From positions 239,558 to 303,557 of the forward strand of contig CP070794.1 of NCBI GenBank assembly GCA_020343435.1: a DNA stretch of 64,000 bases, read 5' to 3'. Positions 1-64,000 of this stretch are shown in pieces. This DNA comes from an archaeon (lineage in GTDB: Archaea > Nanobdellota > Nanobdellia > Pacearchaeales > UBA284). Under the pieces are notes generated by a model. The model was not told where the DNA came from, searched no databases, and saw only the letters and a list, made by a program, of their open reading frames with translations. The position numbers and the translations under genes are program-made. Positions within the stretch are counted from its first letter, which is position 1, and each line of letters starts with the position of its first letter.

Positions 1-682
1 CTCAGGAGCTAAAGAACACTGGCCAGCTGATTTACATATTATTGGTAAAGGAATTAATTGGTTTCATTCTGTTATCTGGCCTGCTTTGTTAATGTCTGCA
101 GGTTATGAATTACCAGATAAACTATTAGTTCATAGTTATGTTAATATTTCAGGTAAGAAAATGAGTAAAAGTGCTGGATTAACTATAGACCCTCTAGAAT
201 TATTAAAAAAATATCCAGCAGATTCAATTAGGTATGCTTTGTTAAAAGGAACTGTGTTTAGTGATTTTGATTTTTCAGAAGAATTGTTAGTTGAGAGACA
301 TAATAAAGAATTAGCAAATAAACTAGGTAATTTAATTTTAAGAGTTTCTGCTTTAGCTGAGAAATCTGGAATAGAAGAAACAGATAATCAGTTATTATTA
401 AAACTAAGGTTAAAAGAAATTGAACATTTTATGGATAACTATGAGTTAGATAAATCTCTTACCTTGATTTTTGAATTTATAGATATATGTAATGAGTATA
501 TTCAAGAGAAAAAGCCATGGGAGACTAATGATAAAAAAGTTTTATTTGAATTAGTTGATTCTATTAAGAATATTGCTAGGTTGTTAGGACCATTTATTCC
601 TGAAACTAGTAAAAAGATTTTAGATATTTTTGAACAACAAAATATTAAAAAAGCTGAAGTGTTATTTGAGAAGATAAAATGA
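1..682 (+). CDS. metG: Methionyl-tRNA synthetase, catalytic core and anticodon-binding part (5' end lies left of the window)
   Basis: The frame starting at nt 2 reads SGAKEHWPADLHIIGKGINWFHSVIWPALLMSAGYELP. The class I KMSKS loop is present as GKKMSKSAG. The TTG at 86 in the ORF track is internal, not the start. Confidence 0.9.
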   Translation, partial: SGAKEHWPADLHIIGKGINWFHSVIWPALLMSAGYELPDKLLVHSYVNISGKKMSKSAGLTIDPLELLKKYPADSIRYALLKGTVFSDFDFSEELLVERHNKELANKLGNLILRVSALAEKSGIEETDNQLLLKLRLKEIEHFMDNYELDKSLTLIFEFIDICNEYIQEKKPWETNDKKVLFELVDSIKNIARLLGPFIPETSKKILDIFEQQNIKKAEVLFEKIK

Positions 683-1008
683 CAATTCCATTTAAAGAGT
701 GGCAGAAATTAGATTTAAGAGTTGCTAAAATTCTAGAAGTTAAACCACATCCAAATGCTGATAAATTATACTTATTAGAAATTGATCTTGGTTCTGAAAA
801 AAGAACTTTGGTTGCAGGTTTGAAAAATAATTATTCTCCTGAAGATCTAAAAGGAAAATTATGTGTTGTATTTACAAATCTAGAACCTGCTACTATAAGA
901 GGAGTTAAAAGCGAAGGAATGATTTTAGCTGCTGTAAACAAAGATGAAAGCAAAATTTTTATTTTACAGCCTGAACAATATATTGAATTAGGGAGTAGAA
1001 TTAGTTAA
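679..1008 (+). CDS. Free-standing tRNA-binding OB domain (Trbp111 / EMAP-II-like, equivalent to the MetRS C-terminal domain)
   Basis: LDLRVAKILEVKPHPNADKLYLLEIDLGSEKRTLVAGL...SEGMILA is the typical Trbp111/CsaA-type pattern. Its ATG overlaps the metG stop (ATGA at 679-682). Confidence 0.8.
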   Translation: MTIPFKEWQKLDLRVAKILEVKPHPNADKLYLLEIDLGSEKRTLVAGLKNNYSPEDLKGKLCVVFTNLEPATIRGVKSEGMILAAVNKDESKIFILQPEQYIELGSRIS

Positions 1009-1339
1009 ACTGTTAACTGGAGATGATGCATATGATAGAAGGATTACAGATGCAGTAACAAGATATGCCATTAGTCAGGGAGGAGCAGGCGGTTTTCCAG
1101 AAAAAGGAAGTATCTCAGACGATGTTGAGTTTTTATCTGGGAGAGTAGTATCAGTCACTACAAAAAAACTTAAGATTTTGGTTGGTGGTGGTGAAAGAGA
1201 AGTTTTTGGTAAAACTAATCCGGATTTAAGATTTTCTCTTTTAGTTTCAACAGAGAGGAGGAGAAGACATAGGGAATCAGACCCTGAAATATACAAAACG
1301 GTTGGTTTACTCCCTTATAGAGTTAGATCAACAGGCTGA
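992..1339 (+). pseudogene. Start-less 115-codon open frame (R/G/D/E-rich class). Possibly a frameshifted or degraded gene, or one with a non-canonical start.
   Basis: Hand translation of the frame with codons at 1022, 1025 and so on is open from 992 to TGA 1337-1339 (..DDAYDRRITDAVTRYAISQGGAGGFPEKGS..ERRRRHRESDPEIYKTVGLLPYRVRSTG). There is no ATG/GTG/TTG near its 5' end. ATGATG at 1023 is one nt out of frame. A T-rich tract follows. The ORF track lists only the antisense 1075-1296. Confidence 0.3.
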
Positions 1340-1344
1340 CTAAA

Positions 1345-1367
1345 CCTTTTTCTTTTTTAATAAAAAG
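1345..1367. terminator. Probable bidirectional oligo-T/oligo-A terminator between convergent units
   Basis: cctttttcttttttaataaaaag gives T-runs on the + strand after the 992-1339 frame and an A-run (T-run on the - strand) after tRNA-Val. Confidence 0.35.
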
Positions 1368-1369
1368 TC

Positions 1370-1442
1370 TGGGCTTGCCAGGAATTGAACCTGGAATCTT
1401 TGCTACGTGAAAGCAATGTCATAACCATTAGACTACAAGCCC
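1370..1442 (-). tRNA. tRNA-Val (anticodon CAC)
   Basis: The reverse complement folds as a cloverleaf: acceptor GGGCTTG/CAAGCCC, anticodon stem TTGCT/AGCAA, loop TTCACGT, T-arm CCAGG-TTCAATT-CCTGG. Confidence 0.9.
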
Positions 1443-1464
1443 TAGGAATATTAAATGAAAAATG

Positions 1465-1472
1465 TTTATAAA
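1465..1472. promoter_or_regulatory. Palindromic TATA box (TTTATAAA) placed to serve tRNA-Val (leftward) and the 1513 gene (rightward)
   Basis: It lies 30 nt from the tRNA-Val 5' end on the - strand. On the + strand the predicted TSS is near 1494, followed by GAGG (1503-1506) and ATG 1513. Confidence 0.45.
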
Positions 1473-1512
1473 TCTGTTTTTTCTTAATATAGCAGTTAAA
1501 TTGAGGAAAAAA

Positions 1513-2424
1513 ATGCAATCAAAAACATTTTTAGTGGTTCTAGTTGCAGTTTTAGTTCTAGGTTCAGTGATTGTTGTATCTGCTCAAAATAATGGCAGAT
1601 TTTCAGTTGATGATAAGATTAAGGAACTAAGAGATAAGTTCAAAGACCAATCTGGATTTGCAGAACAAATACAAGAGCAAGTAGTTGCTTGTATAAACAA
1701 TACAAATGAAACTTGTAATGCAACAAACGAGCAAGCAAAGAAAATAGTGATTGGAATAATGAAGAGAGTTTGCGGAAACCATTCTGGATATATGGATAGA
1801 CTAAGAAACAGAATTCAGAATTCTCAGAAACTTACTGATGAGGAGAAAGAGAATCTAACAACAATGTTACAAGCTAGAGAAACAGAAATCTATCAAATCT
1901 GTGAAGGATTAGATGAAAATTCTACAAGAGAAGAAGTAAGAAATGCTTTTAGAGAAGTGAAAAGTATGATGAATGAGTTGAAATTAGAATTCAGAGTTCA
2001 GTTAGGTTTGTTACGATCTAGAAGAGTTGGTTTGATCTTAGAAAGAGCAGATCATTTGAGCATAAAATTAGAAAGGTTCTTAGATAGTTATAATGGAAGT
2101 ACTGAAAACTTGAGTAACTTAACAGAATTGTTTAATGAGAAGATTCTAGAAGCAAAGATGTTAAGAGGAGAAATGGATGACTATTGGAATCAAGCTTTTG
2201 AAGCTATTTCAGAAGGGAATTTTACAGAAGTTAATGAACTAAGAAGAATGGCTCATGAAAAACATATGGAAGCTAATGAAGCTCTAAAAGAAGCTCAGAG
2301 AATTCTTAGGCAGATAATACAAGAGATAAGACCAGAAGAGGAAATAGAAGAACCTGAAGAACCAGAGACTAATGAAACAGAGAATAATGAGACAGAAAAT
2401 AACGAAACAGGGGGTGAAGAATGA
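1513..2424 (+). CDS. Secreted or surface coiled-coil protein rich in N-glycosylation sequons, with an acidic NET-repeat tail
   Basis: N-terminal signal/anchor MQSKTFLVVLVAVLVLGSVIVVSAQ. At least a dozen N-x-S/T sequons by hand count. C-terminus EEIEEPEEPETNETENNETENNETGGEE. I prefer ATG 1513 over the track start 1462 because of the TATA and GAGG spacing. Confidence 0.6.
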   Translation: MQSKTFLVVLVAVLVLGSVIVVSAQNNGRFSVDDKIKELRDKFKDQSGFAEQIQEQVVACINNTNETCNATNEQAKKIVIGIMKRVCGNHSGYMDRLRNRIQNSQKLTDEEKENLTTMLQARETEIYQICEGLDENSTREEVRNAFREVKSMMNELKLEFRVQLGLLRSRRVGLILERADHLSIKLERFLDSYNGSTENLSNLTELFNEKILEAKMLRGEMDDYWNQAFEAISEGNFTEVNELRRMAHEKHMEANEALKEAQRILRQIIQEIRPEEEIEEPEEPETNETENNETENNETGGEE

Positions 2425-2648
2425 AATTAACATTTATGGTTTTGATAATGGTGTTAATTCTAGCTTCTGTTTTTGTTTTAGGAGCAAGTTGTGGACAAGT
2501 AGAAGAACAAACTGCAGGAGATTTAGCTTTAGAATTGAATCAGGATTTAAATGGTTTTAACACCCTTGAATCTGAGATCAATGAATTTAGTTTATCTGAA
2601 CTAGATGATCTAGAATTAGAACTTGAAGAAATAGAAACTCTTACTTAA
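2421..2648 (+). CDS. Small acidic secreted protein with a lipobox-like signal (putative lipoprotein)
   Basis: MKLTFMVLIMVLILASVFVLGASCGQ fits the generic lipobox pattern ..[AGS]C. ATGA overlap with the upstream gene. The rest of the protein is D/E/L-rich. Confidence 0.5.
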   Translation: MKLTFMVLIMVLILASVFVLGASCGQVEEQTAGDLALELNQDLNGFNTLESEINEFSLSELDDLELELEEIETLT

Positions 2649-2669
2649 TTTTTTTCTTTTTCTTTTTAT
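2649..2669 (+). terminator. Oligo-T terminator
   Basis: tttttttctttttcttttta immediately follows stop 2646-2648. Confidence 0.4.
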
Positions 2670-2678
2670 TTAGTTAAT

Positions 2679-2725
2679 TTTATAAATCCTAAATTCCCTT
2701 TTTCAAAGAGGTGATCAGACCTCAG
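2679..2725 (+). promoter_or_regulatory. TATA box plus conserved 18-nt 5' module GAGGTGATCAGACCTCAG (copy 1 of 2)
   Basis: TTTATAAA is at 2679-2686 and the motif at 2708-2725, starting 29 nt after the TATA start (the predicted TSS). GAGGT/ACCTC can form a hairpin. GAGGTGATC is complementary to the 16S 3' end seen at 61419-61430. The second copy is at 47445-47462. Confidence 0.5.
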
Positions 2726-3271
2726 ACCGTTTCTGAGATTGAGAAAATGGCAAAAGTAATGTTTTATTCTCCAGATGAATATGAATACCTCCAATTAGTT
2801 GATTTCTTTAGAAGAACAGACAGAGACTATTCTCCCCCAACTTCACAAATAATGGGAGGAATTGAAGAATACCTCCATCACTGGATTCTTCAAGAAGGAG
2901 AAGCAACAATAGCAAAAACAAGGGAAGGAATTATTGGAAGTTTTGGTTGGTGGAATGTTGGTGATTTATACTGGGCAGATTGGATTGGTGTTTTAGAAAG
3001 ATTTAGAGGAGAAGGACTACATATAGAACTTATTAAACATGCCTTAACAAAAAGACCAAGAACAGTTAATGGAATTGCATATAATAGAACTTGCCAAGGG
3101 AATTCAAAAACTCCAAAATTAATGGAAGGCCTTGGAGCTGAAAGAATAAATCCAGAACAAATTCCAAACCCAATAATGAAAACAGTGCCCCCAATTCAAG
3201 GCAGAGAAAGTTTATGGTATAAATTACAATTAAGCAAGGCTCATGAAAGATTGGGGATTCAATCACAATAA
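2711..3271 (+). CDS. GNAT-family N-acetyltransferase-like protein (R/G/W-rich class)
   Basis: VLERFRGEGLHIELIKHAL resembles GNAT motif A (R-x-x-G-x-G). The start is either GTG 2711 inside the conserved 5' module or ATG 2747. Confidence 0.5.
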   Translation: MIRPQTVSEIEKMAKVMFYSPDEYEYLQLVDFFRRTDRDYSPPTSQIMGGIEEYLHHWILQEGEATIAKTREGIIGSFGWWNVGDLYWADWIGVLERFRGEGLHIELIKHALTKRPRTVNGIAYNRTCQGNSKTPKLMEGLGAERINPEQIPNPIMKTVPPIQGRESLWYKLQLSKAHERLGIQSQ

Positions 3272-3302
3272 TCCTTTTAAATTTGAGAATGATGGTTAAA
3301 AG

Positions 3303-3659
3303 ATGTTAATACCTGTGATAGAAAAAGATTGGTACAGGATAGACGCAGGATTTAGAAGAAGGACTAATAAGCAAGGAGTTAGGAAAGAAAAAAGAGAATT
3401 TTACGAGTTTATGGTTGGTCCTTCAATTAGATATCTTCCTGCAAGAACAGCTTTTGGACCAAGGCCTTATCATCCATGTGCTACACGAATGGGACAGGTA
3501 GCTAATCCCATGGTTTTTCATAGTTCTTCTTTTTTGGGAAACAGGTTAGAAGGTAGAGCTGAAGTAGCCATAATAGGGAGACCACCACTCCTCAAAGATG
3601 TTATGGATAGGATTAAAGAGTTTTATGCTAAACTTGGTTGGGAAGAAATTCTTGGCTAA
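3303..3659 (+). CDS. Hypothetical protein (R/G/P-rich ORFan class)
   Basis: 118-codon ORF. TTTTAAAT sits 28 nt upstream of the ATG within a 19-nt promoter identical to that of the 20824 gene. No family recognised. Confidence 0.5.
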   Translation: MLIPVIEKDWYRIDAGFRRRTNKQGVRKEKREFYEFMVGPSIRYLPARTAFGPRPYHPCATRMGQVANPMVFHSSSFLGNRLEGRAEVAIIGRPPLLKDVMDRIKEFYAKLGWEEILG

Positions 3660-3669
3660 ACCTTTTTCT

Positions 3670-4374
3670 TTATTCAGTCCTAATCTCAACACTTTTAAAG
3701 AGAGGTTTTAATTCTAGTTGTAATGCTTTAAGTTCATCAACAGAAGTTTTTTTCAATTTTAAGAAAGCAGGATCATGGCAGTTCTGAGGTAAAAATTGTT
3801 GTAAAACAAATTTCTTATTAGCACCATTTAATTGTAAATAAGCAGCAATTTTAAGTAAAGATTCTCTATCAACAACTTTAGGAACAACTGTTGTTCTAAA
3901 CTCATAATCTTTCAGAGTCTTAATCAACTCTATACTTTTTTTAACATTTCCAGTAACATCCCCATCACATACCTTATTATAATTATTAAAATTAGTTTTT
4001 ATATCCATAGCAACATAATCTACTAATTTATTCTTAATCAAAGAAAATAATATCTCAGGATGACTTCCATTTGTATCTAGTTTAACTTTAAATCCCATCT
4101 CTTTAAGTTCTGATATTAATAATGGTAACTCAGCATAAAGAGTTGGTTCTCCACCAGAAATTACAACCCCATCAATATATCCTTTATTTTTTTTAAGATG
4201 TTCAAATACTTCTTCTTTAGGATATGTTTTTAATTCTGATCTTTTTTCTTGGGATATTAGATGACTGTTATGACAAAAACCACATTTAAAATTACAGTTA
4301 GAAAGAAAGATTACTGCAGCTGCTTTTCCTGGATAATCAATTAATGTAAATTTCTCAAAACCTTTTATCTCCAT
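3670..4374 (-). CDS. nrdG: Anaerobic ribonucleotide reductase activating protein (radical SAM)
   Basis: CNFKCGFCHN CxxxCxxC motif and GGEPTL. Lies immediately downstream of nrdD. Confidence 0.9.
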   Translation of the reverse strand: MEIKGFEKFTLIDYPGKAAAVIFLSNCNFKCGFCHNSHLISQEKRSELKTYPKEEVFEHLKKNKGYIDGVVISGGEPTLYAELPLLISELKEMGFKVKLDTNGSHPEILFSLIKNKLVDYVAMDIKTNFNNYNKVCDGDVTGNVKKSIELIKTLKDYEFRTTVVPKVVDRESLLKIAAYLQLNGANKKFVLQQFLPQNCHDPAFLKLKKTSVDELKALQLELKPLFKSVEIRTE

Positions 4375-4382
4375 ATTTCCCC

Positions 4383-6488
4383 CTACCTACTTACAGGTGC
4401 AGGAATTACAGTATGTCCTACATTAAATAATCTTCGCTCCTCAAACTCCTTTTGTTTTCCCCTATTCCAGTTCATTATTGGTCTCAAATATCCCACTACT
4501 CTACTATAAACTTCAGTTACTTTTCCACAAACAGGACAAGATTCTTGATTTCCTTTTAAATATCCATGATCTCTACATAAAGAAAAAGTTGGTGTTAATG
4601 TGAAATAAGGAATCTTTGAGTTATGGGTCATTTTTTTAACTAATATTTTTGCTTGTTCATAATCTATAGATTCTCCTAAAAATGTATGGAATACTGTTCC
4701 ACCAGTGTAAAGAGTTTGCAATGGTTCTTGATGTTTTAAAGCAAATAAAATATCTGAAGTATAATCAACTGGTAATTGTGTTGAGTTAGTGTAATAAGGA
4801 ATATTTCCTCCTGCAGTGATTATTGAAGGGTATTGTTCTTTATCTTTTCTAGCTAATCTAAAAGAAGTTCCTTCTGCTGGTGTTGATTCTAAGTTGTAGA
4901 TATGTCCTGTTTCTTCTTGAAATTGGGTTATTCGCTCTCTCATAAATTTTAGAATCTTTATTGCAAAAGCTTGACCATTTCGTGTTTCAATACCTTCTCC
5001 TAAAAAGTTTTTACAAGCTTCATGCATTCCTACTAATCCTATTGTAGAGAAATGATGATCAAGATTTCCTAGATATCTTTTAGTGTAAGGTAATAACCAG
5101 TTATCTAAATTCCTATTTACTACTTTTCTTTTTATTTCTAGAGATCTCATTGCTAGATACATTAAACTATCCAATCTTTCCAAAAATACCTCTTCTGATC
5201 TCGCTAAATAACCCAATCTTGGTAAATTAATAGTCACAACACCAATACTTCCTGTGTTTTCCCCTGATCCAAATCTTCCTCCTGTAACATTTCTAGTTAA
5301 TTCTTTTAATTCTAACCTTAATCTACAACACATACTTCTTACATCAGAAGGTTTAAGATCTGAATTAACAAAGTTTGAAAAGTAAGGTAATCCATATTTA
5401 GAGGTCATCTTAAATAATAAATCTGCTATTTCAGTATTCCATTTAAAATCTCTTGTTATATTATATGTTGGAATTGGCCATGTGAATACTCTTCCTCTAG
5501 AATCTCCATTTAACATAACTTCAATAAATGCTTTATTTACAATATCCATTTCAGTTTGATAATCTGAATAAGTGTCTTTTTGTGCTTGTCCTGCAATAAT
5601 CACTGGTTGGTCTTTCATATCTTCTGGGACAGTTAGATCAAGAGTAATATTACTAAATGGAGTTTGGCCTCCCCATCTTGTTGTTATATTCATGTTATGC
5701 ACAAACTCTTGCATAACCTGCTTAACCCCCTGATAATCGAGGTTATCATGCCTAACAAAAGGAGCAAGATAAGTATCTACTGAATTAAAAGCTTGAGCTC
5801 CAGACCATTCGTTCTGTAAAGTTCCTATAAAGTTAACCATGTGGCCTACAGCAGTTCTCATGTGCCTTGTAGGACCAGACTCAGTTTTTCCTGGAACTCC
5901 ATTAAATCCTTCTCTTAAGAGCTGATTTAAAGACCATCCTGCGCAATAACCTGCTAAACTCATACCAAGATCATGAATATGGAAATCAGAATTAATATGT
6001 GCTTTCCCTATTTCAGGTGGATAAACATAATGTAATCCATAATATGCCATTATTGTTCCAGCTGAGTGTAAGAATAATCCTGAATGAGAGTAACCTACAT
6101 TAGCGTTTTCATTAACACGCCAGTCTTCTTTTCCTATATAATCTCTGACTACTTGTTGAGCATCTAAGAATGTTTTTTTAGTTTCCCTCATCTTTCTTCT
6201 CTCTTCTCTATATAGGATAAATGCTTTTGCTGTTTTGACATATCCTCTTCTAACTAGAACCCCTTCTATAACATCCTGGACTTCTTCAAGACCTGGAACA
6301 GGTTCAAGATGATCTGATCTCTTTTTTAATTCAGATTCTAAAGTATCAATAACTTCTCTTGTCACTTCTTCTAGATCAAACTTATCAGAATTCTCTGCTG
6401 CTCTTGCAGATTGTGTCAATGCTTGTTTAATCCTATCAGGATCAAAGTCAACAACACGACCATCCCTTTTTCTCGCCTTTTTAATCAT
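4383..6488 (-). CDS. nrdD: Anaerobic (class III) ribonucleoside-triphosphate reductase with an N-terminal ATP-cone
   Basis: ATP-cone start KRDGRVVDFDPDRIKQAL. C-terminal Zn site CRDHG..CPVCG. Glycyl-radical motif SRVVGYLRP. Confidence 0.95.
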   Translation of the reverse strand: MIKKARKRDGRVVDFDPDRIKQALTQSARAAENSDKFDLEEVTREVIDTLESELKKRSDHLEPVPGLEEVQDVIEGVLVRRGYVKTAKAFILYREERRKMRETKKTFLDAQQVVRDYIGKEDWRVNENANVGYSHSGLFLHSAGTIMAYYGLHYVYPPEIGKAHINSDFHIHDLGMSLAGYCAGWSLNQLLREGFNGVPGKTESGPTRHMRTAVGHMVNFIGTLQNEWSGAQAFNSVDTYLAPFVRHDNLDYQGVKQVMQEFVHNMNITTRWGGQTPFSNITLDLTVPEDMKDQPVIIAGQAQKDTYSDYQTEMDIVNKAFIEVMLNGDSRGRVFTWPIPTYNITRDFKWNTEIADLLFKMTSKYGLPYFSNFVNSDLKPSDVRSMCCRLRLELKELTRNVTGGRFGSGENTGSIGVVTINLPRLGYLARSEEVFLERLDSLMYLAMRSLEIKRKVVNRNLDNWLLPYTKRYLGNLDHHFSTIGLVGMHEACKNFLGEGIETRNGQAFAIKILKFMRERITQFQEETGHIYNLESTPAEGTSFRLARKDKEQYPSIITAGGNIPYYTNSTQLPVDYTSDILFALKHQEPLQTLYTGGTVFHTFLGESIDYEQAKILVKKMTHNSKIPYFTLTPTFSLCRDHGYLKGNQESCPVCGKVTEVYSRVVGYLRPIMNWNRGKQKEFEERRLFNVGHTVIPAPVSR

Positions 6489-6583
6489 CTTTGCCCTCTT
6501 TTTTAATGAGATTTTTCTAATCTCTTTTTCTTTAAATACTTTTATAACAACTTACTGATGATAAAGCCAAACCACAAGAAAAT

Positions 6584-7033
6584 TTACCTCTTTTTTGGCT
6601 TTACTTCCTTAATTGTCTTCTTAAATTCATCTATATCTTTAAAGTTTCTATATACTGAGGCAAACCGAATATATGCTATTGGATCAAGTTTCTTTAGTTT
6701 CTTCATAACTAAATTTCCAATTAACTTGTATGAGATCTCTGATTTGTGGTATGATCTGAGTATAGCTTCAATCTCACTGATTACTCTATCAATTTTTTCT
6801 TGGCTTATTGGCCGTTTTTCACAGGCTTTTATAAAACCTAACTTAATTTTATCCCGATTAAATGGCTCTCTTCTACCATCTTTTTTAATTACAGTTAATC
6901 TTGTTTCAATTCTTTCATAAGTTGTGAATCTCTTTTTACATTTGATACACTCCCTTCTCCTTCTAATCGCTGTTTCTCTACTTTCTCTTTTATCTAATAC
7001 TTTTGTTTTTCCGAAACAATATGGACATTTCAT
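6584..7033 (-). CDS. nrdR: NrdR transcriptional repressor (Zn ribbon + ATP-cone)
   Basis: MKCPYCFGKTKVLDKRESRE...RRRRECIKCKKRFTTYERIE followed by an ATP-cone. Same strand as nrdD-nrdG and upstream of them. Confidence 0.9.
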   Translation of the reverse strand: MKCPYCFGKTKVLDKRESRETAIRRRRECIKCKKRFTTYERIETRLTVIKKDGRREPFNRDKIKLGFIKACEKRPISQEKIDRVISEIEAILRSYHKSEISYKLIGNLVMKKLKKLDPIAYIRFASVYRNFKDIDEFKKTIKEVKPKKR

Positions 7034-7244
7034 TTTTCACCATAAATTGTATGTTTTGTATAGAAATACACAACCACTAGTATTTAAGCTTTATTGTGCC
7101 AAAAAACACATTTTTTTTAGAAATTGTTATTTTTGAATGAAAATTGTCAGATACAATATATCTATAGTTTTTTGGAGTTATTTAAATACCATTTATAAAG
7201 ACCGTAACCTCTTTAAATGATCAAATTCAGAGAGTTATTATATC

Positions 7245-7664
7245 ATGAAGAAAAAAAATAGATCAAAATGGGATGGTAGAAGAAGACCAATTGTTTCCCA
7301 GCGTAGAAGAAGAAGTGTAGAAGATACTCTCCCAAGTTTTTCATATAGACCTTCTGCTGATGAAGTTTTAAGAGTTGCACATAGGGTGAGATATGCTCAT
7401 CCTCCTGAGAACCCTAAAAGATCTGCGATCGCGGCTTGTTTAAAACCTAAGGGAGGATATAGGTTAATTTCTTTTCAAATAGGTAAAAATGAAGGGCAGG
7501 GAGATGTTGTTTCTCTTCCCTTGGAATATGGGGTAGTTCAAGAACTTAGTTTGGACGAGTTTGCTGGTTTAGAAATTCCCCCACCAGTTAGGCAGCAATT
7601 ATATAAAGCAAGAGGACAAAAAGATCCAAGAGCTTATATTTTACAAGTTGCAGAGGCAGAATAA
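7245..7664 (+). CDS. Hypothetical protein with a strongly basic N-terminal arm (ORFan class)
   Basis: MKKKNRSKWDGRRRPIVSQRRRRS... ; CTTTAAAT lies 34 nt upstream of the ATG. No family recognised. Confidence 0.5.
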   Translation: MKKKNRSKWDGRRRPIVSQRRRRSVEDTLPSFSYRPSADEVLRVAHRVRYAHPPENPKRSAIAACLKPKGGYRLISFQIGKNEGQGDVVSLPLEYGVVQELSLDEFAGLEIPPPVRQQLYKARGQKDPRAYILQVAEAE

Positions 7665-7695
7665 CTTTTATAAGTTTAATTTATGTGTTCTTTAA

Positions 7696-8565
7696 ATGAA
7701 AACAATTGGAATTCCAAATGCTTCGAGAATTAGGTATTATAAAACTTTATACAAAGTTTTTTTTGAAACTTTAGGATTTAAAGTTGTAATTTCTCCAGAA
7801 ACAGATAAAAGAATTGTTGATTTGGGTGTTCATAACAGTGAAACTGACTTTTGTTTTGCTATAAAGATCTTTGTTGGACATGTTTTAGATCTAAAAGATA
7901 AATGTGATTATGTTTTTATTCCTAGTTTAGCAGGAGAGAATCCTTATTATTGCCAGTATCATGTTAGTTTACCTAATATTATCTCTACTTTATTTCCAAA
8001 AATTAAAGTTTTAACAGCAGAGATAAAACAAAACGGTGAAAGATTAGAAAGAATTGCTAGGAAATTAGGAAAATCAGATAAAGAAATAGGGATGGCTCTA
8101 AAAAAAGGTCAAGAAGCATGGAAACAAGAGAAACTAGAGCAGATAAGAAAAGAAGAATTAAAGTTCAAAGATAAAAGAAGAAAAATAGCAATTATTGGTC
8201 CAGAAAATTACATAACTAAAGATAAATTTTGTTTAATGAATATTCCAGATTTATTAGAAAAAGAGAATATTGTTCCTGTATTCTTTAATCCTTCAAAATA
8301 CAAAGAACATTATAATCCAGGTTATAGATATAATTGGATTATTGAACAAGAAGTAATGACAGAATTAATAGATGCAATTAAAGATAAGAGAATTGATGGA
8401 ATTGTTTTCATTAGTCCATTTAGTTGTGGTCCTTTGTTCTTGATCCATGAAGAAATAATATTAAAACATCCGGAAAAGAAGTTTTTAGTATTAAATGTAG
8501 ATGAATCACAGAATGAAACAAGAATTAAAACTAGAATTGAAGCATTTTTAGATATTTTAAAATGA
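7696..8565 (+). CDS. DUF2229-like subunit of a BCR/HAD-type (acyl-CoA dehydratase/activase-related, PlsA-like) complex
   Basis: IGIPNASRIRYYKTLYKVFFETLGFKVVISPETDKRIVDLGV... matches my memory of the CoA-enzyme-activase uncharacterised domain. ATGA overlap with the next gene. Confidence 0.65.
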   Translation: MKTIGIPNASRIRYYKTLYKVFFETLGFKVVISPETDKRIVDLGVHNSETDFCFAIKIFVGHVLDLKDKCDYVFIPSLAGENPYYCQYHVSLPNIISTLFPKIKVLTAEIKQNGERLERIARKLGKSDKEIGMALKKGQEAWKQEKLEQIRKEELKFKDKRRKIAIIGPENYITKDKFCLMNIPDLLEKENIVPVFFNPSKYKEHYNPGYRYNWIIEQEVMTELIDAIKDKRIDGIVFISPFSCGPLFLIHEEIILKHPEKKFLVLNVDESQNETRIKTRIEAFLDILK

Positions 8566-9638
8566 AAGTCTCATTTTACCATGTTGGAAATACTTGGATT
8601 GCATTAAAAGCAATGTTCGATAAATTGAAAATTCCTGTAGTTGCTCCACCAGAAATAACTCAAGCTTCAATTACTTATGGGATAAAACACTCTCCAGAAC
8701 AAGTTTGCGAACCTTTCAAATATATTTTAGGAGAATATAAACAATGTTTAGATGCTGGAGCAGATACTTTTTTCTATATTGGAAGTACAAGTAGAGAAGG
8801 ATGTAGATTAACTCAGTTTGGAGTTGGAATGAAAGATATTCTGAGAAGACAGGGATATAAGATTGATGTTATTGGTTGGGGCGATGAATCATTAAAAAAG
8901 AATTACTTCCAGATTAAGAAAGCAGCTCCAAAATTAACTTTCTTGCAATTCACATTTTTAGAATTATGGATTATTATTAAATTATCTTATATAGAATGGT
9001 TAGAAGATTTTGTTAATCAGTTAAGACCTTATGCAATTAATCCTAAAGATTGTAGTAAACTCTTAAAACAAGGACTTGAACTCATTGATAAATCTCAAAA
9101 TGTGTTTTCATTATTCTCTACTAAACAAAAAATTAAGAGATTAGGTAAAAAGATTAAACAAGATAGAACAAGAAAACCAATTCCAGTTATTGTTGTTGGA
9201 GATCTTTACTTAGTATTGGAACCTGCCATTAATAACCATATTTTTGAAAAACTTGGAGAAATGGGGCTCATTCCTTACAGAAGTTTCTATTTGAGTCATT
9301 TCCTAAGAAGATCTGGAAAAGTTATTGGACCATGGGGAAAAAATACTTTTAGATATAAATTCAAGCATGCTAAAAAATACATGGATAAAACACTAACTTT
9401 TGGGACTTTAGAATCTGTAGGAGATACTGTGAGATTATTACAAGAGAAGAAGATTAAAGGAATTGTTCATATGCATAGTTTTACTTGTATGCCTGAAGTA
9501 ATTAATACTGTAATCTATAAAAAGATAGCAAAAGATTTTAATGTGCCTTTATTGTTATTGGGATTAGGAGAGCATCATACAGAAGCTCATCAAGAAACAA
9601 GATTAGAGGCATTTGTTGATGTTTTAAAAAATGGATAA
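8562..9638 (+). CDS. 2-hydroxyacyl-CoA dehydratase D-component-like subunit (HGD-D / PlsR-like)
   Basis: Position and general pattern: VVAPPEITQASITYGIKHSPEQVCEPFKYILGEY and the C-terminal ..HSFTCMPE... Overlaps both neighbouring genes. Confidence 0.6.
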   Translation: MKVSFYHVGNTWIALKAMFDKLKIPVVAPPEITQASITYGIKHSPEQVCEPFKYILGEYKQCLDAGADTFFYIGSTSREGCRLTQFGVGMKDILRRQGYKIDVIGWGDESLKKNYFQIKKAAPKLTFLQFTFLELWIIIKLSYIEWLEDFVNQLRPYAINPKDCSKLLKQGLELIDKSQNVFSLFSTKQKIKRLGKKIKQDRTRKPIPVIVVGDLYLVLEPAINNHIFEKLGEMGLIPYRSFYLSHFLRRSGKVIGPWGKNTFRYKFKHAKKYMDKTLTFGTLESVGDTVRLLQEKKIKGIVHMHSFTCMPEVINTVIYKKIAKDFNVPLLLLGLGEHHTEAHQETRLEAFVDVLKNG

Positions 9639-10566
9639 ATACTTAGGAATTGATGTTGGAAGTGTAAGTTGTAATCTTGCAATTGTAGATGGAAAAAAAG
9701 TAGTTTATAGTTCTTATGCAAGAGTTCATGGTAGACCAATTGAAACTTTACAAAAAGAATTTAGTAAACTAAAGAAAAAACATCCTAAAATTCAGATCTC
9801 AGGAGTTTGTTGTACAGGAAGTGCAAGATTCTTAGTAGGACATTTAGTTGGAGCAGATATTATAAAAAATGAAATAACAAGTCATGCAAGAGGAACTTTG
9901 AATTTTGTTCCAAGAGTTAGAACGATTCTAGAGATTGGTGGTCAAGATAGTAAAATTATATTATTAAAAAACAAAAATCCCATAGATTTTGCTATGAATA
10001 CTGTTTGTGCTGCTGGAACAGGTTCTTTTTTAGATCAACAAGCAGCTAGATTGGGTATTGGAATTGAGAAATTTGGAAATGAAGCTTTGAGAAGCAGAAA
10101 AGGAATCACAATTAGGGGAAGATGTGGGATATTTGCAGAATCTGATATTATTAATAAACAGATTATGGGACATAAAAGAGAGGATATTATCAAAGGATTA
10201 TGTCATGCTCTTGTTAGAAATTATATGAATAATGTTGCTAAAGGTAAGGAAATTGTTTCTCCTGTTGTTTTACAAGGAGGAGTTGCAGCAAATAAAGGTA
10301 TTAAAAAAGCATTTGAACAAGAATTGAAAGTTAAAGTGATTATTCCAAAACATTATGATGTTATGGGGGCTATTGGAGCAGCTTTAATTGCTCAAGATGC
10401 TAAGATTAAGAAAACTAAGTTTAAAGGACTTAAAATAGCTAAAACTAAGTTTAATGTTGGTTCTTTTGAATGTAAAGATTGCGCTAATAAGTGTGAAATT
10501 GTTAAGTTATCTGAGAAAAGAAAACATATTGCTCATTTAGGAAGTAAATGTGGTAAGTATGAGTAA
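9631..10566 (+). CDS. BadF/BadG/BcrA/BcrD-type ATPase (HgdC-like activase) with a Cys-rich C-terminal tail
   Basis: LGIDVGSVS, EIGGQDSK, NTVCAAGTGSFLD and RCGIFAESD are activase motifs including the cluster-bridging Cys. The tail is FECKDCANKCEIV..GSKCGKYE. Confidence 0.85.
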   Translation: MDKYLGIDVGSVSCNLAIVDGKKVVYSSYARVHGRPIETLQKEFSKLKKKHPKIQISGVCCTGSARFLVGHLVGADIIKNEITSHARGTLNFVPRVRTILEIGGQDSKIILLKNKNPIDFAMNTVCAAGTGSFLDQQAARLGIGIEKFGNEALRSRKGITIRGRCGIFAESDIINKQIMGHKREDIIKGLCHALVRNYMNNVAKGKEIVSPVVLQGGVAANKGIKKAFEQELKVKVIIPKHYDVMGAIGAALIAQDAKIKKTKFKGLKIAKTKFNVGSFECKDCANKCEIVKLSEKRKHIAHLGSKCGKYE

Positions 10567-10568
10567 AT

Positions 10569-11324
10569 CTAATCTTTTGGTGGTTTTGCTTTATTCCAGT
10601 GTTGCATATAGTAAGCTTTATAGTGTTTTACTAAATCTTTACTTGTTATAACAACAGCTGTTTCAATTTCTGATAAAAAATTTAGAAGTATTATTTTATC
10701 TTGAAATATAATTGTGGTTGCTGGAAAAACATCTCCAGAAAATCTTATTATTTTTTTAATAAAATGCCATCTATCTGGATATGCTTTCTGGAAATCTTTT
10801 TTATATTTTATGTTGTCCATAATTCTAACTTTTAATTTTTTTAAATATCTTAAATAACCGACTTTATACCAAAAATCTTTTGATTTTTCTGAAAATTGAT
10901 CTTCACTTATTGAAAAACTGAACCATTCTTCCCCTTCTTTTGAATTTTCAATTAAATCAACAACAAAATGTGTAATGGATTTCATTCCCTCATATATCTC
11001 TACAGATTGTTTACGTTTAGATAAAGAACTTATCTTCTTTAGATCTGGAAGTATCTCTTTTACTTTTCTTTCTTTATCTTTTAATATAGATAGGAGAATG
11101 TTTGGATTTTTAGCTTGGAAATATTTTATTTTTCCTTTTAATACATGATTTACTAGGCCCTTATTATGTAATGATTCTAAAACCGAATAAATTTTAGATT
11201 GTGGAACCAAACATTTCTTGACTAAGGGTCCGGTTGTTGTTGAACCTAGTTCTGATAATGCCAAATAAGTTTGGGCTTCCCAGGCATTTAATCCAATTTG
11301 TCTCAGGATCTCTTCATGTTTCAT
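10569..11324 (-). CDS. TrmB-family transcriptional regulator
   Basis: N-terminal wHTH LNAWEAQTYLALSELGSTTTGPLVKKCLVPQSKIYSVLESLHNKGLV plus a TrmB-type C-terminal domain length. Confidence 0.75.
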   Translation of the reverse strand: MKHEEILRQIGLNAWEAQTYLALSELGSTTTGPLVKKCLVPQSKIYSVLESLHNKGLVNHVLKGKIKYFQAKNPNILLSILKDKERKVKEILPDLKKISSLSKRKQSVEIYEGMKSITHFVVDLIENSKEGEEWFSFSISEDQFSEKSKDFWYKVGYLRYLKKLKVRIMDNIKYKKDFQKAYPDRWHFIKKIIRFSGDVFPATTIIFQDKIILLNFLSEIETAVVITSKDLVKHYKAYYMQHWNKAKPPKD

Positions 11325-11427
11325 ATTATAAAAAATGAATTACAATATAAAAACTTTTCTATTTACTTACTACAATGGTGGTAAATAAGCTTTAAATTAG
11401 AAATTAGGGGTGTTTTTTTGTACTAAA

Positions 11428-11988
11428 ATGAAAAGAACATATGTATGCTATGGAAATGAGAGAAGTTCTGTATTAGAGGCAGCCTCAACTTTATTTAATC
11501 CTCATCAAGATATAACTTATTCGTCAGGAGGAGTCAAAGGATGGGTAAGGGAAGGACAACCATTAGATGAACCATTAATAGATTGCGCTTTAAAAGTAGA
11601 GCCTGCCCTTGAAACTCTTTTAACAGAAAGAAGAAGACGTTCCTTTACTAAACAAGAATTAGAAGATAGTGCTCTAGTTTTAGGAGTAGATAATTACCTC
11701 TTAAGAGAAGTTCTACCAAAAATGGGAATTAATGTTACTGACAAATATCAACCAGTTTTAAGGTTTGCTGGTTTAAAAGCAGAAAGATTAGGAGAAGATT
11801 TAGATTGTGCAAGTAACCCTATTGAGAGGAAAGTTGCAAAATACATTCAGAAGGTAGATATGCCTGCTGGCCAAGCCCATTACTTTAGTTTAGAAGGAGC
11901 TCAATTTTTTGAAAGGACAGCTGAAGCATACAAAGCAATGGTTAAGGATCTGATTAGAATTGCAAAGAGTGTTTCTAAAAATGGTTAG
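11428..11988 (+). CDS. Hypothetical protein (ORFan class), 8-nt overlap with the downstream swivel-domain gene
   Basis: I prefer ATG 11428 over track GTG 11410 because TTTAAATT at 11391 is only 19 nt from the GTG. No family recognised. Confidence 0.5.
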   Translation: MKRTYVCYGNERSSVLEAASTLFNPHQDITYSSGGVKGWVREGQPLDEPLIDCALKVEPALETLLTERRRRSFTKQELEDSALVLGVDNYLLREVLPKMGINVTDKYQPVLRFAGLKAERLGEDLDCASNPIERKVAKYIQKVDMPAGQAHYFSLEGAQFFERTAEAYKAMVKDLIRIAKSVSKNG

Positions 11989-13444
11989 TTTTACTTATGT
12001 TTCAAAAGATGAAAAACAAAGATATAAGAAAGTCTTTGAAAGAAATTATCCCTTAGGACACTTCGATTTACAATTTGAAAGCTTGATTGGTTTCTGGAAA
12101 GAATTTTTTAAAACACATACTTCTTTTGCAGAAGTTTTAAGAGTTATCCTCCCAAAAAAAGGAAGTGCAGAAATCTATTTTAGAGTAGATAAATATTTGA
12201 GACTTTTAAAAGAGTTAAAAGAAAATCTTGATAAGGATAAAACTTATTTTGATTATATAGTTGATCTAACCTTAAAAACAATAAAAGAATTTAGAGATAT
12301 GGTTAATAATCCTTCTCCAATTTTAGAAAAACTAAGCTCCATTAAAAAAGAAAGTGTTCTAGAAGCAATTAATGATTACTTACTCAAATGCTCCCAAGTA
12401 ATCACTATCTCCTGGTCTTTTGATATGTTTGGGGATGCTTTAATTGATAGGATGGTGGATCTATTGAATAAAGAAGGTAAATATTCTGAAGAAACTACGA
12501 AAATGATCTTATCTAAAGGAATTCTAAGTATATTTATCAAAGAGAAAAAAGAATTCTTAAGTCTTATGAGAAATATAAAAAATAAAAGCAAAGAAGAAAT
12601 AAATGAAGCATTACAGAAGCATTTAAAAAAATGGTATTTTATTGGAATGGGGACTGTAACAGAAAAGCCCTTTTCAATTGAAGATTTTGAAAATAAATTC
12701 GATTTTTTTAAAGATAAGGATTTAGACCAAGAAATCAAAAGAATAGAAGAACTCAAAAACAAAGAAGATAAAGAAATCTCAAAATTTATTAATGATTCTA
12801 ATCTTTCAAGGAGACTTTTGGAAGCCATAAATCAAATCAGGAAATATATGAGCTTTAAAAATAATGAAAGAGTCATGCTTCATGATTATACTTTTAAAAG
12901 TTTCACCATTTTTAATAAGATAAAGAAGATTTGTTCCTATGAAGACCACAGATTTATCTTCTTTAAAGATGTTATTTCATTTATTAAAGAGGAGATAGAT
13001 CATCAAGAACTTTTAGAAAGAGCAAAAAGAAGGGAGAATAAAAGATATGAACTCTTGGTTGAAGATGATCAACTTAAAATAAAAGAAATAGAAAAACAAA
13101 AAGAAGTTTTTGTTGGTGGGAATCTATTCAAGGGGCTTGCTGTTAGCAAAGGTTTTATGAGGGGCCCGATAAAAATAGTGAAAGATCCCTCTAAAGAGCA
13201 TCAAAAACTGAATAATGGGGACATTCTTGTTACATCTATGACTACTCCCAATTTTGTTCCCCTAATGGAAAGAGCTGCAGCAATCATAACAGAAGAAGGA
13301 GGAATGTTGTGCCACGCTGCTATTGTTTCAAGAGAACTTGGAATTCCAGCAGTTGTTGGTGTGCGCGGAATTATGAGTAGTTTAAAAGACGGAGATTTGG
13401 TTGAAATAGATGCTGAAAAAGGAATTGTTAAAATTCTGAAATAG
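11981..13444 (+). CDS. Protein with a C-terminal PEP-utilising-enzyme mobile (phosphohistidine swivel) domain and an unassigned K-rich N-terminal ~370 aa
   Basis: C-terminus GDILVTSMTTPNFVPLMERAAAIITEEGGMLCHAAIVSRELGIPAVVG is the swivel-domain signature with the catalytic His. No ATP-grasp or PEP-binding signature was recognised upstream. Confidence 0.7.
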   Translation: MVSFTYVSKDEKQRYKKVFERNYPLGHFDLQFESLIGFWKEFFKTHTSFAEVLRVILPKKGSAEIYFRVDKYLRLLKELKENLDKDKTYFDYIVDLTLKTIKEFRDMVNNPSPILEKLSSIKKESVLEAINDYLLKCSQVITISWSFDMFGDALIDRMVDLLNKEGKYSEETTKMILSKGILSIFIKEKKEFLSLMRNIKNKSKEEINEALQKHLKKWYFIGMGTVTEKPFSIEDFENKFDFFKDKDLDQEIKRIEELKNKEDKEISKFINDSNLSRRLLEAINQIRKYMSFKNNERVMLHDYTFKSFTIFNKIKKICSYEDHRFIFFKDVISFIKEEIDHQELLERAKRRENKRYELLVEDDQLKIKEIEKQKEVFVGGNLFKGLAVSKGFMRGPIKIVKDPSKEHQKLNNGDILVTSMTTPNFVPLMERAAAIITEEGGMLCHAAIVSRELGIPAVVGVRGIMSSLKDGDLVEIDAEKGIVKILK

Positions 13445-13496
13445 ATTCAAAACGTTTTTATAGCAATGAATTCTTAATTAATTAAAAGAGGTTAGA

Positions 13497-15230
13497 ATGC
13501 TAGATATTGTAGCTAATGCTGTTGGATCTTTACAAGGAGCAATAGGACCCATAGCAGAATCTCAAACATTATTATTTAGTATCACAATTATTGTTGTTGT
13601 AGCAGCTATTTTTGCTTTTATTTCTAAAGCTTTAAAACAAGAATTAATTCCAGCGTATATTCTCGCTGGAGTTATCATTGGTCCATTAGTATTGGGATTA
13701 GTTAGTAGTATAGGTTTAATTAGTTCTTTAGCTGAAATGGGAATTGCTTTCTTATTATTTACTGCAGGTTTAGAGATAAGTGCTTCTAAAATTAAGAAAC
13801 AAGCTATGCCATCTGTGTTTGGAAGTGTATTTGAGATGATAATAATTGGTATTATAACTTTCTTAATAGCGGTAGCTTTGAAATTCCAGAGTGCAGAAGC
13901 AATTTATCTTGCAATCATGTTAGCATTTAGTTCAACTGTTTTAGTTGTTAAAGTCTTATCTGATAGAAGAGAATTAAATACAGTTCACGGAAGAATTTCT
14001 GTAGGTATTTTATTAGTTCAGGATGTAGCTGCTGTGATTGTTTTATTGTTATTGAATAGAAGTCTAGCTTTCTCAACTATCTTTGTTGCAATCTTACAGT
14101 TTGTTTTATTAGTATTAATTGCATTATTCTTAAATAAAACAATTCTAAAGCCATTGTTTAGATTTGCATCTTCATCCTATGAGTTATTATTCTTAGCTAC
14201 GTTAGCATTTGTATTTATATTTGCAATTTTAGCACATGCATTTAACATATCTATTGTTATTGGAGCATTTATAGCTGGATTAGCGTTATCTAATCTTCCA
14301 TATAAGTTTGAAATAGAGAGTAAGATTAAACCTTTGAGAGACTTTTTCACGATTATATTCTTTGTATCTTTAGGTATGTGGCTAACTGCCTTAAACATGA
14401 ATAAAATATGGTTACCATTTATTATTTTCCTAGCAGTTATCTTGTTTGTCAAACCATTAGTTATAGCAATTGCAATAAGATTAACTAGGTATAAACCTAG
14501 AACTAGTTTAAAGATTGGATTTGGATTAGCGCAGATTAGTGAATTTTCATTAATAATAGCATTAATAGCTATAGGAACTAATTTAATTACTCCAACAACT
14601 TTCAATTTAGTTATTCTATTAGCTATTGTAAGTATGGCTGTAACTCATTATCTTAGTGGAGCAAACACATTCTTCTTTAGAAGTTATAAGAATTTCTTAC
14701 ATTTATTTAGAAAAGTTCCCACGCATAAAGAAATAGAACCTTATCAACCTCAGAAAAAAACGATCTTGTTATTGGGTTGTCATAGGATGGGAACTATTTT
14801 CTTAAAAGGATTAAAAAAACATCATCATAAAATTCTAGCTATTGATCATGATCCAGATATTATTAAAGCTCTGATTAAACAGAAGATCTCTTGTATATAT
14901 GGTGATGTAATTAGTAATGAAATTCTAGAGATCTTACCATTCCCAGAACTTAAAGTTGCTATATCCACAATTCCAAGTGTTGATGATAATATATTCTTAA
15001 TTAAAAAACTTAAGAGGAAAAATAAAAATATTTTTGTTGTTGTAACAACAGAAAGAATTCACGATGCTAGTAGATTATATGATATGGGAGCAGATTATGT
15101 TATTGTTCCTGCTGTAGTAAGTGGTGAAAATACTTTAGATATGATATTAAAGATGAGTAAAAGGCAGTTTGGTAAGTATAAGAAAGACCACATGAAATAT
15201 CTTAAAGAATTACACAGATACCTTTATTAA
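13497..15230 (+). CDS. Kef-type monovalent cation:proton antiporter (CPA2) with a C-terminal RCK/TrkA-N domain
   Basis: About 12 TM segments followed by ILLLGCHRMGTIFLKGL (Rossmann GxGxxG-like) and a TrkA-N-like region. Confidence 0.85.
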   Translation: MLDIVANAVGSLQGAIGPIAESQTLLFSITIIVVVAAIFAFISKALKQELIPAYILAGVIIGPLVLGLVSSIGLISSLAEMGIAFLLFTAGLEISASKIKKQAMPSVFGSVFEMIIIGIITFLIAVALKFQSAEAIYLAIMLAFSSTVLVVKVLSDRRELNTVHGRISVGILLVQDVAAVIVLLLLNRSLAFSTIFVAILQFVLLVLIALFLNKTILKPLFRFASSSYELLFLATLAFVFIFAILAHAFNISIVIGAFIAGLALSNLPYKFEIESKIKPLRDFFTIIFFVSLGMWLTALNMNKIWLPFIIFLAVILFVKPLVIAIAIRLTRYKPRTSLKIGFGLAQISEFSLIIALIAIGTNLITPTTFNLVILLAIVSMAVTHYLSGANTFFFRSYKNFLHLFRKVPTHKEIEPYQPQKKTILLLGCHRMGTIFLKGLKKHHHKILAIDHDPDIIKALIKQKISCIYGDVISNEILEILPFPELKVAISTIPSVDDNIFLIKKLKRKNKNIFVVVTTERIHDASRLYDMGADYVIVPAVVSGENTLDMILKMSKRQFGKYKKDHMKYLKELHRYLY

Positions 15231-15251
15231 ACCTTAATTTTTCTAATAGTC

Positions 15252-16391
15252 ATGCCAACAGTTTCTATAAAGAAATGTAAGACTTATGATAAAAAGAAGG
15301 TTAAGAAATTAATTTTAGATAGTTTAAAGGAAATTGGATTTAATCTCAATAAATGGAAAAATAAACGAATTCTACTTAAACCAAATTTATTAGGTCCATA
15401 TCCTCCAAAAGATTGTATTACTACACATCCTATTGTTATAGAAGCTGTTGCTGAGATTTTTAAGAAAGTTACTAAGAAAATTACAATAGCTGATTCTTCT
15501 GATATAAGTTTTGAAAGAGATACAAAAGCTCTAGAAGTTACTGGAATGAAGAAAGTAGCTAAGAAATTAAAAATTAATACTTTTATTTTCAAAGCAGAAG
15601 ATATGATGCATGAAAAAACTCATGGAAAAGTTCTAAAAGAGATATGTTTGGCTAAAAGTCTTAAAGATTTTGACTTAATTGTTAATATTCCTAAACTTAA
15701 AACACATATGTTAACTGAAATGACTGCTGCTGTTAAGAACTTATTTGGTTTAGTTCCTTCATTTTACAAAAGAAAATATCATATACTTGGAAAGAATCAT
15801 ACAAAGTTTGCTAATCTTATTGTAGATATCTTTAAACATATTAAACCTGAACTAAGTATTCTTGATGCTATTGAAGGATTAGAAGGAGATGGACCTGGAA
15901 AAACAGGAATCCCTAAGAAAACTGGATTAATTTTAACTTCAGATAATGCTCTTGCTTTAGATCTTGTTGTAGCAGATATAACTGGTTTTGAAAATCTATT
16001 AACTAATAAGTATGGATTAGAAAGAGGGTTAATTAAAAAGAACTTTAAAGTTATTGGAGAAAAACCTAAAATCCCTTATAAGAAACCTTCTGGAATAAAA
16101 CTTACTCTTGCACCCATTGTAATTAATCTATTCCATGATTTTGTTGTTAAGAAACCATATATCAATGAAAAATGTCAAAAATGTATGAAATGTGTTGGAG
16201 CTTGTCCAGCTGAAGCAATGAAATTAAAGAATGGAAAGATAGTTATTGATAGATCTAAATGCATCTACTGTTATTGCTGTTCAGAATTCTGCCCTTACAA
16301 GGCTATAGATCATAAAAGGAGCTTTATTGGAAATTATTTAGAAAGGTTGCATAATAAACTTATGAAAAGACCTACAAAAAAATGCTCGTAA
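15252..16391 (+). CDS. DUF362 domain protein with a C-terminal 2x[4Fe-4S] ferredoxin domain
   Basis: RILLKPNLLGP..ITTHPIVIEAV is the DUF362-type N-terminus. CQKCMKCVGACP and CIYCYCCSEFCP are the cluster motifs. Confidence 0.75.
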   Translation: MPTVSIKKCKTYDKKKVKKLILDSLKEIGFNLNKWKNKRILLKPNLLGPYPPKDCITTHPIVIEAVAEIFKKVTKKITIADSSDISFERDTKALEVTGMKKVAKKLKINTFIFKAEDMMHEKTHGKVLKEICLAKSLKDFDLIVNIPKLKTHMLTEMTAAVKNLFGLVPSFYKRKYHILGKNHTKFANLIVDIFKHIKPELSILDAIEGLEGDGPGKTGIPKKTGLILTSDNALALDLVVADITGFENLLTNKYGLERGLIKKNFKVIGEKPKIPYKKPSGIKLTLAPIVINLFHDFVVKKPYINEKCQKCMKCVGACPAEAMKLKNGKIVIDRSKCIYCYCCSEFCPYKAIDHKRSFIGNYLERLHNKLMKRPTKKCS

Positions 16392-16948
16392 TTATTTTTC
16401 CTATGAAATCTGAAGCTGCTTCTTTTAAGAAAAAGATTGGTAAAAAGAGGGTTAAGGTGATAATTGGAGGGATTGGAAAGGAGATTCTTAAGATATTACC
16501 CAAAATTGATGAAAAAGACAAGGTTATACTTGCAGGATTTGCTAAATCAGTAAACAAATCCATAAATGTTGGAGAGGTTGTTGTAGCAAATAAGATACAA
16601 GGTAAAAAAATAAGAGTTCCTAAAGAATTTTCTAAGAAAAAATTAGTCTCTCTGTATACTGCTGATAAAGTTGTCTATCATTTTAATAAAAAAGGTTATG
16701 ATATCATAGATATGGAAGCCAAGCACTTGGTGAACAAGGTGGGAAATCTAGTTGTTGTTCGAGCAATATCAGATAGTGAAGAAGATATAAGTTTCTTGAA
16801 TAAATTTAATGGAGTTCCTAAGATATTCAGACCATTTCTTTTAGATGTAACAGAATGTCAGAGTCTTTTGAGACTTATGAGGAATTCTAAGATTGCTGGA
16901 AGGAATTTAGCAGCTTATTTAACTAAGATTGTAAAGAGATACTCCTAA
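16382..16948 (+). CDS. Nucleoside phosphorylase superfamily (PNP_UDP_1, MTA/SAH-nucleosidase-like) protein
   Basis: MLVIIFPMKSEAASF, IIDMEAKHL and VVVRAISDSEED resemble family motifs. Weak call. Confidence 0.5.
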   Translation: MLVIIFPMKSEAASFKKKIGKKRVKVIIGGIGKEILKILPKIDEKDKVILAGFAKSVNKSINVGEVVVANKIQGKKIRVPKEFSKKKLVSLYTADKVVYHFNKKGYDIIDMEAKHLVNKVGNLVVVRAISDSEEDISFLNKFNGVPKIFRPFLLDVTECQSLLRLMRNSKIAGRNLAAYLTKIVKRYS

Positions 16949-18161
16949 TTTTCATTTCTTTTAGACAAGGATCTTTGCTTAATGTATTAAAGAATTTTCT
17001 AAAAGAAGTTTCTCTTTTTGCTTTAGCATAAATTCTTCCATTTTTGATAACTGTTTTCTTCCATTTTTTCTTAAATGCATTAACAAACTTAGTTCCAGCT
17101 TTAATTGGTGGTCCTGGAACTGTAGTATCTTTTGAAGGTTCTTTGATCACAAAGAAGAATTCTGCGTTTAGATTCTCTTCATTGAAATCTAGATAAGATT
17201 TTTGTATTGTAAATCTGTTTTTCTTTGATTTATAGATAATAAAATTAAATAATTTCTTTATCTTTGCTCCAGCTATATCTACTTTATTTGATTTTGCTTT
17301 AGCTTTTATTAAGAAAAAGTTCTTTCCCCTCCATTTAGAAAGATCTAGTTTTTGTTTAAAGAAATATTTTTCTGATGGTTTTTTTAAGAATTTTTTACAA
17401 GAATTAATAAATCTCTTGTAAGTTTCTTTACTTATTGCTGCTGTAACATTTCTACTTGCTTGTGTTGGATCCACAACAACCAATGGAGAGACTAATTTAG
17501 CATAATTTAAGTTGTTTAAGATGTCATTTTTGTTTCTATAATGTTTTTCTGGATCTAGAACTTCTTTACCTTTCCATTTTGATGCTGATCTTATGAAATT
17601 CTGGAAAGTTTTGTAATAAGATACTAAAACTTCTAAAGCATAACCTGAGAATCCTTGTATGTAAGATTCTGCACCATAACAATCTTGTGAAAAACAGAAT
17701 GCTTTTGTTAGTTTTATTTCATCAGCTAATTTTGGAGTTCTTTTAATCTTTTTCAAGACATAATCTACATGGAAGTAAGAGATATCTGTTATATTCTTTG
17801 CTTGATCTGGATCTGATATTTTCAATGTTGGAACTAATTCAACAATAAGATTTTTAGCTAATCTAATTTGGAAATAATCTCTAGATCCCTTAAGAATCTG
17901 GTATTTTAGTTTTAATTTTTTTAATATTGCTCTTAAATCTCTAGAAGGGTCTAAAGATTTGTTAAATCTGATAAAAATATCAACATCATATACTTTCTTT
18001 TTGATTAGTGTTTTTTTAGCAAAAGATCCACCAAGTAGAATCTTAAAACCATTTTTTTTCTTAAGTTTATTGATAAATAGATTTACTTTATCTGAAATTT
18101 CTTTTTCTTCAGATTTAGGAATTTTTATCTTTTTTATTACAGTATTTAGAACTGATTTCAT
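16923..18161 (-). CDS. cca: Archaeal (class I) CCA-adding tRNA nucleotidyltransferase
   Basis: LGGSFAKKTLIKKKVYDVDIFIRF (G-S...D-x-D), YGAESYIQGFSGYALEVLV and VVVDPTQASRNVTAAIS parallel archaeal CCA enzymes. Confidence 0.85.
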   Translation of the reverse strand: MKSVLNTVIKKIKIPKSEEKEISDKVNLFINKLKKKNGFKILLGGSFAKKTLIKKKVYDVDIFIRFNKSLDPSRDLRAILKKLKLKYQILKGSRDYFQIRLAKNLIVELVPTLKISDPDQAKNITDISYFHVDYVLKKIKRTPKLADEIKLTKAFCFSQDCYGAESYIQGFSGYALEVLVSYYKTFQNFIRSASKWKGKEVLDPEKHYRNKNDILNNLNYAKLVSPLVVVDPTQASRNVTAAISKETYKRFINSCKKFLKKPSEKYFFKQKLDLSKWRGKNFFLIKAKAKSNKVDIAGAKIKKLFNFIIYKSKKNRFTIQKSYLDFNEENLNAEFFFVIKEPSKDTTVPGPPIKAGTKFVNAFKKKWKKTVIKNGRIYAKAKRETSFRKFFNTLSKDPCLKEMKIRSISLQS

Positions 18162-19675
18162 CTTATCTCATAAGGTTTAACTTGTTTTGCTATCTTCTCA
18201 GCATACTTAAGTTTATCTTTTGATTCTGAATAAATTGTAAATAGAATATCTCCTTGAATAACCTTATCTCCTTTTTTCTTGTATAATGTTAATCCAGCAG
18301 ACTTATCTCCAGGACAACCAGCCATTTTAGCTACTAAAGCTATTTTTTTATTCATTATTGATGTTACTACCCCATTCTTTGGAGATTTAATAGATACTGA
18401 GTATTTAGCTACTTCTAGTGTTTGTTCAAAATTAACTTTTCCTCCTTGTGCTAATACAATCTGTCTAAATTTTTTATATGCTCTTCCAGAATAAAGCAAT
18501 AATTTACATATTGATAAAGCATCTCTGTAACCCATCTTTCCAGTTAATGCTAGTAATTCTGCAGAGATCATTAGAGATTTTGTTTCTAGATCTTTTGCTC
18601 TTTTCTTTTCATTTTTTAATACTCTTAAGACATCTATCATTTCAGGTATTGGACCAATTTTGTTACCTATTGGTTCTCTTCCATCTGTTAAAATTGGCTT
18701 TGTTTTTATCTTAAATCTATCTGCCATTTGTAGAAATCTATTCTTAATTCTTATAGCATCTTTAAATGAAAATTTTGATGATGGCCCATAAGGTATATCT
18801 ATTATAACATGGGTTGCTCCATCTGCTATTTTTTTAGACATTACACTAGAGATTAACTGAGGTTCTGCATCTAAAGATAATAATGTTTCTATTTTTACTA
18901 TCTTATCATCTGCTGGAGATAATTTTAATGCACTATTCCAAACTAGACAAGCTTTTGTTTTTTTGAGGATTTTTCTTATTTCTGAGGTTAAAAATTCTAC
19001 TCTTGAAACTGTTTCCATAACATCTGCTGTTCCTGCTGCTGATGTAATTGCTCTAGAAGCTGTTTTTGGGAATACAGCATTTAATTTTAAGTAATCTATT
19101 GCTGCAGCAACTATAGAGATAACAATTGGACTTGTTCTGTTTCCTGCTACCCCACCACATGAATGTAAATCTAGAGCAAATTTCTCTTTATGTTTTAAAA
19201 TACCTCCTGTTTTAACCATAGCTTTAGTTAAAAAAACCATCTCTTCAAAAGATAATCCATTGTAATATACAGCAGAAACAAAAAATGCTATTTCAGATTC
19301 TGTTAATCTTCCTTGAGAAATGTCTGATATAATCGAATACATTTCTGTGAAATTTAATCTCTGTCCCCTCATTTTTTTAGAAATATGGCTTACACTAAAT
19401 GGGTGGATCTCAGCACTCACATCAACAAAATCTCCTTTTCTGAGCCCTAATTCTTTGAAAACATCTTGTGTCAATGCAATGTCTCCAACATTGAGAATTT
19501 CTACAGCAACATCAACAACTGCTGTCACCCATTTTCTTTTTTTATTATCCTTATAATACTTTCTTATCTTGATTCTACTGTCTTCAGAAACTCTTAATCT
19601 TTCTGCAACTGATTTGTGTAGTACTGCAATTGGTTTTTCAGCAGCTAAATTAAGTGGTTTTGCTCTTAACTTCAT
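18158..19675 (-). CDS. AMP phosphorylase (thymidine-phosphorylase family with the archaeal N-terminal extension)
   Basis: 505 aa. HSCGGVAGNRTSPIV and TSAAGTADVME are TP-family motifs. An N-terminal ~85-aa extension is typical of the archaeal AMPpase. Confidence 0.8.
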   Translation of the reverse strand: MKLRAKPLNLAAEKPIAVLHKSVAERLRVSEDSRIKIRKYYKDNKKRKWVTAVVDVAVEILNVGDIALTQDVFKELGLRKGDFVDVSAEIHPFSVSHISKKMRGQRLNFTEMYSIISDISQGRLTESEIAFFVSAVYYNGLSFEEMVFLTKAMVKTGGILKHKEKFALDLHSCGGVAGNRTSPIVISIVAAAIDYLKLNAVFPKTASRAITSAAGTADVMETVSRVEFLTSEIRKILKKTKACLVWNSALKLSPADDKIVKIETLLSLDAEPQLISSVMSKKIADGATHVIIDIPYGPSSKFSFKDAIRIKNRFLQMADRFKIKTKPILTDGREPIGNKIGPIPEMIDVLRVLKNEKKRAKDLETKSLMISAELLALTGKMGYRDALSICKLLLYSGRAYKKFRQIVLAQGGKVNFEQTLEVAKYSVSIKSPKNGVVTSIMNKKIALVAKMAGCPGDKSAGLTLYKKKGDKVIQGDILFTIYSESKDKLKYAEKIAKQVKPYEIR

Positions 19676-19687
19676 TTATACCTCTTT

Positions 19688-20731
19688 TTATTTCTTTTTA
19701 CTTAATTTTACTCCGTTCTTTCTAAAACCTTTTTCTTTATAGGTTTGTACAGTCATTCTTAATAATTCTAATATAATTGGACCTATAATTAATCCTATTG
19801 GTCCTAATAATGATAATCCTCCCAACATACCTATTAACGCTAATGCTGGATTAATATGTCCTCTTCTTCCTACAACTAATGGACGCACAATATTTTCTAT
19901 TGTTCCCACAACTAATAATCCAAATATGATTAATAGAATTCCATTTACAGAATTTCCTCCTGCAATCATTGCTAATCCTACTGGTGCCCATACTAACCAT
20001 GATCCAATGAAAGGAAGGATTGATAAGAACATTGCTAAGATAGTGAAGAATAAAGGTGATGGAGCATTAAAAACATAGAATCCTAATCCTGCAACTGCTC
20101 CTTGAATTATTCCTACTATAACCATTCCATAAATAGTTGCTCCTGTAATTTTTTTTGATCTTTCTATGAATCTTTCACTAGTTTGTTCTTTGAAAGGAAG
20201 GACTTTTTTTACAGAAGCTAAGATCTTTCCACCTTCTTTTAAGAAATAGAAGGTCACAAACATTAAGATAAACATTTGGAATAAAATCTTTGGAATATTG
20301 CTTATTGCATCTCCTAATTGGCTAATAAATTGATTAGTTATGGATGTTATTCCTCTTTGTATTGCTGTTGAAAATTCAGTAGTTATTTGAACATTACCAA
20401 ATATTTTTGTTAAGAATCTATCTATAACTTGATAAGAATCTAATTTTTGTATTGAAAGATAAAGATTAAATGCTTCTTTTATTGCTGCTTGTGCTAAGAT
20501 ATAGAATAAGAAAGCTAGACCTAAAACAACTACAACAACTATGATAATTCCTGCTATGTTTCTATTTTTAATTAATTTAGAAAGTTTTTTGAAAGGCCAG
20601 TTTAGAATATAAGCTAGAACTCCTGCAGCTAGGACTACTGCAATATAATCCCTTACAATAAAGAATGCAATTACAATTAAAGCGATAAATATAATTAGAA
20701 GTGCGGCTTTTCTTCCACCATCTTGAACCAT
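19688..20731 (-). CDS. AI-2E family (PerM/UPF0118) transporter
   Basis: 8-TM pattern with the conserved C-terminal ..GLLVVGTIENIVRPLVVGR..HINPALALIGMLGG. Confidence 0.8.
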   Translation of the reverse strand: MVQDGGRKAALLIIFIALIVIAFFIVRDYIAVVLAAGVLAYILNWPFKKLSKLIKNRNIAGIIIVVVVVLGLAFLFYILAQAAIKEAFNLYLSIQKLDSYQVIDRFLTKIFGNVQITTEFSTAIQRGITSITNQFISQLGDAISNIPKILFQMFILMFVTFYFLKEGGKILASVKKVLPFKEQTSERFIERSKKITGATIYGMVIVGIIQGAVAGLGFYVFNAPSPLFFTILAMFLSILPFIGSWLVWAPVGLAMIAGGNSVNGILLIIFGLLVVGTIENIVRPLVVGRRGHINPALALIGMLGGLSLLGPIGLIIGPIILELLRMTVQTYKEKGFRKNGVKLSKKK

Positions 20732-20823
20732 ATAATTAAGATCTTTTTTTTGTTTATAAAGCTTATTAATTGTGGTTTTCGAGAATAATAATCCTTTTAA
20801 ATTTGGAAAAAGATTAAAATAAA

Positions 20824-21357
20824 ATGGGAAATGTGTTTAGATATCTTTTGCCTTTAGTACCCTTAATAGTCCTTGCATATATGGCTTCTCAGGTAATGAG
20901 ACCCAGGGAAATTAAGTGGGGAGGGACTATTGGAGGTCTTTCTGTTACTAAAAGAGAATGTTTTTCTCCAGTTCCATTTTCTCCAAACTGGAGCCACCTT
21001 AGTTTAGAATCTAGTAATGGGGAGAGAGAAGTGATTTTTAATTCTCGTCCCAGAAGCACACTCGGAGAACCAGGAGATTATGTGTTGTTAACCTCTTCAG
21101 ATGGAAATTCTGTTAAATATGAGAGTAACAGAACCTCTTTTTGGAATAAAGATGAAATGGTTAGAGATACTACTAGATTAGAAGATACTTTAACTTTTGA
21201 AAATCCTTTTGGTCCTTCTACAGAGCCTATTGCTCTCTCTCCAACAACAGATGTTTTTTATTCTTCTATGGTTACCCACAATGTTTTTTCTAGACCCACA
21301 GATCTCTATGTTCCTCAAGATAATTCTACTGGATTAAAATTTATTGTAAAACAATAA
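20824..21357 (+). CDS. Membrane-anchored hypothetical protein (ORFan class)
   Basis: N-terminal TM segment MGNVFRYLLPLVPLIVLAYMASQV. Promoter 19-mer 20787-20805 is identical to 3267-3285, with the TATA 29 nt upstream of the ATG. Confidence 0.5.
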   Translation: MGNVFRYLLPLVPLIVLAYMASQVMRPREIKWGGTIGGLSVTKRECFSPVPFSPNWSHLSLESSNGEREVIFNSRPRSTLGEPGDYVLLTSSDGNSVKYESNRTSFWNKDEMVRDTTRLEDTLTFENPFGPSTEPIALSPTTDVFYSSMVTHNVFSRPTDLYVPQDNSTGLKFIVKQ

Positions 21358-21394
21358 CAACAATTAATTTAAATCAAGAATTCTTATATGTTTT

Positions 21395-22249
21395 ATGATA
21401 AGGAAACCTGTTGTAGCTGGACAGTTTTATGAATCTGATCCTGAAAAACTAAAACAACAAATCAGGGGTTGTTTTTTACATAGATTTGGACCAGGAAAAC
21501 TTCCATTACATGAATCTAGTAATAAAAGATTAGGATTAGTTGTTCCTCATGCAGGTTATTTGTTTTCAGGACCATGTGCTGCTCATGCTTATTCTGAATT
21601 TGTTAAACATAAAGTAAACACAGTTATTTTACTAGGTCCAAATCATTCTGGTATCTCAAAAACATTTTTCTCAGTTTCATTTAAAGATTTTCAAACTCCT
21701 TTAGGTGTTGTTAGAAATAATAAAGCTTTAGGAAGAAAGATTGTCCAAGAAACAGAAGCTGATCAAGATGAAGATGCTCATGAAAATGAACATTCCTTAG
21801 AAGTTCAATTACCTTTTTTACAATTTATTTCTCAAGATTTTAATATTGTTCCTATTTTAATCTCTTCTCCAACTTATGAAAGATGTAAAGAATTTGCTTT
21901 GAAATTAGCTGAATTAGTTGATGAGAATACTGCTATTATTGCTTCAAGTGATTTTACCCATTATGGTCCTAATTATGGGTTTTTACCTTTTAATTTTGAT
22001 ATGAATGGTAAGAAAAAGTTATATGATCTAGATAAAAGTATTATTGGTGAGATTTTAAGATTAAATGATAAAAGATTTTTTGATAAGGCAAGTAAAAGTA
22101 CTGTTTGTGGTTTGTTTCCCATATTAACAGTAATGGAATTCTGTAATAAATTAAAGGTTGAAAATGTTAAATTGTTAAAATATTATACTAGTTCTGATAT
22201 TCAAGAAGCTAATAATTCAGTAGGGTATGCTTCTATAATGTTTAATTAG
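21395..22249 (+). CDS. MEMO1-family protein (AmmeMemoRadiSam system protein B)
   Basis: RKPVVAGQFYESDPEKLKQQI and LVVPHAGYLFSGPCAAHAY are signature motifs. Confidence 0.85.
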   Translation: MIRKPVVAGQFYESDPEKLKQQIRGCFLHRFGPGKLPLHESSNKRLGLVVPHAGYLFSGPCAAHAYSEFVKHKVNTVILLGPNHSGISKTFFSVSFKDFQTPLGVVRNNKALGRKIVQETEADQDEDAHENEHSLEVQLPFLQFISQDFNIVPILISSPTYERCKEFALKLAELVDENTAIIASSDFTHYGPNYGFLPFNFDMNGKKKLYDLDKSIIGEILRLNDKRFFDKASKSTVCGLFPILTVMEFCNKLKVENVKLLKYYTSSDIQEANNSVGYASIMFN

Positions 22250-22301
22250 TTTTTAACTTTAAAGGAGTAAGATTTATAAGGTATATTCTGAATTGAATTT
22301 T

Positions 22302-23387
22302 ATGGTAAAAACGAAAAAACTTCCTCTTAGGGAAAGGTTAATCAATCTCTATAATAGACCGGTAGTTCCTAAGGGAGGGGTTACTGAAATAAATGGGGGA
22401 GTATATGAAGCACTGAGAGAACTAAGAAAATTTGGCCCAATGGGGGCATATTCTGAGCAACCATTTGTAGAAGGGGCAACAAGAAGAATAGCTCTATTAA
22501 GAACTCTTGGTTTGGATTTAAACTTGGCATCTGAAGTTGCAAACTCTCCTCCAGCTTTATTAATAGAACAAGCAAATGAATTCTTACTTCGTGCAAATAC
22601 TATCAATAAGTTTAGGAGTGATTTAGTAAAACAATTAAGAGCATCACAAGTTTATTTTCTTCCAAGACCTTTAGCAGAAGATTTCTACGAAGATGAAGTT
22701 CCAGTGGGTGTAGAAGAAGGTGGATTTACAGTCACAACCCCACAATTTCTTAGGTTAACAAAACCCCTAGAATTCGATGGACCAAGTGGAAAAGAAGAGA
22801 TTTCAGCAGTTTTAGTTGGTCAAAATAGATATGGGAGCATATTTGGACAAGTTGATCCAAGATTAGATAATCACTTTTATGTTTCTTTCTTTTATACTAA
22901 GCACAGAGATAGAAGTATTCCAGATGCTCTTTTATTCACTCCAGGTGGTTTAGATAGTGTAGTTAGTGGAGATCTTTCTGGACAAGCTATAGAACTAGGT
23001 TTAACAAGAATGGGAGAAACTAACAAAAGTTTAATGGAGTCAGCTAAAATGGCAAAAATGGCGACAAATGCTCTGGTGTTTTTGAGTTCTGAAAATCTTT
23101 CCACTGTAGATGTGGGACAAGATGGAGAAACTGGAAGAAGATTTTTAATCCCGAATGGAACTTATTCTCCAGATGATGGAGAAGATAACAAGTTAAAATG
23201 GCAGATTCTTGAAAAACCCCATAGACAAAGATATCATTTTGGTCCTGGAGGAAAAGAAGTAAAATGGAAAACAATTTGGTATATTAGGAAAGGACCAAGA
23301 AATGCCTCTTGGCTTAACCCAGATGATTGCAGAAGAGGAAGAGAGTTAGCAGAAGATGTTTACTCTCAAAATCCCCATAACTGGTAA
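22302..23387 (+). CDS. Hypothetical protein (ORFan class)
   Basis: 361-codon ORF. TTTATAAG at 22273 lies 29 nt upstream of ATG 22302 (leaderless spacing); the track TTG 22293 is less likely. Confidence 0.5.
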   Translation: MVKTKKLPLRERLINLYNRPVVPKGGVTEINGGVYEALRELRKFGPMGAYSEQPFVEGATRRIALLRTLGLDLNLASEVANSPPALLIEQANEFLLRANTINKFRSDLVKQLRASQVYFLPRPLAEDFYEDEVPVGVEEGGFTVTTPQFLRLTKPLEFDGPSGKEEISAVLVGQNRYGSIFGQVDPRLDNHFYVSFFYTKHRDRSIPDALLFTPGGLDSVVSGDLSGQAIELGLTRMGETNKSLMESAKMAKMATNALVFLSSENLSTVDVGQDGETGRRFLIPNGTYSPDDGEDNKLKWQILEKPHRQRYHFGPGGKEVKWKTIWYIRKGPRNASWLNPDDCRRGRELAEDVYSQNPHNW

Positions 23388-23452
23388 TAAAAATATATTT
23401 CTTGATTACATAAAAGTATTTAAACGGATTTTTCGAGAGTATTTTATAAAAA

Positions 23453-24790
23453 ATGGATATTCCGTTTACGTCTAAGTGGCACATAAAAGATAAACAAGTG
23501 AGCTCATTGGACGATGCTAGAAGAGAATTGAATGAAGATCTTTCTGTTCTTTCTTATGAAGCATTTGGGGATCCGGATCCTTGTATAAGTTTAACAACTG
23601 AAAGAAGGATATATAGAAGGGTTAAAGAATTGGAGAGGAAAGTTAGAGAATCTGAAGGAAGAGCTTTGGCTCCGTTTGATACTCTTGTTCTTCGAGATAT
23701 AAAAAAGAATACTGAAATGGCCAGAGCATATATGGAGTTTACATCTGGAAAAACTTGGGTGGGGAGTTTTATATCTGGATTGTATGGTAATTCTTCTTAT
23801 TCAAAATTATTGGTTGCAGCTAATAAAGATAATTTCCCCCATGAAAAAGTTGACGAATATAATAAAGCAATTCATTTTATGAGATCTAGACAAGTAGATT
23901 CTGAAACCTTACTTAGATCTCAAGAACCAAGATTTGTGGGATTAAGGGCAGAGTTAAAAGAATTAAGAGATAGAAATAAAGCAATTATTGAGAGATATTT
24001 GGCAAGAGCTAATATAGCTTCTGATATCTCGAAAGATGATCATTTACTTGAATTTTCTCCAGGTTCTGGATTCAGTTTTTGGCAAAATCCAGATATGACA
24101 TTTTTAGATCCAGATAGAATTGTGTGTTACCAAAGGAGAGATGGAAAAGGTTTTGCTTTTTGTGATGCTATGATTAAATTAAGACTTTTACATGAGTTTG
24201 GTGGACATGGATTACAATACCAGAGATCAAAACTAACTATGCCCCGTGGAATGGCTGTAGAAGATGAAGACTTTTTTCAACCAGTACATTCTGTTTTTGC
24301 AGAAGGTACTGCCACGGCCTTAGAGGATGTCGCTTTAAGATCTATGAGAAGATCTAAAAAGAGGTGGGGTTTGTCTCCTGAAGACTTAAAAATTGCCTTG
24401 GTAGAGAAAGAAAGTTATGTACATAGAAAATTACCAGCATCTCTTGACGGGCTTTTTGATATGTTAGAGTCTAGAGAAGACACTACTAAAAGATATCCAG
24501 AAAAATGTAAAAGAACAGCTTTGGCAAGATTGAGTAGGGTAACTGGAGTAAAAAGGTATGGGGTGGATTTTGGATTATTAGATACTCTTTCATTAGATGA
24601 TACTCTTGAAAGATTACGTTACTTTTTTGGGCAACAAAGATATCAACCACTAGTTAGAAAGATGAGAAAAGCTGGCTTAAAAGACGATATGATTATTGCA
24701 GCAATTTCAACAGGGTGGTGGTGTGATCCTGAGGCCCAAGAAGAGTTTATTTTTAAATTACTAGTTCCTGAAATGAAGAAGGCAGCTTGA
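23453..24790 (+). CDS. Hypothetical protein with an HEFGGH...AEG motif (possible DUF885-like gluzincin; ORFan class)
   Basis: LLHEFGGHGLQYQ resembles the HE-x-x-x-H-x-x-Q arrangement I recall for DUF885. A possible third ligand lies in FAEGTATALED. Weak call. Confidence 0.45.
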   Translation: MDIPFTSKWHIKDKQVSSLDDARRELNEDLSVLSYEAFGDPDPCISLTTERRIYRRVKELERKVRESEGRALAPFDTLVLRDIKKNTEMARAYMEFTSGKTWVGSFISGLYGNSSYSKLLVAANKDNFPHEKVDEYNKAIHFMRSRQVDSETLLRSQEPRFVGLRAELKELRDRNKAIIERYLARANIASDISKDDHLLEFSPGSGFSFWQNPDMTFLDPDRIVCYQRRDGKGFAFCDAMIKLRLLHEFGGHGLQYQRSKLTMPRGMAVEDEDFFQPVHSVFAEGTATALEDVALRSMRRSKKRWGLSPEDLKIALVEKESYVHRKLPASLDGLFDMLESREDTTKRYPEKCKRTALARLSRVTGVKRYGVDFGLLDTLSLDDTLERLRYFFGQQRYQPLVRKMRKAGLKDDMIIAAISTGWWCDPEAQEEFIFKLLVPEMKKAA

Positions 24791-24826
24791 GAAAAACTTT
24801 TTATACTATAATTCTTTTTTGTAATC

Positions 24827-25429
24827 ATGGACTGGCGTAAAGTTATAAAAGAGGAGACTGAGAATTCTGGAATAACTATGTTTCCATCTGCAAGTAAAAA
24901 AAAGAAATGGTATCCTTATGTTATTCTACCTTTTGAATGTAGGATGAGTGCAAGATTTCAAAAAGCTTCAATATTAGCTCTAAAAAAACTATTAAAAAAC
25001 TGTTTAAAAGAAGCAACTTGTATTCTTTTACCTGAAGCAAAAGCATTTTTATTGGCTCCTTTTGCTATGGCTATAAATAAAGATATTGTTTTATTAAGAA
25101 AAAGAGACTATCATGTTAAAGGACAGTTTAAGATAAAACAAGCAAAAGCTTATTTAGAAAAAAAGAAGGGAGAGGTTTTATATTGTTTAGGATTACAACC
25201 TGGAGATAGACCTATTTTGATAGATGATGTTCTATCTTCTGGAAAGACAAGTATTGGAATTATAAAAGAAGCTCATAAAAGGGGGATAAGATTTGCGGGG
25301 GTCTCGGCTTTTTATGAAAGGGGTGATGGAATAGATAATGTAAGAAGAGAAACAAATTATAAAGCTAAAGCAGTAGCAAGATTAGAGATTATTGATGAAA
25401 GACCAAGATGTCTCTTACATGATCTTTAG
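24827..25429 (+). CDS. Type I phosphoribosyltransferase (adenine-PRT-like)
   Basis: PRPP-binding motif PILIDDVLSSGKTS. The overall length and layout are APRT-like. Confidence 0.65.
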   Translation: MDWRKVIKEETENSGITMFPSASKKKKWYPYVILPFECRMSARFQKASILALKKLLKNCLKEATCILLPEAKAFLLAPFAMAINKDIVLLRKRDYHVKGQFKIKQAKAYLEKKKGEVLYCLGLQPGDRPILIDDVLSSGKTSIGIIKEAHKRGIRFAGVSAFYERGDGIDNVRRETNYKAKAVARLEIIDERPRCLLHDL

Positions 25430-25471
25430 TATAATAATTTTTAAAAAGAATTGATTATTTTTTGAATCAAA

Positions 25472-25816
25472 ATGGTTTCAAGATACATTCCTGCCCTTTT
25501 CTATGCTGGTTTATTGTTGACTTCTAATTGTTATGGTCCCCCTCAAGAAATTACTGGAGTTATTGAAAGGGCATATACTATTGAGGATGGAGATACACAC
25601 ATTCTTATTTCTAGAGATATTGGTCTTGAAGTTAGAGAAGGACCAGAAAGCGTTAAAAAGATTGATTTTTCTTTAAAAGGTTTTTCTAAAGGATTTAATG
25701 GAGGTGGGAAGGGAGCTTTTCCTGTTGAAGATCTTGAAGGAGAAAGTTGTAGAGTTTGTTTTATTCAAAGCCCGATTTTAGGCACCCAGGGGTTAGAATT
25801 AACTCTTATTGATTAA
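25472..25816 (+). CDS. Small secreted or membrane-anchored hypothetical protein (ORFan class)
   Basis: Hydrophobic N-terminus MVSRYIPALFYAGLLLTSNCYG. No family recognised. Confidence 0.45.
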   Translation: MVSRYIPALFYAGLLLTSNCYGPPQEITGVIERAYTIEDGDTHILISRDIGLEVREGPESVKKIDFSLKGFSKGFNGGGKGAFPVEDLEGESCRVCFIQSPILGTQGLELTLID

Positions 25817-25878
25817 GATAAATATCCTCTTCCAGGAAATTTCACAACCTTTTTAAGGGAATTCTGATTAGCTTATTT

Positions 25879-27612
25879 ATGACAATTAGACAACCAATTG
25901 TAACTGTAGCAGGGCATGTGGATCATGGAAAGACCACTATCTTAGACTGTGTTGCAGGAACTTGTATAGCTGAAAAAGAACCTGGATTAATTACTCAGAA
26001 CATCTCATTTATGTTAATTCCATCAGACATGATCCAAAAGAAATGTCAAAATCTATTAGATTCCTTTAAAATTAAGTTAGAAGTTCCTGGATTTTTGTTT
26101 ATAGATACTCCTGGACATGCTGCTTTTACTAATTTAAGAAAAAGAGGAGGATCATTAGCTGATTTAGCTATTTTAGTTATAGATATTAATGAAGGGATTA
26201 TGGAACAAACTAGAGAATCTATTGAAATTCTAAAAGCAAGTAAAGTTCCTTTTCTTGTAGCTTTAAACAAATTAGATAAAATACCTGGTTGGAAAAAGTC
26301 AGGAGATTCGTTTAAAGAGAGTTTAGAATTACAAGCACAACATACTAAACAAGATTTTGAGAAAAAGTTATACAAAATTATAGGAGATTTTGTTTCATTA
26401 GGGTTTGATGCTGATTTATTTTTTAGAGTAAGTAACTTTACAAAACAATTAGCTTTAGTTCCTTGTTCTGGAAAAATAGGAGAAGGAACTTCAGAATTAA
26501 TAGTAATGTTAGCAGGATTAGCTCAGAGATTCTTAAAAAAAGAATTAGAATTAGGAAAAGAAGCTAAAGGAACAATTTTAGAAGTGAAGAAAGAAAAAGG
26601 AATGACTGAAATTGAAGCTGTTTTATATGATGGGGTTTTAGATAAAAAAGATCAATTAGTTGTTTCAACATTATCTGAACCTGTTGTTACAAAAATAAGA
26701 TCATTATATCAAGCAAATCCTATGAAAAAAGGATTTTTTCAAGTAACTCAAGCAATAGCTGCTTCTGGATTAAAAATATGTATTCCAACTGAAGCTGCAG
26801 AATCTGTTATTCCTGGGATGCCTTTTGTAGGTGTAAAAAAAGAAAAAGAGTTAGATAAAGTAAAAGAAGAATTACAATCTGATATTAAAAAAGCTCTAGA
26901 AAAAGATAAAGAAGGATTTGTTGTTAAAGCTGAATCTTTGGGATCATTAGAAGCATTAGTATTCTTATTAAGAAAACATGGTTATAGAATTAAAAAAGCT
27001 GAGATTGGGCAGATAACAAAACAAGATATTACATTAGCTAAAGTAAGTTATGATAAATATCCTTTAGATTCTGTTGTTATTGGATTTAATGTTGATTCTG
27101 ATTTAGAAGATGAAAAAGTTAAGGTTATTTCAAAAAGTGTGATATATCATATTCTTGAAGAACTAGAGAAATGGCAGAAAGAAAGAGAATTAGAAATTGA
27201 AAGAGAGAAATTACAAGGATTAAACTGGCCTTGTAAGTTATTTGTTATGAAGAATTGCTGTTTTAGACAAAGTAAACCAGCTATTTTTGGAGTTAGAGTT
27301 GAAATTGGATTATTAAAACCTGGAACTATTGTTATGAACTCTGAAAATGAAGAAATAGCAAAAGTTAAAGGGATTCAACATGAAACTAAATCTCTAGAAA
27401 AAGCTGAAGCTAGAAAAGAGGTTGCTATTAGTTTACCTGGAGTTACTTTTGGAAGACAGGTTAGAGGGGGGCAAATACTTTATTCAAAGATCAAAGAAGA
27501 AGAATTCAAACAATTAAAAGAAAATAAGAAATTCTTAACTCAGCAAGAAATCTCTTTATTGCAAGAAATTGCTGAAATTAATCGAAAAGCAAAACCTACC
27601 TGGGGGATTTAA
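25879..27612 (+). CDS. infB: Translation initiation factor aIF5B (IF-2)
   Basis: RQPIVTVAGHVDHGKTTILD, DTPGHAAF and ALNKLD are GTPase motifs. The four-domain length is about 577 aa. Confidence 0.95.
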   Translation: MTIRQPIVTVAGHVDHGKTTILDCVAGTCIAEKEPGLITQNISFMLIPSDMIQKKCQNLLDSFKIKLEVPGFLFIDTPGHAAFTNLRKRGGSLADLAILVIDINEGIMEQTRESIEILKASKVPFLVALNKLDKIPGWKKSGDSFKESLELQAQHTKQDFEKKLYKIIGDFVSLGFDADLFFRVSNFTKQLALVPCSGKIGEGTSELIVMLAGLAQRFLKKELELGKEAKGTILEVKKEKGMTEIEAVLYDGVLDKKDQLVVSTLSEPVVTKIRSLYQANPMKKGFFQVTQAIAASGLKICIPTEAAESVIPGMPFVGVKKEKELDKVKEELQSDIKKALEKDKEGFVVKAESLGSLEALVFLLRKHGYRIKKAEIGQITKQDITLAKVSYDKYPLDSVVIGFNVDSDLEDEKVKVISKSVIYHILEELEKWQKERELEIEREKLQGLNWPCKLFVMKNCCFRQSKPAIFGVRVEIGLLKPGTIVMNSENEEIAKVKGIQHETKSLEKAEARKEVAISLPGVTFGRQVRGGQILYSKIKEEEFKQLKENKKFLTQQEISLLQEIAEINRKAKPTWGI

Positions 27613-27613
27613 G

Positions 27614-28183
27614 ATGAAAGATATGAGTTTCAAAAAATTAGGTGAAAAAGATAGAAGAGAGATGGAGAGAGTATATGTAGATACAAGATATAAAGATCCT
27701 CATTTTAAACATAAAAATAAAAAAGATTCTTGGGAAAGAGCGAGGAGACGTTGCGAATTCTGGTTTAGAAACCCAAGAAACCACTATATTCTTGGTTTGT
27801 TTTTAAGAAAAAAATTAATTGGGTTTGTAGTTTTGGCTGATTGGATTACTTGTGATTATACTTTAACAATGAATCTGGATAAAATTAATAAAAAACTTAG
27901 ATCTTTTGAAAAAAATCCAAATAAAGCTTGTATGATAGAATCTATAAATATTGTGAAAAAACACCAAGATAAAGGATATGGAAGGATTTTGAGTGATGAA
28001 TTGTTTAAAAGGGTAAGAGATAGTGCCTTCACTAAAAGGAAAAAATACTCATGTTTTATTGTTTCAACAGGTACAAGAACTAAAGGATATACTCTAATCT
28101 CTAAAATGGCTACTTATCTTGGTAGAAATAAGATAGGTCACTTATGGAATAATTTTTATTTACTTGATCTAAAAAAGATTTAA
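27614..28183 (+). CDS. GNAT-family acetyltransferase
   Basis: IVKKHQDKGYGRILSDELF is a motif A-like sequence. ATG 27614 lies one nt after the infB stop; the track start 27569 is inside infB. Confidence 0.55.
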   Translation: MKDMSFKKLGEKDRREMERVYVDTRYKDPHFKHKNKKDSWERARRRCEFWFRNPRNHYILGLFLRKKLIGFVVLADWITCDYTLTMNLDKINKKLRSFEKNPNKACMIESINIVKKHQDKGYGRILSDELFKRVRDSAFTKRKKYSCFIVSTGTRTKGYTLISKMATYLGRNKIGHLWNNFYLLDLKKI

Positions 28184-28217
28184 CAAACTTTATAAACTTT
28201 CTAACTTAATCCTAATT

Positions 28218-28535
28218 ATGAAGAGAAGAGAAAGAGAACAAACAGTTGAAGAACAAATTAGAAGAGTTCCTTTACCTAAAGGAAAACAAGTTTTAGGAAT
28301 TCTAGAACAAAGATTAGGAGCAAATCACATGTCTATTAAATGTATGGATGGAAAAACAAGAAACTGTAGGGTTCCTGGAAGATTAAGAAGAAGGTTATGG
28401 TTAAGAGAAGGGGATGTTGTTTTAGTAGAACCTTGGGAATTAGATTGGGATAAGAGAGGAGATATTCTAATCAAATATTCAAAAGCACAAATTGGTTGGT
28501 TAAAATCTAAAGGATTTTTAAAAGCTGAATTATAA
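28218..28535 (+). CDS. eif1a: Translation initiation factor aIF1A
   Basis: GKQVLGILEQRLGANHMSIKCMDGKTRNCRVPGRLRRRLWLREGDVVLVEPWE is the S1-like OB signature. Confidence 0.9.
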   Translation: MKRREREQTVEEQIRRVPLPKGKQVLGILEQRLGANHMSIKCMDGKTRNCRVPGRLRRRLWLREGDVVLVEPWELDWDKRGDILIKYSKAQIGWLKSKGFLKAEL

Positions 28536-28536
28536 A

Positions 28537-29085
28537 ATGAGATTAACTCATTACGAAGGAAAAGAACTTGGAAGGATTTTTGGAAAACATAAAGAGAATA
28601 TAAAAGAAATAGAAAAAACTTTGAATGTTAAGATCGAAATTGTAAAAAATCATGATATTAAGATAGAATGTAAAGGAGATGATCCATTAGAAGAGTACTT
28701 GGTTGCCAAAGTTCTGGAAGCATTAGCATTAGGATTTGATGTTGAAGCTGCTTTAATGTTAAAAGATACTGATTTTGTTCTAAAAGTTGTTGATTTGAAA
28801 GATTTTGCTCATGGATCTAGATTAAATGTTGTGATTGGAAGGATTATAGGAAAACAAGGAAAATCAAAAAGAGTTATTCAGAACTTAAGTCATTGTGCAT
28901 TATCAATATCTGGGCATGTTCTTGGTTTAATCGGACGTGCTGAAAATGTGGAAATAGCTTCAGAAGCTATTGGAAAACTAATAAGGGGAGCTCCTCATTC
29001 TAATGTTTTCAAATTCTTGGAGAAATCTCAAGTAAAGTTAAAAGAGGAAGAGAGGTTAATTGAAGATCTGAAAGAGGATTCTTAA
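28537..29085 (+). CDS. KH-domain RNA-binding protein (Dim2/Pno1-like)
   Basis: Two KH modules with a GxxG in GRIIGKQGKSKRVIQ. The conserved archaeal position next to aIF1A supports the call. Confidence 0.75.
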   Translation: MRLTHYEGKELGRIFGKHKENIKEIEKTLNVKIEIVKNHDIKIECKGDDPLEEYLVAKVLEALALGFDVEAALMLKDTDFVLKVVDLKDFAHGSRLNVVIGRIIGKQGKSKRVIQNLSHCALSISGHVLGLIGRAENVEIASEAIGKLIRGAPHSNVFKFLEKSQVKLKEEERLIEDLKEDS

Positions 29086-29462
29086 ATAAACTTCCTTTTT
29101 ATTTCTTTAAATATCTCCCCAAATATTTTCTTGGAGCCATAGCTAACCCTACAGATACCATTATTGTGTCTAATTTTTCTTATTTTAGGTTTAGATTTAG
29201 AAATATAAGATTTAGTAAACTGATTTAGAGGAATATTTAATGTTTTTGACCAAAATTGTTTAGATTTTTTTTCATCCAATACTTTCCAGATATATAACCT
29301 ACATTTTAATCTTTTTTCTTCTATTTCAAAATATTTTCTTAGCCAAGCAACAAAATATTTTAAAATTCTATAATCAGAATTCGTTAAAGCCACAAAGTAA
29401 TCTCCAGATTTATCTCCTTCTGCCCAGTATAACATTAATCCCAATTCTTTATTTAATTCCAT
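29082..29462 (-). CDS. Single-motif LAGLIDADG-like homing-endonuclease-family protein (free-standing)
   Basis: LGLMLYWAEGDKSG resembles the LAGLIDADG helix with an acidic residue and Gly. The later FWSKTLNIPLNQF..GICRVSY pattern matches my memory of free-standing family members. Weak call. Confidence 0.45.
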   Translation of the reverse strand: MELNKELGLMLYWAEGDKSGDYFVALTNSDYRILKYFVAWLRKYFEIEEKRLKCRLYIWKVLDEKKSKQFWSKTLNIPLNQFTKSYISKSKPKIRKIRHNNGICRVSYGSKKIFGEIFKEIKRKFI

Positions 29463-29533
29463 TTAAGATGGAGTACACCAAGATATATAAATTTTTTCTT
29501 AAGATTTAAAAATAGAGTTTCATTCTCATTTAT

Positions 29534-29644
29534 GCTTCGGTAGCTCAGTGGTTAGAGCATACGGCTGTTAAGACTCTTCTTCAAAATATGAAGGGAGAGA
29601 TCAAAGAAACCGTAGGGTCGCAGGTTCAAATCCTGCCCGAAGCG
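29534..29644 (+). tRNA. tRNA-Asn (anticodon GUU) with a 38-nt intron at the canonical 37/38 site
   Basis: Acceptor GCTTCGG/CCGAAGC, D-arm GCTC-AGTGGTTA-GAGC, anticodon stem TACGG/CCGTA around loop CTGTTAA, intron about 29571-29608, T-arm GCAGG-TTCAAAT-CCTGC. Confidence 0.85.
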
Positions 29645-29726
29645 TTTCACAGTTATAGGATCTTCCACATATAAATCAAGGATTTCTAAAAGAAACATTT
29701 TTAAAAAACAGTACCTTTAAAGGAGT

Positions 29727-31151
29727 ATGTCAAAAACAGGATTAATTACTGCAGCGGTTTTAGCAGGAGCTGTAGTACTTGGGGGGGTAGCATATGCTAA
29801 CCAAACATATTCCAGTGAACCTTATCATAAAGGGACCACATACACTCCCCAGTTAAATTTAAGTGGAGAATTGGGGCAATTAACTCAACAAGAATTTGAA
29901 AACTTACAAATTCCTTCAGAAACATCATTTCCTGAATTAGCTCTTGGAGGAGGGGTTAAAAGTCCTGTATATTACCAAGGATTAGATGGAAGTATAGTAA
30001 AAGGTTATGTTCGTCCTTCTCCTACTCGAGATGGTGTTCGAGTAATTAATGGAAGTGATACTCTCACAGCGAATATTCATGTGCCTTATTATTGGGATAC
30101 TTCACCTTATACAGTAGATGATACTTTAATGACTACTATTCATGCTCGTTTTCCTAATGGAGATACATCTTTTATTAGATGGCCTGGTGGAGGTTGGACT
30201 CCATGTCTATATCCTTATGAAAATGCTTTCTTTTGGGGTATTGAAAGAGATTCTACTAATCCAGATCAACAAATAGCAAAAGTCCTTACAAGGACAAATT
30301 TTGAGAGGTGGGAAAGAACAACCGGTTTTGTTACAGAAAGGGATAGGGTAAGATCAGAGGATTCTTTACCTGTAGGTATGTACAGTTCACATGACATGCC
30401 AATTTATCCATCAGTATATGGGGAACCAAGTTCATCAGATTCATTCAATTATACTGCATTTGATACAAATTTAATTGGAAATGATACTGCGCGTATGTGG
30501 CAATATCAGTTTACAATGGCTGATTTTTGGAGCGATAGTTCTTATCATGGTCCCTATGCCTTGTGCGTAACATCGCCAGACAAGGGAAAATCTTTTGATA
30601 CATCTAAAGTTGTTTTAACAGAACAACCAATAGATTCTTTACGTGATTTTGGAATAGCAAATTTTGAGATCATTCAAAGACAACCTAAAGCAACTATTGC
30701 GAATATAGCTTCAAAACATCCTTTTGGAGGTCCTTGGGAATTAAGTGGATACTTATATAGAGTTGGAACACCAGATACAGTGGATATTGTTGGAACAGGC
30801 ACATTACCCCCAAGATTCTCAAGAAGAAACGAATTAAATGAAAAAGTTTGGTCAGTTATATTACCAGATGGAGAATATGGGGGTTATTTTGAGTTAAAAA
30901 CACCAAATGGCAGATTATTAGACACACTAAGGTACCAAGGTTTTTCTGGGTTAAGAGAACCTGTAAAACCAAAACAACTATATTCAGAAGCTCTTCCAAC
31001 TGTTGTTAGGAATACAGAAAGATTAGGATTAGATGAACTTATGACAGTATATGATATAAATGGAAGAAAAAAAGAAGAAATATTAAATCCTGGAGTATAT
31101 TTTATAAGGAAGGAAGGGGAAGAACCAAAAAAAATTATTGTAACAAATTAG
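29727..31151 (+). CDS. Secreted protein with a C-terminal T9SS-sorting-domain-like beta-sandwich tail (ORFan class)
   Basis: Signal peptide MSKTGLITAAVLAGAVVLGGVAYA-NQ. The C-terminus LMTVYDINGRKKEEILNPGVYFIRKEGEEPKKIIVTN resembles the Por_Secre_tail pattern (vYD..G.....l..GvYf.r.......kKiv). Confidence 0.55.
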   Translation: MSKTGLITAAVLAGAVVLGGVAYANQTYSSEPYHKGTTYTPQLNLSGELGQLTQQEFENLQIPSETSFPELALGGGVKSPVYYQGLDGSIVKGYVRPSPTRDGVRVINGSDTLTANIHVPYYWDTSPYTVDDTLMTTIHARFPNGDTSFIRWPGGGWTPCLYPYENAFFWGIERDSTNPDQQIAKVLTRTNFERWERTTGFVTERDRVRSEDSLPVGMYSSHDMPIYPSVYGEPSSSDSFNYTAFDTNLIGNDTARMWQYQFTMADFWSDSSYHGPYALCVTSPDKGKSFDTSKVVLTEQPIDSLRDFGIANFEIIQRQPKATIANIASKHPFGGPWELSGYLYRVGTPDTVDIVGTGTLPPRFSRRNELNEKVWSVILPDGEYGGYFELKTPNGRLLDTLRYQGFSGLREPVKPKQLYSEALPTVVRNTERLGLDELMTVYDINGRKKEEILNPGVYFIRKEGEEPKKIIVTN

Positions 31152-31172
31152 ATGAGTTCTGTTTTAATAAGG

Positions 31173-31180
31173 TTTATAAA
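31173..31180 (+). promoter_or_regulatory. TATA box of the tRNA-Ile / trm5 unit
   Basis: GGTTTATAAAAC lies 31 nt upstream of the tRNA-Ile 5' end. Confidence 0.5.
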
Positions 31181-31203
31181 ACTTTAATCATATTCTTTTT
31201 TAA

Positions 31204-31277
31204 GGGCTTGTAGCTCAGGTGGTTAGAGCGCTACGCTGATAACGTAGAGGTCGCAGGTTCGAATCCTGTCAGGCCCA
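31204..31277 (+). tRNA. tRNA-Ile (anticodon GAU)
   Basis: Acceptor GGGCTTG/CAGGCCC, anticodon stem CTACG/CGTAG with loop CTGATAA, T-arm GCAGG-TTCGAAT-CCTGT. Confidence 0.9.
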
Positions 31278-31283
31278 TTTCAA

Positions 31284-32072
31284 ATGGTTAATCTAAAAGA
31301 GTTGTTAAAGAAATCTAATAAGTTCTCTACAAAGAATCTACCAAGATCTTTTGATGTTGTTGGTAGTGTTGCTCTAATTCAAATTCCTAAACAACTAGAG
31401 AAACATAAGAAATTCATAGCTAATTTGATTCTTAAAACTCAAAAAAACATTAATTCTGTTTATCAAAAAGGAAAACATAAAGGAAGATTAAGAAAACAAG
31501 TAATAAAATGGATTGCTGGTAAAAAAGTTGATGAAGTTATACACAAGGAATCTGGTTGTTTGTTTAAATTTAATATTAAAACATGTTATTTTTCTCCAAG
31601 ATTAGGAACAGATAGATTAGAAATTGCTAAAAAAGTTAAGAAAAAAGAGAAAGTTCTTGTTATGTTTGCTGGAGTTGGTCCTTATGGGATTATTATTGCT
31701 AAAAGAAATAATAACGTTACATGTATAGAATTGGGAAAAGAGGCTTGTCGGTATGCTAAAGAGAATTCTAAGATGAATAAAGTTAATTTAGAAGTAATTC
31801 AAGGAGATGTTAAGAAAGTTTGTCCTAAGTTGAAGAAGAAATTTGATAGGATTATAATGGCAAGACCACAGTTAAAAGATGATTTTCTTAAAGAAGCTCT
31901 TTTAGTTTCAAAAAAAGGAACTATAATTCATTTTTATGATTTCTTAGAAGGAGATTTCAAAGAAAAGATTAAGAAGAAACTGCCTAAAAAGATTAAACTT
32001 ATTAGAATTAAGAAAGTTAGGGAAATTGCTCCTTACAAATATCATGTAAGAGCGGATTTTAGGGTTCTATAA
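31284..32072 (+). CDS. trm5: tRNA (guanine37-N1)-methyltransferase Trm5 (Met-10+ family)
   Basis: SFDVVGSVALIQIP, CYFSPRLGTDR and VLVMFAGVGPYGIIIAK (SAM-binding) motifs. Confidence 0.85.
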   Translation: MVNLKELLKKSNKFSTKNLPRSFDVVGSVALIQIPKQLEKHKKFIANLILKTQKNINSVYQKGKHKGRLRKQVIKWIAGKKVDEVIHKESGCLFKFNIKTCYFSPRLGTDRLEIAKKVKKKEKVLVMFAGVGPYGIIIAKRNNNVTCIELGKEACRYAKENSKMNKVNLEVIQGDVKKVCPKLKKKFDRIIMARPQLKDDFLKEALLVSKKGTIIHFYDFLEGDFKEKIKKKLPKKIKLIRIKKVREIAPYKYHVRADFRVL

Positions 32073-32750
32073 AATTCTTAAGAATCCTGGTTTTGGTTCA
32101 AAGATTGATCCTTCTTCTAAAAGATTCTTAATCTCTTCATTAATCTTTTCAACAGGTTCTTTTAATGTTAATATTATTTGTTCTACATTAATTCCACCAT
32201 TGCCTTCAGATTCTTTGATCATATCTACCAGTTTTACTCTTAAAGAATTTTCAACAGGATCTTCTATTTTCTCAGTTTTAATAACCTCAGGTTCTTGAAC
32301 TGGTTCTGGTTTTTCTTCTGTTATTTTCTTATTTTGATCATATAATTCACCATACTCTTTTGTTAATTCTAATTTTCTTGCTAAAAGCCATCTTGCATCT
32401 ACTGGTTTTATGATTTCAGCTGAAATATAAAGTTCTTCATTAAATATTCTTAGAACTCCAATCACAGTTACAGTATCCCCTAACTCTATATTTTCAAATT
32501 TCTTGATATCGTCTGCAAATCCTTTAACTCTAATATTCCCAGTATTATCATCTAAAGTTATTGAAGCATAGGGTTTAGTATCTGAAACAAACTTATCTAT
32601 AACAGTTGCTATAACATTAACTCTACCAATCTCTTTTTCATTAAAAGTTACAGATCTAAAACGTCCTTGATCAAAAACAGCTTTAGAATTAAGAATCATT
32701 CCTACAGATAATCGATATGCTGTATATCTTTGTCTTATTTCTCCTGCCAT
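32067..32750 (-). CDS. RPA2/Stn1-like OB-fold ssDNA-binding protein with a C-terminal winged helix
   Basis: OB core VNVIATVIDKFVSDTKPYASITLDDNTGNIRVKGF..GDTVTVIGVLRIFNEELYISAEII and C-terminus EEGSIFEPKPGFLRIL. ATG 32750 lies one nt after the MCM stop; the track start 32792 is inside mcm. Confidence 0.6.
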   Translation of the reverse strand: MAGEIRQRYTAYRLSVGMILNSKAVFDQGRFRSVTFNEKEIGRVNVIATVIDKFVSDTKPYASITLDDNTGNIRVKGFADDIKKFENIELGDTVTVIGVLRIFNEELYISAEIIKPVDARWLLARKLELTKEYGELYDQNKKITEEKPEPVQEPEVIKTEKIEDPVENSLRVKLVDMIKESEGNGGINVEQIILTLKEPVEKINEEIKNLLEEGSIFEPKPGFLRIL

Positions 32751-32751
32751 T

Positions 32752-34755
32752 TTAAACTCTTTGAACAAATCCTTTTTTAGGTTCAAAAACATCTCCTGAA
32801 CGTTTTAATTTATCTACCATTTCATCAACTTCTTCTTCTGAGATTTTATCCTCTAACTCTTTTTTCAGATCTTTTACTGGTATTAATTTACCTAATTTAG
32901 ATTCTAATCTCATTATTGTATCCCTAACAATAATAATCTTAGATCTCTGAGATGCTGGGATTCCTGTTGCTATTCTATCAATATCAATAGACCCAGATTC
33001 TTTATCAATTCCAACTTGTAATAGATAGAAATGCATGATCTGAATCGCTTTTCTAGCATCTTCTTTTGTAACTTTTTTACTTAATCTAGCTTTTGCACTT
33101 GCTTGACTTAATCTAACTAAAGCTTCTAATTGTCTTGCAGATATTGGAATTGGTTTAACTAAATCATCTCCCATTGATGGAGCATTTCTTAATTCAACAT
33201 AGAATTTTTTAATTTCTTGAATTGCTGCTTCTGTTAGTTCTGGAGATATTTTTTGTTTAGCATATGCAATATATTTTCTTAATAATTGGGGATCAATTGG
33301 TGGGACAACTCCTGAACCTTTATGTTCTCTTAAAACATGGGATGCTATTGCTTCATCTTTTAGTTTTCCTGGAATATCTTTAAGAACAAAGATTAAATCA
33401 AAACGATTAATTAAAGTTGGAGCTAATTCTATTTGTTGGGCAACTGGTTGAAAAGGATCAAATCTTCCGAATTTTGGATTTGCTGCTCCTAAAACAGAAG
33501 TTTCAGCTTTTAAAGTTGCTTGAACATTTGCTTTTACTATTGTAACAGTTTGTTGTTCCATTGCCTCATGCATTGCAGATCTATCTTGTTCATTCATTTT
33601 TTCTAATTCATCTAAACATGCTACTCCCTTATTTGCAAGAACCATTGCTCCTGCTTCTAGAGCCCAACCTCTTAAAAATTCATCTTTAACTACTGTGGCT
33701 GTTAATCCTGCTTGAGTTGCTGCTTTTCCTACAATATATCGTGCTCTTGGAGCTATTCCAGACACAAATTTCAATAAAACAGATTTTGCAACTCCTGGAT
33801 CCCCAACTAATAAAATATGTAAATCTCCTCTTGCATGTGTTCCATCACTTTTTTCTTTTCTTATTCCAGCTAATAATTGTAATGCTATTGCTAGTTTAAT
33901 TTCATCATAACCAAAGATACTTGGGGCAATACTTGCTGCCAATTTTTTATAAATTTCAGGATCTGAGGATAATTCTTTAATTTGATCTTCCTCTTCCTCT
34001 GTTATCTCTAATTCTTCATAAGATTCTTCTTGTGGAACTACATTATTCGCTTCTATCATCAAATCAAACCTTGTTGAAACCCCTCCCCCCATCATACTTA
34101 CAGGAATTTCTTTTAGAATTCCTATAACTTGAACACTTGAACCTGGTGTTGTTCTTTCTTCCATTTTTGGATCTACTAAATCTTCTTTTAAGAATACATT
34201 AATTCTTCTTGGTTGTTCTCCTCCTTTCATTTGTTCTGGTGATTCTTCTATTATTAATCTTTGAGCATCTACTAATTCTTTTGATAATAACTTAAATGCT
34301 GCTTTCCTACCACATCCGCATCTGTTAGGTTCTCTGAATTTCTTTTCTACTTGTAATACTGAGATAATTGTTCCACATTGCGGACACTCGAATTTAGCAT
34401 TTGTCACTTGGGGTCTTACTTCAGAAGCTTGTCTTACTATTCCTTCTAATATTAATAATTGAGAAATATGCTTTGCTCTGATCTCTCTTATTGGAATTTC
34501 TTGTGATTCTGGAACTTCTGTTAATCTTACTTTAGGATTTTTGATTAATCCTAGTTCTTCTATTGCTAAACTTAACATAGCTAAAGCATCTTCTGGTTTA
34601 GTTAGTACATAATCTGCTAATTCATGGCTAAAATTAGCTAATTCTTTGAAAGATACTTGGATTGCTTTCTCACTTCTTTTAGCATATTTTCCTACTTCTT
34701 TCTTGTAAAACTCAAAGAATTCCTTTGCTTCAAGTAGTAATTCTTCATTCACCAT
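32752..34755 (-). CDS. mcm: MCM replicative helicase
   Basis: Zn finger CPQCG..CGCG, Walker A LLVGDPGVAKS, Walker B ACLDELEKM, arginine finger region SRFDLIF. No intein. Confidence 0.95.
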   Translation of the reverse strand: MVNEELLLEAKEFFEFYKKEVGKYAKRSEKAIQVSFKELANFSHELADYVLTKPEDALAMLSLAIEELGLIKNPKVRLTEVPESQEIPIREIRAKHISQLLILEGIVRQASEVRPQVTNAKFECPQCGTIISVLQVEKKFREPNRCGCGRKAAFKLLSKELVDAQRLIIEESPEQMKGGEQPRRINVFLKEDLVDPKMEERTTPGSSVQVIGILKEIPVSMMGGGVSTRFDLMIEANNVVPQEESYEELEITEEEEDQIKELSSDPEIYKKLAASIAPSIFGYDEIKLAIALQLLAGIRKEKSDGTHARGDLHILLVGDPGVAKSVLLKFVSGIAPRARYIVGKAATQAGLTATVVKDEFLRGWALEAGAMVLANKGVACLDELEKMNEQDRSAMHEAMEQQTVTIVKANVQATLKAETSVLGAANPKFGRFDPFQPVAQQIELAPTLINRFDLIFVLKDIPGKLKDEAIASHVLREHKGSGVVPPIDPQLLRKYIAYAKQKISPELTEAAIQEIKKFYVELRNAPSMGDDLVKPIPISARQLEALVRLSQASAKARLSKKVTKEDARKAIQIMHFYLLQVGIDKESGSIDIDRIATGIPASQRSKIIIVRDTIMRLESKLGKLIPVKDLKKELEDKISEEEVDEMVDKLKRSGDVFEPKKGFVQRV

Positions 34756-34822
34756 TTTTGCCCCTAGCTTTCTGAGAGAGGCTTTGGCTTTTTAAATAAT
34801 TTCTGGTAGAAAAATATAGTAT

Positions 34823-35185
34823 TTATGAGAATAATTCTGGATTTCTAGTATTAGTAAAATAGTGATTTCTTAATGCTTGTGCTACTGCAGTTTCAACAGC
34901 ATAAATTGGGACCATTCTACCATCAGGTCTTTCTTTGGTAGCTGTTCCCCTCCATTTATCTTGGGGAGTTTGAACTAAAGAGTATACCTCGTTTCCAGTA
35001 GAATCTCTGATCACGAAACGTTTTGTTCCTATTCCGTGGCGAGGTTCAACATCCCAAGAACCCAGACGTGTGTCTGGAGCAATTGCCCCTCTCTCTTTTA
35101 ACTCTTTTGCTTTTTTATGGGCCACAAAGAATAAATTGGGCCCTTTTTCTGCTATTCCAACAAGACCGCAACCACCACATACCAT
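34823..35185 (-). CDS. Hypothetical protein (ORFan class)
   Basis: 120-codon ORF between mcm and tbp with its own T/A box about 28 nt upstream of the ATG. Hand counts: K 8, R 10. No family recognised. Confidence 0.5.
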   Translation of the reverse strand: MVCGGCGLVGIAEKGPNLFFVAHKKAKELKERGAIAPDTRLGSWDVEPRHGIGTKRFVIRDSTGNEVYSLVQTPQDKWRGTATKERPDGRMVPIYAVETAVAQALRNHYFTNTRNPELFS

Positions 35186-35244
35186 GTTTCTCTTATTTTT
35201 TATATATTTAAAAAGATTATTATAATAAAAAGAAAAAAGAAAAA

Positions 35245-35832
35245 TTACTGAATTTGTTTTAAAACACGCCTTGTGTTCTTCATAAGTTTCTTCATAGCTT
35301 CATCTAACTGTTTTCTATTCTTAGTTCCTGTACAAACAAGCTTTCCATTACTGAACAATAAGAAAGTTGCATTTGGTTCCCCTAATTTATATACTAAACC
35401 TGGGAATTGTTCAGGTTCATACTCAGTATTTTCTAAAACTAAAGCTAATTTGTTCAGATTTAGAGTTAAGTCTATAGAACCACTTGCTACAATGTTCTGT
35501 ACAAAGATCTTTGGCTTTCCTTTAACCTTAACATTAATCTTTCTTAGTTGTTTGATAACTTGTTTTATTACCTCGTTAACCTGTATTGTGCTTTTTGTTC
35601 CTGTACATACTAAATTTCCTGAACTAAAAACAAGAACTGCTGATTTTGGTTTCTTTATTCTTAGAACTAAACCAGGAAACTGTTCTGGATTATATTCTGT
35701 GTTTGCTTGGCTTCTAACTAGTTTTACTAAAGGAACTTTGGTTCCTAGAGAAGTTGTAGCTACAATATTTTGTATTTTTAAGTTAGATTTTTTAGAAGAT
35801 GTTGTCTTTTTAGTCTTTTTCTTCTTAGCCAT
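35245..35832 (-). CDS. tbp: TATA-box binding protein
   Basis: Two direct repeats: NIVATTSLG..EYNPEQFPGLVLRI and NIVASGSID..EYEPEQFPGLVYKL. Confidence 0.95.
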   Translation of the reverse strand: MAKKKKTKKTTSSKKSNLKIQNIVATTSLGTKVPLVKLVRSQANTEYNPEQFPGLVLRIKKPKSAVLVFSSGNLVCTGTKSTIQVNEVIKQVIKQLRKINVKVKGKPKIFVQNIVASGSIDLTLNLNKLALVLENTEYEPEQFPGLVYKLGEPNATFLLFSNGKLVCTGTKNRKQLDEAMKKLMKNTRRVLKQIQ

Positions 35833-35884
35833 GAAATTTATAGAAAAATGGGCTTTATAAAGGTTTTTAAAAGGCTCGAGGAGT

Positions 35885-36427
35885 TTAGATCTTCAATTTT
35901 TTAATAACTCTTTGGATTTGTTTTTCTAAATGATCTAAAGTTTTAGAATTATCTATTTGAAAATCAGCTAGTTTTTTTGTTTTACTTAAATGAAAAGTAG
36001 CCTCTTCTATTGCATCAAAATGATCAAATTCATGAGAAGTTTTTGGATCTCCCTGTCTATCTCTTTTTTTTAATCTTAAGAATCTTTGTTTAGGATCAGC
36101 ATCTACAAAAATCATAGGCATTTTTACTTTTTTCTTGAATAATTTTGCTTCTTCAGGATATCTTATTCCAGAAACTACTGCTTTTTTAAGATCTCTTTCA
36201 GCTATTTCAGATATAGCCATTTCTACAAGGATATCTTCTCCATATCTTTGTTTTATCTCATGTTGTAATCTTCTTAAATTATCTCTTAATGGTTTTACTT
36301 TTCTGTGTCTCTCTATCTTTCTTAAGAAATCACTCATAATTATCTTAGTAAATCCCTTCTTTTTAACAAAATAATTAGCTACAGTGTCTTTTCCAGAACC
36401 AATTGTTCCAGTAACTCCAATTATCAT
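35885..36427 (-). CDS. P-loop nucleotide kinase (CoaE / NMP-kinase-like)
   Basis: MIIGVTGTIGSGKDTVANYF is the P-loop. Size is 180 aa. GAGGT SD lies 6 nt upstream of the ATG. Confidence 0.55.
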   Translation of the reverse strand: MIIGVTGTIGSGKDTVANYFVKKKGFTKIIMSDFLRKIERHRKVKPLRDNLRRLQHEIKQRYGEDILVEMAISEIAERDLKKAVVSGIRYPEEAKLFKKKVKMPMIFVDADPKQRFLRLKKRDRQGDPKTSHEFDHFDAIEEATFHLSKTKKLADFQIDNSKTLDHLEKQIQRVIKKLKI

Positions 36428-36545
36428 TCTAACCTCTTTTTATTTAATAATCTAAGAACTAATTTAAAGGTTATTAGTTAATTGTTACCTCTTTCAAGTA
36501 ATTATACATAGAAAAATTTATAAAGAAAAAAGAATTTGAAAAAAT

Positions 36546-37589
36546 ATGGCACAAGATCTCTTTGATTCAGTTAAAGAATCTGGGAAGAAACCTGAAAAAG
36601 AAACTGGAACCACAAAAGAAGAGAGTCTTCCATTACTTGGAATTTTTGCAGAATATTTGGGGGTCACCCCTAAGGAAACATTTTCATTAGAACCTGATCC
36701 TGCAACACATTTTCCAAGAGGGAGTATATTTTTAACTAGTCAAGAAAGATTACTAAGGAAAGCAGGATTATGTCCTGAAAGTCCAGAGGTTTATTCTCAA
36801 CCTTTATTTGATGCTCGTATAAATGAACGTTTGGCTCATCCACCAAGAGCTCCAGAATCCAGACATCTTCCATTAGTTAGGCCTCCTTTAATCGGTGCTA
36901 GTGGGGGGAGAGCGCGAAAAGGAAGAATTTTACCAACTGGGTTAAAGAGATTGATATGGGAACATTTAGTAGATTTGTCTAGGTTAAATCTTCCATTTGA
37001 AGAATATGTACAACAAAGAGCTAGAGATATCGCACATGTTAGAGATGTTGTTGTTAGAGCATATGAAGAAGAATTAAAATTTGCAAAAGACAACCCCCGA
37101 CCAAATGTTAAAGAACGTTGGAGTGAGGAAGCTAAATCAAGAGCTGCAGAAACAATACAAAGATTAGATGCTATTGGGGAAATTAGAGAACAGGCAATTA
37201 AAACATATCATGTTGATCCTCTTGATATGGTTATATGGGATAGCGAAGATGCACATTATTTATTAGATCCTCCTGAGAAAGTATCCCTTGGAGATAATGA
37301 ATTTGATTGGATGTTTCCTGTTCAATCTGGAAGAGCAATGCTTCGAGAAAATTATCTCCTTCCAATTCCCACAGGAGATATAGATAGGAGAACTGCTAAG
37401 AAAAAAACATTTGTAGCTTATAGTATTCCAATTTCTTTAGGAGATTTTACAGGATTATTGCATGAAGCAGGCTTAGTTTCAGAACATGAGATGACCCCTT
37501 TTACTAGTGCTCTTTTTAATAGGCCAGTTTGGGAAGCTACTAAAGTAGCGTATAATGTTATGGATGGAGATGCTGAAGAAGCAGATTAA
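36546..37589 (+). CDS. Hypothetical protein (ORFan class)
   Basis: 347-codon ORF. TTTATAAA at 36517 lies 29 nt upstream of the ATG. The stop shares a TTAA with the convergent EF-2 stop. Confidence 0.5.
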   Translation: MAQDLFDSVKESGKKPEKETGTTKEESLPLLGIFAEYLGVTPKETFSLEPDPATHFPRGSIFLTSQERLLRKAGLCPESPEVYSQPLFDARINERLAHPPRAPESRHLPLVRPPLIGASGGRARKGRILPTGLKRLIWEHLVDLSRLNLPFEEYVQQRARDIAHVRDVVVRAYEEELKFAKDNPRPNVKERWSEEAKSRAAETIQRLDAIGEIREQAIKTYHVDPLDMVIWDSEDAHYLLDPPEKVSLGDNEFDWMFPVQSGRAMLRENYLLPIPTGDIDRRTAKKKTFVAYSIPISLGDFTGLLHEAGLVSEHEMTPFTSALFNRPVWEATKVAYNVMDGDAEEAD

Positions 37590-39751
37590 TCTAATCCTTT
37601 TCTTTGTCTAATTTGTCTTACTATCTTATCTTGTAGATCTCTTGGTACTGGTGCAAATAATTGATCAACAATATAGAAAGTTCCTCTTCCCTCTGTTGCT
37701 GATCTTAGATCATTACTTAATCCAATCATCTCACTAACTGGCATCTGTGCTCTTATACTTACATGTTCTCCTTCTTGATCTACATTAAGTAACTGTCCTC
37801 TTTTACTTTGAATGATTTTTGAAACCTCTCCCATATATCTAAAAGGAGATTCTAATTGGATAACTTGTAATGGTTCATAAAGAACAACACCAGCATCTCG
37901 CATTGATAATCTAATAGCATCTCTTACAGCTGGAAGAACTTGAGCAGGACCTCTGTGAATTGCATCTTCATGAAGTTTAGCATCCATTAAAGATATTTTT
38001 AATTTAGTACATGGTTCTTTTGCAAGACTTCCTGCATCTACTATTTGTTCAAAAGCTTGCATTGCTAATTCTATAACTTCCCCAATTGCAACAATTCCAC
38101 TTGTTTCATCTAAGAATACACAATCTTTGTAAATCTCTTTGTAATCTCTTGCTTCATTATTATCTACTCCCAAACTTGTTAATATTTTCCACAAGTTTTG
38201 ATCTTTTTTCTTAATTTTCATATCTCCAATTTCTCCTGATTTAATAGCTTGATAAACAGGATCTTCTAATGGTTGAACTCTTAAAAAGAAGATATTATGT
38301 TTGTTTGGAGATCTTCCTTCAAATGTTTTTCCTGGTTTAGTTATTGTTTCTCTGAAAACAACGATTGGTGGAGAAGCTGTTACATCAACTCCTTTTTCTG
38401 TTTTAATTCTTGTAGTTACAACATCTAAATGTAATTCTCCCATCCCAGATAATAAGTGTTGTCCTGTTTCTTCATTAATCTCTACTCTTATAGAAGGATC
38501 TTCTTTTCCAACTTGTCTTAGAACATTGATTAGTTTAGGTAAATCAGCTGGTTTCTTTGCTTCAATACTTGATGTAACCACAGGTTCGAAAATATGTTTT
38601 AGAGCTTCAAATGGTTCTATGGGTTTAGTTGAAACTGTTTCTCCTGCAAAAACATCTGTTAATCCTGCAACTCCAACAATATTTCCTGCTGGTGCTTCAT
38701 CAATAACAAATCTTTGTGGTCCTTTGTAAACATTAACTTGTTGTGCTTTAACCCATCTCTTAGCTTGGTTTAAGTATAATTCTTGTCCTCGTTTTATTGT
38801 TCCTGAGAATAATCTTCCTGCTGCAACTTCTCCTGCATGTTTATCAACAACAATTTTTGTAGGTACAAAAATTACTGGTCCTTCAGGATTTGTTGCTAAT
38901 AAGGATTTTCCTTCTTCAGATTCTAATTCTCCGTGCCAGAATTTTGGAATTCTGTATTTTTGTGCTTCAACAGGATTAGGAAGATGTTTAATAACCATAT
39001 CCATAACTACTTTGTATATTGGTGCTTTTTTCATTAATTCTTTTATTTTTTCTTGAGATTCTGTTTCATAAGCTTCTGTTATATCTGAGAATTTAATTCC
39101 AGTATCTTTCATATATTTTAGACTTAATGCCCATTTATCTTTTCCAGAACCAAAACAGAAAGATCCTTCTTTAACATTAATTACCCACTCATCTTTGAAT
39201 TCTGGAGGAACTATTGATAAAATGAATTTATTAACATCTGTTATGATCTGAATAAGTTTTTCTTGAATCTTGTTTGCTGGAAGTCTTAATTCTTTGATTA
39301 ATCTATCAGCTTTGTTAATAAATAAAGTTGGTTTAACTTTTTCTCTTAATGCTTGTTTTAATACTGTTTCTGTTTGTGGCATCATTCCTTCAGCTGCGTC
39401 TACTACTACAATTGCTCCGTCAACAGCTCTCATAGCTCTTGTAACATCTCCTCCAAAATCTACATGACCAGGAGTATCTATTAAATTGATAAGATAATCT
39501 TTTCCTGCAACTTCATGAACCATATTAACATTTGCAGAATCAATTGTTATTCCTCTTGATTGTTCATCTTCATGAAAATCCATATAAAATGCTCCGCCAG
39601 CAACATCTTCAGATAACATTCCTGCACCTGCAAGTAAAGAATCTGTTAAAGTTGTTTTACCATGATCAATATGAGCACAGATACCTATGTTTCTAATTTG
39701 TTCTGGTTTCTTCATTAATTCTAGAATCTTTTTTGTTTTATCATCTACCAT
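37586..39751 (-). CDS. fusA: Translation elongation factor aEF-2
   Basis: AHIDHGKTTLTD, DTPGHVDF and NKADR G-motifs. Diphthamide-site LHEDAIHRGPAQ. Confidence 0.97.
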   Translation of the reverse strand: MVDDKTKKILELMKKPEQIRNIGICAHIDHGKTTLTDSLLAGAGMLSEDVAGGAFYMDFHEDEQSRGITIDSANVNMVHEVAGKDYLINLIDTPGHVDFGGDVTRAMRAVDGAIVVVDAAEGMMPQTETVLKQALREKVKPTLFINKADRLIKELRLPANKIQEKLIQIITDVNKFILSIVPPEFKDEWVINVKEGSFCFGSGKDKWALSLKYMKDTGIKFSDITEAYETESQEKIKELMKKAPIYKVVMDMVIKHLPNPVEAQKYRIPKFWHGELESEEGKSLLATNPEGPVIFVPTKIVVDKHAGEVAAGRLFSGTIKRGQELYLNQAKRWVKAQQVNVYKGPQRFVIDEAPAGNIVGVAGLTDVFAGETVSTKPIEPFEALKHIFEPVVTSSIEAKKPADLPKLINVLRQVGKEDPSIRVEINEETGQHLLSGMGELHLDVVTTRIKTEKGVDVTASPPIVVFRETITKPGKTFEGRSPNKHNIFFLRVQPLEDPVYQAIKSGEIGDMKIKKKDQNLWKILTSLGVDNNEARDYKEIYKDCVFLDETSGIVAIGEVIELAMQAFEQIVDAGSLAKEPCTKLKISLMDAKLHEDAIHRGPAQVLPAVRDAIRLSMRDAGVVLYEPLQVIQLESPFRYMGEVSKIIQSKRGQLLNVDQEGEHVSIRAQMPVSEMIGLSNDLRSATEGRGTFYIVDQLFAPVPRDLQDKIVRQIRQRKGLD

Positions 39752-39753
39752 TT

Positions 39754-40338
39754 TTACCTTGCAGAATCAGCTTGTTTTTCTGTTTCTGTTTTCTTTTTAA
39801 CTGCGAAACTATCTGGAGTTCCTTTGGAAGCATTAATTATTTCTGTTGCTAAAGTTTCTGCGAATTTTACTTTTTTATTAAAAGATTTATCAAACGCTCC
39901 ATGAACTAAATGTTTTAATGCAATGTCTACTCTTCGATAAGGAGCACAATCAACAGCTTGAGGATATCTTGCTCCACCATACTCTATTGTTGTAATCTCA
40001 TCGTGTGGAGCAGCATTCTCTATTGCTCTTACCAGAACTTGAATAGGATTTTCTTTAGTTCTTTCTTCTATGATTTTGAAAGTTTGAAGTAAAGTTTTAG
40101 CATGTTGATTATATTTTCCAGTAACTTTTGTAATTATCTTATGTTTTTTTCCTCTATGACCTGGAACAGCTATTTTATTCATTAATCTTTCAACAATATT
40201 AACTTTAGTTTTACCAAATCTTTCTCTGTGTCTTCCATGAGCTTTAATTAATAATTTTGGTTCTAAGTTAATGCACTTTTGCAAACTAATATCTTGTACT
40301 TTAACATCAGAACTGTCATAAATATCGAATATTTTCAT
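39754..40338 (-). CDS. rps7: Ribosomal protein uS7
   Basis: KLMNKIAVPGHRGKKH..., QAVDCAPYRRVDIALKHL. Position upstream of EF-2. Confidence 0.95.
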   Translation of the reverse strand: MKIFDIYDSSDVKVQDISLQKCINLEPKLLIKAHGRHRERFGKTKVNIVERLMNKIAVPGHRGKKHKIITKVTGKYNQHAKTLLQTFKIIEERTKENPIQVLVRAIENAAPHDEITTIEYGGARYPQAVDCAPYRRVDIALKHLVHGAFDKSFNKKVKFAETLATEIINASKGTPDSFAVKKKTETEKQADSAR

Positions 40339-40616
40339 TTTTTAACAAAAACAATCCCTCTTCTTGGTTTATATCTATAATCTCCATATTCTGTAAACTC
40401 ATCAAACATAAAAGGGGTTGTTGGTTCTTCTCTACCTTCCCTTTGAACATAAACTTTGGTTAGACCAGGTAATCTCAAAATACTTAGTACAACTCTAACC
40501 ACTTTAACAGGAACTGTTTCTTCTCCGGGGTTTGTACGAGCTGTTTCTGGGTGTCCATAAGGTATTAGATTAAGTTCAATACCTGGAGCCAACTCAACAA
40601 ATCTACTCCTAACCAT
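40335..40616 (-). CDS. 93-aa ORFan inserted between rps12 and rps7, translationally coupled to both
   Basis: ATG 40616 lies one nt after the S12 TAA (40620-40618). Its TGA overlaps the S7 ATG as ATGA (40338-40335). The protein is MVRSRFVELAPGIELNLIPYGHPETARTNPGEE..YRYKPRRGIVFVKK. The track start 40637 is inside rps12. Confidence 0.55.
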   Translation of the reverse strand: MVRSRFVELAPGIELNLIPYGHPETARTNPGEETVPVKVVRVVLSILRLPGLTKVYVQREGREEPTTPFMFDEFTEYGDYRYKPRRGIVFVKK

Positions 40617-40617
40617 T

Positions 40618-41040
40618 TTATCTTCTACCTTTCTCAATCTTTCCTCTAACTAATTGTCTTAGAGTTTGATCATTTACTTTAATAACTTGGAATCTTACGC
40701 AAGGAATATCTCCTTTAGCTCTTCCTTGTTTTCCACCAATACACTCAATCATAACTTCATCATGTTCATCAATATGTTTTTGTGCTAAGTTTCCTGGAAC
40801 AAATGCAGCTACTTTTTTATTAGATCCAGATAATTGAACTCTTACACATTTTCTCATTGCTGAATTTGGCTGTTTTGCTTCTAATTGAATCTTTTCAAGA
40901 ACAATTCCTTTTGCTTGACTATCTCCCCCTAAAGGATCTGATTTTGCTTTTAATCTTAATGTTCTCTTTTTGTATTTAACGTTCTTCCATCTGAATTTCT
41001 TTCTTCTTTTCTTTAGTTTTCTTGCTGACATTAATCCCAT
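40618..41040 (-). CDS. rps12: Ribosomal protein uS12
   Basis: [15 protein letters not shown] and [20 protein letters not shown] signatures. Confidence 0.95.
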
Positions 41041-41061
41041 GGAGAATTAATTAAAAAGAGC

Positions 41062-41092
41062 TTTATAAAGGTTACTTGGAAACCTTTAAAAA
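41062..41092. promoter_or_regulatory. Back-to-back divergent TATA boxes for rps12 (leftward) and rpl15e (rightward)
   Basis: TTTATAAA at 41062-41069 lies 29 nt from ATG 41040 on the - strand. TTTAAAAA at 41085-41092 lies 29 nt from ATG 41114. This implies leaderless mRNAs. Confidence 0.55.
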
Positions 41093-41113
41093 CGTAAATT
41101 AAGTTTAGACTCT

Positions 41114-41689
41114 ATGAAATCAGCTTATACTTATCTCAGAGAAGCAATGCGTCAAAAAAGAGATACAAAAGAATGGCGGGAGTTGCTTACAAGATGGAGA
41201 AAATCTAGAGTTGTTGTAAGAACAGCTAAACCATTTAGATTAGATCAAGCTAGACGTTTAGGACTTAAAGCTAAGAAAGGATTTACAATTGCGAGAGTTA
41301 GATTAAGGAGAGGAGGACATAAGAAAACAAGACCAAGAGGAGGAAGAAGATCTAAACGAATGACTATTAAAAAAAGTTTGAAAATGAATTATAGATGGAT
41401 TGCTGAATCAAGAGCAGCAAGAAAGTTTCCTAATCTTGAAGTTTTAAATTCATATAAATTAGCTCAAGATGGTAGAAATTATTTCTTTGAAATTATATTA
41501 GTAGATCCTAAAATTCCTGAGATTCGAAAAGATAAGAATTTGAAATGGTTAGGTTCTAAGAAGAATAAGAGAAGAGTTTTTAGAGGTTTAACTTCTGCTG
41601 GGAGAAAATCAAGAGGATTGAGAAACAAAGGTAACAGGGCAATAAAAGTTAGACCAAGTGTTAGATCTGGTGGTAGAAAAGGTAAATAA
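41114..41689 (+). CDS. rpl15e: Ribosomal protein eL15
   Basis: AYTYLREAMRQKR..RLDQARRLGLKAKKGFTIARVRLRRGG is the L15e signature. Confidence 0.95.
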   Translation: MKSAYTYLREAMRQKRDTKEWRELLTRWRKSRVVVRTAKPFRLDQARRLGLKAKKGFTIARVRLRRGGHKKTRPRGGRRSKRMTIKKSLKMNYRWIAESRAARKFPNLEVLNSYKLAQDGRNYFFEIILVDPKIPEIRKDKNLKWLGSKKNKRRVFRGLTSAGRKSRGLRNKGNRAIKVRPSVRSGGRKGK

Positions 41690-41691
41690 AA

Positions 41692-42138
41692 TTAATGGGT
41701 AGGATCGTCTGAACCAGGACCTAAAGAAGAAACTACAGAATCAAGCAGGCTTGGATAAAGTTGTATGTAAATATCATTCTTTTTATCATATAAAACATAT
41801 CTTCTTTGTTCTTTTGGATTAGATTTATTGAAGGGTTCCACGCATAGTTCAAATCTGTAATATGGTTCTTTTCCCGGTTCCCCAATACTTCTTAGTTGTT
41901 GTATAAAATAAGTGCCCCAGCACCCCCATCTATTACGAACACGAAAGTACTGACCATCCATACTTGTAACCTCTCCAACAACTGGGCCATTATGATCTGT
42001 ACGCATCTCATTTCTTGAAGAATCCCAAATTCCGAATTCAAGTTTCCCAGGTTTTCCTGATCTTGTCCTCACAAGTTCTTTTAATGTTACTGGGTCTGCA
42101 GTCTTAGGAACAATATCCATGTTTAGTTCTAGAAGCAT
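41692..42138 (-). CDS. Hypothetical protein (ORFan class)
   Basis: 148-codon ORF convergent with rpl15e (2-nt gap). W/R/G/Y-rich. No family recognised. Confidence 0.5.
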   Translation of the reverse strand: MLLELNMDIVPKTADPVTLKELVRTRSGKPGKLEFGIWDSSRNEMRTDHNGPVVGEVTSMDGQYFRVRNRWGCWGTYFIQQLRSIGEPGKEPYYRFELCVEPFNKSNPKEQRRYVLYDKKNDIYIQLYPSLLDSVVSSLGPGSDDPTH

Positions 42139-42213
42139 TCTTTTTTAATTATTATTATGATATAACCTATATTTTGCCAAAAAATTTATATAGTACTTTA
42201 CTTTTCATAAGGC

Positions 42214-42423
42214 ATGGAATTACAATGTCAAAAGTGCAAGTATCAATTTAATTCTGAACGATTACCTAACCTATGCCCATTTTGTGGAGCTCTAAATATG
42301 GTTAGGAATGTCCCAAGTGCTTCTGAAATCTTAATGGAAGCTGCCCAACAAGAAGAAAAACAAAAAGAAGTAGAGCAAAGAAGAGAGGAATGGAAAAAGA
42401 GGATAAGCACTAACCAAGATTAG
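42214..42423 (+). CDS. Small zinc-ribbon protein with a charged C-terminal helix
   Basis: CQKC..x13..CPFCG. Confidence 0.5.
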   Translation: MELQCQKCKYQFNSERLPNLCPFCGALNMVRNVPSASEILMEAAQQEEKQKEVEQRREEWKKRISTNQD

Positions 42424-42457
42424 AAAGGATTTTAAATCAGGATTCTATATTATTTAT

Positions 42458-43291
42458 ATGTATGAATTATTAAAAGAGGTGATTAGCAGAGCTCAGAATC
42501 TGCATAAAAAATATCATATTAAAATCGCTTTTCCTGAATATGAAGATTCAAGGATTAGAAATGCTATTAGGATTCTTAAGTCAAAGAGGATATGTGAACC
42601 TGTTTTAGTAAAACCAGGATTCTTACATACATCTACAACAAGTTCTGTTGCTTTATTATTAAAAGGAGAAGTAGATGCAATTATATCTGGATCTCATCAT
42701 TCAAGTACAGATGTTCTATTATTAGCATTTAAGTTTAAAGATCCTGAAGTTAAGAGAGTTAGTGGAACAATGTTGATGATTCCTAAAAAAGGAATGCCAT
42801 TATTATTTGCTGATGTTGCTGCTCAACCCAATCCTAGTTCAGAACAATTAGCTGAAATTGCTCTACTTTCTGCTAAGAATTATAAATTAATTACAAGAAA
42901 GAAACCAGTTATAGCTTTGTTATCTTATTCTACCCATGGTTCTGGAAAAGGTCATAGACCATTAGAAATTAAGGAAGCTGTTAAAATTGTGAAAAGAAAA
43001 TCTGATTTTAAAGTTGATGGAGAAATTCAATTAGATGCTGCTTTAGTTCCTTGGATTTCTAAACTCAAGAATGCTGAAATTGAAGGTAATGCAAATGTTC
43101 TGATATTCCCTAATTTAGACTCTGGGAATATAGGTTACAAATTATTAGAAAGATTGGGAGAGTATAAAGCTGTTGGAGCAATATTGCAAGGTATGGAAAA
43201 ACAAGTTAATGATTTATCTAGAGGCTGTTCTGTAGAGGATATTATAAATTTAGCTGCAGTTACTGTTCTGCAGGTTGCTGAGAAAAAATGA
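42458..43291 (+). CDS. pta: Phosphate acetyltransferase (PTA_PTB family, short form)
   Basis: LSYSTHGSGKG, DGEIQLDAALVP, ANVLIFPNLDSGNIGYKL and NDLSRGCSVEDI motifs. Confidence 0.8.
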   Translation: MYELLKEVISRAQNLHKKYHIKIAFPEYEDSRIRNAIRILKSKRICEPVLVKPGFLHTSTTSSVALLLKGEVDAIISGSHHSSTDVLLLAFKFKDPEVKRVSGTMLMIPKKGMPLLFADVAAQPNPSSEQLAEIALLSAKNYKLITRKKPVIALLSYSTHGSGKGHRPLEIKEAVKIVKRKSDFKVDGEIQLDAALVPWISKLKNAEIEGNANVLIFPNLDSGNIGYKLLERLGEYKAVGAILQGMEKQVNDLSRGCSVEDIINLAAVTVLQVAEKK

Positions 43292-44316
43292 AAACAATAA
43301 TCTTTAATGTTGGTTCAACTAATTTGAAATATAATTTATATGATAAAAGACAAATAACCCAGAGAAAGATCTATTACAAGAATTCTAAGCAGTTAAAAGA
43401 TAAGATAAAGAAAGTCTTATCATTTAAACCAGATTTAATCATTCATAGAGTTGTTCATGGGGGAGATATGAAGAATTCTGTTATAACTAATTCTATTTTA
43501 AAAAAACTAGAAAAACTAAATGAATTAGCTCCATTACATAACCCTAGACAATTAGAAGTGATTAAGATATGTAGAAGATTATCAAAAGCTAAACAAATAG
43601 CTGTTTTTGATACAGCATTTTTCTTAGATTTACCAAAGATCTCTAAAACTTATGCTTTACCTAAGAAATTAGCTAAAAAATATCATATTCAGAGATATGG
43701 ATTTCATGGAATTAATCATAGATTTATGGAGAGCTATGTAAAAAAGAGAAAAGTAATCACTTGTCATCTTGGAGCTGGATCAAGTATTACTGCATGGAGT
43801 AACCACAAACCTTTAGATACAAGTATGGGATTCACACCATTAGAAGGAGTTATGATGGTTACAAGAACTGGTTCAATAGATCCTTCAATTGCTTTGTTTT
43901 TACAAGAGAAATTAAAACTAACTCCTAAAAATGTTTTAAAATTATTAAATGAAAAATCTGGATTCTATGGATTAACAGGTTCTAAAGATATTGAAAAGAT
44001 AGTGAATCAAAGAAAAAAATACAGATTAGCATTTGAATTATTCTGTTATTCTATTGCAAAACAAATATCAGCATATGTTGCTACATTAAATGGTTTAGAT
44101 TGTTTAGTATTCTCAGGAGGGATAGGAGAATTATCCTGGCCAACAAGAGAGAGGATATGTTCTTATCTTAAACACTTGGGATTAAAGTTATCTAGAACCG
44201 ATAATATTAAAAACAAGGAAGTTATATCCAGTTCATATTCAAAAATTAAAGTTTTTGTTGTTAAAGCTAATGAGGCTGAGGTTATGCTTGGGGAAGTTAA
44301 GAAAATACTGAAATGA
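43288..44316 (+). CDS. ackA: Acetate kinase (short form)
   Basis: IIFNVGSTNLKY, HRVVHGG, PLHNP, YGFHGINH, HLGAGSSITA, DTSMGFTPLEGVMMVTRTGSIDP and SGGIGE motifs. ATGA overlap with pta. Confidence 0.85.
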   Translation: MKTIIFNVGSTNLKYNLYDKRQITQRKIYYKNSKQLKDKIKKVLSFKPDLIIHRVVHGGDMKNSVITNSILKKLEKLNELAPLHNPRQLEVIKICRRLSKAKQIAVFDTAFFLDLPKISKTYALPKKLAKKYHIQRYGFHGINHRFMESYVKKRKVITCHLGAGSSITAWSNHKPLDTSMGFTPLEGVMMVTRTGSIDPSIALFLQEKLKLTPKNVLKLLNEKSGFYGLTGSKDIEKIVNQRKKYRLAFELFCYSIAKQISAYVATLNGLDCLVFSGGIGELSWPTRERICSYLKHLGLKLSRTDNIKNKEVISSSYSKIKVFVVKANEAEVMLGEVKKILK

Positions 44317-45365
44317 TAAGTGAAAAACAATTAGAAAAAATCAAAGAATTCTTAGATAATGCTGCTAATCCTGTATTCTTTTTTGATAATGATGTAGATG
44401 GTTTAGCTTCTTTCCTATTACTTAGAAGATATTGTGGAAAAGGTAAAGGAATTGCAATTAAAAGCTATCCAGAATTAAATGAGATGTATGCTAGAAAATT
44501 ACATGAGTTCCAACCAGATGTTGTTTTTGTATTAGATAAACCATTAATTGCTAGAGAATTTGTAGAAGAAGCTGAAAAATTAAACTGTCCTATTATTTGG
44601 ATTGATCATCATCCACCTGAACAAGTAGAAGGTTTAGAAGATAAGTTTGATAAATCTGTGTTTTATTTTAATCCCCTTTATTATGGAGAGAGTAATGAAC
44701 CAACTGTTTACATATGTTACAAATCTATAAAAAATAAACAAGATGAGTGGATTGCATTATTAGGATGTTTAGCTGATTGGTATATTCCTGAGTTTGCAAA
44801 AGAATTTTCTGCTAAAAATAAAGAATTCTTTCCTTATGCAGATGGTCCTGCAAGAGGTTTGTTTAATACCCCATTAGGAAAAATAGTAAAGATTTTAAGT
44901 TTTGCATTAAAAGATAGAACTACAAATATTGTTAAGATGTTAAGAGTTTTAATTGATCTTAAGAGTTACAGTGAATTCTCTGAAGAAAATAAAAGGATGA
45001 GGAATATTTATAGAAGATTTAAACAAATTAATAAAAGATATGAAAAACTGATTGATAGAGCTAAAAAAGTTTCTAAATTCGGAAGATTATTTTTCTTTAC
45101 ATATGGTGGTCCTTTATCTATGTCTTCTGAGATAGCTAATGAATTATTCTATATGAATCAGGATAAGGTTGTTGTTGCAGCTTATATTAAAGGGATAAAA
45201 GCAAATGTTTCTATTAGGGGAATAATTAATGTTAAAGAATTAGTTCAAAAAGCGTTAAAAGGATTAGATTCTACTTCTGGTGGGCATAAGAATTCTTGTG
45301 GAGCAACATTAAATGTTACTGATTTGCCAAAGTTTAAGAGAAGATTATTGAGATTGTTAAAATAG
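44313..45365 (+). CDS. DHH/DHHA1-family phosphoesterase (RecJ/NrnA-like)
   Basis: DNDVDGLAS, IDHHPP and SGGHKNSCG motifs. ATGA overlap with ackA. Confidence 0.8.
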   Translation: MISEKQLEKIKEFLDNAANPVFFFDNDVDGLASFLLLRRYCGKGKGIAIKSYPELNEMYARKLHEFQPDVVFVLDKPLIAREFVEEAEKLNCPIIWIDHHPPEQVEGLEDKFDKSVFYFNPLYYGESNEPTVYICYKSIKNKQDEWIALLGCLADWYIPEFAKEFSAKNKEFFPYADGPARGLFNTPLGKIVKILSFALKDRTTNIVKMLRVLIDLKSYSEFSEENKRMRNIYRRFKQINKRYEKLIDRAKKVSKFGRLFFFTYGGPLSMSSEIANELFYMNQDKVVVAAYIKGIKANVSIRGIINVKELVQKALKGLDSTSGGHKNSCGATLNVTDLPKFKRRLLRLLK

Positions 45366-45370
45366 AAAGA

Positions 45371-45400
45371 TTTATAAATAGTAATTACATATGTAATTAC
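45371..45400 (+). promoter_or_regulatory. TATA box followed by a perfect 20-bp palindromic operator
   Basis: TTTATAAA is at 45371-45378. GTAATTACATATGTAATTAC at 45381-45400 is its own reverse complement and ends at the ATG (45401). Confidence 0.55.
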
Positions 45401-45874
45401 ATGGCTAAGGAAAAGAAAGTTGTATTTAATAACGAACTAATTAAACAAGGGAACTCATACTGTGTGAGGGTTCCTAAAAGTTCTATAGATCACTTAAAAT
45501 TAGATTTAGGAGATACTGTCCAGATATCGTTATCAAAACCAAAGATGAGTAAACTCCCAAAATCTCTTTTAGATATTTATAGAAAAACTGTTAGGGTTTT
45601 GAAAGACTTTAGTGATAAGGATTTGAGAAACTGTTTTTTTAATTTTGATATAGAAGCAAGTTCTACTAAGGGGTTAAAAAAAGCAGAAAGAAATAGAGTT
45701 GTACAAGCATTTGAGAAAACTGTTGAATTGAAAAATGGAAAGGAATTTCTTAAGAAATATAGAACCTTTAAGAGAAATGTTAATAAAGGCAACAGTTTCA
45801 AGATAATCAATGCTATCAAAAAATCCAAGAAATTTCAAGAATTGGGAAAAGCTATTGAAGAACAGTTAAAATGA
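45401..45874 (+). CDS. AbrB/SpoVT-domain DNA-binding protein
   Basis: N-terminus LIKQGNSYCVRVPKSSIDHLKLDLGDTVQISL is a swapped-hairpin AbrB-like pattern. ATGA overlap with dys. Confidence 0.65.
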   Translation: MAKEKKVVFNNELIKQGNSYCVRVPKSSIDHLKLDLGDTVQISLSKPKMSKLPKSLLDIYRKTVRVLKDFSDKDLRNCFFNFDIEASSTKGLKKAERNRVVQAFEKTVELKNGKEFLKKYRTFKRNVNKGNSFKIINAIKKSKKFQELGKAIEEQLK

Positions 45875-46770
45875 ACCCTATAAAACCTATTAAAATTGAA
45901 AAAGATATGAAAGTCTCTGATCTAGTTTCTAATCTTAAGAATTGTGGATTTAATGCTAAGAGATTAGGAGAAGCTACAGATATTTTGAAAAAAGTTATTC
46001 AAGATGAGGAATGTAAGTTATTTGTTAGTTTTGCTGGTGCTTTAGTTCCTGCTGGAATGAAACAGATTTTTATTGATATGATTGATAAAAAAATGATTGA
46101 TGTTCTTGTAACTACTGGAGCAAATTTAACTCATGATTTAATTGAAGCTCTTGGATTTGAACATTATCATTACGATGGAAAAGAAGATGATTCTGAATTA
46201 AGAAAAAAAGGTTTTGATAGAATCTATAATGTTTTAATGAAAAATGAAGTTTATGAAAAACTTGAGAAATGGTTTGAAGAACATTTTGATGAATTAAATT
46301 CTCAGAGTAATACTGAGTTTTTATTGAAGATTGGAAAGTTAGTTGAGAATACTAATTCTATTTTAGCTACTTGTTATAAAAATAATATTCCTTTGTTTTG
46401 TCCTGCTTTATCTGATTCTGGAATTGGATTAATGATATGGAGTATGATGACTAGAAAGAAGAAACCTTTAATGCAAGAGTATAATGATCTTCCTAAGATA
46501 ATTGATATTGCTTGGAAACACAAGAAAAAAGCTGTTTTTTATATTGGTGGGGGAACTCCTAAGAATTATACCCAACAAGCTATGCAGTTTTCTAGTCCTG
46601 CTCAGTTTGGAGTTCAAATTAAGATTGATGATGAATCTTTTGGTGGTTCAAGTGGTGCTCCATTAAAAGAAGGGATATCTTGGGGTAAGATTGATGAAAA
46701 AGCACAATTTATTGATGTTACATGTGATGCTACAATTGCATTGCCTTTAATTTATTCTGGATTGTTATAA
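45871..46770 (+). CDS. dys: Deoxyhypusine synthase
   Basis: FVSFAGALVPAGM, VLVTTGANLTHD, IGGGTPKNY and EGISWGKI motifs. Confidence 0.9.
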   Translation: MNPIKPIKIEKDMKVSDLVSNLKNCGFNAKRLGEATDILKKVIQDEECKLFVSFAGALVPAGMKQIFIDMIDKKMIDVLVTTGANLTHDLIEALGFEHYHYDGKEDDSELRKKGFDRIYNVLMKNEVYEKLEKWFEEHFDELNSQSNTEFLLKIGKLVENTNSILATCYKNNIPLFCPALSDSGIGLMIWSMMTRKKKPLMQEYNDLPKIIDIAWKHKKKAVFYIGGGTPKNYTQQAMQFSSPAQFGVQIKIDDESFGGSSGAPLKEGISWGKIDEKAQFIDVTCDATIALPLIYSGLL

Positions 46771-46814
46771 TTCTCTAACTAAAAGTTTAAAAGGGGATAG
46801 ATATCTGTATCAAG

Positions 46815-47405
46815 ATGGGAGACCCAATTGGAGAAGTAGAGATTCCTGATGACTCTAGAGTTCGTAACATAATGGATGTTTATCCTAGAACAAAAGTTCT
46901 TGACACAAAAATTTATGGTATAGATGGATACAGGAGCGGCGATAGTCACATATTATTACTAGCACAACAAGCATTTCCAAGACAAGGGAATTATACTTCT
47001 AATGTTTATGCATTGGTCCCAAAAGATGGGAGGGATATTGTAGTTAGTGCTGATGTTTTTTGTGGAGATAATTTTGTAAGATCTGTTGAAAGTTCTACAA
47101 AGATAGGGCCTTTTGATTTTAATAGATTTCAGTCTGCAGTATATGATGTTCGAAGAGGGACAGGAAGAGTGGTTAGACTGGAGTGTAATGACTCTGATGC
47201 TGGGATTAATAATAGAACAAGAGATCTAAAAACATGTAGAGCAGGTGCTGTTCCAATTGAAACACTTTTAAGGGGATGTGAAGTTAGAGTTGTTAAAAAG
47301 AGAAAATTTAAGGATAGGCGAACATTATTAGATAGAATTGGTGATGGGCTTGCCAGTTCAATTTTTAAAGCGGTTGAATTATATGATCCAGGTAATGTTT
47401 CTTAA
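46815..47405 (+). CDS. Hypothetical protein (ORFan class)
   Basis: 196-codon ORF. TTTAAAAG at 46786 lies 29 nt upstream of the ATG. No family recognised. Confidence 0.5.
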   Translation: MGDPIGEVEIPDDSRVRNIMDVYPRTKVLDTKIYGIDGYRSGDSHILLLAQQAFPRQGNYTSNVYALVPKDGRDIVVSADVFCGDNFVRSVESSTKIGPFDFNRFQSAVYDVRRGTGRVVRLECNDSDAGINNRTRDLKTCRAGAVPIETLLRGCEVRVVKKRKFKDRRTLLDRIGDGLASSIFKAVELYDPGNVS

Positions 47406-47414
47406 AAGGTTAGT

Positions 47415-47462
47415 TTTATAAATTGAATTCTTATTATTGTTTTTGAGGTGGTCAGACCTCAG
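47415..47462 (+). promoter_or_regulatory. TATA box plus conserved 18-nt 5' module GAGGTGGTCAGACCTCAG (copy 2 of 2)
   Basis: TTTATAAA is at 47415-47422 and the motif at 47445-47462, 30 nt after the TATA start. It differs from 2708-2725 at one position (A/G in the loop). Confidence 0.5.
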
Positions 47463-48716
47463 CTGATTCTGGGGATGAAAATGTTAGAACCAATATTAGA
47501 TGGATCAAAAACAATAGAACATCAAGGAAGATTTAGAATTCAATTAGATATCTCTTCTAGCTCAACACTTAAAGAGGGAGATATAGAAAAAATATTAAGA
47601 GCCAGTTCCTGGGAAGTTAATCCAGAAAGTATTGCTATTGGTTCTCCAGGTGGGAGAGCAATTTCAACACCTAGAGAAGAAAGTTTGGAAGATGGAGGAA
47701 TCGTGCTAGACCTACTTAACATTAGCGGTATTGGTTATAATCCTCTACTTGTTGTATCTTATAATCCAGAATTTGGTTTTAAAAGCGAATTAATGTATGA
47801 AGAAGGTTTTCAGCCACCTTCAAATAGAAATTTTATAGATTTTACTCCAGAGACCTATAGAACCAGTTATGCAGACAATGGGTTAAAGCATCGTAGAGGT
47901 AAATTTTGTCCCCTTGGATCTTATACAAATAGACAAGTTAGAAAAAAAGTAGAAAACACAAGTTTAGTTAACAGTCTTGGTTTGAAATCTCTTCTTGTTC
48001 CAAAAATAGAAGCTTATGGAAGATATTTGGATGAAAACTTAAGAGATGAAGATGGACAATTTGGTTTTGTTGTTTATTCTGTCCCTAGTGATAAAAGAGT
48101 TGCTGGTTCTGAATTAGAGGAAGAATTTGCTGAAATGATGGGCCTTACAGAATCTGGGGACCCTACCAAAGTTATAGCTACTCTTTTGCGTAAATATACT
48201 AAGAATTTAATGGGGGGTTTAAAAGAATTACATGATAAAGGTTATTGTCATTTACAAGGACATATGGGTCAGTTTTATGATTTTCCTGAAAGACCATATT
48301 TAGTAGATTGGGAAACAATGATCCCCCTAGGTAGAACTGTCCAGGATCGTTTATTAAATAGGGAGATAGATATTTCAAAACCATTATCCAGTGTATGGAG
48401 GATGATGGGGAAATCTCAAACCTCTGGAGAAGAGGCAATGGAATTTGTAAATCAAGTAAAACCTTACTTATTGGGAGATTATCTTGGTATTTCTCCAGAT
48501 CAGATTTCAAAAGATAGGAGAGCAGCTATGATTAGATTAAGTAAGGGTCGTCGTGGAGTAATGGTAATGGAGGATGATGTTAGTGGGTTGGTTTTACAAA
48601 AACATGGTATAGAAAGATCCCCTCTTAAAAAAAATCAAGCAAAGATTGGAAGAAATGATCCATGTCCTTGCGGATCTGGTATAAAATTTAAGAAGTGTTG
48701 TGGAGGACACAAATAA
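47448..48716 (+). CDS. Protein with a C-terminal SEC-C metal-binding motif and a possible degenerate kinase-like core (ORFan class)
   Basis: C-terminus [20 protein letters not shown] is the SEC-C motif. [10 protein letters not shown]...YLVDWETM loosely resembles APH/choline-kinase H-x-D-x-x-x-x-N and DxE motifs with D and N replaced. The start is GTG 47448 or ATG 47475/47481. Confidence 0.55.
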
Positions 48717-48743
48717 TTTAAACCGTAATTCTTATTTGTAAAG

Positions 48744-50552
48744 ATGAAAAAACTGGTGATAATCTTTTTACTGATTTTATTAACATTAACTCTAGTTCAA
48801 GCTCAAGAAATAAAAGAGTATTCAAAGATCAATGTTGAAATCTCAAACACAGTAGAAGCAACAGATAAGCTGGATGTTAACTTACTAATCTTTCCAAGAC
48901 AAACAGATAATCAGTTTGCAACTATACATACGATTCCTACAGCAAGAGTTAATGATAAGATTTCTTTTAGTTTAGATGGTGGGGGATCTTTCTTAGTTCT
49001 AGCAGATGTAGAGATTGAACCAAATATTCCAAGAATAACTTATTTAGAACCTTTAACAAACAATGGATATACTCAAGAAACAGAACATATTGATTCTGAA
49101 AATAAATACATTAAAAACAAAGCTCAACAATTACAAGATAAAGCTGAAAATAATTTAGAATTATTATATTATTTAGCAGAATATGTTAAAAATAATTTAA
49201 GATATAGATTAGAGTACTCTCAACCTCAAAAAGCATCCTGGATTCTAGAACATAAAATTGGGGTATGTAGTCATTACACAACATTATTTATTGCATTAGC
49301 AAGATCATTAGGATTTTCTGCAAGATATGTTTCAGGATTAGCTTATTCAAATGAACATAATAGTTTTGAAGAACATGCTTGGGCTGAGGTATGGATTAAT
49401 AATAAATGGATTCCTTATGATACTACTTTTGGACAGTATGGATGGTTAGATTCAAGACATGTTATATTAAAGTATAGTAAAGATTCTGCTGAATCTTCTG
49501 CTGAGTATAGTTATACTGGATTTATAGATGCTGAAAAAATAGAAATTAGAGCTGAGATCTTAGATGAGGGTTCTAATAAGTATTTGCCTTTTGAATTAAA
49601 AGCAAAATTACATGAAAACCAAGTAAAACAAGGTTCTTATGTTCCTTTAGAAGTTGAAATAGAAAATAAAAATGACTTTTATTTTAATTTGCCTGTTTAT
49701 TTGACAACAGCTCCAGGGGTTTATGGAGATAATACTAAGATAGCATTTTTAGAACCTAATTCTAAAACTAAAGTATTTTTTATTATAGAAGTTCCTGAAT
49801 TAGATAGATGCAGAAACGGTTGTTCAGGAGCTGTTAAAGTTAAAGATATATTTGATAATGCAGATGAAACAACTATTAGTTTTTCAAATTATTATTCTGA
49901 GATTACTTTAGAACAAGCACAAGATTTAATAGAATCTCAAAATGGTCAAACTAAATTTGATTTTATATGTAGTTCTGACAGAGAATTCTATTATTCTGGA
50001 GAAAACATGCAGATTAGTTGCATAGTTTTTTCAGATCAACTTGAGGATTTTGAAGTTTGTTTAGATACTTGTTATGAGTTTAGCAATAAAGATTTTGTTA
50101 ATGTTGAATTTACAACTGAAGCTGAAGCTGTTTTATGTCCCAAAATAAAACAAGATGGAGAAGTAAAAGCAACTGCTTGTATTAATTCTGATGTTGTGGA
50201 TAGACCTGAAGTAAGAATTGAGAGCATTGTTTCTGAACCTGTAGAATATGGAGAAGATCTGAATATTAAAATTAGATTCTCAAGTAATGTGGATACTTAT
50301 GGAGACATTTATATTTCAGAAGATCAAAAAAGTATAGCAAGTTATGATACTGATATAGCTAGAGGAATTAATGAGGTTATAATTGAAACAACATCCTTGA
50401 GATACAAACCTGGATTAAATGAATTGGAGGTAGGTATTTTCTTCTTTTATGATGAAGAAACCTTATCAACATCTCAAGAATTTATATTAAATATTCAGGA
50501 TGTTAATTTCTTTCAAAAGTTCTTATTGTTCTTCAGGAAGTTGTTTATCTGA
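48744..50552 (+). CDS. Secreted transglutaminase-like (Cys-His-Asp core) protein with a long C-terminal beta-rich region
   Basis: Signal MKKLVIIFLLILLTLTLVQA-QE. Core GVCSHYTTLFIALARSLGFSARYV...HAWAEVW..WIPYDTT. Confidence 0.8.
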   Translation: MKKLVIIFLLILLTLTLVQAQEIKEYSKINVEISNTVEATDKLDVNLLIFPRQTDNQFATIHTIPTARVNDKISFSLDGGGSFLVLADVEIEPNIPRITYLEPLTNNGYTQETEHIDSENKYIKNKAQQLQDKAENNLELLYYLAEYVKNNLRYRLEYSQPQKASWILEHKIGVCSHYTTLFIALARSLGFSARYVSGLAYSNEHNSFEEHAWAEVWINNKWIPYDTTFGQYGWLDSRHVILKYSKDSAESSAEYSYTGFIDAEKIEIRAEILDEGSNKYLPFELKAKLHENQVKQGSYVPLEVEIENKNDFYFNLPVYLTTAPGVYGDNTKIAFLEPNSKTKVFFIIEVPELDRCRNGCSGAVKVKDIFDNADETTISFSNYYSEITLEQAQDLIESQNGQTKFDFICSSDREFYYSGENMQISCIVFSDQLEDFEVCLDTCYEFSNKDFVNVEFTTEAEAVLCPKIKQDGEVKATACINSDVVDRPEVRIESIVSEPVEYGEDLNIKIRFSSNVDTYGDIYISEDQKSIASYDTDIARGINEVIIETTSLRYKPGLNELEVGIFFFYDEETLSTSQEFILNIQDVNFFQKFLLFFRKLFI

Positions 50553-50861
50553 TTTTTGATAATAACATCGTATAGTTCCCACCTGCATATATCCATTTTC
50601 AACTCGCATAGCTAAAGGCCACACTCCCTTTCTTGGTTTGAGTATATGTACTGCTTTTGCAGATCTTCTTTTAGGCCAAAAACAAGGGGGCATTCCTCTT
50701 GGTCTTTGATCTGGTAACCTTACATCTCCCATTACTCTTAAAACATCTTCAAGAAAATGATAACCATGATATACCCCTCCAACTGTAGTTAATTGTGGGA
50801 TTTGAGGGGTGAAATAAATTGTGGTTTCTGGTGAGATAAATCCATGATTTAAAACAATCAT
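50523..50861 (-). CDS. Hypothetical protein (ORFan class), 30-nt convergent overlap with the transglutaminase gene
   Basis: CTTATAAA on the - strand starts at 50890, 29 nt from ATG 50861 (leaderless spacing). The track TTG 50876 is less likely. Confidence 0.45.
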   Translation of the reverse strand: MIVLNHGFISPETTIYFTPQIPQLTTVGGVYHGYHFLEDVLRVMGDVRLPDQRPRGMPPCFWPKRRSAKAVHILKPRKGVWPLAMRVENGYMQVGTIRCYYQKSDKQLPEEQ

Positions 50862-50942
50862 ATCACCAAACACCAAAAAGAATTTATAAGATTTTATGAG
50901 ATAGAAAGAAACATTTAAAACACTATCCTATTTAGATTAAAA

Positions 50943-51353
50943 ATGGGAGATTATGAAAAGTTATTAGATACTGCATATAAGAATGTGAAGAAAGTAGATT
51001 CTGTAGAACGTTTTGAAATTCCTAAAGCTAAATCTATGATTGAGGGAAGTAAAACAATTATTACTAATTTCTCTCAGATATTTTCAACATTAAGAAGAGA
51101 TCCCCTACATCTTGCCAAATACTTATCAAGAGAGTTAGCTACTCCTGTTAATATAGAAAAAGATAGAGCTATTTTAAATAGAAAACTAAGTCCTGCAACT
51201 ATTGATGGAAAAATAGCAGAGTATGTAAAAGAGTTTGTTATTTGTCCTGAATGTAAGAAACCAGATACAGAATTGCTAAAAGACAAAGGATTCTTGTTTA
51301 TTCATTGTTTAGCTTGTGGAGCTAAACATTCTGTTAGAGTTAAGATTCATTGA
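50943..51353 (+). CDS. eif2b: Translation initiation factor aIF2 beta subunit
   Basis: RFEIPKAKSMIEGSKTIITNF...LAKYLSRELAT and Zn ribbon CPECKKPDT..CLACGA. Confidence 0.9.
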   Translation: MGDYEKLLDTAYKNVKKVDSVERFEIPKAKSMIEGSKTIITNFSQIFSTLRRDPLHLAKYLSRELATPVNIEKDRAILNRKLSPATIDGKIAEYVKEFVICPECKKPDTELLKDKGFLFIHCLACGAKHSVRVKIH

Positions 51354-51763
51354 ACTGGTAAACTTATGATATGGTGATAGGAATATTCTCCTTCTGCAGT
51401 TTTGACTATTTGTAGAGCTTCACCACCCCACCTAAACACATATCTTTTAAGATCATATGCTAAAGGATTTCCATCCTCTTCAGAACCAAAATCGTGACTC
51501 TTTAATTTTTCTTTTAGTGCCTCTACAGAAGCTCTAAAAGCAACAGAACTTTCTACTCTTCCTAGAACTACATCTTCCACATCTTCCCCTTGTTCAGATA
51601 AATCTCTCAGGTTTGCCTCTGTTGACCTAGAAAGTGTTTCTAAAGATAGTGCAAGAATTTTTGAACGATCTTCTACCAAATTATCTAAGCCTTCTATAGA
51701 ACGGATTTGATAATGAGGGGTTGGAGCGAAAAGGATACTATACCCCCTATCTTTGTTAGCCAT
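51347..51763 (-). CDS. Hypothetical protein (ORFan class)
   Basis: 138-codon acidic ORF with a 7-nt convergent overlap with eif2b. No family recognised. Confidence 0.45.
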   Translation of the reverse strand: MANKDRGYSILFAPTPHYQIRSIEGLDNLVEDRSKILALSLETLSRSTEANLRDLSEQGEDVEDVVLGRVESSVAFRASVEALKEKLKSHDFGSEEDGNPLAYDLKRYVFRWGGEALQIVKTAEGEYSYHHIISLPVQ

Positions 51764-51816
51764 GACCCTAAGCGTAAAACAAACTTTATAAATAAAGTTG
51801 TGGTCTAGAATATAAA

Positions 51817-52326
51817 ATGGAAGATGAATATTTAGATGTTGTAGATGAAAAGGATCAAGTAATTGGAAAAGAATTAAGAAGCACTCTTGTTGCTAGTGGA
51901 AAAGGCAACTATCGTGTTGTGAATATTTTTATTTTAAATTCAAATGGAAAAGTTTTACTGCCAAAAAGAGATTCTACTAAAAGTGCATTTCCAAATTGTT
52001 ATGATTTTTCTTGTGGAGAGCATGTTCAAGTTGGAGAAAGTTATGAAGATGCTGCAAAAAGAGGATTAAAAGAAGAATTAAATTTAGAGGGGATTGAAAT
52101 TAAAGAAATTGGTTACTTTAATCCAAAAGATGGAGTTTCAAGTTTTATGAAAGTATTTAGAGTAGTTTATGATCAAGAGATTAATGCAAATAAAAAAGAG
52201 GGAGTAGAGTCTCTACAATTCTTGCCAGTAGAAGAAATTAGAAAAATGAGTGAGGAAAACCCAAAACTATTCAAAGATGATATTCCTACTGTAATTGATC
52301 TCTTAAAAGATAAGTTAAAATGGTAG
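51817..52326 (+). CDS. NUDIX hydrolase
   Basis: Nudix box GEHVQVGESYEDAAKRGLKEELNL. Confidence 0.8.
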   Translation: MEDEYLDVVDEKDQVIGKELRSTLVASGKGNYRVVNIFILNSNGKVLLPKRDSTKSAFPNCYDFSCGEHVQVGESYEDAAKRGLKEELNLEGIEIKEIGYFNPKDGVSSFMKVFRVVYDQEINANKKEGVESLQFLPVEEIRKMSEENPKLFKDDIPTVIDLLKDKLKW

Positions 52327-52619
52327 TGATAAAAGTCCATGATACATATAGAAAAGTTGTAGCTATCTGTGATTCTGAGTTAGTAGGAAAAAAGTTTGAG
52401 CAAGATAATCTAGAATTAGATATTAATGATAAGTTTTATGGTGGAAAAGAGTATTCTGATGAAAAAGCTTTAGAAATGATAAAATGGGCTATAACTGAAG
52501 ATGCTTGTTTTAATTTTGTGGGAAAGAATTCTGTTGAATTAGGAGTAAAAGCTGGGATTATAGACAGGGACAGTATACTAACTGTCCAGGGGATTTCCCA
52601 CGCTCTCTCCTTGATGTAA
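52320..52619 (+). CDS. DUF424-family archaeal protein
   Basis: KVHDTYRKVVAICDSELVGKKFE..FYGGKEYSDEKALEMIK..NFVGKNSVELGVKAGII matches my memory of the DUF424 pattern. Confidence 0.7.
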   Translation: MVVIKVHDTYRKVVAICDSELVGKKFEQDNLELDINDKFYGGKEYSDEKALEMIKWAITEDACFNFVGKNSVELGVKAGIIDRDSILTVQGISHALSLM

Positions 52620-53180
52620 TTGGAATAGTTGTAAAAAATCATTTGGGATTAGTGCAAGTATTTGTGAGAAATCCAAACCATGAACTAGATGACTCCTCTC
52701 TTCTCCTGGAACTTTATAAGCTGTATGAATTAATGTTGCAACATCTTCTGGCTTTACTCTTCCTTGGATGAGAGAGGTGAGAGCTTGGGAGTGGTCATAA
52801 GCATTTCTTATTTGTTGGGGGGTTGGTGTTTTTGATGTTTTGATATCTAATAAAACCCCTAAATCTTCTGGTTTAATTCCTGAAAAGAAATCTAAAGACA
52901 TCTCATACGTATCCAGATCTATTATAGGATCATATGCTCTAAATTTTACGTCTTGGTCTAAGGATTCAATATCTTTTGGGAAAAATTTAACTGATCTCTT
53001 ACTACCTGAAGGAAATGTTTCTCTGTACCTTGTGCCCTTTAATGGCCCATCAAGGATATATTTTCTTAAAACAAAAAGGGTGGTTCTTACTATGTCATTT
53101 TCTAAACTAGAACTCGGAAGATACTTTCTCCTTAAAACCACCTTCCCCACAAATTGGCTAGGTGCTCTATCTAGATCCAT
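52578..53180 (-). CDS. Hypothetical protein (ORFan class), 42-nt convergent overlap with the DUF424 gene
   Basis: 200-codon ORF, longer than its antisense shadow 52840-53190. No family recognised. Confidence 0.45.
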   Translation of the reverse strand: MDLDRAPSQFVGKVVLRRKYLPSSSLENDIVRTTLFVLRKYILDGPLKGTRYRETFPSGSKRSVKFFPKDIESLDQDVKFRAYDPIIDLDTYEMSLDFFSGIKPEDLGVLLDIKTSKTPTPQQIRNAYDHSQALTSLIQGRVKPEDVATLIHTAYKVPGEERSHLVHGLDFSQILALIPNDFLQLFQLHQGESVGNPLDS

Positions 53181-53225
53181 TTTTTATTGAGTAAGCTTTT
53201 TATACCCTTTTCTCATAACTAAAAG

Positions 53226-59980: not shown

Positions 59981-61430
59981 ATTCCAGTTTATCCTGCTGG
60001 AGAATGCTGCTATCTAGCTTGGACTAAGCCATGCAAGTCCTTCGAGAGAAGGCAAACTGCTGAGTAACACGTAGCTAATCTACCCTTAGTTCTGGAATAA
60101 CTTCGGGAAACTGAGGATAATACCAGATAGGTAATAATGATTGGAATATCTTATCATTCAAAACTTTGGTGACTAAGGATGAGGCTGCGGCCTATCAGGT
60201 TGTTGTCGGGGTAAAAGCCCAACAAGCCGATGACGGGTAGGGGCGCTGAGAGGCGGAGCCCCCAGAAGGACTCTGAGACACTAGTCCTAGCCCTACGGGG
60301 TGCAGCAGGCGCGAAACTTTTGCAATGCTCGAAAGAGTGACAAAGCAAGCTAGAGTGTGTTTCCATATTGGAAACACTTTTGTCTTGTGTAAAAAGCAAG
60401 ATGAATAAGGGCTGGGTAAGACCGGTGCCAGCAGCCGCGGTAATACCGGCGGCCCAAGTGGTATTCGCATTTACTGGGTCTAAAACATTCGTAGCCGGCC
60501 TTGTAAGTCTTTTGTTAAACTTTTACGCTTAACGTAAAACTTGCAGAAGATACTGCGAGGCTAGGGACTGGGAGACGTGATGAGTACGATAAGGGTAGCG
60601 GTAAAATGCTCTGATCCTTATTGGACTAACAATGGCGAAGGCACATCACGAGAACAGCTCCGACGGTGAGGAATGAAAGCCAAGGGCGCAAAACGGATTA
60701 GATACCCGTGTAGTCTTGGCTGTAAACGCTGCCCACTAAACATTGTGATCTCCTCGAGAGATTGCGGTGCTGTAGCGAAGGCGGAAGTGGGCTACCTGGG
60801 AAGTATAGTCGCAAGATCGAAACTTAAAGGAATTGGCGGGGAGACACTACAAGGGGTGATCGCGTGCGGTTTAATTAGATTTCACACCGTGAACCTCACC
60901 AGGAGCGACAGCAGAATGAAGGTCAGATTAAAGTTCTTACCTGACACGCTGAGAGGAGATGCATGGCCGTCGTCAGCCTGTGTTGTGAGATGATCTGTTA
61001 AATCAGGTAACAGGCGAGACCCGTGTTTGTAGTTGCTATTCGGTAAGAAAGCACACTACAGAGACTGCCTTCGTAAGGAGGAGGAAGGTGCGGGCAACGA
61101 TAGGTGAGTACGTCCCGAATCCCCTGGGCTACACGCGCGCGTCAATGGTAGTAACAATGGGATGCAATGTCGAAAGGCAAAGCTAACCCCCTAAATGCTA
61201 TCTTAGTCCAGATTGAGGTTTGCAACTCAACCTCATGACGATGGAATCCCTAGTAATCGGACGTTAGCAGCGTCCGGTGAATACGTCCCTGTCTCTTGCA
61301 CACACCGCCCATCAATCCGACCGAGTTATATCTGGGTGAAGCTTTCTCGAAGAGAAGAGCCTTGGTATGGCAAGGTAGGGTAAGTTGTCACAAGGTATCC
61401 GTAGGGGAACCTGCGGATGGATCACCTCCT
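59981..61430 (+). rRNA. rrs: 16S rRNA (archaeal)
   Basis: The 5' end ATTCCAGTTTATCCTGCTGG matches archaeal ATTCCGGTTGATCCTGCCGG. GTGCCAGCAGCCGCGGTAATACCGGCGGCC is present. The 3' end is GGATCACCTCCT. Confidence 0.95.
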
Positions 61431-61491
61431 ATTTAAATTTCAGTGTACTTGAGCTAAAGGTTTTTAAAATTAGAATCATAATTTTAATGAT

Positions 61492-61591
61492 GGGCCTGTA
61501 GCTTAATGGTAGAGCGCTGCCCTTGCAACGATTTTTCCTTTGGGAAAAGCAAGAAAGGCAGAGGTTCTGGGTTCAAATCCCAGCAGGTCCA
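61492..61591 (+). tRNA. tRNA-Ala (anticodon UGC) with a 28-nt intron, located in the 16S-23S spacer
   Basis: Acceptor GGGCCTG/CAGGTCC gives the G3:U70 Ala identity pair. Anticodon stem CTGCC/GGCAG around loop CTTGCAA. Intron about 61528-61555 with a TTTTCC/GGAAAA hairpin. T-arm CTGGG-TTCAAAT-CCCAG. Confidence 0.85.
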
Positions 61592-61721
61592 TGTCTTTCT
61601 AATTCATGTTCAACAATTAGATGATGATAGCAATTAATCTTGTTATCTGAGTTGATACTTATAGTAGATGAAACACCATAGTAGGAAAGCTTTAGATAGA
61701 TGTCTAAAAGAAGAATTTAGG

Positions 61722-64000
<2,279 letters not shown>

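Follow-up and report, generated by a model that had tools for sequence, protein, structure and literature searches.

A candidate family of non-coding 5' leaders, about 33 nt long, before unrelated genes in Woesearchaeota-like DPANN archaea

Two motif copies, their genes and their promoters

The window, as the whole analysed stretch of 64 kb is called here, is part of a 647,887-bp contig and contains the rRNA operon of an archaeon. No match to its NrdD among 5.8 billion proteins exceeds 68% identity, and the few named homologues belong to Aenigmarchaeota, Nanoarchaeia, and MAGs named "archaeon", which points to a poorly sampled DPANN lineage as the source. The feature under study is a short motif present in two copies, each standing shortly before a gene on the forward strand. 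Gene 1 (2747-3271) encodes a 174-aa ORFan protein, is catalogued from the ATG at 2747, i.e., at +39 from motif base 1, and has no orthologues according to the searches for them. The initial annotation called its product GNAT-like, of which only a weak similarity remains (E = 0.022, below the Pfam cut-off). Gene 2 (47481-48716) encodes a protein with a kinase-like fold and a C-terminal SEC-C motif; the top PDB matches of the fold are Bud32, RIO, the RNase L kinase domain, and maltokinase, all with low TM values. The start codon of gene 2 is the ATG at 47481 (+36) or at 47475 (+30), not the GTG at 47448. Both genes had been described as ORFans, which is correct for gene 1 but not for gene 2, for which 16 orthologues were found.

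The pattern GAGGTGRTCAGACCTCAG has two matches only in the window, both on the forward strand, at 2708 and 47445. As first noted, these 18-mers differ at a single base, which is position 7 (A at 2714 and G at 47451). Allowing up to 3 mismatches on both strands of the 64 kb returns the same 2 sites, and none of 100 dinucleotide-preserving shuffles yields any 18-mer match. The profile methods report 37.6 bits for copy 1 and 33.1 bits for copy 2 (nhmmer), and 52.7 and 49.3 bits, respectively, for the covariance model, the next best hit of which in the window has 10.1 bits. Since neither nhmmer --max nor the covariance model with filters off finds a third copy, the earlier impression that there are only two now holds for the full window. 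A generic repeat had been expected to show itself by copies inside genes; the window has none, and matches to the motif alone elsewhere are chance matches in unrelated high-GC DNA.

The shared module is real but longer than the 18 nt originally assigned to it. Copy 1 (GAGGTGATCAGACCTCAGACCGTTTCTGAGATT, 2708-2740) and copy 2 (GAGGTGGTCAGACCTCAGCTGATTCTGGGGAT, 47445-47476), both on the forward strand, define a conserved unit of about 33 nt, GAGGTGNTCAGACCTCAG-NCTG-N-TTCTGRGA, which thus runs on through CTG..TTCTGRGA. Beyond about +33 the sequence is not conserved between the copies. Upstream, both share TTAGTT..TTTTATAAAT; the 21-22 nt that separate the TATA box from the motif, however, are unrelated between the two sites, in contrast to the motif itself, which is identical at 17 of 18 positions.

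The TATA box TTTATAAA lies at 2679-2686 and at 47415-47422 on the forward strand, starting 29 and 30 nt before motif base 1, respectively. Genes of the window are mostly leaderless, and 13 leaderless ones have a TTTATAAA-like box that starts exactly 29 nt before the ATG. Because the motif keeps the spacing of leaderless start codons, the transcript should begin at motif base 1 with GAGGUG (at 2708 for copy 1), in agreement with the initial annotation, and we infer this base to be the transcript 5' end. About one-quarter of the window genes have an SD-like sequence (GAGGT, GGTGA, or GGGGG) about 5-10 nt before the ATG. As for the 2 short-leader genes at 13497 and 35885, their predicted 5' end coincides with the SD (AAAGAGGTTAGA-ATG), so a 5'-terminal SD appears to be native to the source organism.

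Relatives in other genomes and metagenomes

Scanning 596 Gb of species-representative genomes with the 18-mer gives 7 matches, of which 6 are scattered bacterial chance matches and 1 belongs to a Candidatus Woesearchaeota MAG (locus L010), where identity to the second window site runs on for 29 nt. Metagenome contigs were scanned with position 7 left free, which resulted in 52 matches. Sorting these by GC content and flanks separates five low-GC loci (L059, which is the same as L010, L058, L054, L018, and L061) from chance matches. Thus, in about 0.6 Tb of genomes plus the metagenome collection the family comprises 7 members, two in the window and five at DPANN/Woesearchaeota-like loci, as well as one decayed copy. 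The five outside loci were found by the 18-mer alone, yet all of them carry the unspecified 3' extension N-CTG-N-TTCTGRGA. Since this extension was absent from the search pattern, it provides unbiased evidence for common descent or selection.

According to nhmmer, members score 33-39 bits versus about 17-25 bits for core-only matches. With its filters off, the covariance model assigns 49-55 bits to members and at most 10 bits to the rest, apart from L046, which takes an intermediate place with both tools (26 bits by nhmmer and 31 bits by the covariance model). This locus has neither a TATA box nor CTGRG, sits in the 3' end of an upstream ORF, and is probably a decayed copy. Across the seven members per-column identity equals 88%. 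Regarding the core, its invariance is partly an artefact of exact-pattern searching.

All members are intergenic and in sense orientation, and every complete one has the first ATG of a long ORF at +36 to +40. Relative to base 1, the start of the TATA box lies at −29 for copy 1, L018, L061, and L058, at −30 for copy 2, and at −31 for L054, i.e., in 6 of the 7 members. The remaining one, L010, has no canonical TATA box, and its motif begins 17 nt after the rpS10 stop codon, a context which suggests that the element also acts within a transcript. Apart from the motif, the member contigs and the window share no DNA similarity, and the flanks are unalike. For diverged copies, nhmmer was run on the loci of the nearest NrdD relatives (L066-L072, about 66 kb of unique DNA) and on the rest of the window, and the filters-off covariance model on the window, L066, and L070; neither detected any, and no copies beyond the known members occur in 91 kb of related DNA.

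The genes behind the motif have little in common. At L010 the motif stands directly after rpS10 and 36 nt before the ATG of a gene with a PPDK_N domain. The downstream proteins of L054, L018, and L061 belong to no significant family, the one of L018 having sub-threshold Myb-like matches only. Pairwise comparison of the six downstream proteins reveals neither shared function nor homology, so the original remark that the two window proteins are otherwise unrelated extends to every pair compared. A PADLOC search for defence systems among these proteins reports the SEC-C tail only. In the orthologue check proposed earlier, the motif is absent upstream of the gene 2 orthologues in L001-L004, which are distant (only 30-40% identical). 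Judging by these contexts, the gene family plays no part in which genes carry the putative leader. Recurrence of the motif before unrelated genes, while the spacer between TATA box and motif diverges, argues for selection rather than recent copying of a cassette.

Coding, pairing and folding potential

The initial annotation also read an in-frame GTG as giving both window proteins the N-terminus M(I/V)RPQ, and this reading does not survive comparison of the members. The GTG frame stops in 3 of 7 members (after 9 codons in L010/L059, 8 in L058, and 11 in L018), in each case no more than about 5 nt before the main ATG, and stays open into the main ORF in the other 4. Single-base indels between CAG and TTCTG change the frame but leave the nucleotides conserved, which implies selection on the nucleic acid. 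The 16 orthologues of gene 2 align from MKMLEP (ATG 47475/47481) and not from the GTG; the AlphaFold model of gene 2 has a pLDDT of 84, with residues 1-8 below 50. The frame stops, the indels, the orthologue starts, the catalogued start of gene 1, and the low pLDDT of residues 1-8 were taken to rule out a coding N-terminus or uORF, and the motif is non-coding.

Complementarity to the 16S rRNA, on the other hand, was described correctly. The 3' tail of the 16S rRNA with the anti-SD (GGATCACCTCCT, 61419-61430, forward strand) is complemented by motif bases 1-9, GAGGTGATC (2708-2716 in copy 1) being a perfect 9-nt complement, and the same tail is mimicked by bases 12-16 (ACCTC). Pairing of the motif with the 16S rRNA beyond 9 nt is not supported by the actual 16S sequence of the source organism. 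The energy of GAGGUGAUC with GGAUCACCUCCU ranges from −11.8 to −16.1 kcal/mol across members, copy 1 having −16.1 kcal/mol. In comparison, the best SD-like site within 22 nt upstream of 71 window genes reaches −10.6 kcal/mol, which is weaker than motif bases 1-9. The 9-nt complement, however, ends at +9 and thus 27-31 nt from the AUG, so this strong SD-like segment cannot act as a normal ribosome-binding site. A canonical Shine-Dalgarno site was rejected for the same reason, the complementarity being present but the location being 27-31 nt away, whereas such a site would be expected some 4-10 nt from the start codon and genuine SDs in the window stand at roughly 5-10 nt. The AUG-proximal CUGRGA pairs with the anti-SD only weakly and inconsistently among members (−2.7 to −7.7 kcal/mol).

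Folding gives two simple hairpins. H1 (motif bases 1-5 with 12-16) is the GAGGT-loop-ACCTC hairpin pointed out at the outset; in copy 1 it spans 2708-2723 and pairs GAGGT (2708-2712) with ACCTC (2719-2723) by 5 bp around the 6-nt loop GATCAG at −7.8 kcal/mol, and in copy 2 it pairs 47445-47449 with 47456-47460. It is the consensus fold and occurs in the minimum free energy structure of all 6 full-length leaders. H2 (motif bases 14-18 with 27-31) joins ACCUCAG to CUGRG at −4.4 to −5.7 kcal/mol across leaders. In copy 1 it covers 2721-2737 and pairs CTCAG (2721-2725) with CTGAG (2733-2737) at −5.7 kcal/mol, and in copy 2 it pairs 47458-47462 with 47469-47473 and can be extended by C47457-G47474. 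Pairing of ACCUCAG with CUGRG is possible in 7 of 7 members, and CUGRG lies 5-10 nt before the AUG. Since H1 and H2 both use CUC, they are mutually exclusive. UCAG, moreover, occurs twice, so the H1 loop can also pair with CUGR: UCAG at bases 8-11 (2715-2718 in copy 1) with CUGR (2733-2736) makes an H-type pseudoknot with acceptable loop lengths.

For H1, H2, and the pseudoknot helix pairing is possible in 100% of the cells of the member-by-pair table. The covariation check that had been proposed turned out negative across the members, with 0 pairs changed on both sides in any stem, so the structure has no covariation support. The sole stem variation is the replacement of U-A by U-G, which affects one pair and is seen in 3 of 7 members. 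The remaining variable positions (7, 19, 21, 23, and 24) all fall within predicted loops, and the spacer that separates CAG from CUG ranges from 6 to 8 nt. RNA structure is compatible with the data.

Possible modes of action and known systems

The element is most likely a non-coding 5' leader that acts in cis, measures about 33 nt, and forms a small family in Woesearchaeota-like DPANN archaea. More specifically, it may be an RNA-level leader that controls stability or translation by SD/anti-SD mimicry, a model with roughly even chances of being right; its action at the RNA level and the choice between stabiliser and switch are our reading of the pairing patterns. Under this model, the TATA promoter would set the start at base 1 and give the mRNA 5'-GAGGUGNUCAGACCUCAG..CUG..UUCUGRGA with the AUG at +36 to +40. 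Its segment 1 (GAGGUGAUC) is a very strong complement of the 16S tail, segment 2 (ACCUCAG) a partial copy of that tail, and segment 3 (CUGRG) a stretch close to the AUG, 5-10 nt upstream of it. In the default state, the first two segments would form a hairpin flush with the 5' end, capping the mRNA and concealing the SD-like stretch. A 30S subunit is predicted to bind segment 1 with about double the strength of this hairpin; its binding would release segment 2 to pair with segment 3 and so remodel the start region. The output would be control of mRNA stability and/or ribosome loading, by a 5'-terminal stabiliser of the STAB-SD type together with a three-segment switch.

Several observations favour an RNA leader: the fixed distance to the ATG (+36 to +40) is expected of an RNA or translation element and is not needed by an operator, a change from U-A to U-G is tolerated in RNA only, and a CAG-CUG spacer of 6-8 nt suits an RNA loop but poorly suits rigid DNA half-sites. 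The recurrence of the family with its unspecified extension, the TATA spacing, the setting of L010, the non-coding sequence, the strength of the anti-SD pairing, the dominance of H1, and the native 5'-terminal SDs were counted on the same side. Invariant stems without compensatory changes, in contrast, weigh against reading the motif as RNA structure. Loop bases (UCAG, CUG, and UU) are as conserved as the stems, so a simple hairpin is insufficient and recognition by a protein, of either RNA or DNA, fits equally well. The weak and inconsistent AUG-proximal SD also means that freeing of a second SD is not a clean model. The small size of the family, seven members, and the lack of a common downstream function were likewise counted against the leader model. 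That the motif represents the first DPANN-specific class of cis-regulatory RNA, a 5'-terminal three-segment switch that mimics the SD:anti-SD helix and is opened by free 30S subunits or by a ligand or protein, seems rather unlikely. If true, such a switch would make the expression of accessory genes depend on the availability of ribosomes in an organism with mostly leaderless mRNAs.

Among the rival explanations, a DNA operator accounts for the very high conservation that includes the "loop" bases and comes without covariation, as well as for unrelated genes sharing one element as in a regulon. GAGGT-N6-ACCTC (with CTCAG-N6-8-CTGRG) over +1 to +31 would bind a dimeric archaeal transcription factor, block RNA polymerase recruitment or promoter escape, and define a small regulon of accessory genes. 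The palindrome is a perfect 5-6-5 with half-site centres 11 bp apart, or about one helical turn, and it is fixed at +1 to +16, right on the predicted start site, a typical binding position of archaeal repressors (e.g., MDR1 and NrpR). The spacing of the second palindrome, however, varies from 6 to 8 bp, the CTGGG found in 3 of 7 members is no longer symmetrical as DNA although it still pairs as RNA, and the fixed ATG distance is left unexplained. An operator also has to face L010, which has no canonical TATA box at the right distance, the constant asymmetric 3' extension in a single orientation, and the absence of an evident transcription factor gene beside either window copy, so this reading is possible but on balance unlikely. 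A ligand- or protein-binding RNA in the form of a compact H-type pseudoknot (stem 1 GAGGU:ACCUC, stem 2 UCAG:CUGR, L1 of 2 nt, and L3 of 8-10 nt), comparable to the smallest riboswitches or to an operator for an RNA-binding protein, is quite unlikely. Both of its stems can pair in all cells, its loop lengths fit classical H-type geometry, and the conserved unpaired G6, CUG, and UU would suit tertiary contacts or a binding pocket. Its size of about 30 nt and position just before the start codon resemble riboswitches of the preQ1-I type. Stem 2, however, consists of no more than 4 bp and lacks predicted stability on its own, covariation is absent, CUGR pairs equally well in the simple hairpin H2, no Rfam family matches even at E ≤ 10, and the downstream genes have no common pathway that would hint at a ligand.

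The initial annotation had also offered the footprint of a duplicated promoter cassette as an explanation. A neutral remnant of a duplicated or horizontally spread promoter-leader cassette, without present function, would agree with the TTAGTT..TTTTATAAAT shared upstream of the window copies, and the accessory or ORFan-like genes could be recent acquisitions. Such a cassette does not explain why the 21-22 nt after the TATA box and the sequence after about +33 are unrelated next to a motif with 88% per-column identity in seven members, nor why the motif is the only DNA similarity among contigs and recurs in other genomes with its unspecified 3' extension kept. This patchy conservation, with the motif kept and the flanks not, indicates purifying selection, and a neutral footprint is improbable. 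Translation from the GTG at +4, either as a near-leaderless start giving an N-terminal extension or as a short uORF coupled to the main AUG, could appeal to the frame that is open in 4 members and falls only slightly short of the main ATG in the other 3. Four of seven in frame, however, does not differ significantly from the 1/3 expected by chance, and the GUG lies within the H1 stem. Together with the frame-shifting indels, the gene calls and orthologues that start at the ATG, and the poorly modelled residues 1-8, this makes translation from the GTG very improbable.

Several known identities were tried for the motif and dismissed. In Rfam 15, which includes preQ1, SAM-II, and other small pseudoknot riboswitches as well as C/D sRNAs, no family reaches its gathering score at either site, and the matches admitted by a limit of E ≤ 10 are noise, the best having E = 0.45 and 16 bits versus a gathering score of 80. 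A box C/D sRNA or K-turn (C box RUGAUGA, D box CUGA) does not fit, as GUGNUCA varies (A/G/U) at an essential A, has C for G, and is accompanied by no terminal stem; K-loop and bulge-helix-bulge motifs do not fit the sequence on manual inspection. An att site, or direct repeats of an integrated element standing 45 kb apart, is contradicted by the interval, which holds housekeeping genes (RNR, deoxyhypusine synthase, and others), and by the repeat being single in other genomes. A generic dispersed repeat or mobile element would not be limited to 2 copies in 64 kb, both intergenic and in sense orientation, without flanking similarity. As for viral origin, IMG/VR contains 0 core matches, and its single match to the 3'-anchored pattern is a chance match on a contig with 51-57% GC.

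In the searchable literature library, no paper contains any of the motif 14-mers, and none describes such a DPANN leader. The motif defines a small new family, whose general kind (a cis-acting 5' leader or operator) is known and whose arrangement is unusual. DPANN archaea, most of which are uncultured, have tiny genomes; to our knowledge, hardly any regulatory RNAs have been described in them, and the picture of their translation initiation derives for the most part from genome statistics. The motif marks a small set of accessory genes in common, and the putative leader offers a testable handle on 30S docking, 5'-end protection, and switching of leadered mRNAs in an archaeon dominated by leaderless ones. 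Should the motif prove to be a repressor operator, it would mark out a regulon together with the site bound by a DPANN transcription factor. Under both readings, the associated genes receive a corrected start-codon annotation.

Archaeal repressor sites that overlap the transcription start, such as those of MDR1 and the NrpR operator GGAA-N6-TTCC, resemble the motif in having a short inverted repeat, its halves 6 bp apart, that lies at +1 or directly behind it and downstream of the TATA box. The motif differs from them by a variably spaced second repeat, some variants that fit only through G-U pairs, a fixed ATG distance, and one copy without a canonical TATA box. Phage T4 genes 38 and 25 have split ribosome-binding sites with a hairpin between a distant SD and the AUG. 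H2 could likewise shorten the spacing in the leader. Counted without H2, however, the AUG still stands 10-12 nt behind the 9-nt complement and 15-17 nt behind its GAGG core, a longer distance than that of functional SDs, and a spacing rescue of the gene 38 type was rejected for this reason. With SD-sequestering riboregulators (thermometers, riboswitch platforms, and erm/cat attenuators) the leader shares a middle anti-SD-like segment that has two mutually exclusive partners, but its AUG-proximal partner is no consistent SD, and neither a conserved leader peptide nor covariation is found among the members. The E. coli ompA leader has a 5'-terminal stem-loop stabiliser without a single-stranded 5' tail, defined by structure and not by sequence. 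Similarly, the leader hairpin would begin no more than one base from the predicted 5' end; unlike ompA-type stabilisers, however, its sequence is near-invariant across genomes and complementary to rRNA.

In the STAB-SD of Bacillus thuringiensis cry3A, a 5'-proximal SD binds the 30S subunit and blocks 5'-3' decay by RNase J1, and no initiation occurs there (PMC4113751). Related ribosome-binding 5' stabilisers of Bacillus include that of B. subtilis hbs (PMC5737220). Archaea, too, have 5'-3' exonucleases (aCPSF2, PMC3792030, and aRNase J, PMC7144898) and protection by binding of the 5' end (PMC3936769). The leader is predicted to resemble STAB-SD in an SD-like sequence that would lie near the transcript 5' end, can pair with the 16S 3' end, and is too distant from the AUG to serve initiation. 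Unlike STAB-SD, it is archaeal, would place the SD-like sequence at the very first nucleotide and pairs it in a hairpin with an anti-SD mimic, and adds the conserved downstream partner CUGRG and the fixed AUG distance of +36 to +40. Overall, the putative leader most resembles bacterial 5' stabilisers, above all the cry3A STAB-SD, and also three-segment SD/anti-SD switches.

Reading frame and modelled fold of gene 2

The public gene catalogue entry for gene 2, the gene of the SEC-C-tailed protein (window 47448-48716), has only 307 aa, equal to 73% of the open reading frame. Sixteen orthologues, however, cover 97% of this frame and point to a product of 411-413 aa that starts from the ATG at 47475 or 47481. 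The catalogued start appears to be mis-called by about 105 codons. The predicted model of the protein suggests a divergent protein-kinase-like fold followed by a SEC-C zinc tail.

Leader-like sequences and other matches to the 18-mer

A near-identical short leader, AAAAGAGGTTAGA-ATG, is common to two unrelated genes in the window, 13497+ and 35885- (regions 13455-13499 on the forward and 36425-36470 on the reverse strand, respectively), and lies about 12-13 nt downstream of the predicted start site. Short leaders with an SD at their very 5' end are thus a native arrangement in this organism.

On contig L046, positions 6737-6763 (reverse strand) probably represent a degenerate copy of the leader, retaining the core and TGTTTCTG and diverging beyond. 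This copy has no TATA box and is located inside the 3' end of the upstream ORF, and a gene for a signal-peptide protein begins 60 nt downstream (contig GC 28%).

Two further groups of matches are unrelated to the leader. The (c)ttcgagtctgagcgatGAGGTGCTCAGACCTCAGagtcgatgac repeats, with at least two occurrences per contig in metagenome contigs of 39-46% GC (L028, 246-264; L035, 138-156 and 26-39; L041, 234-251 and 64-82; L045, 1721-1739 and 1609-1622), contain the 18-mer by coincidence and look like a tandem or dispersed repeat from another organism. The second group comprises seven GC-rich contigs (60-63%; L007, L021, L025, L038, L042, L057, and L063), one of them from Rhizobium altiplani, which are identical over an approximately 80-nt, probably coding, conserved stretch around the 18-mer; this stretch inflates the number of raw hits to the search pattern.

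tRNAs and the nrdD neighbourhood

Two Rfam tRNAs in the window, 111 nt (29534-29644) and 100 nt (61492-61591, in the 16S-23S spacer), are absent from the ARAGORN output; presumably, both are intron-containing archaeal tRNAs.

Several DPANN-like contigs carry GGDEF-domain (diguanylate-cyclase-like) genes directly 5' of nrdD (L066, 8201-8869; L071, 9023-9823; L072, 3239-4033), a positionally conserved arrangement that is unusual for archaea. Several close homologues of the window NrdD have 997-1207 aa and intein/LAGLIDADG Pfam domains (PF14528, PF14890), while the window NrdD itself (4383-6488) has 701 aa and no intein.

What the first reader, a model, noticed from the sequence alone, without database searches (positions are those of the whole stretch)
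7696..10566. Three-gene split version of a BCR/HAD-type (PlsA/PlsR- or Ger-like) radical reductase cassette in an archaeon
Seen in sequence. Three overlapping genes (ATGA at 8562-8565, 8-nt overlap at 9631-9638) encode three products. They are a DUF2229-like protein, an HGD-D-like (2-hydroxyacyl-CoA dehydratase D component) protein and a single BadF/BadG/BcrA/BcrD ATPase. The ATPase carries the cluster-bridging Cys motifs (NTVCAAGTG, RCGIFAESD) and a Cys-rich tail. Established knowledge, from memory: in bacteria these domains are usually fused in one or two large proteins. Members of this family include the anaerobic plasmalogen synthase PlsA/PlsR of Clostridium and the Thermotoga glycerol-ester reductase implicated in ether-lipid formation. 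Others act on unknown substrates. Inference: a host-dependent archaeon that presumably scavenges lipids carries a minimal, fully split ATP-driven reductase/dehydratase. It could remodel acquired (possibly bacterial ester) lipids or act on another acyl substrate. An ORFan with a basic arm (7245-7664) sits 31 nt upstream on the same strand.
Basis: partly seen in the sequence, partly recalled or inferred. Interest (0 to 1): 0.6.

Follow-up and report, generated by a model that had tools for sequence, protein, structure and literature searches.

The report
Split PlsA/Ger-like reductase in DPANN archaeon
A tiny, lipid-dependent archaeon carries an intact three-gene version of the oxygen-sensitive, ATP-driven iron-sulfur enzyme that anaerobic bacteria use to turn ester membrane lipids into ether lipids. 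This split form is common in bacteria and its presence in such archaea is already published, so it is a good but fairly ordinary candidate for lipid remodelling.

Summary
Three overlapping co-directional genes encode A (7696-8565), B (8562-9638) and C (9631-10566).

- **A and B:** two paralogous DUF2229 proteins with an HGD-D-like C-terminus.
- **C:** one BcrAD_BadFG ATPase with both cluster-bridging cysteines and a Cys4 tail.
- **Fold:** AlphaFold models of A and B match only HadBC, DCCP, Mbd and Bzd structures.
- **Correspondence:** A aligns end to end with the first reductase module of ~1400-aa PlsA/Ger-type proteins. B aligns with the second (PlsR-like) module. C aligns with the second activase domain, including the tail.

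The "unusual minimal split" reading fails. The best 150 of 1532 representative relatives of A are nearly all stand-alone ~300-aa proteins. The same A-B-C operon occurs in Firmicutes, Patescibacteria, Actinobacteria and Asgard archaea. This scan has also met the module 164 times on other DNA.

Split and AB-fused forms sit across a well-supported branch from the fully fused forms, the class that holds the validated enzymes. Their substrate is therefore inferred, not shown. Lipid-linked neighbours elsewhere (DegV, PlsC, PlsY-like, MMPL) favour glycerolipid esters.

The host genome lacks de novo lipid assembly genes but has Tes, Lgt and head-group transferases. Ger homologues in Woesearchaeota, and the lipid-remodelling idea, are already published.

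The parts
7666..7673 (+). TATA-like box TTTTATAA, 23 nt upstream of the ATG of A. It is a candidate archaeal promoter for a leaderless A-B-C transcript.
   Evidence: Read directly from the sequence. This is inference only, with no transcript data.
7696..8565 (+). Gene A: the Red1-type catalytic subunit (DUF2229 + HGD-D-like C-terminus), 289 aa. The invariant Cys53, Cys86 and Cys244 (codons 7852-7854, 7951-7953, 8425-8427) are the presumed [4Fe-4S] ligands.
   Evidence: Pfam DUF2229 1e-34. Invariant Cys in a 13-sequence alignment. The profile of split A proteins matches Red1 of fused ~1400-aa proteins over profile positions 2-303, E 1e-54 to 1e-65. The AF2 model has pLDDT 83.6. Its ten best Foldseek hits are all HadBC, DCCP or BzdNO, with probability 1.00.
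8562..9638 (+). Gene B: the Red2-type (PlsR-like) catalytic subunit, 358 aa. Invariant Cys49, Cys81 and Cys309 (codons 8706-8708, 8802-8804, 9486-9488).
   Evidence: Pfam DUF2229 3e-9. Invariant Cys in a 46-sequence alignment. The profile of split B proteins matches Red2 of fused proteins, E 1e-16 to 1e-38. In most, one stretch spans profile positions 4-350; in the rest, two collinear stretches cover it. The AF2 model has pLDDT 90.4. All 19 Foldseek hits with E<=1e-3 are DCCP, HadBC, MbdON or BzdNO.
9631..10566 (+). Gene C: a single HgdC/Act2-type ASKHA ATPase (the activator), 311 aa. Cluster-bridging Cys126 (10006-10008) and Cys165 (10123-10125).
   Evidence: BcrAD_BadFG 3e-44, TIGR00241 6.6e-56. 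PDB matches are 4eht at 2.8e-37 and 1hux at 4.2e-34, with both Cys aligned. It is the only BcrAD_BadFG gene in the genome.
10471..10551 (+). C-terminal Cys4 tail of C (C281-x2-C284-x3-C288 ... C307). This is a family hallmark linker, found after Act2 in fused proteins.
   Evidence: The same F-x-C-x2-C-x-N-x-C-E-[IV]...G-x-x-C motif occurs in most split archaeal and bacterial ATPases (L037 is degenerate) and after the second ATPase domain of all ten fused proteins inspected. C aligns over residues 2-311, tail included, with Act2 at 228-298 bits. It aligns only to about residue 253-268 with Act1, at 184-236 bits.

Best explanation
A, B and C together form a complete, split, single-activator member of the PlsA/PlsR-Ger branch (DUF2229 branch) of the BCR/HAD family of ATP-driven iron-sulfur reductases.

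Proposed mechanism:
1. C dimerises and holds one [4Fe-4S] cluster between the two copies of Cys126 and Cys165.
2. C is reduced by ferredoxin. The genome has a 2-oxoacid:ferredoxin oxidoreductase and a small ferredoxin-like ORF.
3. On ATP hydrolysis, C injects a low-potential electron into the A/B heterodimer. Each subunit of that heterodimer keeps a triad of invariant cysteines for its own cluster.
4. A/B then reduce a hard-to-reduce carbonyl.

The most likely substrate is the sn-1 acyl ester of a glycerolipid. The product would be a vinyl ether (plasmalogen) or an alkyl ether. The archaeon has no genes for building glycerolipids of either the archaeal or the bacterial type, so the lipid would be one it takes from a host or neighbour.

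Shown here: gene integrity, domain and fold assignment, one-to-one correspondence with the modules of fused PlsA/Ger-type proteins, conserved ligands, and absence of lipid assembly genes.

Inferred: complex stoichiometry, the electron path, and the lipid substrate.
For: Family and module correspondence:
- Domain hits.
- A and B align over 99% of their joint length with AB-fused proteins (27-29% identity) and with fully fused ~1400-aa proteins (24-26% identity).
- Profile matches place A on Red1 and B on Red2.
- C matches Act2 together with the Cys4 tail.
- This equals the published Ger architecture BBDHDDH (PMC13159169).

Fold and ligands:
- Fold of A and B.
- Cluster Cys of C.
- Cys triads of A and B.

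Lipid link for the split type elsewhere:
- DegV directly upstream (L009) or downstream (L010).
- Two PlsC-type acyltransferases flank A-B-C in a Promethearchaeota contig.
- A PlsY-like gene two genes upstream in L043, a Desulfitibacter-type contig.
- An MMPL transporter adjacent in Halanaerocella.
- Five bacterial genomes carrying the split cassette have no fused paralogue, so it is their only DUF2229 system.
- In Bacillota, PlsA-like homologues with a single activation domain correlate with plasmalogen production (PMC13274423).

Host context:
- No GGGPS, UbiA, CarS, CdsA, PlsY or PlsC.
- Present: Tes, Lgt, two CDP-alcohol phosphatidyltransferases and a POR.
- A class III RNR cluster next door indicates strict anaerobiosis.
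Against: - No split A-B-C enzyme has been assayed in any paper I could find.
- In the Red1 tree, the split and AB-fused forms are separated from the fully fused forms by a branch of length 0.58 with 99% SH-aLRT support. All validated enzymes belong to the fully fused class by architecture. I could not obtain the validated sequences to place them.
- The published hallmark of alkyl-ether producers, two activation domains (BB), is not met.
- Neighbours of the cassette in the window and in its closest archaeal relatives are unrelated to lipids and are not conserved.
- Several bacterial loci have no lipid neighbour.
- Two bacterial genomes hold two split cassettes each, which suggests functional diversification.
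- The genome encodes Tes. This points to isoprenoid ether lipids in the membrane, and those offer no ester to reduce.
Confidence: 0.55

Rival explanations
1. The machine is the same (an ATP-driven [4Fe-4S] reductase of the DUF2229 branch), but the split subfamily acts on a different, still unknown substrate. Candidates are a carrier-bound or free acyl compound, another ester or carbonyl, or a small molecule as for DCCP.
For: - A long, well-supported branch separates the split and AB-fused forms from the fully fused forms.
- A and B share only 24-26% identity with the fused proteins.
- Paralogous split cassettes occur within single genomes.
- Many loci lack lipid neighbours.
- Some cassettes follow spore genes (SpoVA/GerA in L039, SpoIIE in L040).
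- The best structural matches include DCCP, a promiscuous small-molecule reductase.
- The literature says the role of PlsA homologues lacking the activation domain is unclear (PMC13274423).
Against: - Every experimentally tested DUF2229 enzyme reduces the glycerolipid sn-1 ester (PMC13159169, PMC12838417).
- Lipid-handling genes recur beside split cassettes in unrelated lineages.
- A and B keep three invariant Cys each, as I recall for the HadB and HadC subunits. They do not keep the six that I recall for the DCCP double cubane. Both ligand counts for the solved structures are from memory.
Confidence: 0.35
2. The cassette is a 2-hydroxyacyl-CoA dehydratase (HgdAB/HadBC type) with its activator, used in amino-acid fermentation.
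For: - C is most similar among solved structures to HadI and HgdC.
- The C-terminal ~70 residues of A and B match Pfam HGD-D.
- Foldseek hits include HadBC.
Against: - The HGD-D matches cover only profile positions 268-342 and fall under the Pfam cut-off, whereas DUF2229 is the significant family.
- The genome has no family I or family III CoA-transferase.
- C carries the Cys4 tail shared with the fused DUF2229-type proteins. The alignments with HadI and HgdC end before the tail, and those chains are only 270-276 aa long.
Confidence: 0.03
3. The cassette is a bacterial contaminant in the assembly, or a decaying relic without function.
For: - Distribution in the order is patchy: 9 of 201 genomes have a DUF2229 match.
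- Beyond the small clade around the window (two members named as Woesearchaeota, the rest unnamed metagenome contigs), the named relatives are bacterial.
Against: - The cassette lies on a single 648-kb contig with archaeal rRNA.
- GC3 is at or just below that of neighbouring host genes.
- Genes A and B are conserved at 43-59% identity in at least five related contigs, one with the full A-B-C set. Two of these are named as Woesearchaeota and the others are unnamed metagenome contigs that cluster with them.
- There are no frameshifts, and all invariant Cys and the ATPase motifs are intact.
Confidence: 0.03

Closest known systems
Anaerobic plasmalogen synthase PlsA/PlsR (Clostridium perfringens CPE1194/1195; single-gene PlsA of Enterococcus faecalis, Lactococcus cremoris, Bifidobacterium longum)
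   Same: - It has the same module set: an HgdC-type ATPase, a Red1 module (DUF2229 + HGD-D-like) and a Red2 module (PlsR-like).
- It shares the Cys4 linker after the activase with the fused PlsA/Ger-type proteins inspected. The validated sequences themselves were not available.
- It is expected to share the oxygen-sensitive [4Fe-4S]/ATP chemistry.
- In Bacillota, a single activation domain correlates with plasmalogen production (PMC13274423).
   Different: - It has three separate genes in the order Red1-Red2-Act, not Act1-Act2-Red1 | Red2.
- It has one ATPase, presumably a homodimer, instead of two fused ones.
- Identity to fused forms is only 24-26%.
- It belongs to a separate subfamily on the Red1 tree.
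- Activity is untested, and the host is an archaeon without acyl-lipid synthesis.
Glycerol ester reductase Ger (Thermotoga maritima Tmari_0479; Desulfatibacillum alkenivorans SHJ90043)
   Same: - The published architecture BBDHDDH maps as C-C-A(DH)-B(DDH).
- Ger homologues are already reported in Woesearchaeota and Pacearchaeota (PMC13159169, PMC11868695).
   Different: - The BB pair, conserved in all confirmed alkyl-ether producers, is absent.
- Published searches required at least 30% coverage of the ~1400-aa query. They therefore probably detected the fused archaeal forms (such as the 1563-aa protein in L034), not split cassettes like this one.
2-hydroxyacyl-CoA dehydratases with activator (HadBC/HadI, HgdAB/HgdC) and class I benzoyl-CoA reductases (Bcr/Bzd/Mbd)
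   Same: - The superfamily fold of A and B (Foldseek probability 1.00, TM 0.5-0.63).
- Activator C is alignable over about 255 residues, with both bridging Cys conserved.
   Different: - There is no significant full-length sequence match of A or B to these enzymes.
- The genome has no CoA-transferase and no aromatic pathway context.
- C has an extra Cys4 tail.
Double-cubane cluster protein DCCP with DCCP-R (Carboxydothermus hydrogenoformans, 6eno/7yyl)
   Same: - It is the top Foldseek hit for B and the second for A.
- It is likewise a catalytic component with a separate ATPase partner.
   Different: - From memory, DCCP is a homodimer with six Cys ligands for an [8Fe-9S] cluster. Here two paralogous subunits have three invariant Cys each.
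- Sequence similarity is limited to the last ~70 residues (E 0.2-0.9).

Membership tests
BCR/HAD/DCCP superfamily (ATP-dependent electron-activating Fe-S enzymes) | An ASKHA-fold activator ATPase with two Cys per monomer that bridge a [4Fe-4S] cluster | tested here: met
   BcrAD_BadFG 3e-44 and TIGR00241 6.6e-56. Cys126 and Cys165 align with Cys127 and Cys166 of 1hux and with the equivalent Cys of 4eht.
BCR/HAD/DCCP superfamily (ATP-dependent electron-activating Fe-S enzymes) | Catalytic subunits with the HgdAB/BcrBC/DCCP fold | tested here: met
   AF2 models have pLDDT 90.4 (B) and 83.6 (A). All top Foldseek PDB hits are DCCP, HadBC, MbdON or BzdNO, with E 1e-6 to 1e-9 and probability 1.00.
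BCR/HAD/DCCP superfamily (ATP-dependent electron-activating Fe-S enzymes) | Fe-S clusters actually bound in the catalytic subunits | not testable with these tools
   Only sequence conservation is available. The invariant residues are C53/C86/C244 in A and C49/C81/C309 in B.
PlsA/PlsR-Ger family (DUF2229 branch) | Pfam DUF2229 (PF09989) above the gathering score in the reductase module(s) | tested here: met
   A scores 120.5 bits and B 37.2 bits, against a cut-off of 29.4.
PlsA/PlsR-Ger family (DUF2229 branch) | Two different reductase modules (Red1 and Red2/PlsR), collinear with those of the fused enzymes | tested here: met
   The A profile hits Red1 over its full length, and the B profile hits Red2, in 16 fused bacterial proteins. 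The matches to two divergent archaeal fused proteins are weaker and partial. The joint A+B query covers 99% of its length.
PlsA/PlsR-Ger family (DUF2229 branch) | Cys4 linker (CxxCxxxC...C) after the activase that precedes Red1 | tested here: met
   The motif is present in C, in most split homologues (L037 is degenerate) and in all ten fused proteins inspected. C matches Act2, tail included, better than Act1. That this motif defines the family is my own observation, not a published criterion.
PlsA/PlsR-Ger family (DUF2229 branch) | Two tandem activation domains (BB), reported as conserved in all confirmed alkyl-ether (Ger) producers | tested here: not met
   C has one BcrAD_BadFG domain, and it is the only such gene in the genome. 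Single-B forms are reported to correlate with plasmalogen rather than alkyl-ether production (PMC13274423).
PlsA/PlsR-Ger family (DUF2229 branch) | Phylogenetic placement within the clade of experimentally validated enzymes | tested here: inconclusive
   The split and AB-fused forms make one clade (99% SH-aLRT, branch length 0.58) apart from the fully fused forms. The validated sequences (Q8XL48/47, Q835P9, Tmari_0479, SHJ90043) could not be fetched with the tools.
PlsA/PlsR-Ger family (DUF2229 branch) | Conversion of the sn-1 acyl ester of glycerolipids to a vinyl or alkyl ether | not testable with these tools
   This needs anaerobic expression and lipidomics.
2-hydroxyacyl-CoA dehydratase (HgdAB/HadBC) | Full-length HGD-D (PF06050) match above the gathering score | tested here: not met
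   Only profile positions 268-342 match, at 27.0 bits (A) and 19.2 bits (B) against a cut-off of 28.4.
2-hydroxyacyl-CoA dehydratase (HgdAB/HadBC) | A cognate CoA-transferase in the genome to make the 2-hydroxyacyl-CoA substrate | tested here: not met
   There is no PF02515 or PF01144 match in the 648-kb single-contig genome, which is 85.6% complete by marker genes.

The most novel reading that the evidence does not exclude
The archaeon has a 'remodel-only' lipid gene set: the split PlsA-like reductase, the tetraether synthase Tes, a bacterial-type Lgt and two CDP-alcohol phosphatidyltransferases. It has no enzyme for building any glycerolipid backbone. It would therefore harden scavenged ester lipids, possibly of bacterial origin, into ether lipids and live with a mixed membrane. 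The split single-ATPase cassette would then be a shared adaptation of ultra-small lipid-auxotrophic symbionts. Its nearest relatives include a Patescibacteria protein and 1.0-1.2 Mb Firmicutes genomes.
Probability: 0.25. Interest if true: 0.65.

Novelty: new member of a known kind. Interest (0 to 1): 0.35.

Why it matters
If the cassette does reduce ester lipids, a lipid-auxotrophic DPANN archaeon would be chemically editing membranes that it steals. This bears on the 'lipid divide', on what hosts such archaea have, and on the sources of ether-lipid biomarkers in anoxic settings.

More generally, the split single-activator subfamily is very large: 733 representative clusters at E<=1e-10. No member has been assayed in the literature I could search. 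This compact, intact archaeal copy is a convenient test case. The idea itself is already in the literature, so the gain is confirmation rather than discovery.

Tried and rejected
**Validated reference sequences.** I tried to place the validated PlsA/PlsR and Ger sequences in a tree, without success.
- A search with a concatenated C-C-A-B query returned fused relatives, but none from the validated organisms.
- The Sci Adv 2022 paper has no supplements held.
- Jackson et al. 2021 (PMC7812594) is not held.

**Other dead ends.**
- One look-up failed because the protein is not on record (P0039).
- The search for cyclopropane-fatty-acid synthase (PF02353) gave only weak, generic methyltransferase matches, and the family rings in 13 of 14 control genomes. 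It is not usable.
- Searches of all genome ORFs with DegV and PlsC-type sequences from related loci found nothing.

**Readings considered and rejected.**
- Hydroxyacyl-CoA dehydratase: rejected.
- Contamination or relic: rejected.
- ORF U as part of the system: it has no homologue in any related locus or in 200 genomes of the order.
- The split architecture as an archaeal peculiarity: rejected.
Full report
**What is there**

- A: 7696-8565, 289 aa.
- B: 8562-9638, 358 aa.
- C: 9631-10566, 311 aa.
- A and B overlap by ATGA. B and C overlap by 8 nt.

The window lies in a single-contig 648-kb archaeal genome. By its relatives it is a Woesearchaeota/Pacearchaeota-type DPANN archaeon.

GC3 of the three genes (0.125-0.18) is at or just below that of the neighbouring genes (0.18-0.24). 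The cassette is therefore resident DNA, not contamination.

A TATA-like TTTTATAA sits 23 nt before the ATG of A. A-B-C may therefore be transcribed on its own, as a leaderless mRNA. That is inference only.

**Domains and folds**

Pfam and NCBIfam give the following.

| Protein | DUF2229 (cut-off 29.4 bits) | HGD-D C-terminus (cut-off 28.4 bits) | Other |
|---|---|---|---|
| A | 1e-34, 120.5 bits | 27.0 bits | none |
| B | 3e-9, 37.2 bits | 19.2 bits | none |
| C | none | none | BcrAD_BadFG 3e-44; TIGR00241 6.6e-56 |

A and B are thus paralogues of one another, not a 'DUF2229 protein' and an 'HGD-D protein'.

No solved structure matches A or B by sequence beyond their last ~70 residues, which weakly match DCCP (E 0.2-0.9).

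AlphaFold models are confident: pLDDT 90.4 for B and 83.6 for A. Their significant Foldseek hits are led entirely by DCCP, HadBC, MbdON and BzdNO, at probability 1.00 and TM 0.5-0.63. This covers all 19 hits with E<=1e-3 for B and the ten best for A.

C aligns over about 255 residues with the activators HadI and HgdC. Its Cys126 and Cys165 fall on the two cluster-bridging cysteines.

A keeps three invariant cysteines (C53, C86, C244). B keeps three (C49, C81, C309). These hold across 13 and 46 homologues respectively.

**Relation to PlsA/PlsR and Ger**

The published Ger architecture is BBDHDDH: two activases, a DUF2229 + HGD-D module, then a second, more divergent one (PMC13159169).
- Profiles built from split A and split B proteins hit the first and second reductase modules of ~1400-aa fused bacterial proteins. 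A matches over its full length. B matches in one stretch or in two collinear stretches.
- A concatenated query covers 99% of its A+B part on those proteins, at 24-26% identity.
- The Cys-rich tail of C (CxxCxxxC...C) is the linker that follows the second activase domain in every fused protein inspected. It is also present in most split homologues; L037 is degenerate.
- C matches Act2, tail included, better than Act1.

So A corresponds to Red1, B to Red2 (the PlsR-like part), and C to Act2 plus the linker. Only Act1 is missing, and a homodimer of C can stand in for it, as in HgdC and HadI.

**Is the split form unusual?**

No.
- A whole-library HMMER search with A found 1532 representative clusters, 733 of them at E<=1e-10. 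The best 150 are almost all stand-alone ~300-aa proteins, with a few ~700-aa AB fusions.
- Stand-alone B-type proteins are abundant in Clostridia, Syntrophomonadaceae, Actinomycetota and Dehalococcoidia, under names such as 'CoA protein activase'.
- The same A-B-C operon is found in uncultured Clostridia and Bacilli, Halanaerocella, Desulfitibacter, Syntrophocurvum and a Promethearchaeota contig. Sporomusa has the order C-A-B.
- Within the window's own order, only 9 of 201 genomes have any DUF2229 match. Between them these genomes show every fusion state:
  - a 1563-aa fully fused protein;
  - a 619 + 853-aa pair;
  - a split C-A-B set;
  - pairs of a B-like gene with C.
- On a Red1 tree these archaeal forms fall in at least three separate places. 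That fits repeated lateral acquisition.
- The window's A sits in a well-supported clade of nine sequences. Two are named as Woesearchaeota and the rest are unnamed metagenome contigs. The nearest neighbours of this clade include a Patescibacteria protein.

**What limits the functional call**

On the same tree, the split and AB-fused forms are one clade, set apart from the fully fused forms by a branch of length 0.58 with 99% SH-aLRT support. All enzymes with proven activity have the fused or nearly fused architecture (PMC12838417, PMC13159169). I could not obtain their sequences to place them. Membership of the DUF2229 branch is therefore firm, but identity of function is an inference.

Evidence in favour of a lipid substrate:
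- DegV is directly beside the cassette in two arrangements.
- Two PlsC-type acyltransferases flank it in an Asgard contig.
- A PlsY-like gene lies two genes upstream in L043, a Desulfitibacter-type contig.
- An MMPL transporter is adjacent in Halanaerocella.
- Five small bacterial genomes have the split cassette as their only DUF2229 system.
- A published correlation links single-activase homologues with plasmalogen production in Bacillota (PMC13274423).

Evidence against, or neutral:
- Several loci have no lipid neighbour.
- Two genomes each have two split cassettes.
- The neighbours in the window and in its closest relatives are unrelated to lipids and are not conserved.

**Host context**

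| Searched family | Result |
|---|---|
| GGGPS (PcrB) | no match |
| UbiA-type prenyltransferase | no match |
| PlsC | no match |
| CarS | no match |
| PlsY | no match |
| CdsA | no match |
| Tes (equivalog level, 510 bits, cut-off 450) | present |
| Bacterial-type Lgt (2.5e-50) | present |
| CDP-alcohol phosphatidyltransferase | two copies |
| 2-oxoacid:ferredoxin oxidoreductase (POR_N) | present |
| Small ferredoxin-like ORF | present |
| CoA-transferase, families I and III | no match |

The genome thus holds only late-acting, lipid-modifying enzymes, which fits a lipid scavenger. The oxidoreductase and ferredoxin-like ORF could feed electrons to C. The NrdG-NrdD-NrdR cluster next to the cassette marks a strict anaerobe, which suits an oxygen-sensitive enzyme. 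The missing CoA-transferases, together with the sub-threshold partial HGD-D matches, dispose of the amino-acid-fermentation dehydratase reading.

Tes cuts both ways. It shows lipid remodelling, but of isoprenoid ethers, which have no ester to reduce.

**ORF U**

The 139-aa ORF upstream has no family match. It has no counterpart in any related locus and no homologue in 200 genomes of the same order. It is an orphan neighbour, not part of the system.

**Novelty**

Ger homologues in Woesearchaeota and Pacearchaeota were reported in 2022 (PMC13159169). A 2025 study of the Black Sea proposed that such archaea modify lipids taken from a bacterial host (PMC11868695). Those searches required long coverage of the fused query. 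They therefore probably caught the fused archaeal forms rather than split cassettes like this one.

This scan has itself noted split PlsA-like modules 164 times in at least 152 other genomes, including a candidate-phyla bacterium, spore formers, Dehalococcoidales and Lokiarchaeum. No look-alike of this exact sequence was on record.

I therefore class the finding as a new member of a known kind. It is real, intact and sensibly interpreted, but neither architecturally unusual nor conceptually new. The open question, what the split subfamily reduces, is worth an experiment, and this compact archaeal copy is a good test case.

**Tool availability**

Noticed in passing
window 57702-58478 (-): A bacterial-type prolipoprotein diacylglyceryl transferase (Lgt, PF01790, 2.5e-50, full length) in an archaeon. 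As I recall, Lgt draws its diacylglyceryl group from phosphatidylglycerol, which is relevant to which lipids this cell holds.
   Followed up: partly
G000:C1:564155-565771 (-), outside the window: A 538-aa radical SAM protein scores as tetraether lipid synthase Tes at equivalog level (NF045702, 510 bits, cut-off 450). The genome has no GGGPS, UbiA-type prenyltransferase or CarS.
   Followed up: partly
window 7245-7664 (+): ORF U is 139 aa with an Arg/Lys-rich N-terminus. It has no family match and no homologue in 200 genomes of the same order. Its overall GC is 38.6%, against 27-31% for its neighbours, but its GC3 is host-like (0.19).
   Followed up: partly
window 3670-7033 (-): An anaerobic ribonucleotide reductase cluster: an NrdG-like radical SAM activase (3670-4374), NrdD (4383-6488) and a bacterial-type NrdR repressor (6584-7033). 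It indicates a strict anaerobe.
   Followed up: no
window 29534-29644 and 61492-61591 (+): Rfam calls tRNAs of 111 and 100 nt that ARAGORN did not report. The second lies in the 16S-23S spacer. They are probably intron-bearing archaeal tRNAs.
   Followed up: no
window 11410-13444 (+): A 494-aa protein whose only recognisable part is the PEP-utilizers mobile (phosphohistidine) domain at residues 418-488. It is preceded by an overlapping 192-aa ORF with no family match.
   Followed up: no
L034, L035, L036, L037, L038 (genomes of the same order): Related DPANN genomes carry the same enzyme in every fusion state: 1563 aa fully fused, 619 aa (two ATPases) + 853 aa (Red1-Red2), split C-A-B, and pairs of a single B-like subunit with the ATPase. 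On the Red1 tree, those that carry a Red1 module fall in at least three places.
   Followed up: partly
L041:2886-9155 (Promethearchaeota contig): The split A-B-C cassette lies between a 560-aa and a 233-aa PlsC-type acyltransferase gene, after a HAD-family hydrolase. This is the clearest lipid-linked neighbourhood seen for the split type.
   Followed up: no
L016:4221-6817 and L017:5393-9092: In one close archaeal relative, A-B is followed by an FMN_red flavoprotein instead of the ATPase. In another, a CTP synthase gene sits between A and B.
   Followed up: no
L039:1-8051 and L040:1419-7110: In Halanaerocella the cassette directly follows the spoVA operon and a GerA gene. In Sporomusa it follows spoIIE. 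This echoes earlier scan notes of a link to spore genes.
   Followed up: no

What the first reader, a model, noticed from the sequence alone, without database searches (positions are those of the whole stretch)
40335..40616. Unknown 93-aa gene wedged between rps12 and rps7 and translationally coupled to both
Established knowledge: uS12 and uS7 genes are directly adjacent in the str operon of bacteria and archaea, followed by EF-2/EF-G. Seen here: the S12 TAA (40620-40618) is followed by one nt and then ATG 40616. The ORF's TGA overlaps the S7 ATG in an ATGA (40338-40335). S7 is followed 2 nt later by EF-2. There is no room for a promoter or terminator. The ORF must therefore be co-transcribed, and very likely co-translated, with some of the most highly expressed genes of the cell. 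The protein (MVRSRFVELAPGIELNLIPYGHPETARTNPGEETVPVKVVRVVLSILRLPGLTKVYVQREGREEPTTPFMFDEFTEYGDYRYKPRRGIVFVKK) is of the R-rich ORFan class. It does not look like any ribosomal protein, NusA or L30e that I know. Inference: it is a candidate lineage-specific ribosome-associated or translation-associated factor.
Basis: partly seen in the sequence, partly recalled or inferred. Interest (0 to 1): 0.8.

Follow-up and report, generated by a model that had tools for sequence, protein, structure and literature searches.

The report
Orphan gene in S12–S7 hot slot
The 93-codon gene between ribosomal protein genes S12 and S7 is real and probably translated, but it is a fast-evolving orphan with one known relative, sitting at a junction where over half of related archaea carry different, unrelated small genes, so its position is weak evidence for a ribosome role.

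Summary
S12 (40618-41040), a 93-codon ORF (40335-40616), S7 (39754-40338) and EF-2 (37586-39751) lie head to tail on the minus strand, joined by TAA-A-ATG, ATGA and TAA-AA-ATG.

ORF93 behaves as a real coding gene. An open frame of this length has a chance of about 0.001. Its GC by codon position (0.52/0.40/0.16) matches bona fide genes. Its only homolog among ~15 billion proteins (P0002, 94 aa, 37% identity) also starts one nucleotide after an S12 stop, in an independent metagenome.

It does not look like a ribosomal protein:
- No family, structure or fold match.
- Net charge +2.6, and -0.5 in the homolog, against +14 to +51 for neighbouring r-proteins.
- dN/dS about 0.95, against about 0.09 for S12.
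- Absent from L027, among the closest relatives recovered.

In 42 of 77 related Pacearchaeota-type loci the S12-S7 junction holds 1-5 small ORFs. They fall into about 58 sequence groups that do not match each other, and none has a Pfam hit. They are almost always coupled to S12 and S7 in the same way.

Best reading: an accessory orphan cistron in a high-turnover, translationally relayed slot. A ribosome-associated function is neither shown nor excluded.

The parts
41062..41069 (-). TATA-box-like TTTATAAA about 25 nt upstream of the S12 ATG. Likely operon promoter, giving a leaderless or very short-leader S12 mRNA.
   Evidence: Read from the sequence. The next upstream gene, L15e, is divergent (41114-41689 +). 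Promoter function is inferred, not tested.
40618..41040 (-). Ribosomal protein uS12 gene (140 aa)
   Evidence: Pfam PF00164, E 9.8e-39. 67-86% identical to S12 of Pacearchaeota-type loci.
40614..40620 (-). Junction TAA-A-ATG: S12 stop, one nucleotide, ORF93 start. This is the same string that joins S12 directly to S7 in relatives with no insert.
   Evidence: In 36 of 42 occupied loci the first gap ORF starts within -4..+3 nt of the S12 stop.
40335..40616 (-). ORF93: orphan gene for a 93-aa, 10.8-kDa protein, predicted beta-rich and soluble
   Evidence: Chance of an open frame about 0.001. Coding GC periodicity. One syntenic homolog, P0002. No family, structure or fold match. AlphaFold2 pLDDT 53, all-beta.
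40335..40338 (-). ATGA overlap: the ORF93 stop TGA overlaps the S7 start ATG
   Evidence: There is no Shine-Dalgarno match in the 15 nt before the S7 ATG (tttttgttaaaaaATG), judged against the 16S 3' end GGATCACCTCCT.
39754..40338 (-). Ribosomal protein uS7 gene (194 aa)
   Evidence: Pfam PF00177, E 5.8e-35. Orthologs align from residue 1.
39756..39760 (-). AAGGT Shine-Dalgarno-like motif, made of the last S7 codon and its stop, 4 nt before the EF-2 ATG
   Evidence: Sequence, compared with the anti-SD CCUCC of the 16S 3' end.
37586..39751 (-). Elongation factor aEF-2 gene (721 aa), last gene of the co-directional run
   Evidence: Pfam GTP_EFTU, EFG_III, EFG_IV and EFG_C.

Best explanation
ORF93 is a genuine, translated, taxonomically restricted (orphan) gene for a small, soluble, probably beta-rich protein. 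It sits in a high-turnover slot of the str operon of Pacearchaeota-type archaea.

Proposed mechanism. One transcript starts at the TATA-like box just upstream of S12. Ribosomes terminating S12 at TAA re-initiate one nucleotide later on the ORF93 ATG. In relatives without an insert, that ATG position is S7's own start site. The ribosomes translate ORF93 and, on terminating at the TGA inside ATGA, re-initiate on S7, which has no Shine-Dalgarno sequence of its own.

What selection visibly preserves is this relay: an open frame with tight junctions at both ends, plus a protein-like composition. The amino-acid sequence itself is only weakly constrained.

The product is therefore most likely a dispensable accessory protein, not a structural or universal ribosome component.

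Shown here: the gene is real, it is syntenic in a second organism, it evolves fast, and the slot and relay architecture are clade-wide. Inferred: actual coupling, S7's dependence on ORF93 translation, and dispensability of the protein.
For: Reality of the gene:
- Exact junction geometry.
- Open frame probability about 0.001.
- GC1/2/3 of 0.52/0.40/0.16, and 0.52/0.44/0.11 in the homolog, against flat values for random stop-free frames.

Homolog:
- An exhaustive search of 1.84 billion cluster representatives found a single homolog, P0002 (E 6e-6). It is full length (94 aa), 37% identical, with a pairwise BLASTP E of 1e-14.
- It is encoded one nucleotide after the stop of an S12 that is 88% identical to the window's, on an independent ENA contig.
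- 13 of the 35 identical residues use different codons.
- Under simulated neutral drift to the same nucleotide identity, the frame stayed open in only 0.5% of runs and amino-acid identity averaged 25%, never reaching 37%.

Weak constraint and non-ribosomal character:
- NG86 dN 0.67 and dS 0.70, against dN 0.086 and dS 0.97 for S12 on the same two contigs.
- Charge +2.6 and -0.5, against +25 (S12), +14 (S7) and +51 (L15e).

The slot:
- 42 of 77 distinct related loci have 150-1213 nt between S12 and S7. The distribution is bimodal (34 loci at 60 nt or less, one between 61 and 149 nt), and a sense-strand open frame covers a median 96% of the gap, against 44% on the antisense strand.
- 36 of 42 first ORFs start within -4..+3 nt of the S12 stop. 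40 of 42 last ORFs end within -20..+30 nt of the S7 ATG.
- The ORFs fall into 14 small families plus 44 singletons. None of the 66 scanned has a Pfam hit, and PHROG and PADLOC gave only three isolated marginal matches.
- Presence and absence are patchy even between sister lineages.
- S7 lacks a Shine-Dalgarno sequence.
Against: - Only two family members exist, so constraint estimates are crude. NG86 at 37% identity and 32% GC is unreliable, and an average ratio near 1 can hide a conserved core alongside sites under positive selection.
- The maintained GC1/GC2 excess and the conserved hydrophobic blocks (LNLI, TVPV, KVYV, FD-F-E) show that the protein matters to some degree, so 'dispensable' may be too strong.
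- No expression data exist.
- An internal TATA-like string at 40380-40368 could make S7 independent of the relay.
- High co-expression with ribosomal genes remains compatible with a translation-related role.
Confidence: 0.55

Rival explanations
1. A lineage-specific ribosome- or translation-associated factor. The small beta-rich protein binds the ribosome, S12/S7 or EF-2, and is co-produced with them because it works with them.
For: - Operon membership and coupling to S12 and S7.
- The same position after S12 in the only homolog.
- The low-confidence AlphaFold2 model is all-beta. Its weak Foldseek neighbours include SH3-like barrels such as eL21 and Tudor domains, but only at E 0.2-3 and TM 0.3-0.44.
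Against: - Absent from the nearest complete relatives.
- The same slot is filled by unrelated ORFs in sister lineages, and the S7-EF-2 junction is equally porous.
- Charge is not conserved and not basic.
- dN/dS is about 0.95.
- No HMM or fold match to any ribosomal protein or factor.
Confidence: 0.15
2. A conflict or interaction protein under diversifying selection, for example in dealings with the host cell, a virus or a competitor. It is parked in the str operon only because that site guarantees strong constitutive expression. The hypervariable slot would then be a diversification locus.
For: - Very fast protein evolution in ORF93 (ratio about 0.95) and in other slot families (0.2-1.1, against 0.01-0.10 for S12).
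- Extreme diversity and patchy turnover of occupants.
- All occupants lack known domains.
- Roughly a third of the window's genes are similar 'dark' ORFs with a distinct composition.
Against: - No signal peptide or membrane segment (maximum 19-residue hydropathy 1.43).
- No PADLOC, PHROG or viral homolog.
- Positive selection cannot be separated from relaxed constraint with two sequences.
Confidence: 0.2
3. Not a protein-coding gene. The 279 nt would be a spacer or regulatory RNA, for example an S7-binding operator like the E. coli S12-S7 intercistronic region, that merely happens to be open.
For: - In E. coli, S7 represses coupled S12-S7 translation through the intercistronic RNA, and about a third of bacteria have an extended rpsL-rpsG distance (PMC3616713).
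- dN is about equal to dS.
Against: - Strong three-base GC periodicity in both homologs.
- The frame is kept open in two diverged lineages (p about 0.005).
- Start and stop sit exactly at the neighbouring genes' stop and start.
- No Rfam match.
- The folding energy is ordinary: z = -0.76, and 21 of 100 shuffles fold at least as well.
Confidence: 0.05
4. ORF93 is an N-terminal extension of S7, made by -1 ribosomal slippage on the A6 run before the stop (GTT AAA AAA TGA), yielding an ORF93-S7 fusion.
For: - An A-run directly precedes the stop, and the S7 frame is -1 relative to ORF93.
- Related lineages carry S7 N-terminal extensions of 0-74 aa, and Thermoplasmata about 150-280 aa.
Against: - The homolog ends ...ATT AGT GAC TGA, with no slippery run.
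- The heptamer is not canonical (T AAA AAA).
- ORF93 shows no similarity to any S7 extension.
- ATGA overlaps are the ordinary coupling signal in this clade.
Confidence: 0.03

Closest known systems
Taxonomically restricted (orphan) genes embedded in conserved operons
   Same: No detectable homolog outside a very narrow lineage. Short and fast-evolving. Dependent on the expression signals of neighbouring genes.
   Different: It sits inside one of the most conserved gene pairs known (S12-S7, canonical in archaea including DPANN; PMC10833476). It also belongs to a clade-wide pattern in which the same junction holds a different orphan in most lineages.
E. coli str operon S12-S7 intercistronic region (translational coupling and S7 autogenous repression)
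   Same: The same gene junction. S7 synthesis depends mainly on coupling to upstream translation (PMC3616713). An extended S12-S7 distance is common in some lineages.
   Different: In E. coli the spacer is a structured non-coding RNA bound by S7. Here the spacer is a translated ORF with coding periodicity, no unusual RNA structure and no Rfam match.
Hyperplastic regions, 'morons' and gene-turnover hot spots between conserved core genes in phage and bacterial genomes (from my own knowledge, not tested here)
   Same: A fixed position between conserved genes holds diverse, mostly unannotated small ORFs that differ between close relatives.
   Different: No mobile-element hallmarks: no flanking repeats, no integrase, and no homologs outside the slot. 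The occupants use translational relay rather than their own promoters. The host is a cellular archaeon and the site is a ribosomal operon.
Small SH3-like / beta-barrel ribosomal proteins (eL21, eL14) and Tudor or chromo domains
   Same: Similar size and a predicted all-beta character. These are the weak top Foldseek neighbours.
   Different: The matches are not significant (E at least 0.09, TM at most 0.44) and come from a low-confidence model (pLDDT 53). There is no HMM similarity, and the protein is not basic.

Membership tests
Known ribosomal protein families (archaeal, universal or eukaryote-type) | Sequence match to a curated family model | tested here: not met
   No Pfam or NCBIfam hit at E<=1. 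The PDB sequence-profile search gave only Titin at E 0.48.
Known ribosomal protein families (archaeal, universal or eukaryote-type) | Strongly basic, and conserved in presence across related genomes | tested here: not met
   Charge +2.6 and -0.5, against +14 to +51 for S7, S12 and L15e. Absent from L027, L058, L001, L002 and L004.
Known ribosomal protein families (archaeal, universal or eukaryote-type) | Physical presence in purified ribosomes | not testable with these tools
   Needs mass spectrometry or cryo-EM of ribosomes from an enrichment culture.
L30e / NusA (usual archaeal neighbours of S12) | L7Ae-type fold or KH domains detectable by HMM | tested here: not met
   No Pfam hit. The canonical order is nusA-S12-S7 (PMC10833476), whereas here L15e lies upstream on the other strand.
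Orphan / taxonomically restricted gene | No homolog outside a narrow lineage despite exhaustive search | tested here: met
   Only itself and P0002 turned up in the 5.8-billion-cluster search and the exhaustive 1.84-billion-representative search. Metagenome, viral-contig and phage scans found nothing.
Orphan / taxonomically restricted gene | Evidence that it is a real coding gene rather than a chance ORF | tested here: met
   plus the syntenic homolog.
Translationally coupled operon cistron | Stop and start overlap or lie within a few nt on both sides; same strand; the downstream gene lacks its own SD | tested here: met
   TAA-A-ATG and ATGA junctions. No SD before S7, judged against the 16S 3' end. 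The same geometry is seen in 36/42 and 40/42 related loci.
Translationally coupled operon cistron | Downstream translation actually depends on upstream translation | not testable with these tools
   Needs a reporter with a premature stop, or Ribo-seq.
S7-binding autoregulatory RNA (E. coli str type) | Conserved structured RNA between S12 and S7 | tested here: not met
   No Rfam hit. Folding z-score -0.76.
Mobile gene cassette / integron-like or element-borne insertion | Flanking repeats or recombination sites, and copies in other genomic contexts | tested here: not met
   Only the 6-nt AAAATG is shared at both borders, and it includes the obligatory ATG. There is no paralog or source copy in the window. 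All cross-locus homologs of slot ORFs lie in the same slot.
SH3-like small beta-barrel fold | Confident structural superposition | tested here: inconclusive
   Model pLDDT 53, pTM 0.45. Best Foldseek E 0.09 against PDB and 0.05 against BFVD, with TM 0.51 or lower in every match.

The most novel reading that the evidence does not exclude
Pacearchaeota-type archaea maintain, inside the str operon, a dedicated and translationally relayed expression slot between S12 and S7, with a second one between S7 and EF-2. This slot is continually refilled with, or diversifies, small novel proteins. ORF93 is one occupant. The occupants would be lineage-specific modulators of the ribosome or of the symbiont-host interface, produced at the same level as ribosomal proteins. 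This would be a gene nursery or diversification locus placed in the most conserved operon of the cell.
Probability: 0.2. Interest if true: 0.8.

Novelty: new variant of a known kind. Interest (0 to 1): 0.5.

Why it matters
S12-S7 is one of the most stable gene pairs in bacteria and archaea and is used as a synteny anchor. If the pattern holds, a whole archaeal clade tolerates, or exploits, insertion of ever-changing orphan genes exactly at this junction while keeping the translational relay intact.

That would give a natural system for three questions:
- How new genes are born or captured.
- How translational coupling constrains operon evolution.
- What the large 'dark' gene fraction of DPANN genomes does.

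For annotation, it warns against assigning function from r-protein operon context in these lineages.

Tried and rejected
- **Known families.** Pfam, NCBIfam, PHROGs and PADLOC gave no hit for ORF93 or P0002. The PDB sequence-profile search gave nothing.
- **Structure.** AlphaFold2 on the single sequence gave pLDDT 38 and on the two-sequence alignment pLDDT 53. Foldseek against PDB and BFVD gave no significant match, so the SH3-like hints are treated as a lead only.
- **More homologs.** The profile search of the 5.8-billion-cluster database, degenerate-pattern scans of metagenome and viral contigs and tblastn against phages found nothing. An exact-sequence lookup of ORF93 found it is not on record.
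- **Homology with other ORFans.** BLASTP, phmmer and hhalign against the other slot ORFs and the window's other ORFans found nothing (probability below 6%).
- **Local origin.** There is no duplication or paralog in the window. The 45-nt spacer of L027 shows no remnant of ORF93 (score below the shuffle mean).
- **RNA element.** Rejected.
- **Mobile cassette.** Rejected for lack of repeats and of out-of-slot copies.
- **Split from an extended S7.** I considered that ORF93 split off an N-terminally extended S7. There is no similarity to any such extension, and those extensions are K/E-rich low-complexity sequence, unlike ORF93.
- **Literature.** Searches found no description of ORFs between archaeal S12 and S7.
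- **Not used.** The third large protein search was left unused because no remaining question justified its cost.

Full report
**1.

On the minus strand the window reads S12 (40618-41040), a 93-codon ORF (40335-40616), S7 (39754-40338) and EF-2 (37586-39751). The junctions are TAA-A-ATG, ATGA and TAA-AA-ATG. Pfam confirms the three flanking genes and finds nothing for the ORF.

A TATA-like TTTATAAA lies about 25 nt before the S12 ATG. The next upstream gene, L15e, is divergent, so S12 is the first gene of the unit.

The ORF is not a chance frame:
- At this composition a 92-codon open frame has probability 0.0005-0.001.
- Wrong frames of three long genes never exceed 52 open codons.
- GC at codon positions 1/2/3 is 0.52/0.40/0.16, the pattern of real genes here (EF-2 0.51/0.34/0.12). 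Stop-free random frames are flat.

**2. Homologs**

A word-indexed search of 5.8 billion clusters returned only the protein itself, annotated as a hypothetical protein of an unclassified archaeal MAG on a 648-kb contig. The exhaustive HMMER pass over 1.84 billion representatives added exactly one protein, P0002: 94 aa, 37-38% identity over the full length, E 6e-6, pairwise BLASTP 1e-14.

P0002 lies on a 545-nt ENA metagenome contig. Its ATG follows, after one nucleotide, the TAA of an S12 whose last 77 residues are 88% identical to the window's. The gene is therefore conserved in position, length and upstream coupling in a second organism.

Profile searches and scans of metagenome, viral and phage collections found no further member.

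**3. How it evolves**

- Thirteen of the 35 identical residues use different codons.
- Crude NG86 estimates give dN 0.67 and dS 0.70 for ORF93 against P0002. S12 on the same two contigs gives dN 0.086 and dS 0.97.
- A neutral simulation to the same nucleotide identity kept the frame open in only 0.5% of runs. It gave 25% mean amino-acid identity and never reached 37%.
- Both homologs keep the GC1 > GC2 >> GC3 pattern.

I read this as selection for an open, protein-like frame with weak constraint on the actual sequence. With two sequences, relaxed constraint and diversifying selection cannot be separated.

**4. What the protein looks like**

No Pfam, NCBIfam, PHROG, PADLOC or PDB-sequence match exists. 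AlphaFold2 gives pLDDT 38 on the single sequence and 53 (pTM 0.45) on the two-sequence alignment, with an all-beta topology. Foldseek finds nothing significant. The weak neighbours are SH3-like barrels, eL21 and Tudor domains at E 0.2-3.

The protein has no membrane-like segment. Its net charge is +2.6, and its homolog's is -0.5. S12, S7 and L15e here carry +25, +14 and +51. It does not resemble a ribosomal protein.

**5. The wider context changes the interpretation**

S7- and S12-anchored scans recovered 105 related loci, mostly labelled Pacearchaeota or Woesearchaeota. Several of the closest relatives have S12 abutting S7 through the same AGAAGATAAAATG string (L001, L004, L058), or a short non-coding spacer (L027, 45 nt).

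After correcting for variable S7 N-terminal extensions:
- 42 of 77 distinct loci have 150-1213 nt between S12 and S7, 34 have 60 nt or less, and only one lies in between.
- The longest sense-strand open frame covers a median 96% of the gap, against 44% on the antisense strand.
- In 36 of 42 occupied loci the first ORF starts within -4..+3 nt of the S12 stop, usually exactly +1 as in the window.
- In 40 of 42 the last ORF ends within -20..+30 nt of the S7 ATG.

The contents are extraordinarily diverse. The 79 gap ORFs plus ORF93 and P0002 form 14 small families and 44 singletons, and none is related to ORF93. None of the 66 scanned has a Pfam hit, and PHROG and PADLOC give only three isolated marginal matches among them. 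Every cross-locus homology lies in the same slot. Slot families evolve with a dN/dS ratio of 0.2-1.1, against 0.01-0.10 for the adjacent S12.

On an S12+S7 neighbour-joining tree, occupancy is patchy even between sisters: window against L027, L030 against L031, L028 against L058. Basal lineages are empty. The S7-EF-2 junction is interrupted in 20 of 32 loci.

In the window itself, about 26 ORFs share a distinct composition (GC 0.35-0.39, low Lys, same GC3 as their neighbours). At least 23 of them have no Pfam hit. They are interleaved among housekeeping genes.

**6. A calibration caveat**

Slot ORFs are only 33-45% identical when the adjacent S12 proteins are 84-91% identical. Most locus pairs here have S12 identity of 70-80%. 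At that distance, homology of slot ORFs would be undetectable even if they shared an ancestor.

'Unrelated' therefore means 'not detectably related'. The differences in length (50-165 aa) and copy number (1-5 ORFs), and the precise empty junctions in sister lineages, favour repeated gain and loss but do not prove it.

**7. Mechanism**

The 16S 3' end is GGATCACCTCCT. EF-2 has an AAGGT four nucleotides upstream. S7 has no such motif (tttttgttaaaaaATGA) and overlaps the ORF93 stop. ORF93 occupies the TAA-A-ATG site that S7 itself uses in insert-free relatives.

The most economical model is a termination-reinitiation relay, S12 to ORF93 to S7. An insertion at this junction survives only if it remains a translated bridge. 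The clade-wide conservation of junction geometry, despite non-conserved content, is the main support.

A weak A-U hairpin that includes the S7 AUG would fit this model, but it is unremarkable at this base composition. The E. coli precedent of S12-S7 coupling, and of S7 repression through the intercistronic RNA (PMC3616713), is the closest known system. Here, however, the spacer is coding, shows no unusual folding (z = -0.76) and has no Rfam match.

**8. Verdict**

- The gene is real, orphan and probably highly expressed.
- The position-based inference of a ribosome-associated factor is weak, because position in this clade is not informative.
- The best-supported reading (confidence about 0.55) is an accessory, weakly constrained small protein whose cistron also serves as the translational bridge to S7.
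- A conflict or interaction role (0.2) and a genuine ribosome-associated role (0.15) remain open.
- The more interesting result is the clade-wide hypervariable, relay-coupled slot in the str operon. I could not find it described in the literature.

Noticed in passing
window, whole (e.g. 3303-3659, 7245-7664, 34823-35185, 36546-37589, 41692-42138, 46815-47405, 53675-54010, 55068-55499, 56722-57117): About 26 ORFs have GC 0.35-0.39, Lys at or below 9% (at or below 8% for all but one), usually with Arg at least as frequent, and the same low GC3 as their neighbours. They are interleaved with K-rich housekeeping genes of GC 0.25-0.33. At least 23 of the 26 have no Pfam hit, and they are not paralogs of each other. 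Because GC3 is equal, the composition gap argues against recent transfer and for a distinct class of proteins.
   Followed up: partly
L001-L106, S7-EF-2 junction: The S7-EF-2 junction is also interrupted: the gap exceeds 150 nt in 20 of 32 loci where both genes are seen. In many other loci no EF-2 start was found in the downstream sequence held, which exceeds 1 kb in most of them. The whole str operon is porous in this clade.
   Followed up: partly
L044, L060/L062, L072, L053, L041 (S7 N-termini); L023 2185-3552, L024 1730-2737: S7 carries hypervariable N-terminal extensions of 0-74 aa in Pacearchaeota-type loci. In two Thermoplasmata contigs it carries Lys/Glu-rich extensions of about 150-280 aa.
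   Followed up: no
L041 273-1500 vs L061 261-1409: The slot ORFs have dS 0.14-0.18, while the adjacent S12 has dS 0.68 and the S7 DNA is only about 70% identical. This looks like a mosaic: either recombination or unusual nucleotide-level constraint on the slot.
   Followed up: partly
L005 3599-5636: EF-2 appears as two adjacent pieces (3599-4564 and 4566-5636). This could be a frameshift, a split gene or an assembly error.
   Followed up: no
window 59981-64000, 61492-61591, 29534-29644: A 16S-tRNA-23S rRNA operon runs off the window end. Two Rfam tRNA matches of 100 and 111 nt are missed by ARAGORN, so they probably contain introns.
   Followed up: no
window 40368-40380 and about 40330-40354: A TATA-like TTATAGATATAAA lies inside ORF93 about 36 nt before the S7 ATG. 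A weak A-U hairpin includes the S7 AUG. An A6 run precedes the ORF93 TGA. All three may be chance at 32% GC.
   Followed up: no
window 36546-37589 (+) against 37586-39751 (-): A 347-aa orphan ORF converges on EF-2, and their 3' ends overlap by 4 nt. There is no terminator-like site between them.
   Followed up: no
L026 518-545: In the only homolog's contig, the 25 nt after the P0002 stop (TTGGGGTAAGAACCCTATTGACCCG) do not look like an S7 start. Downstream coupling to S7 therefore cannot be confirmed there, because the contig ends.
   Followed up: no
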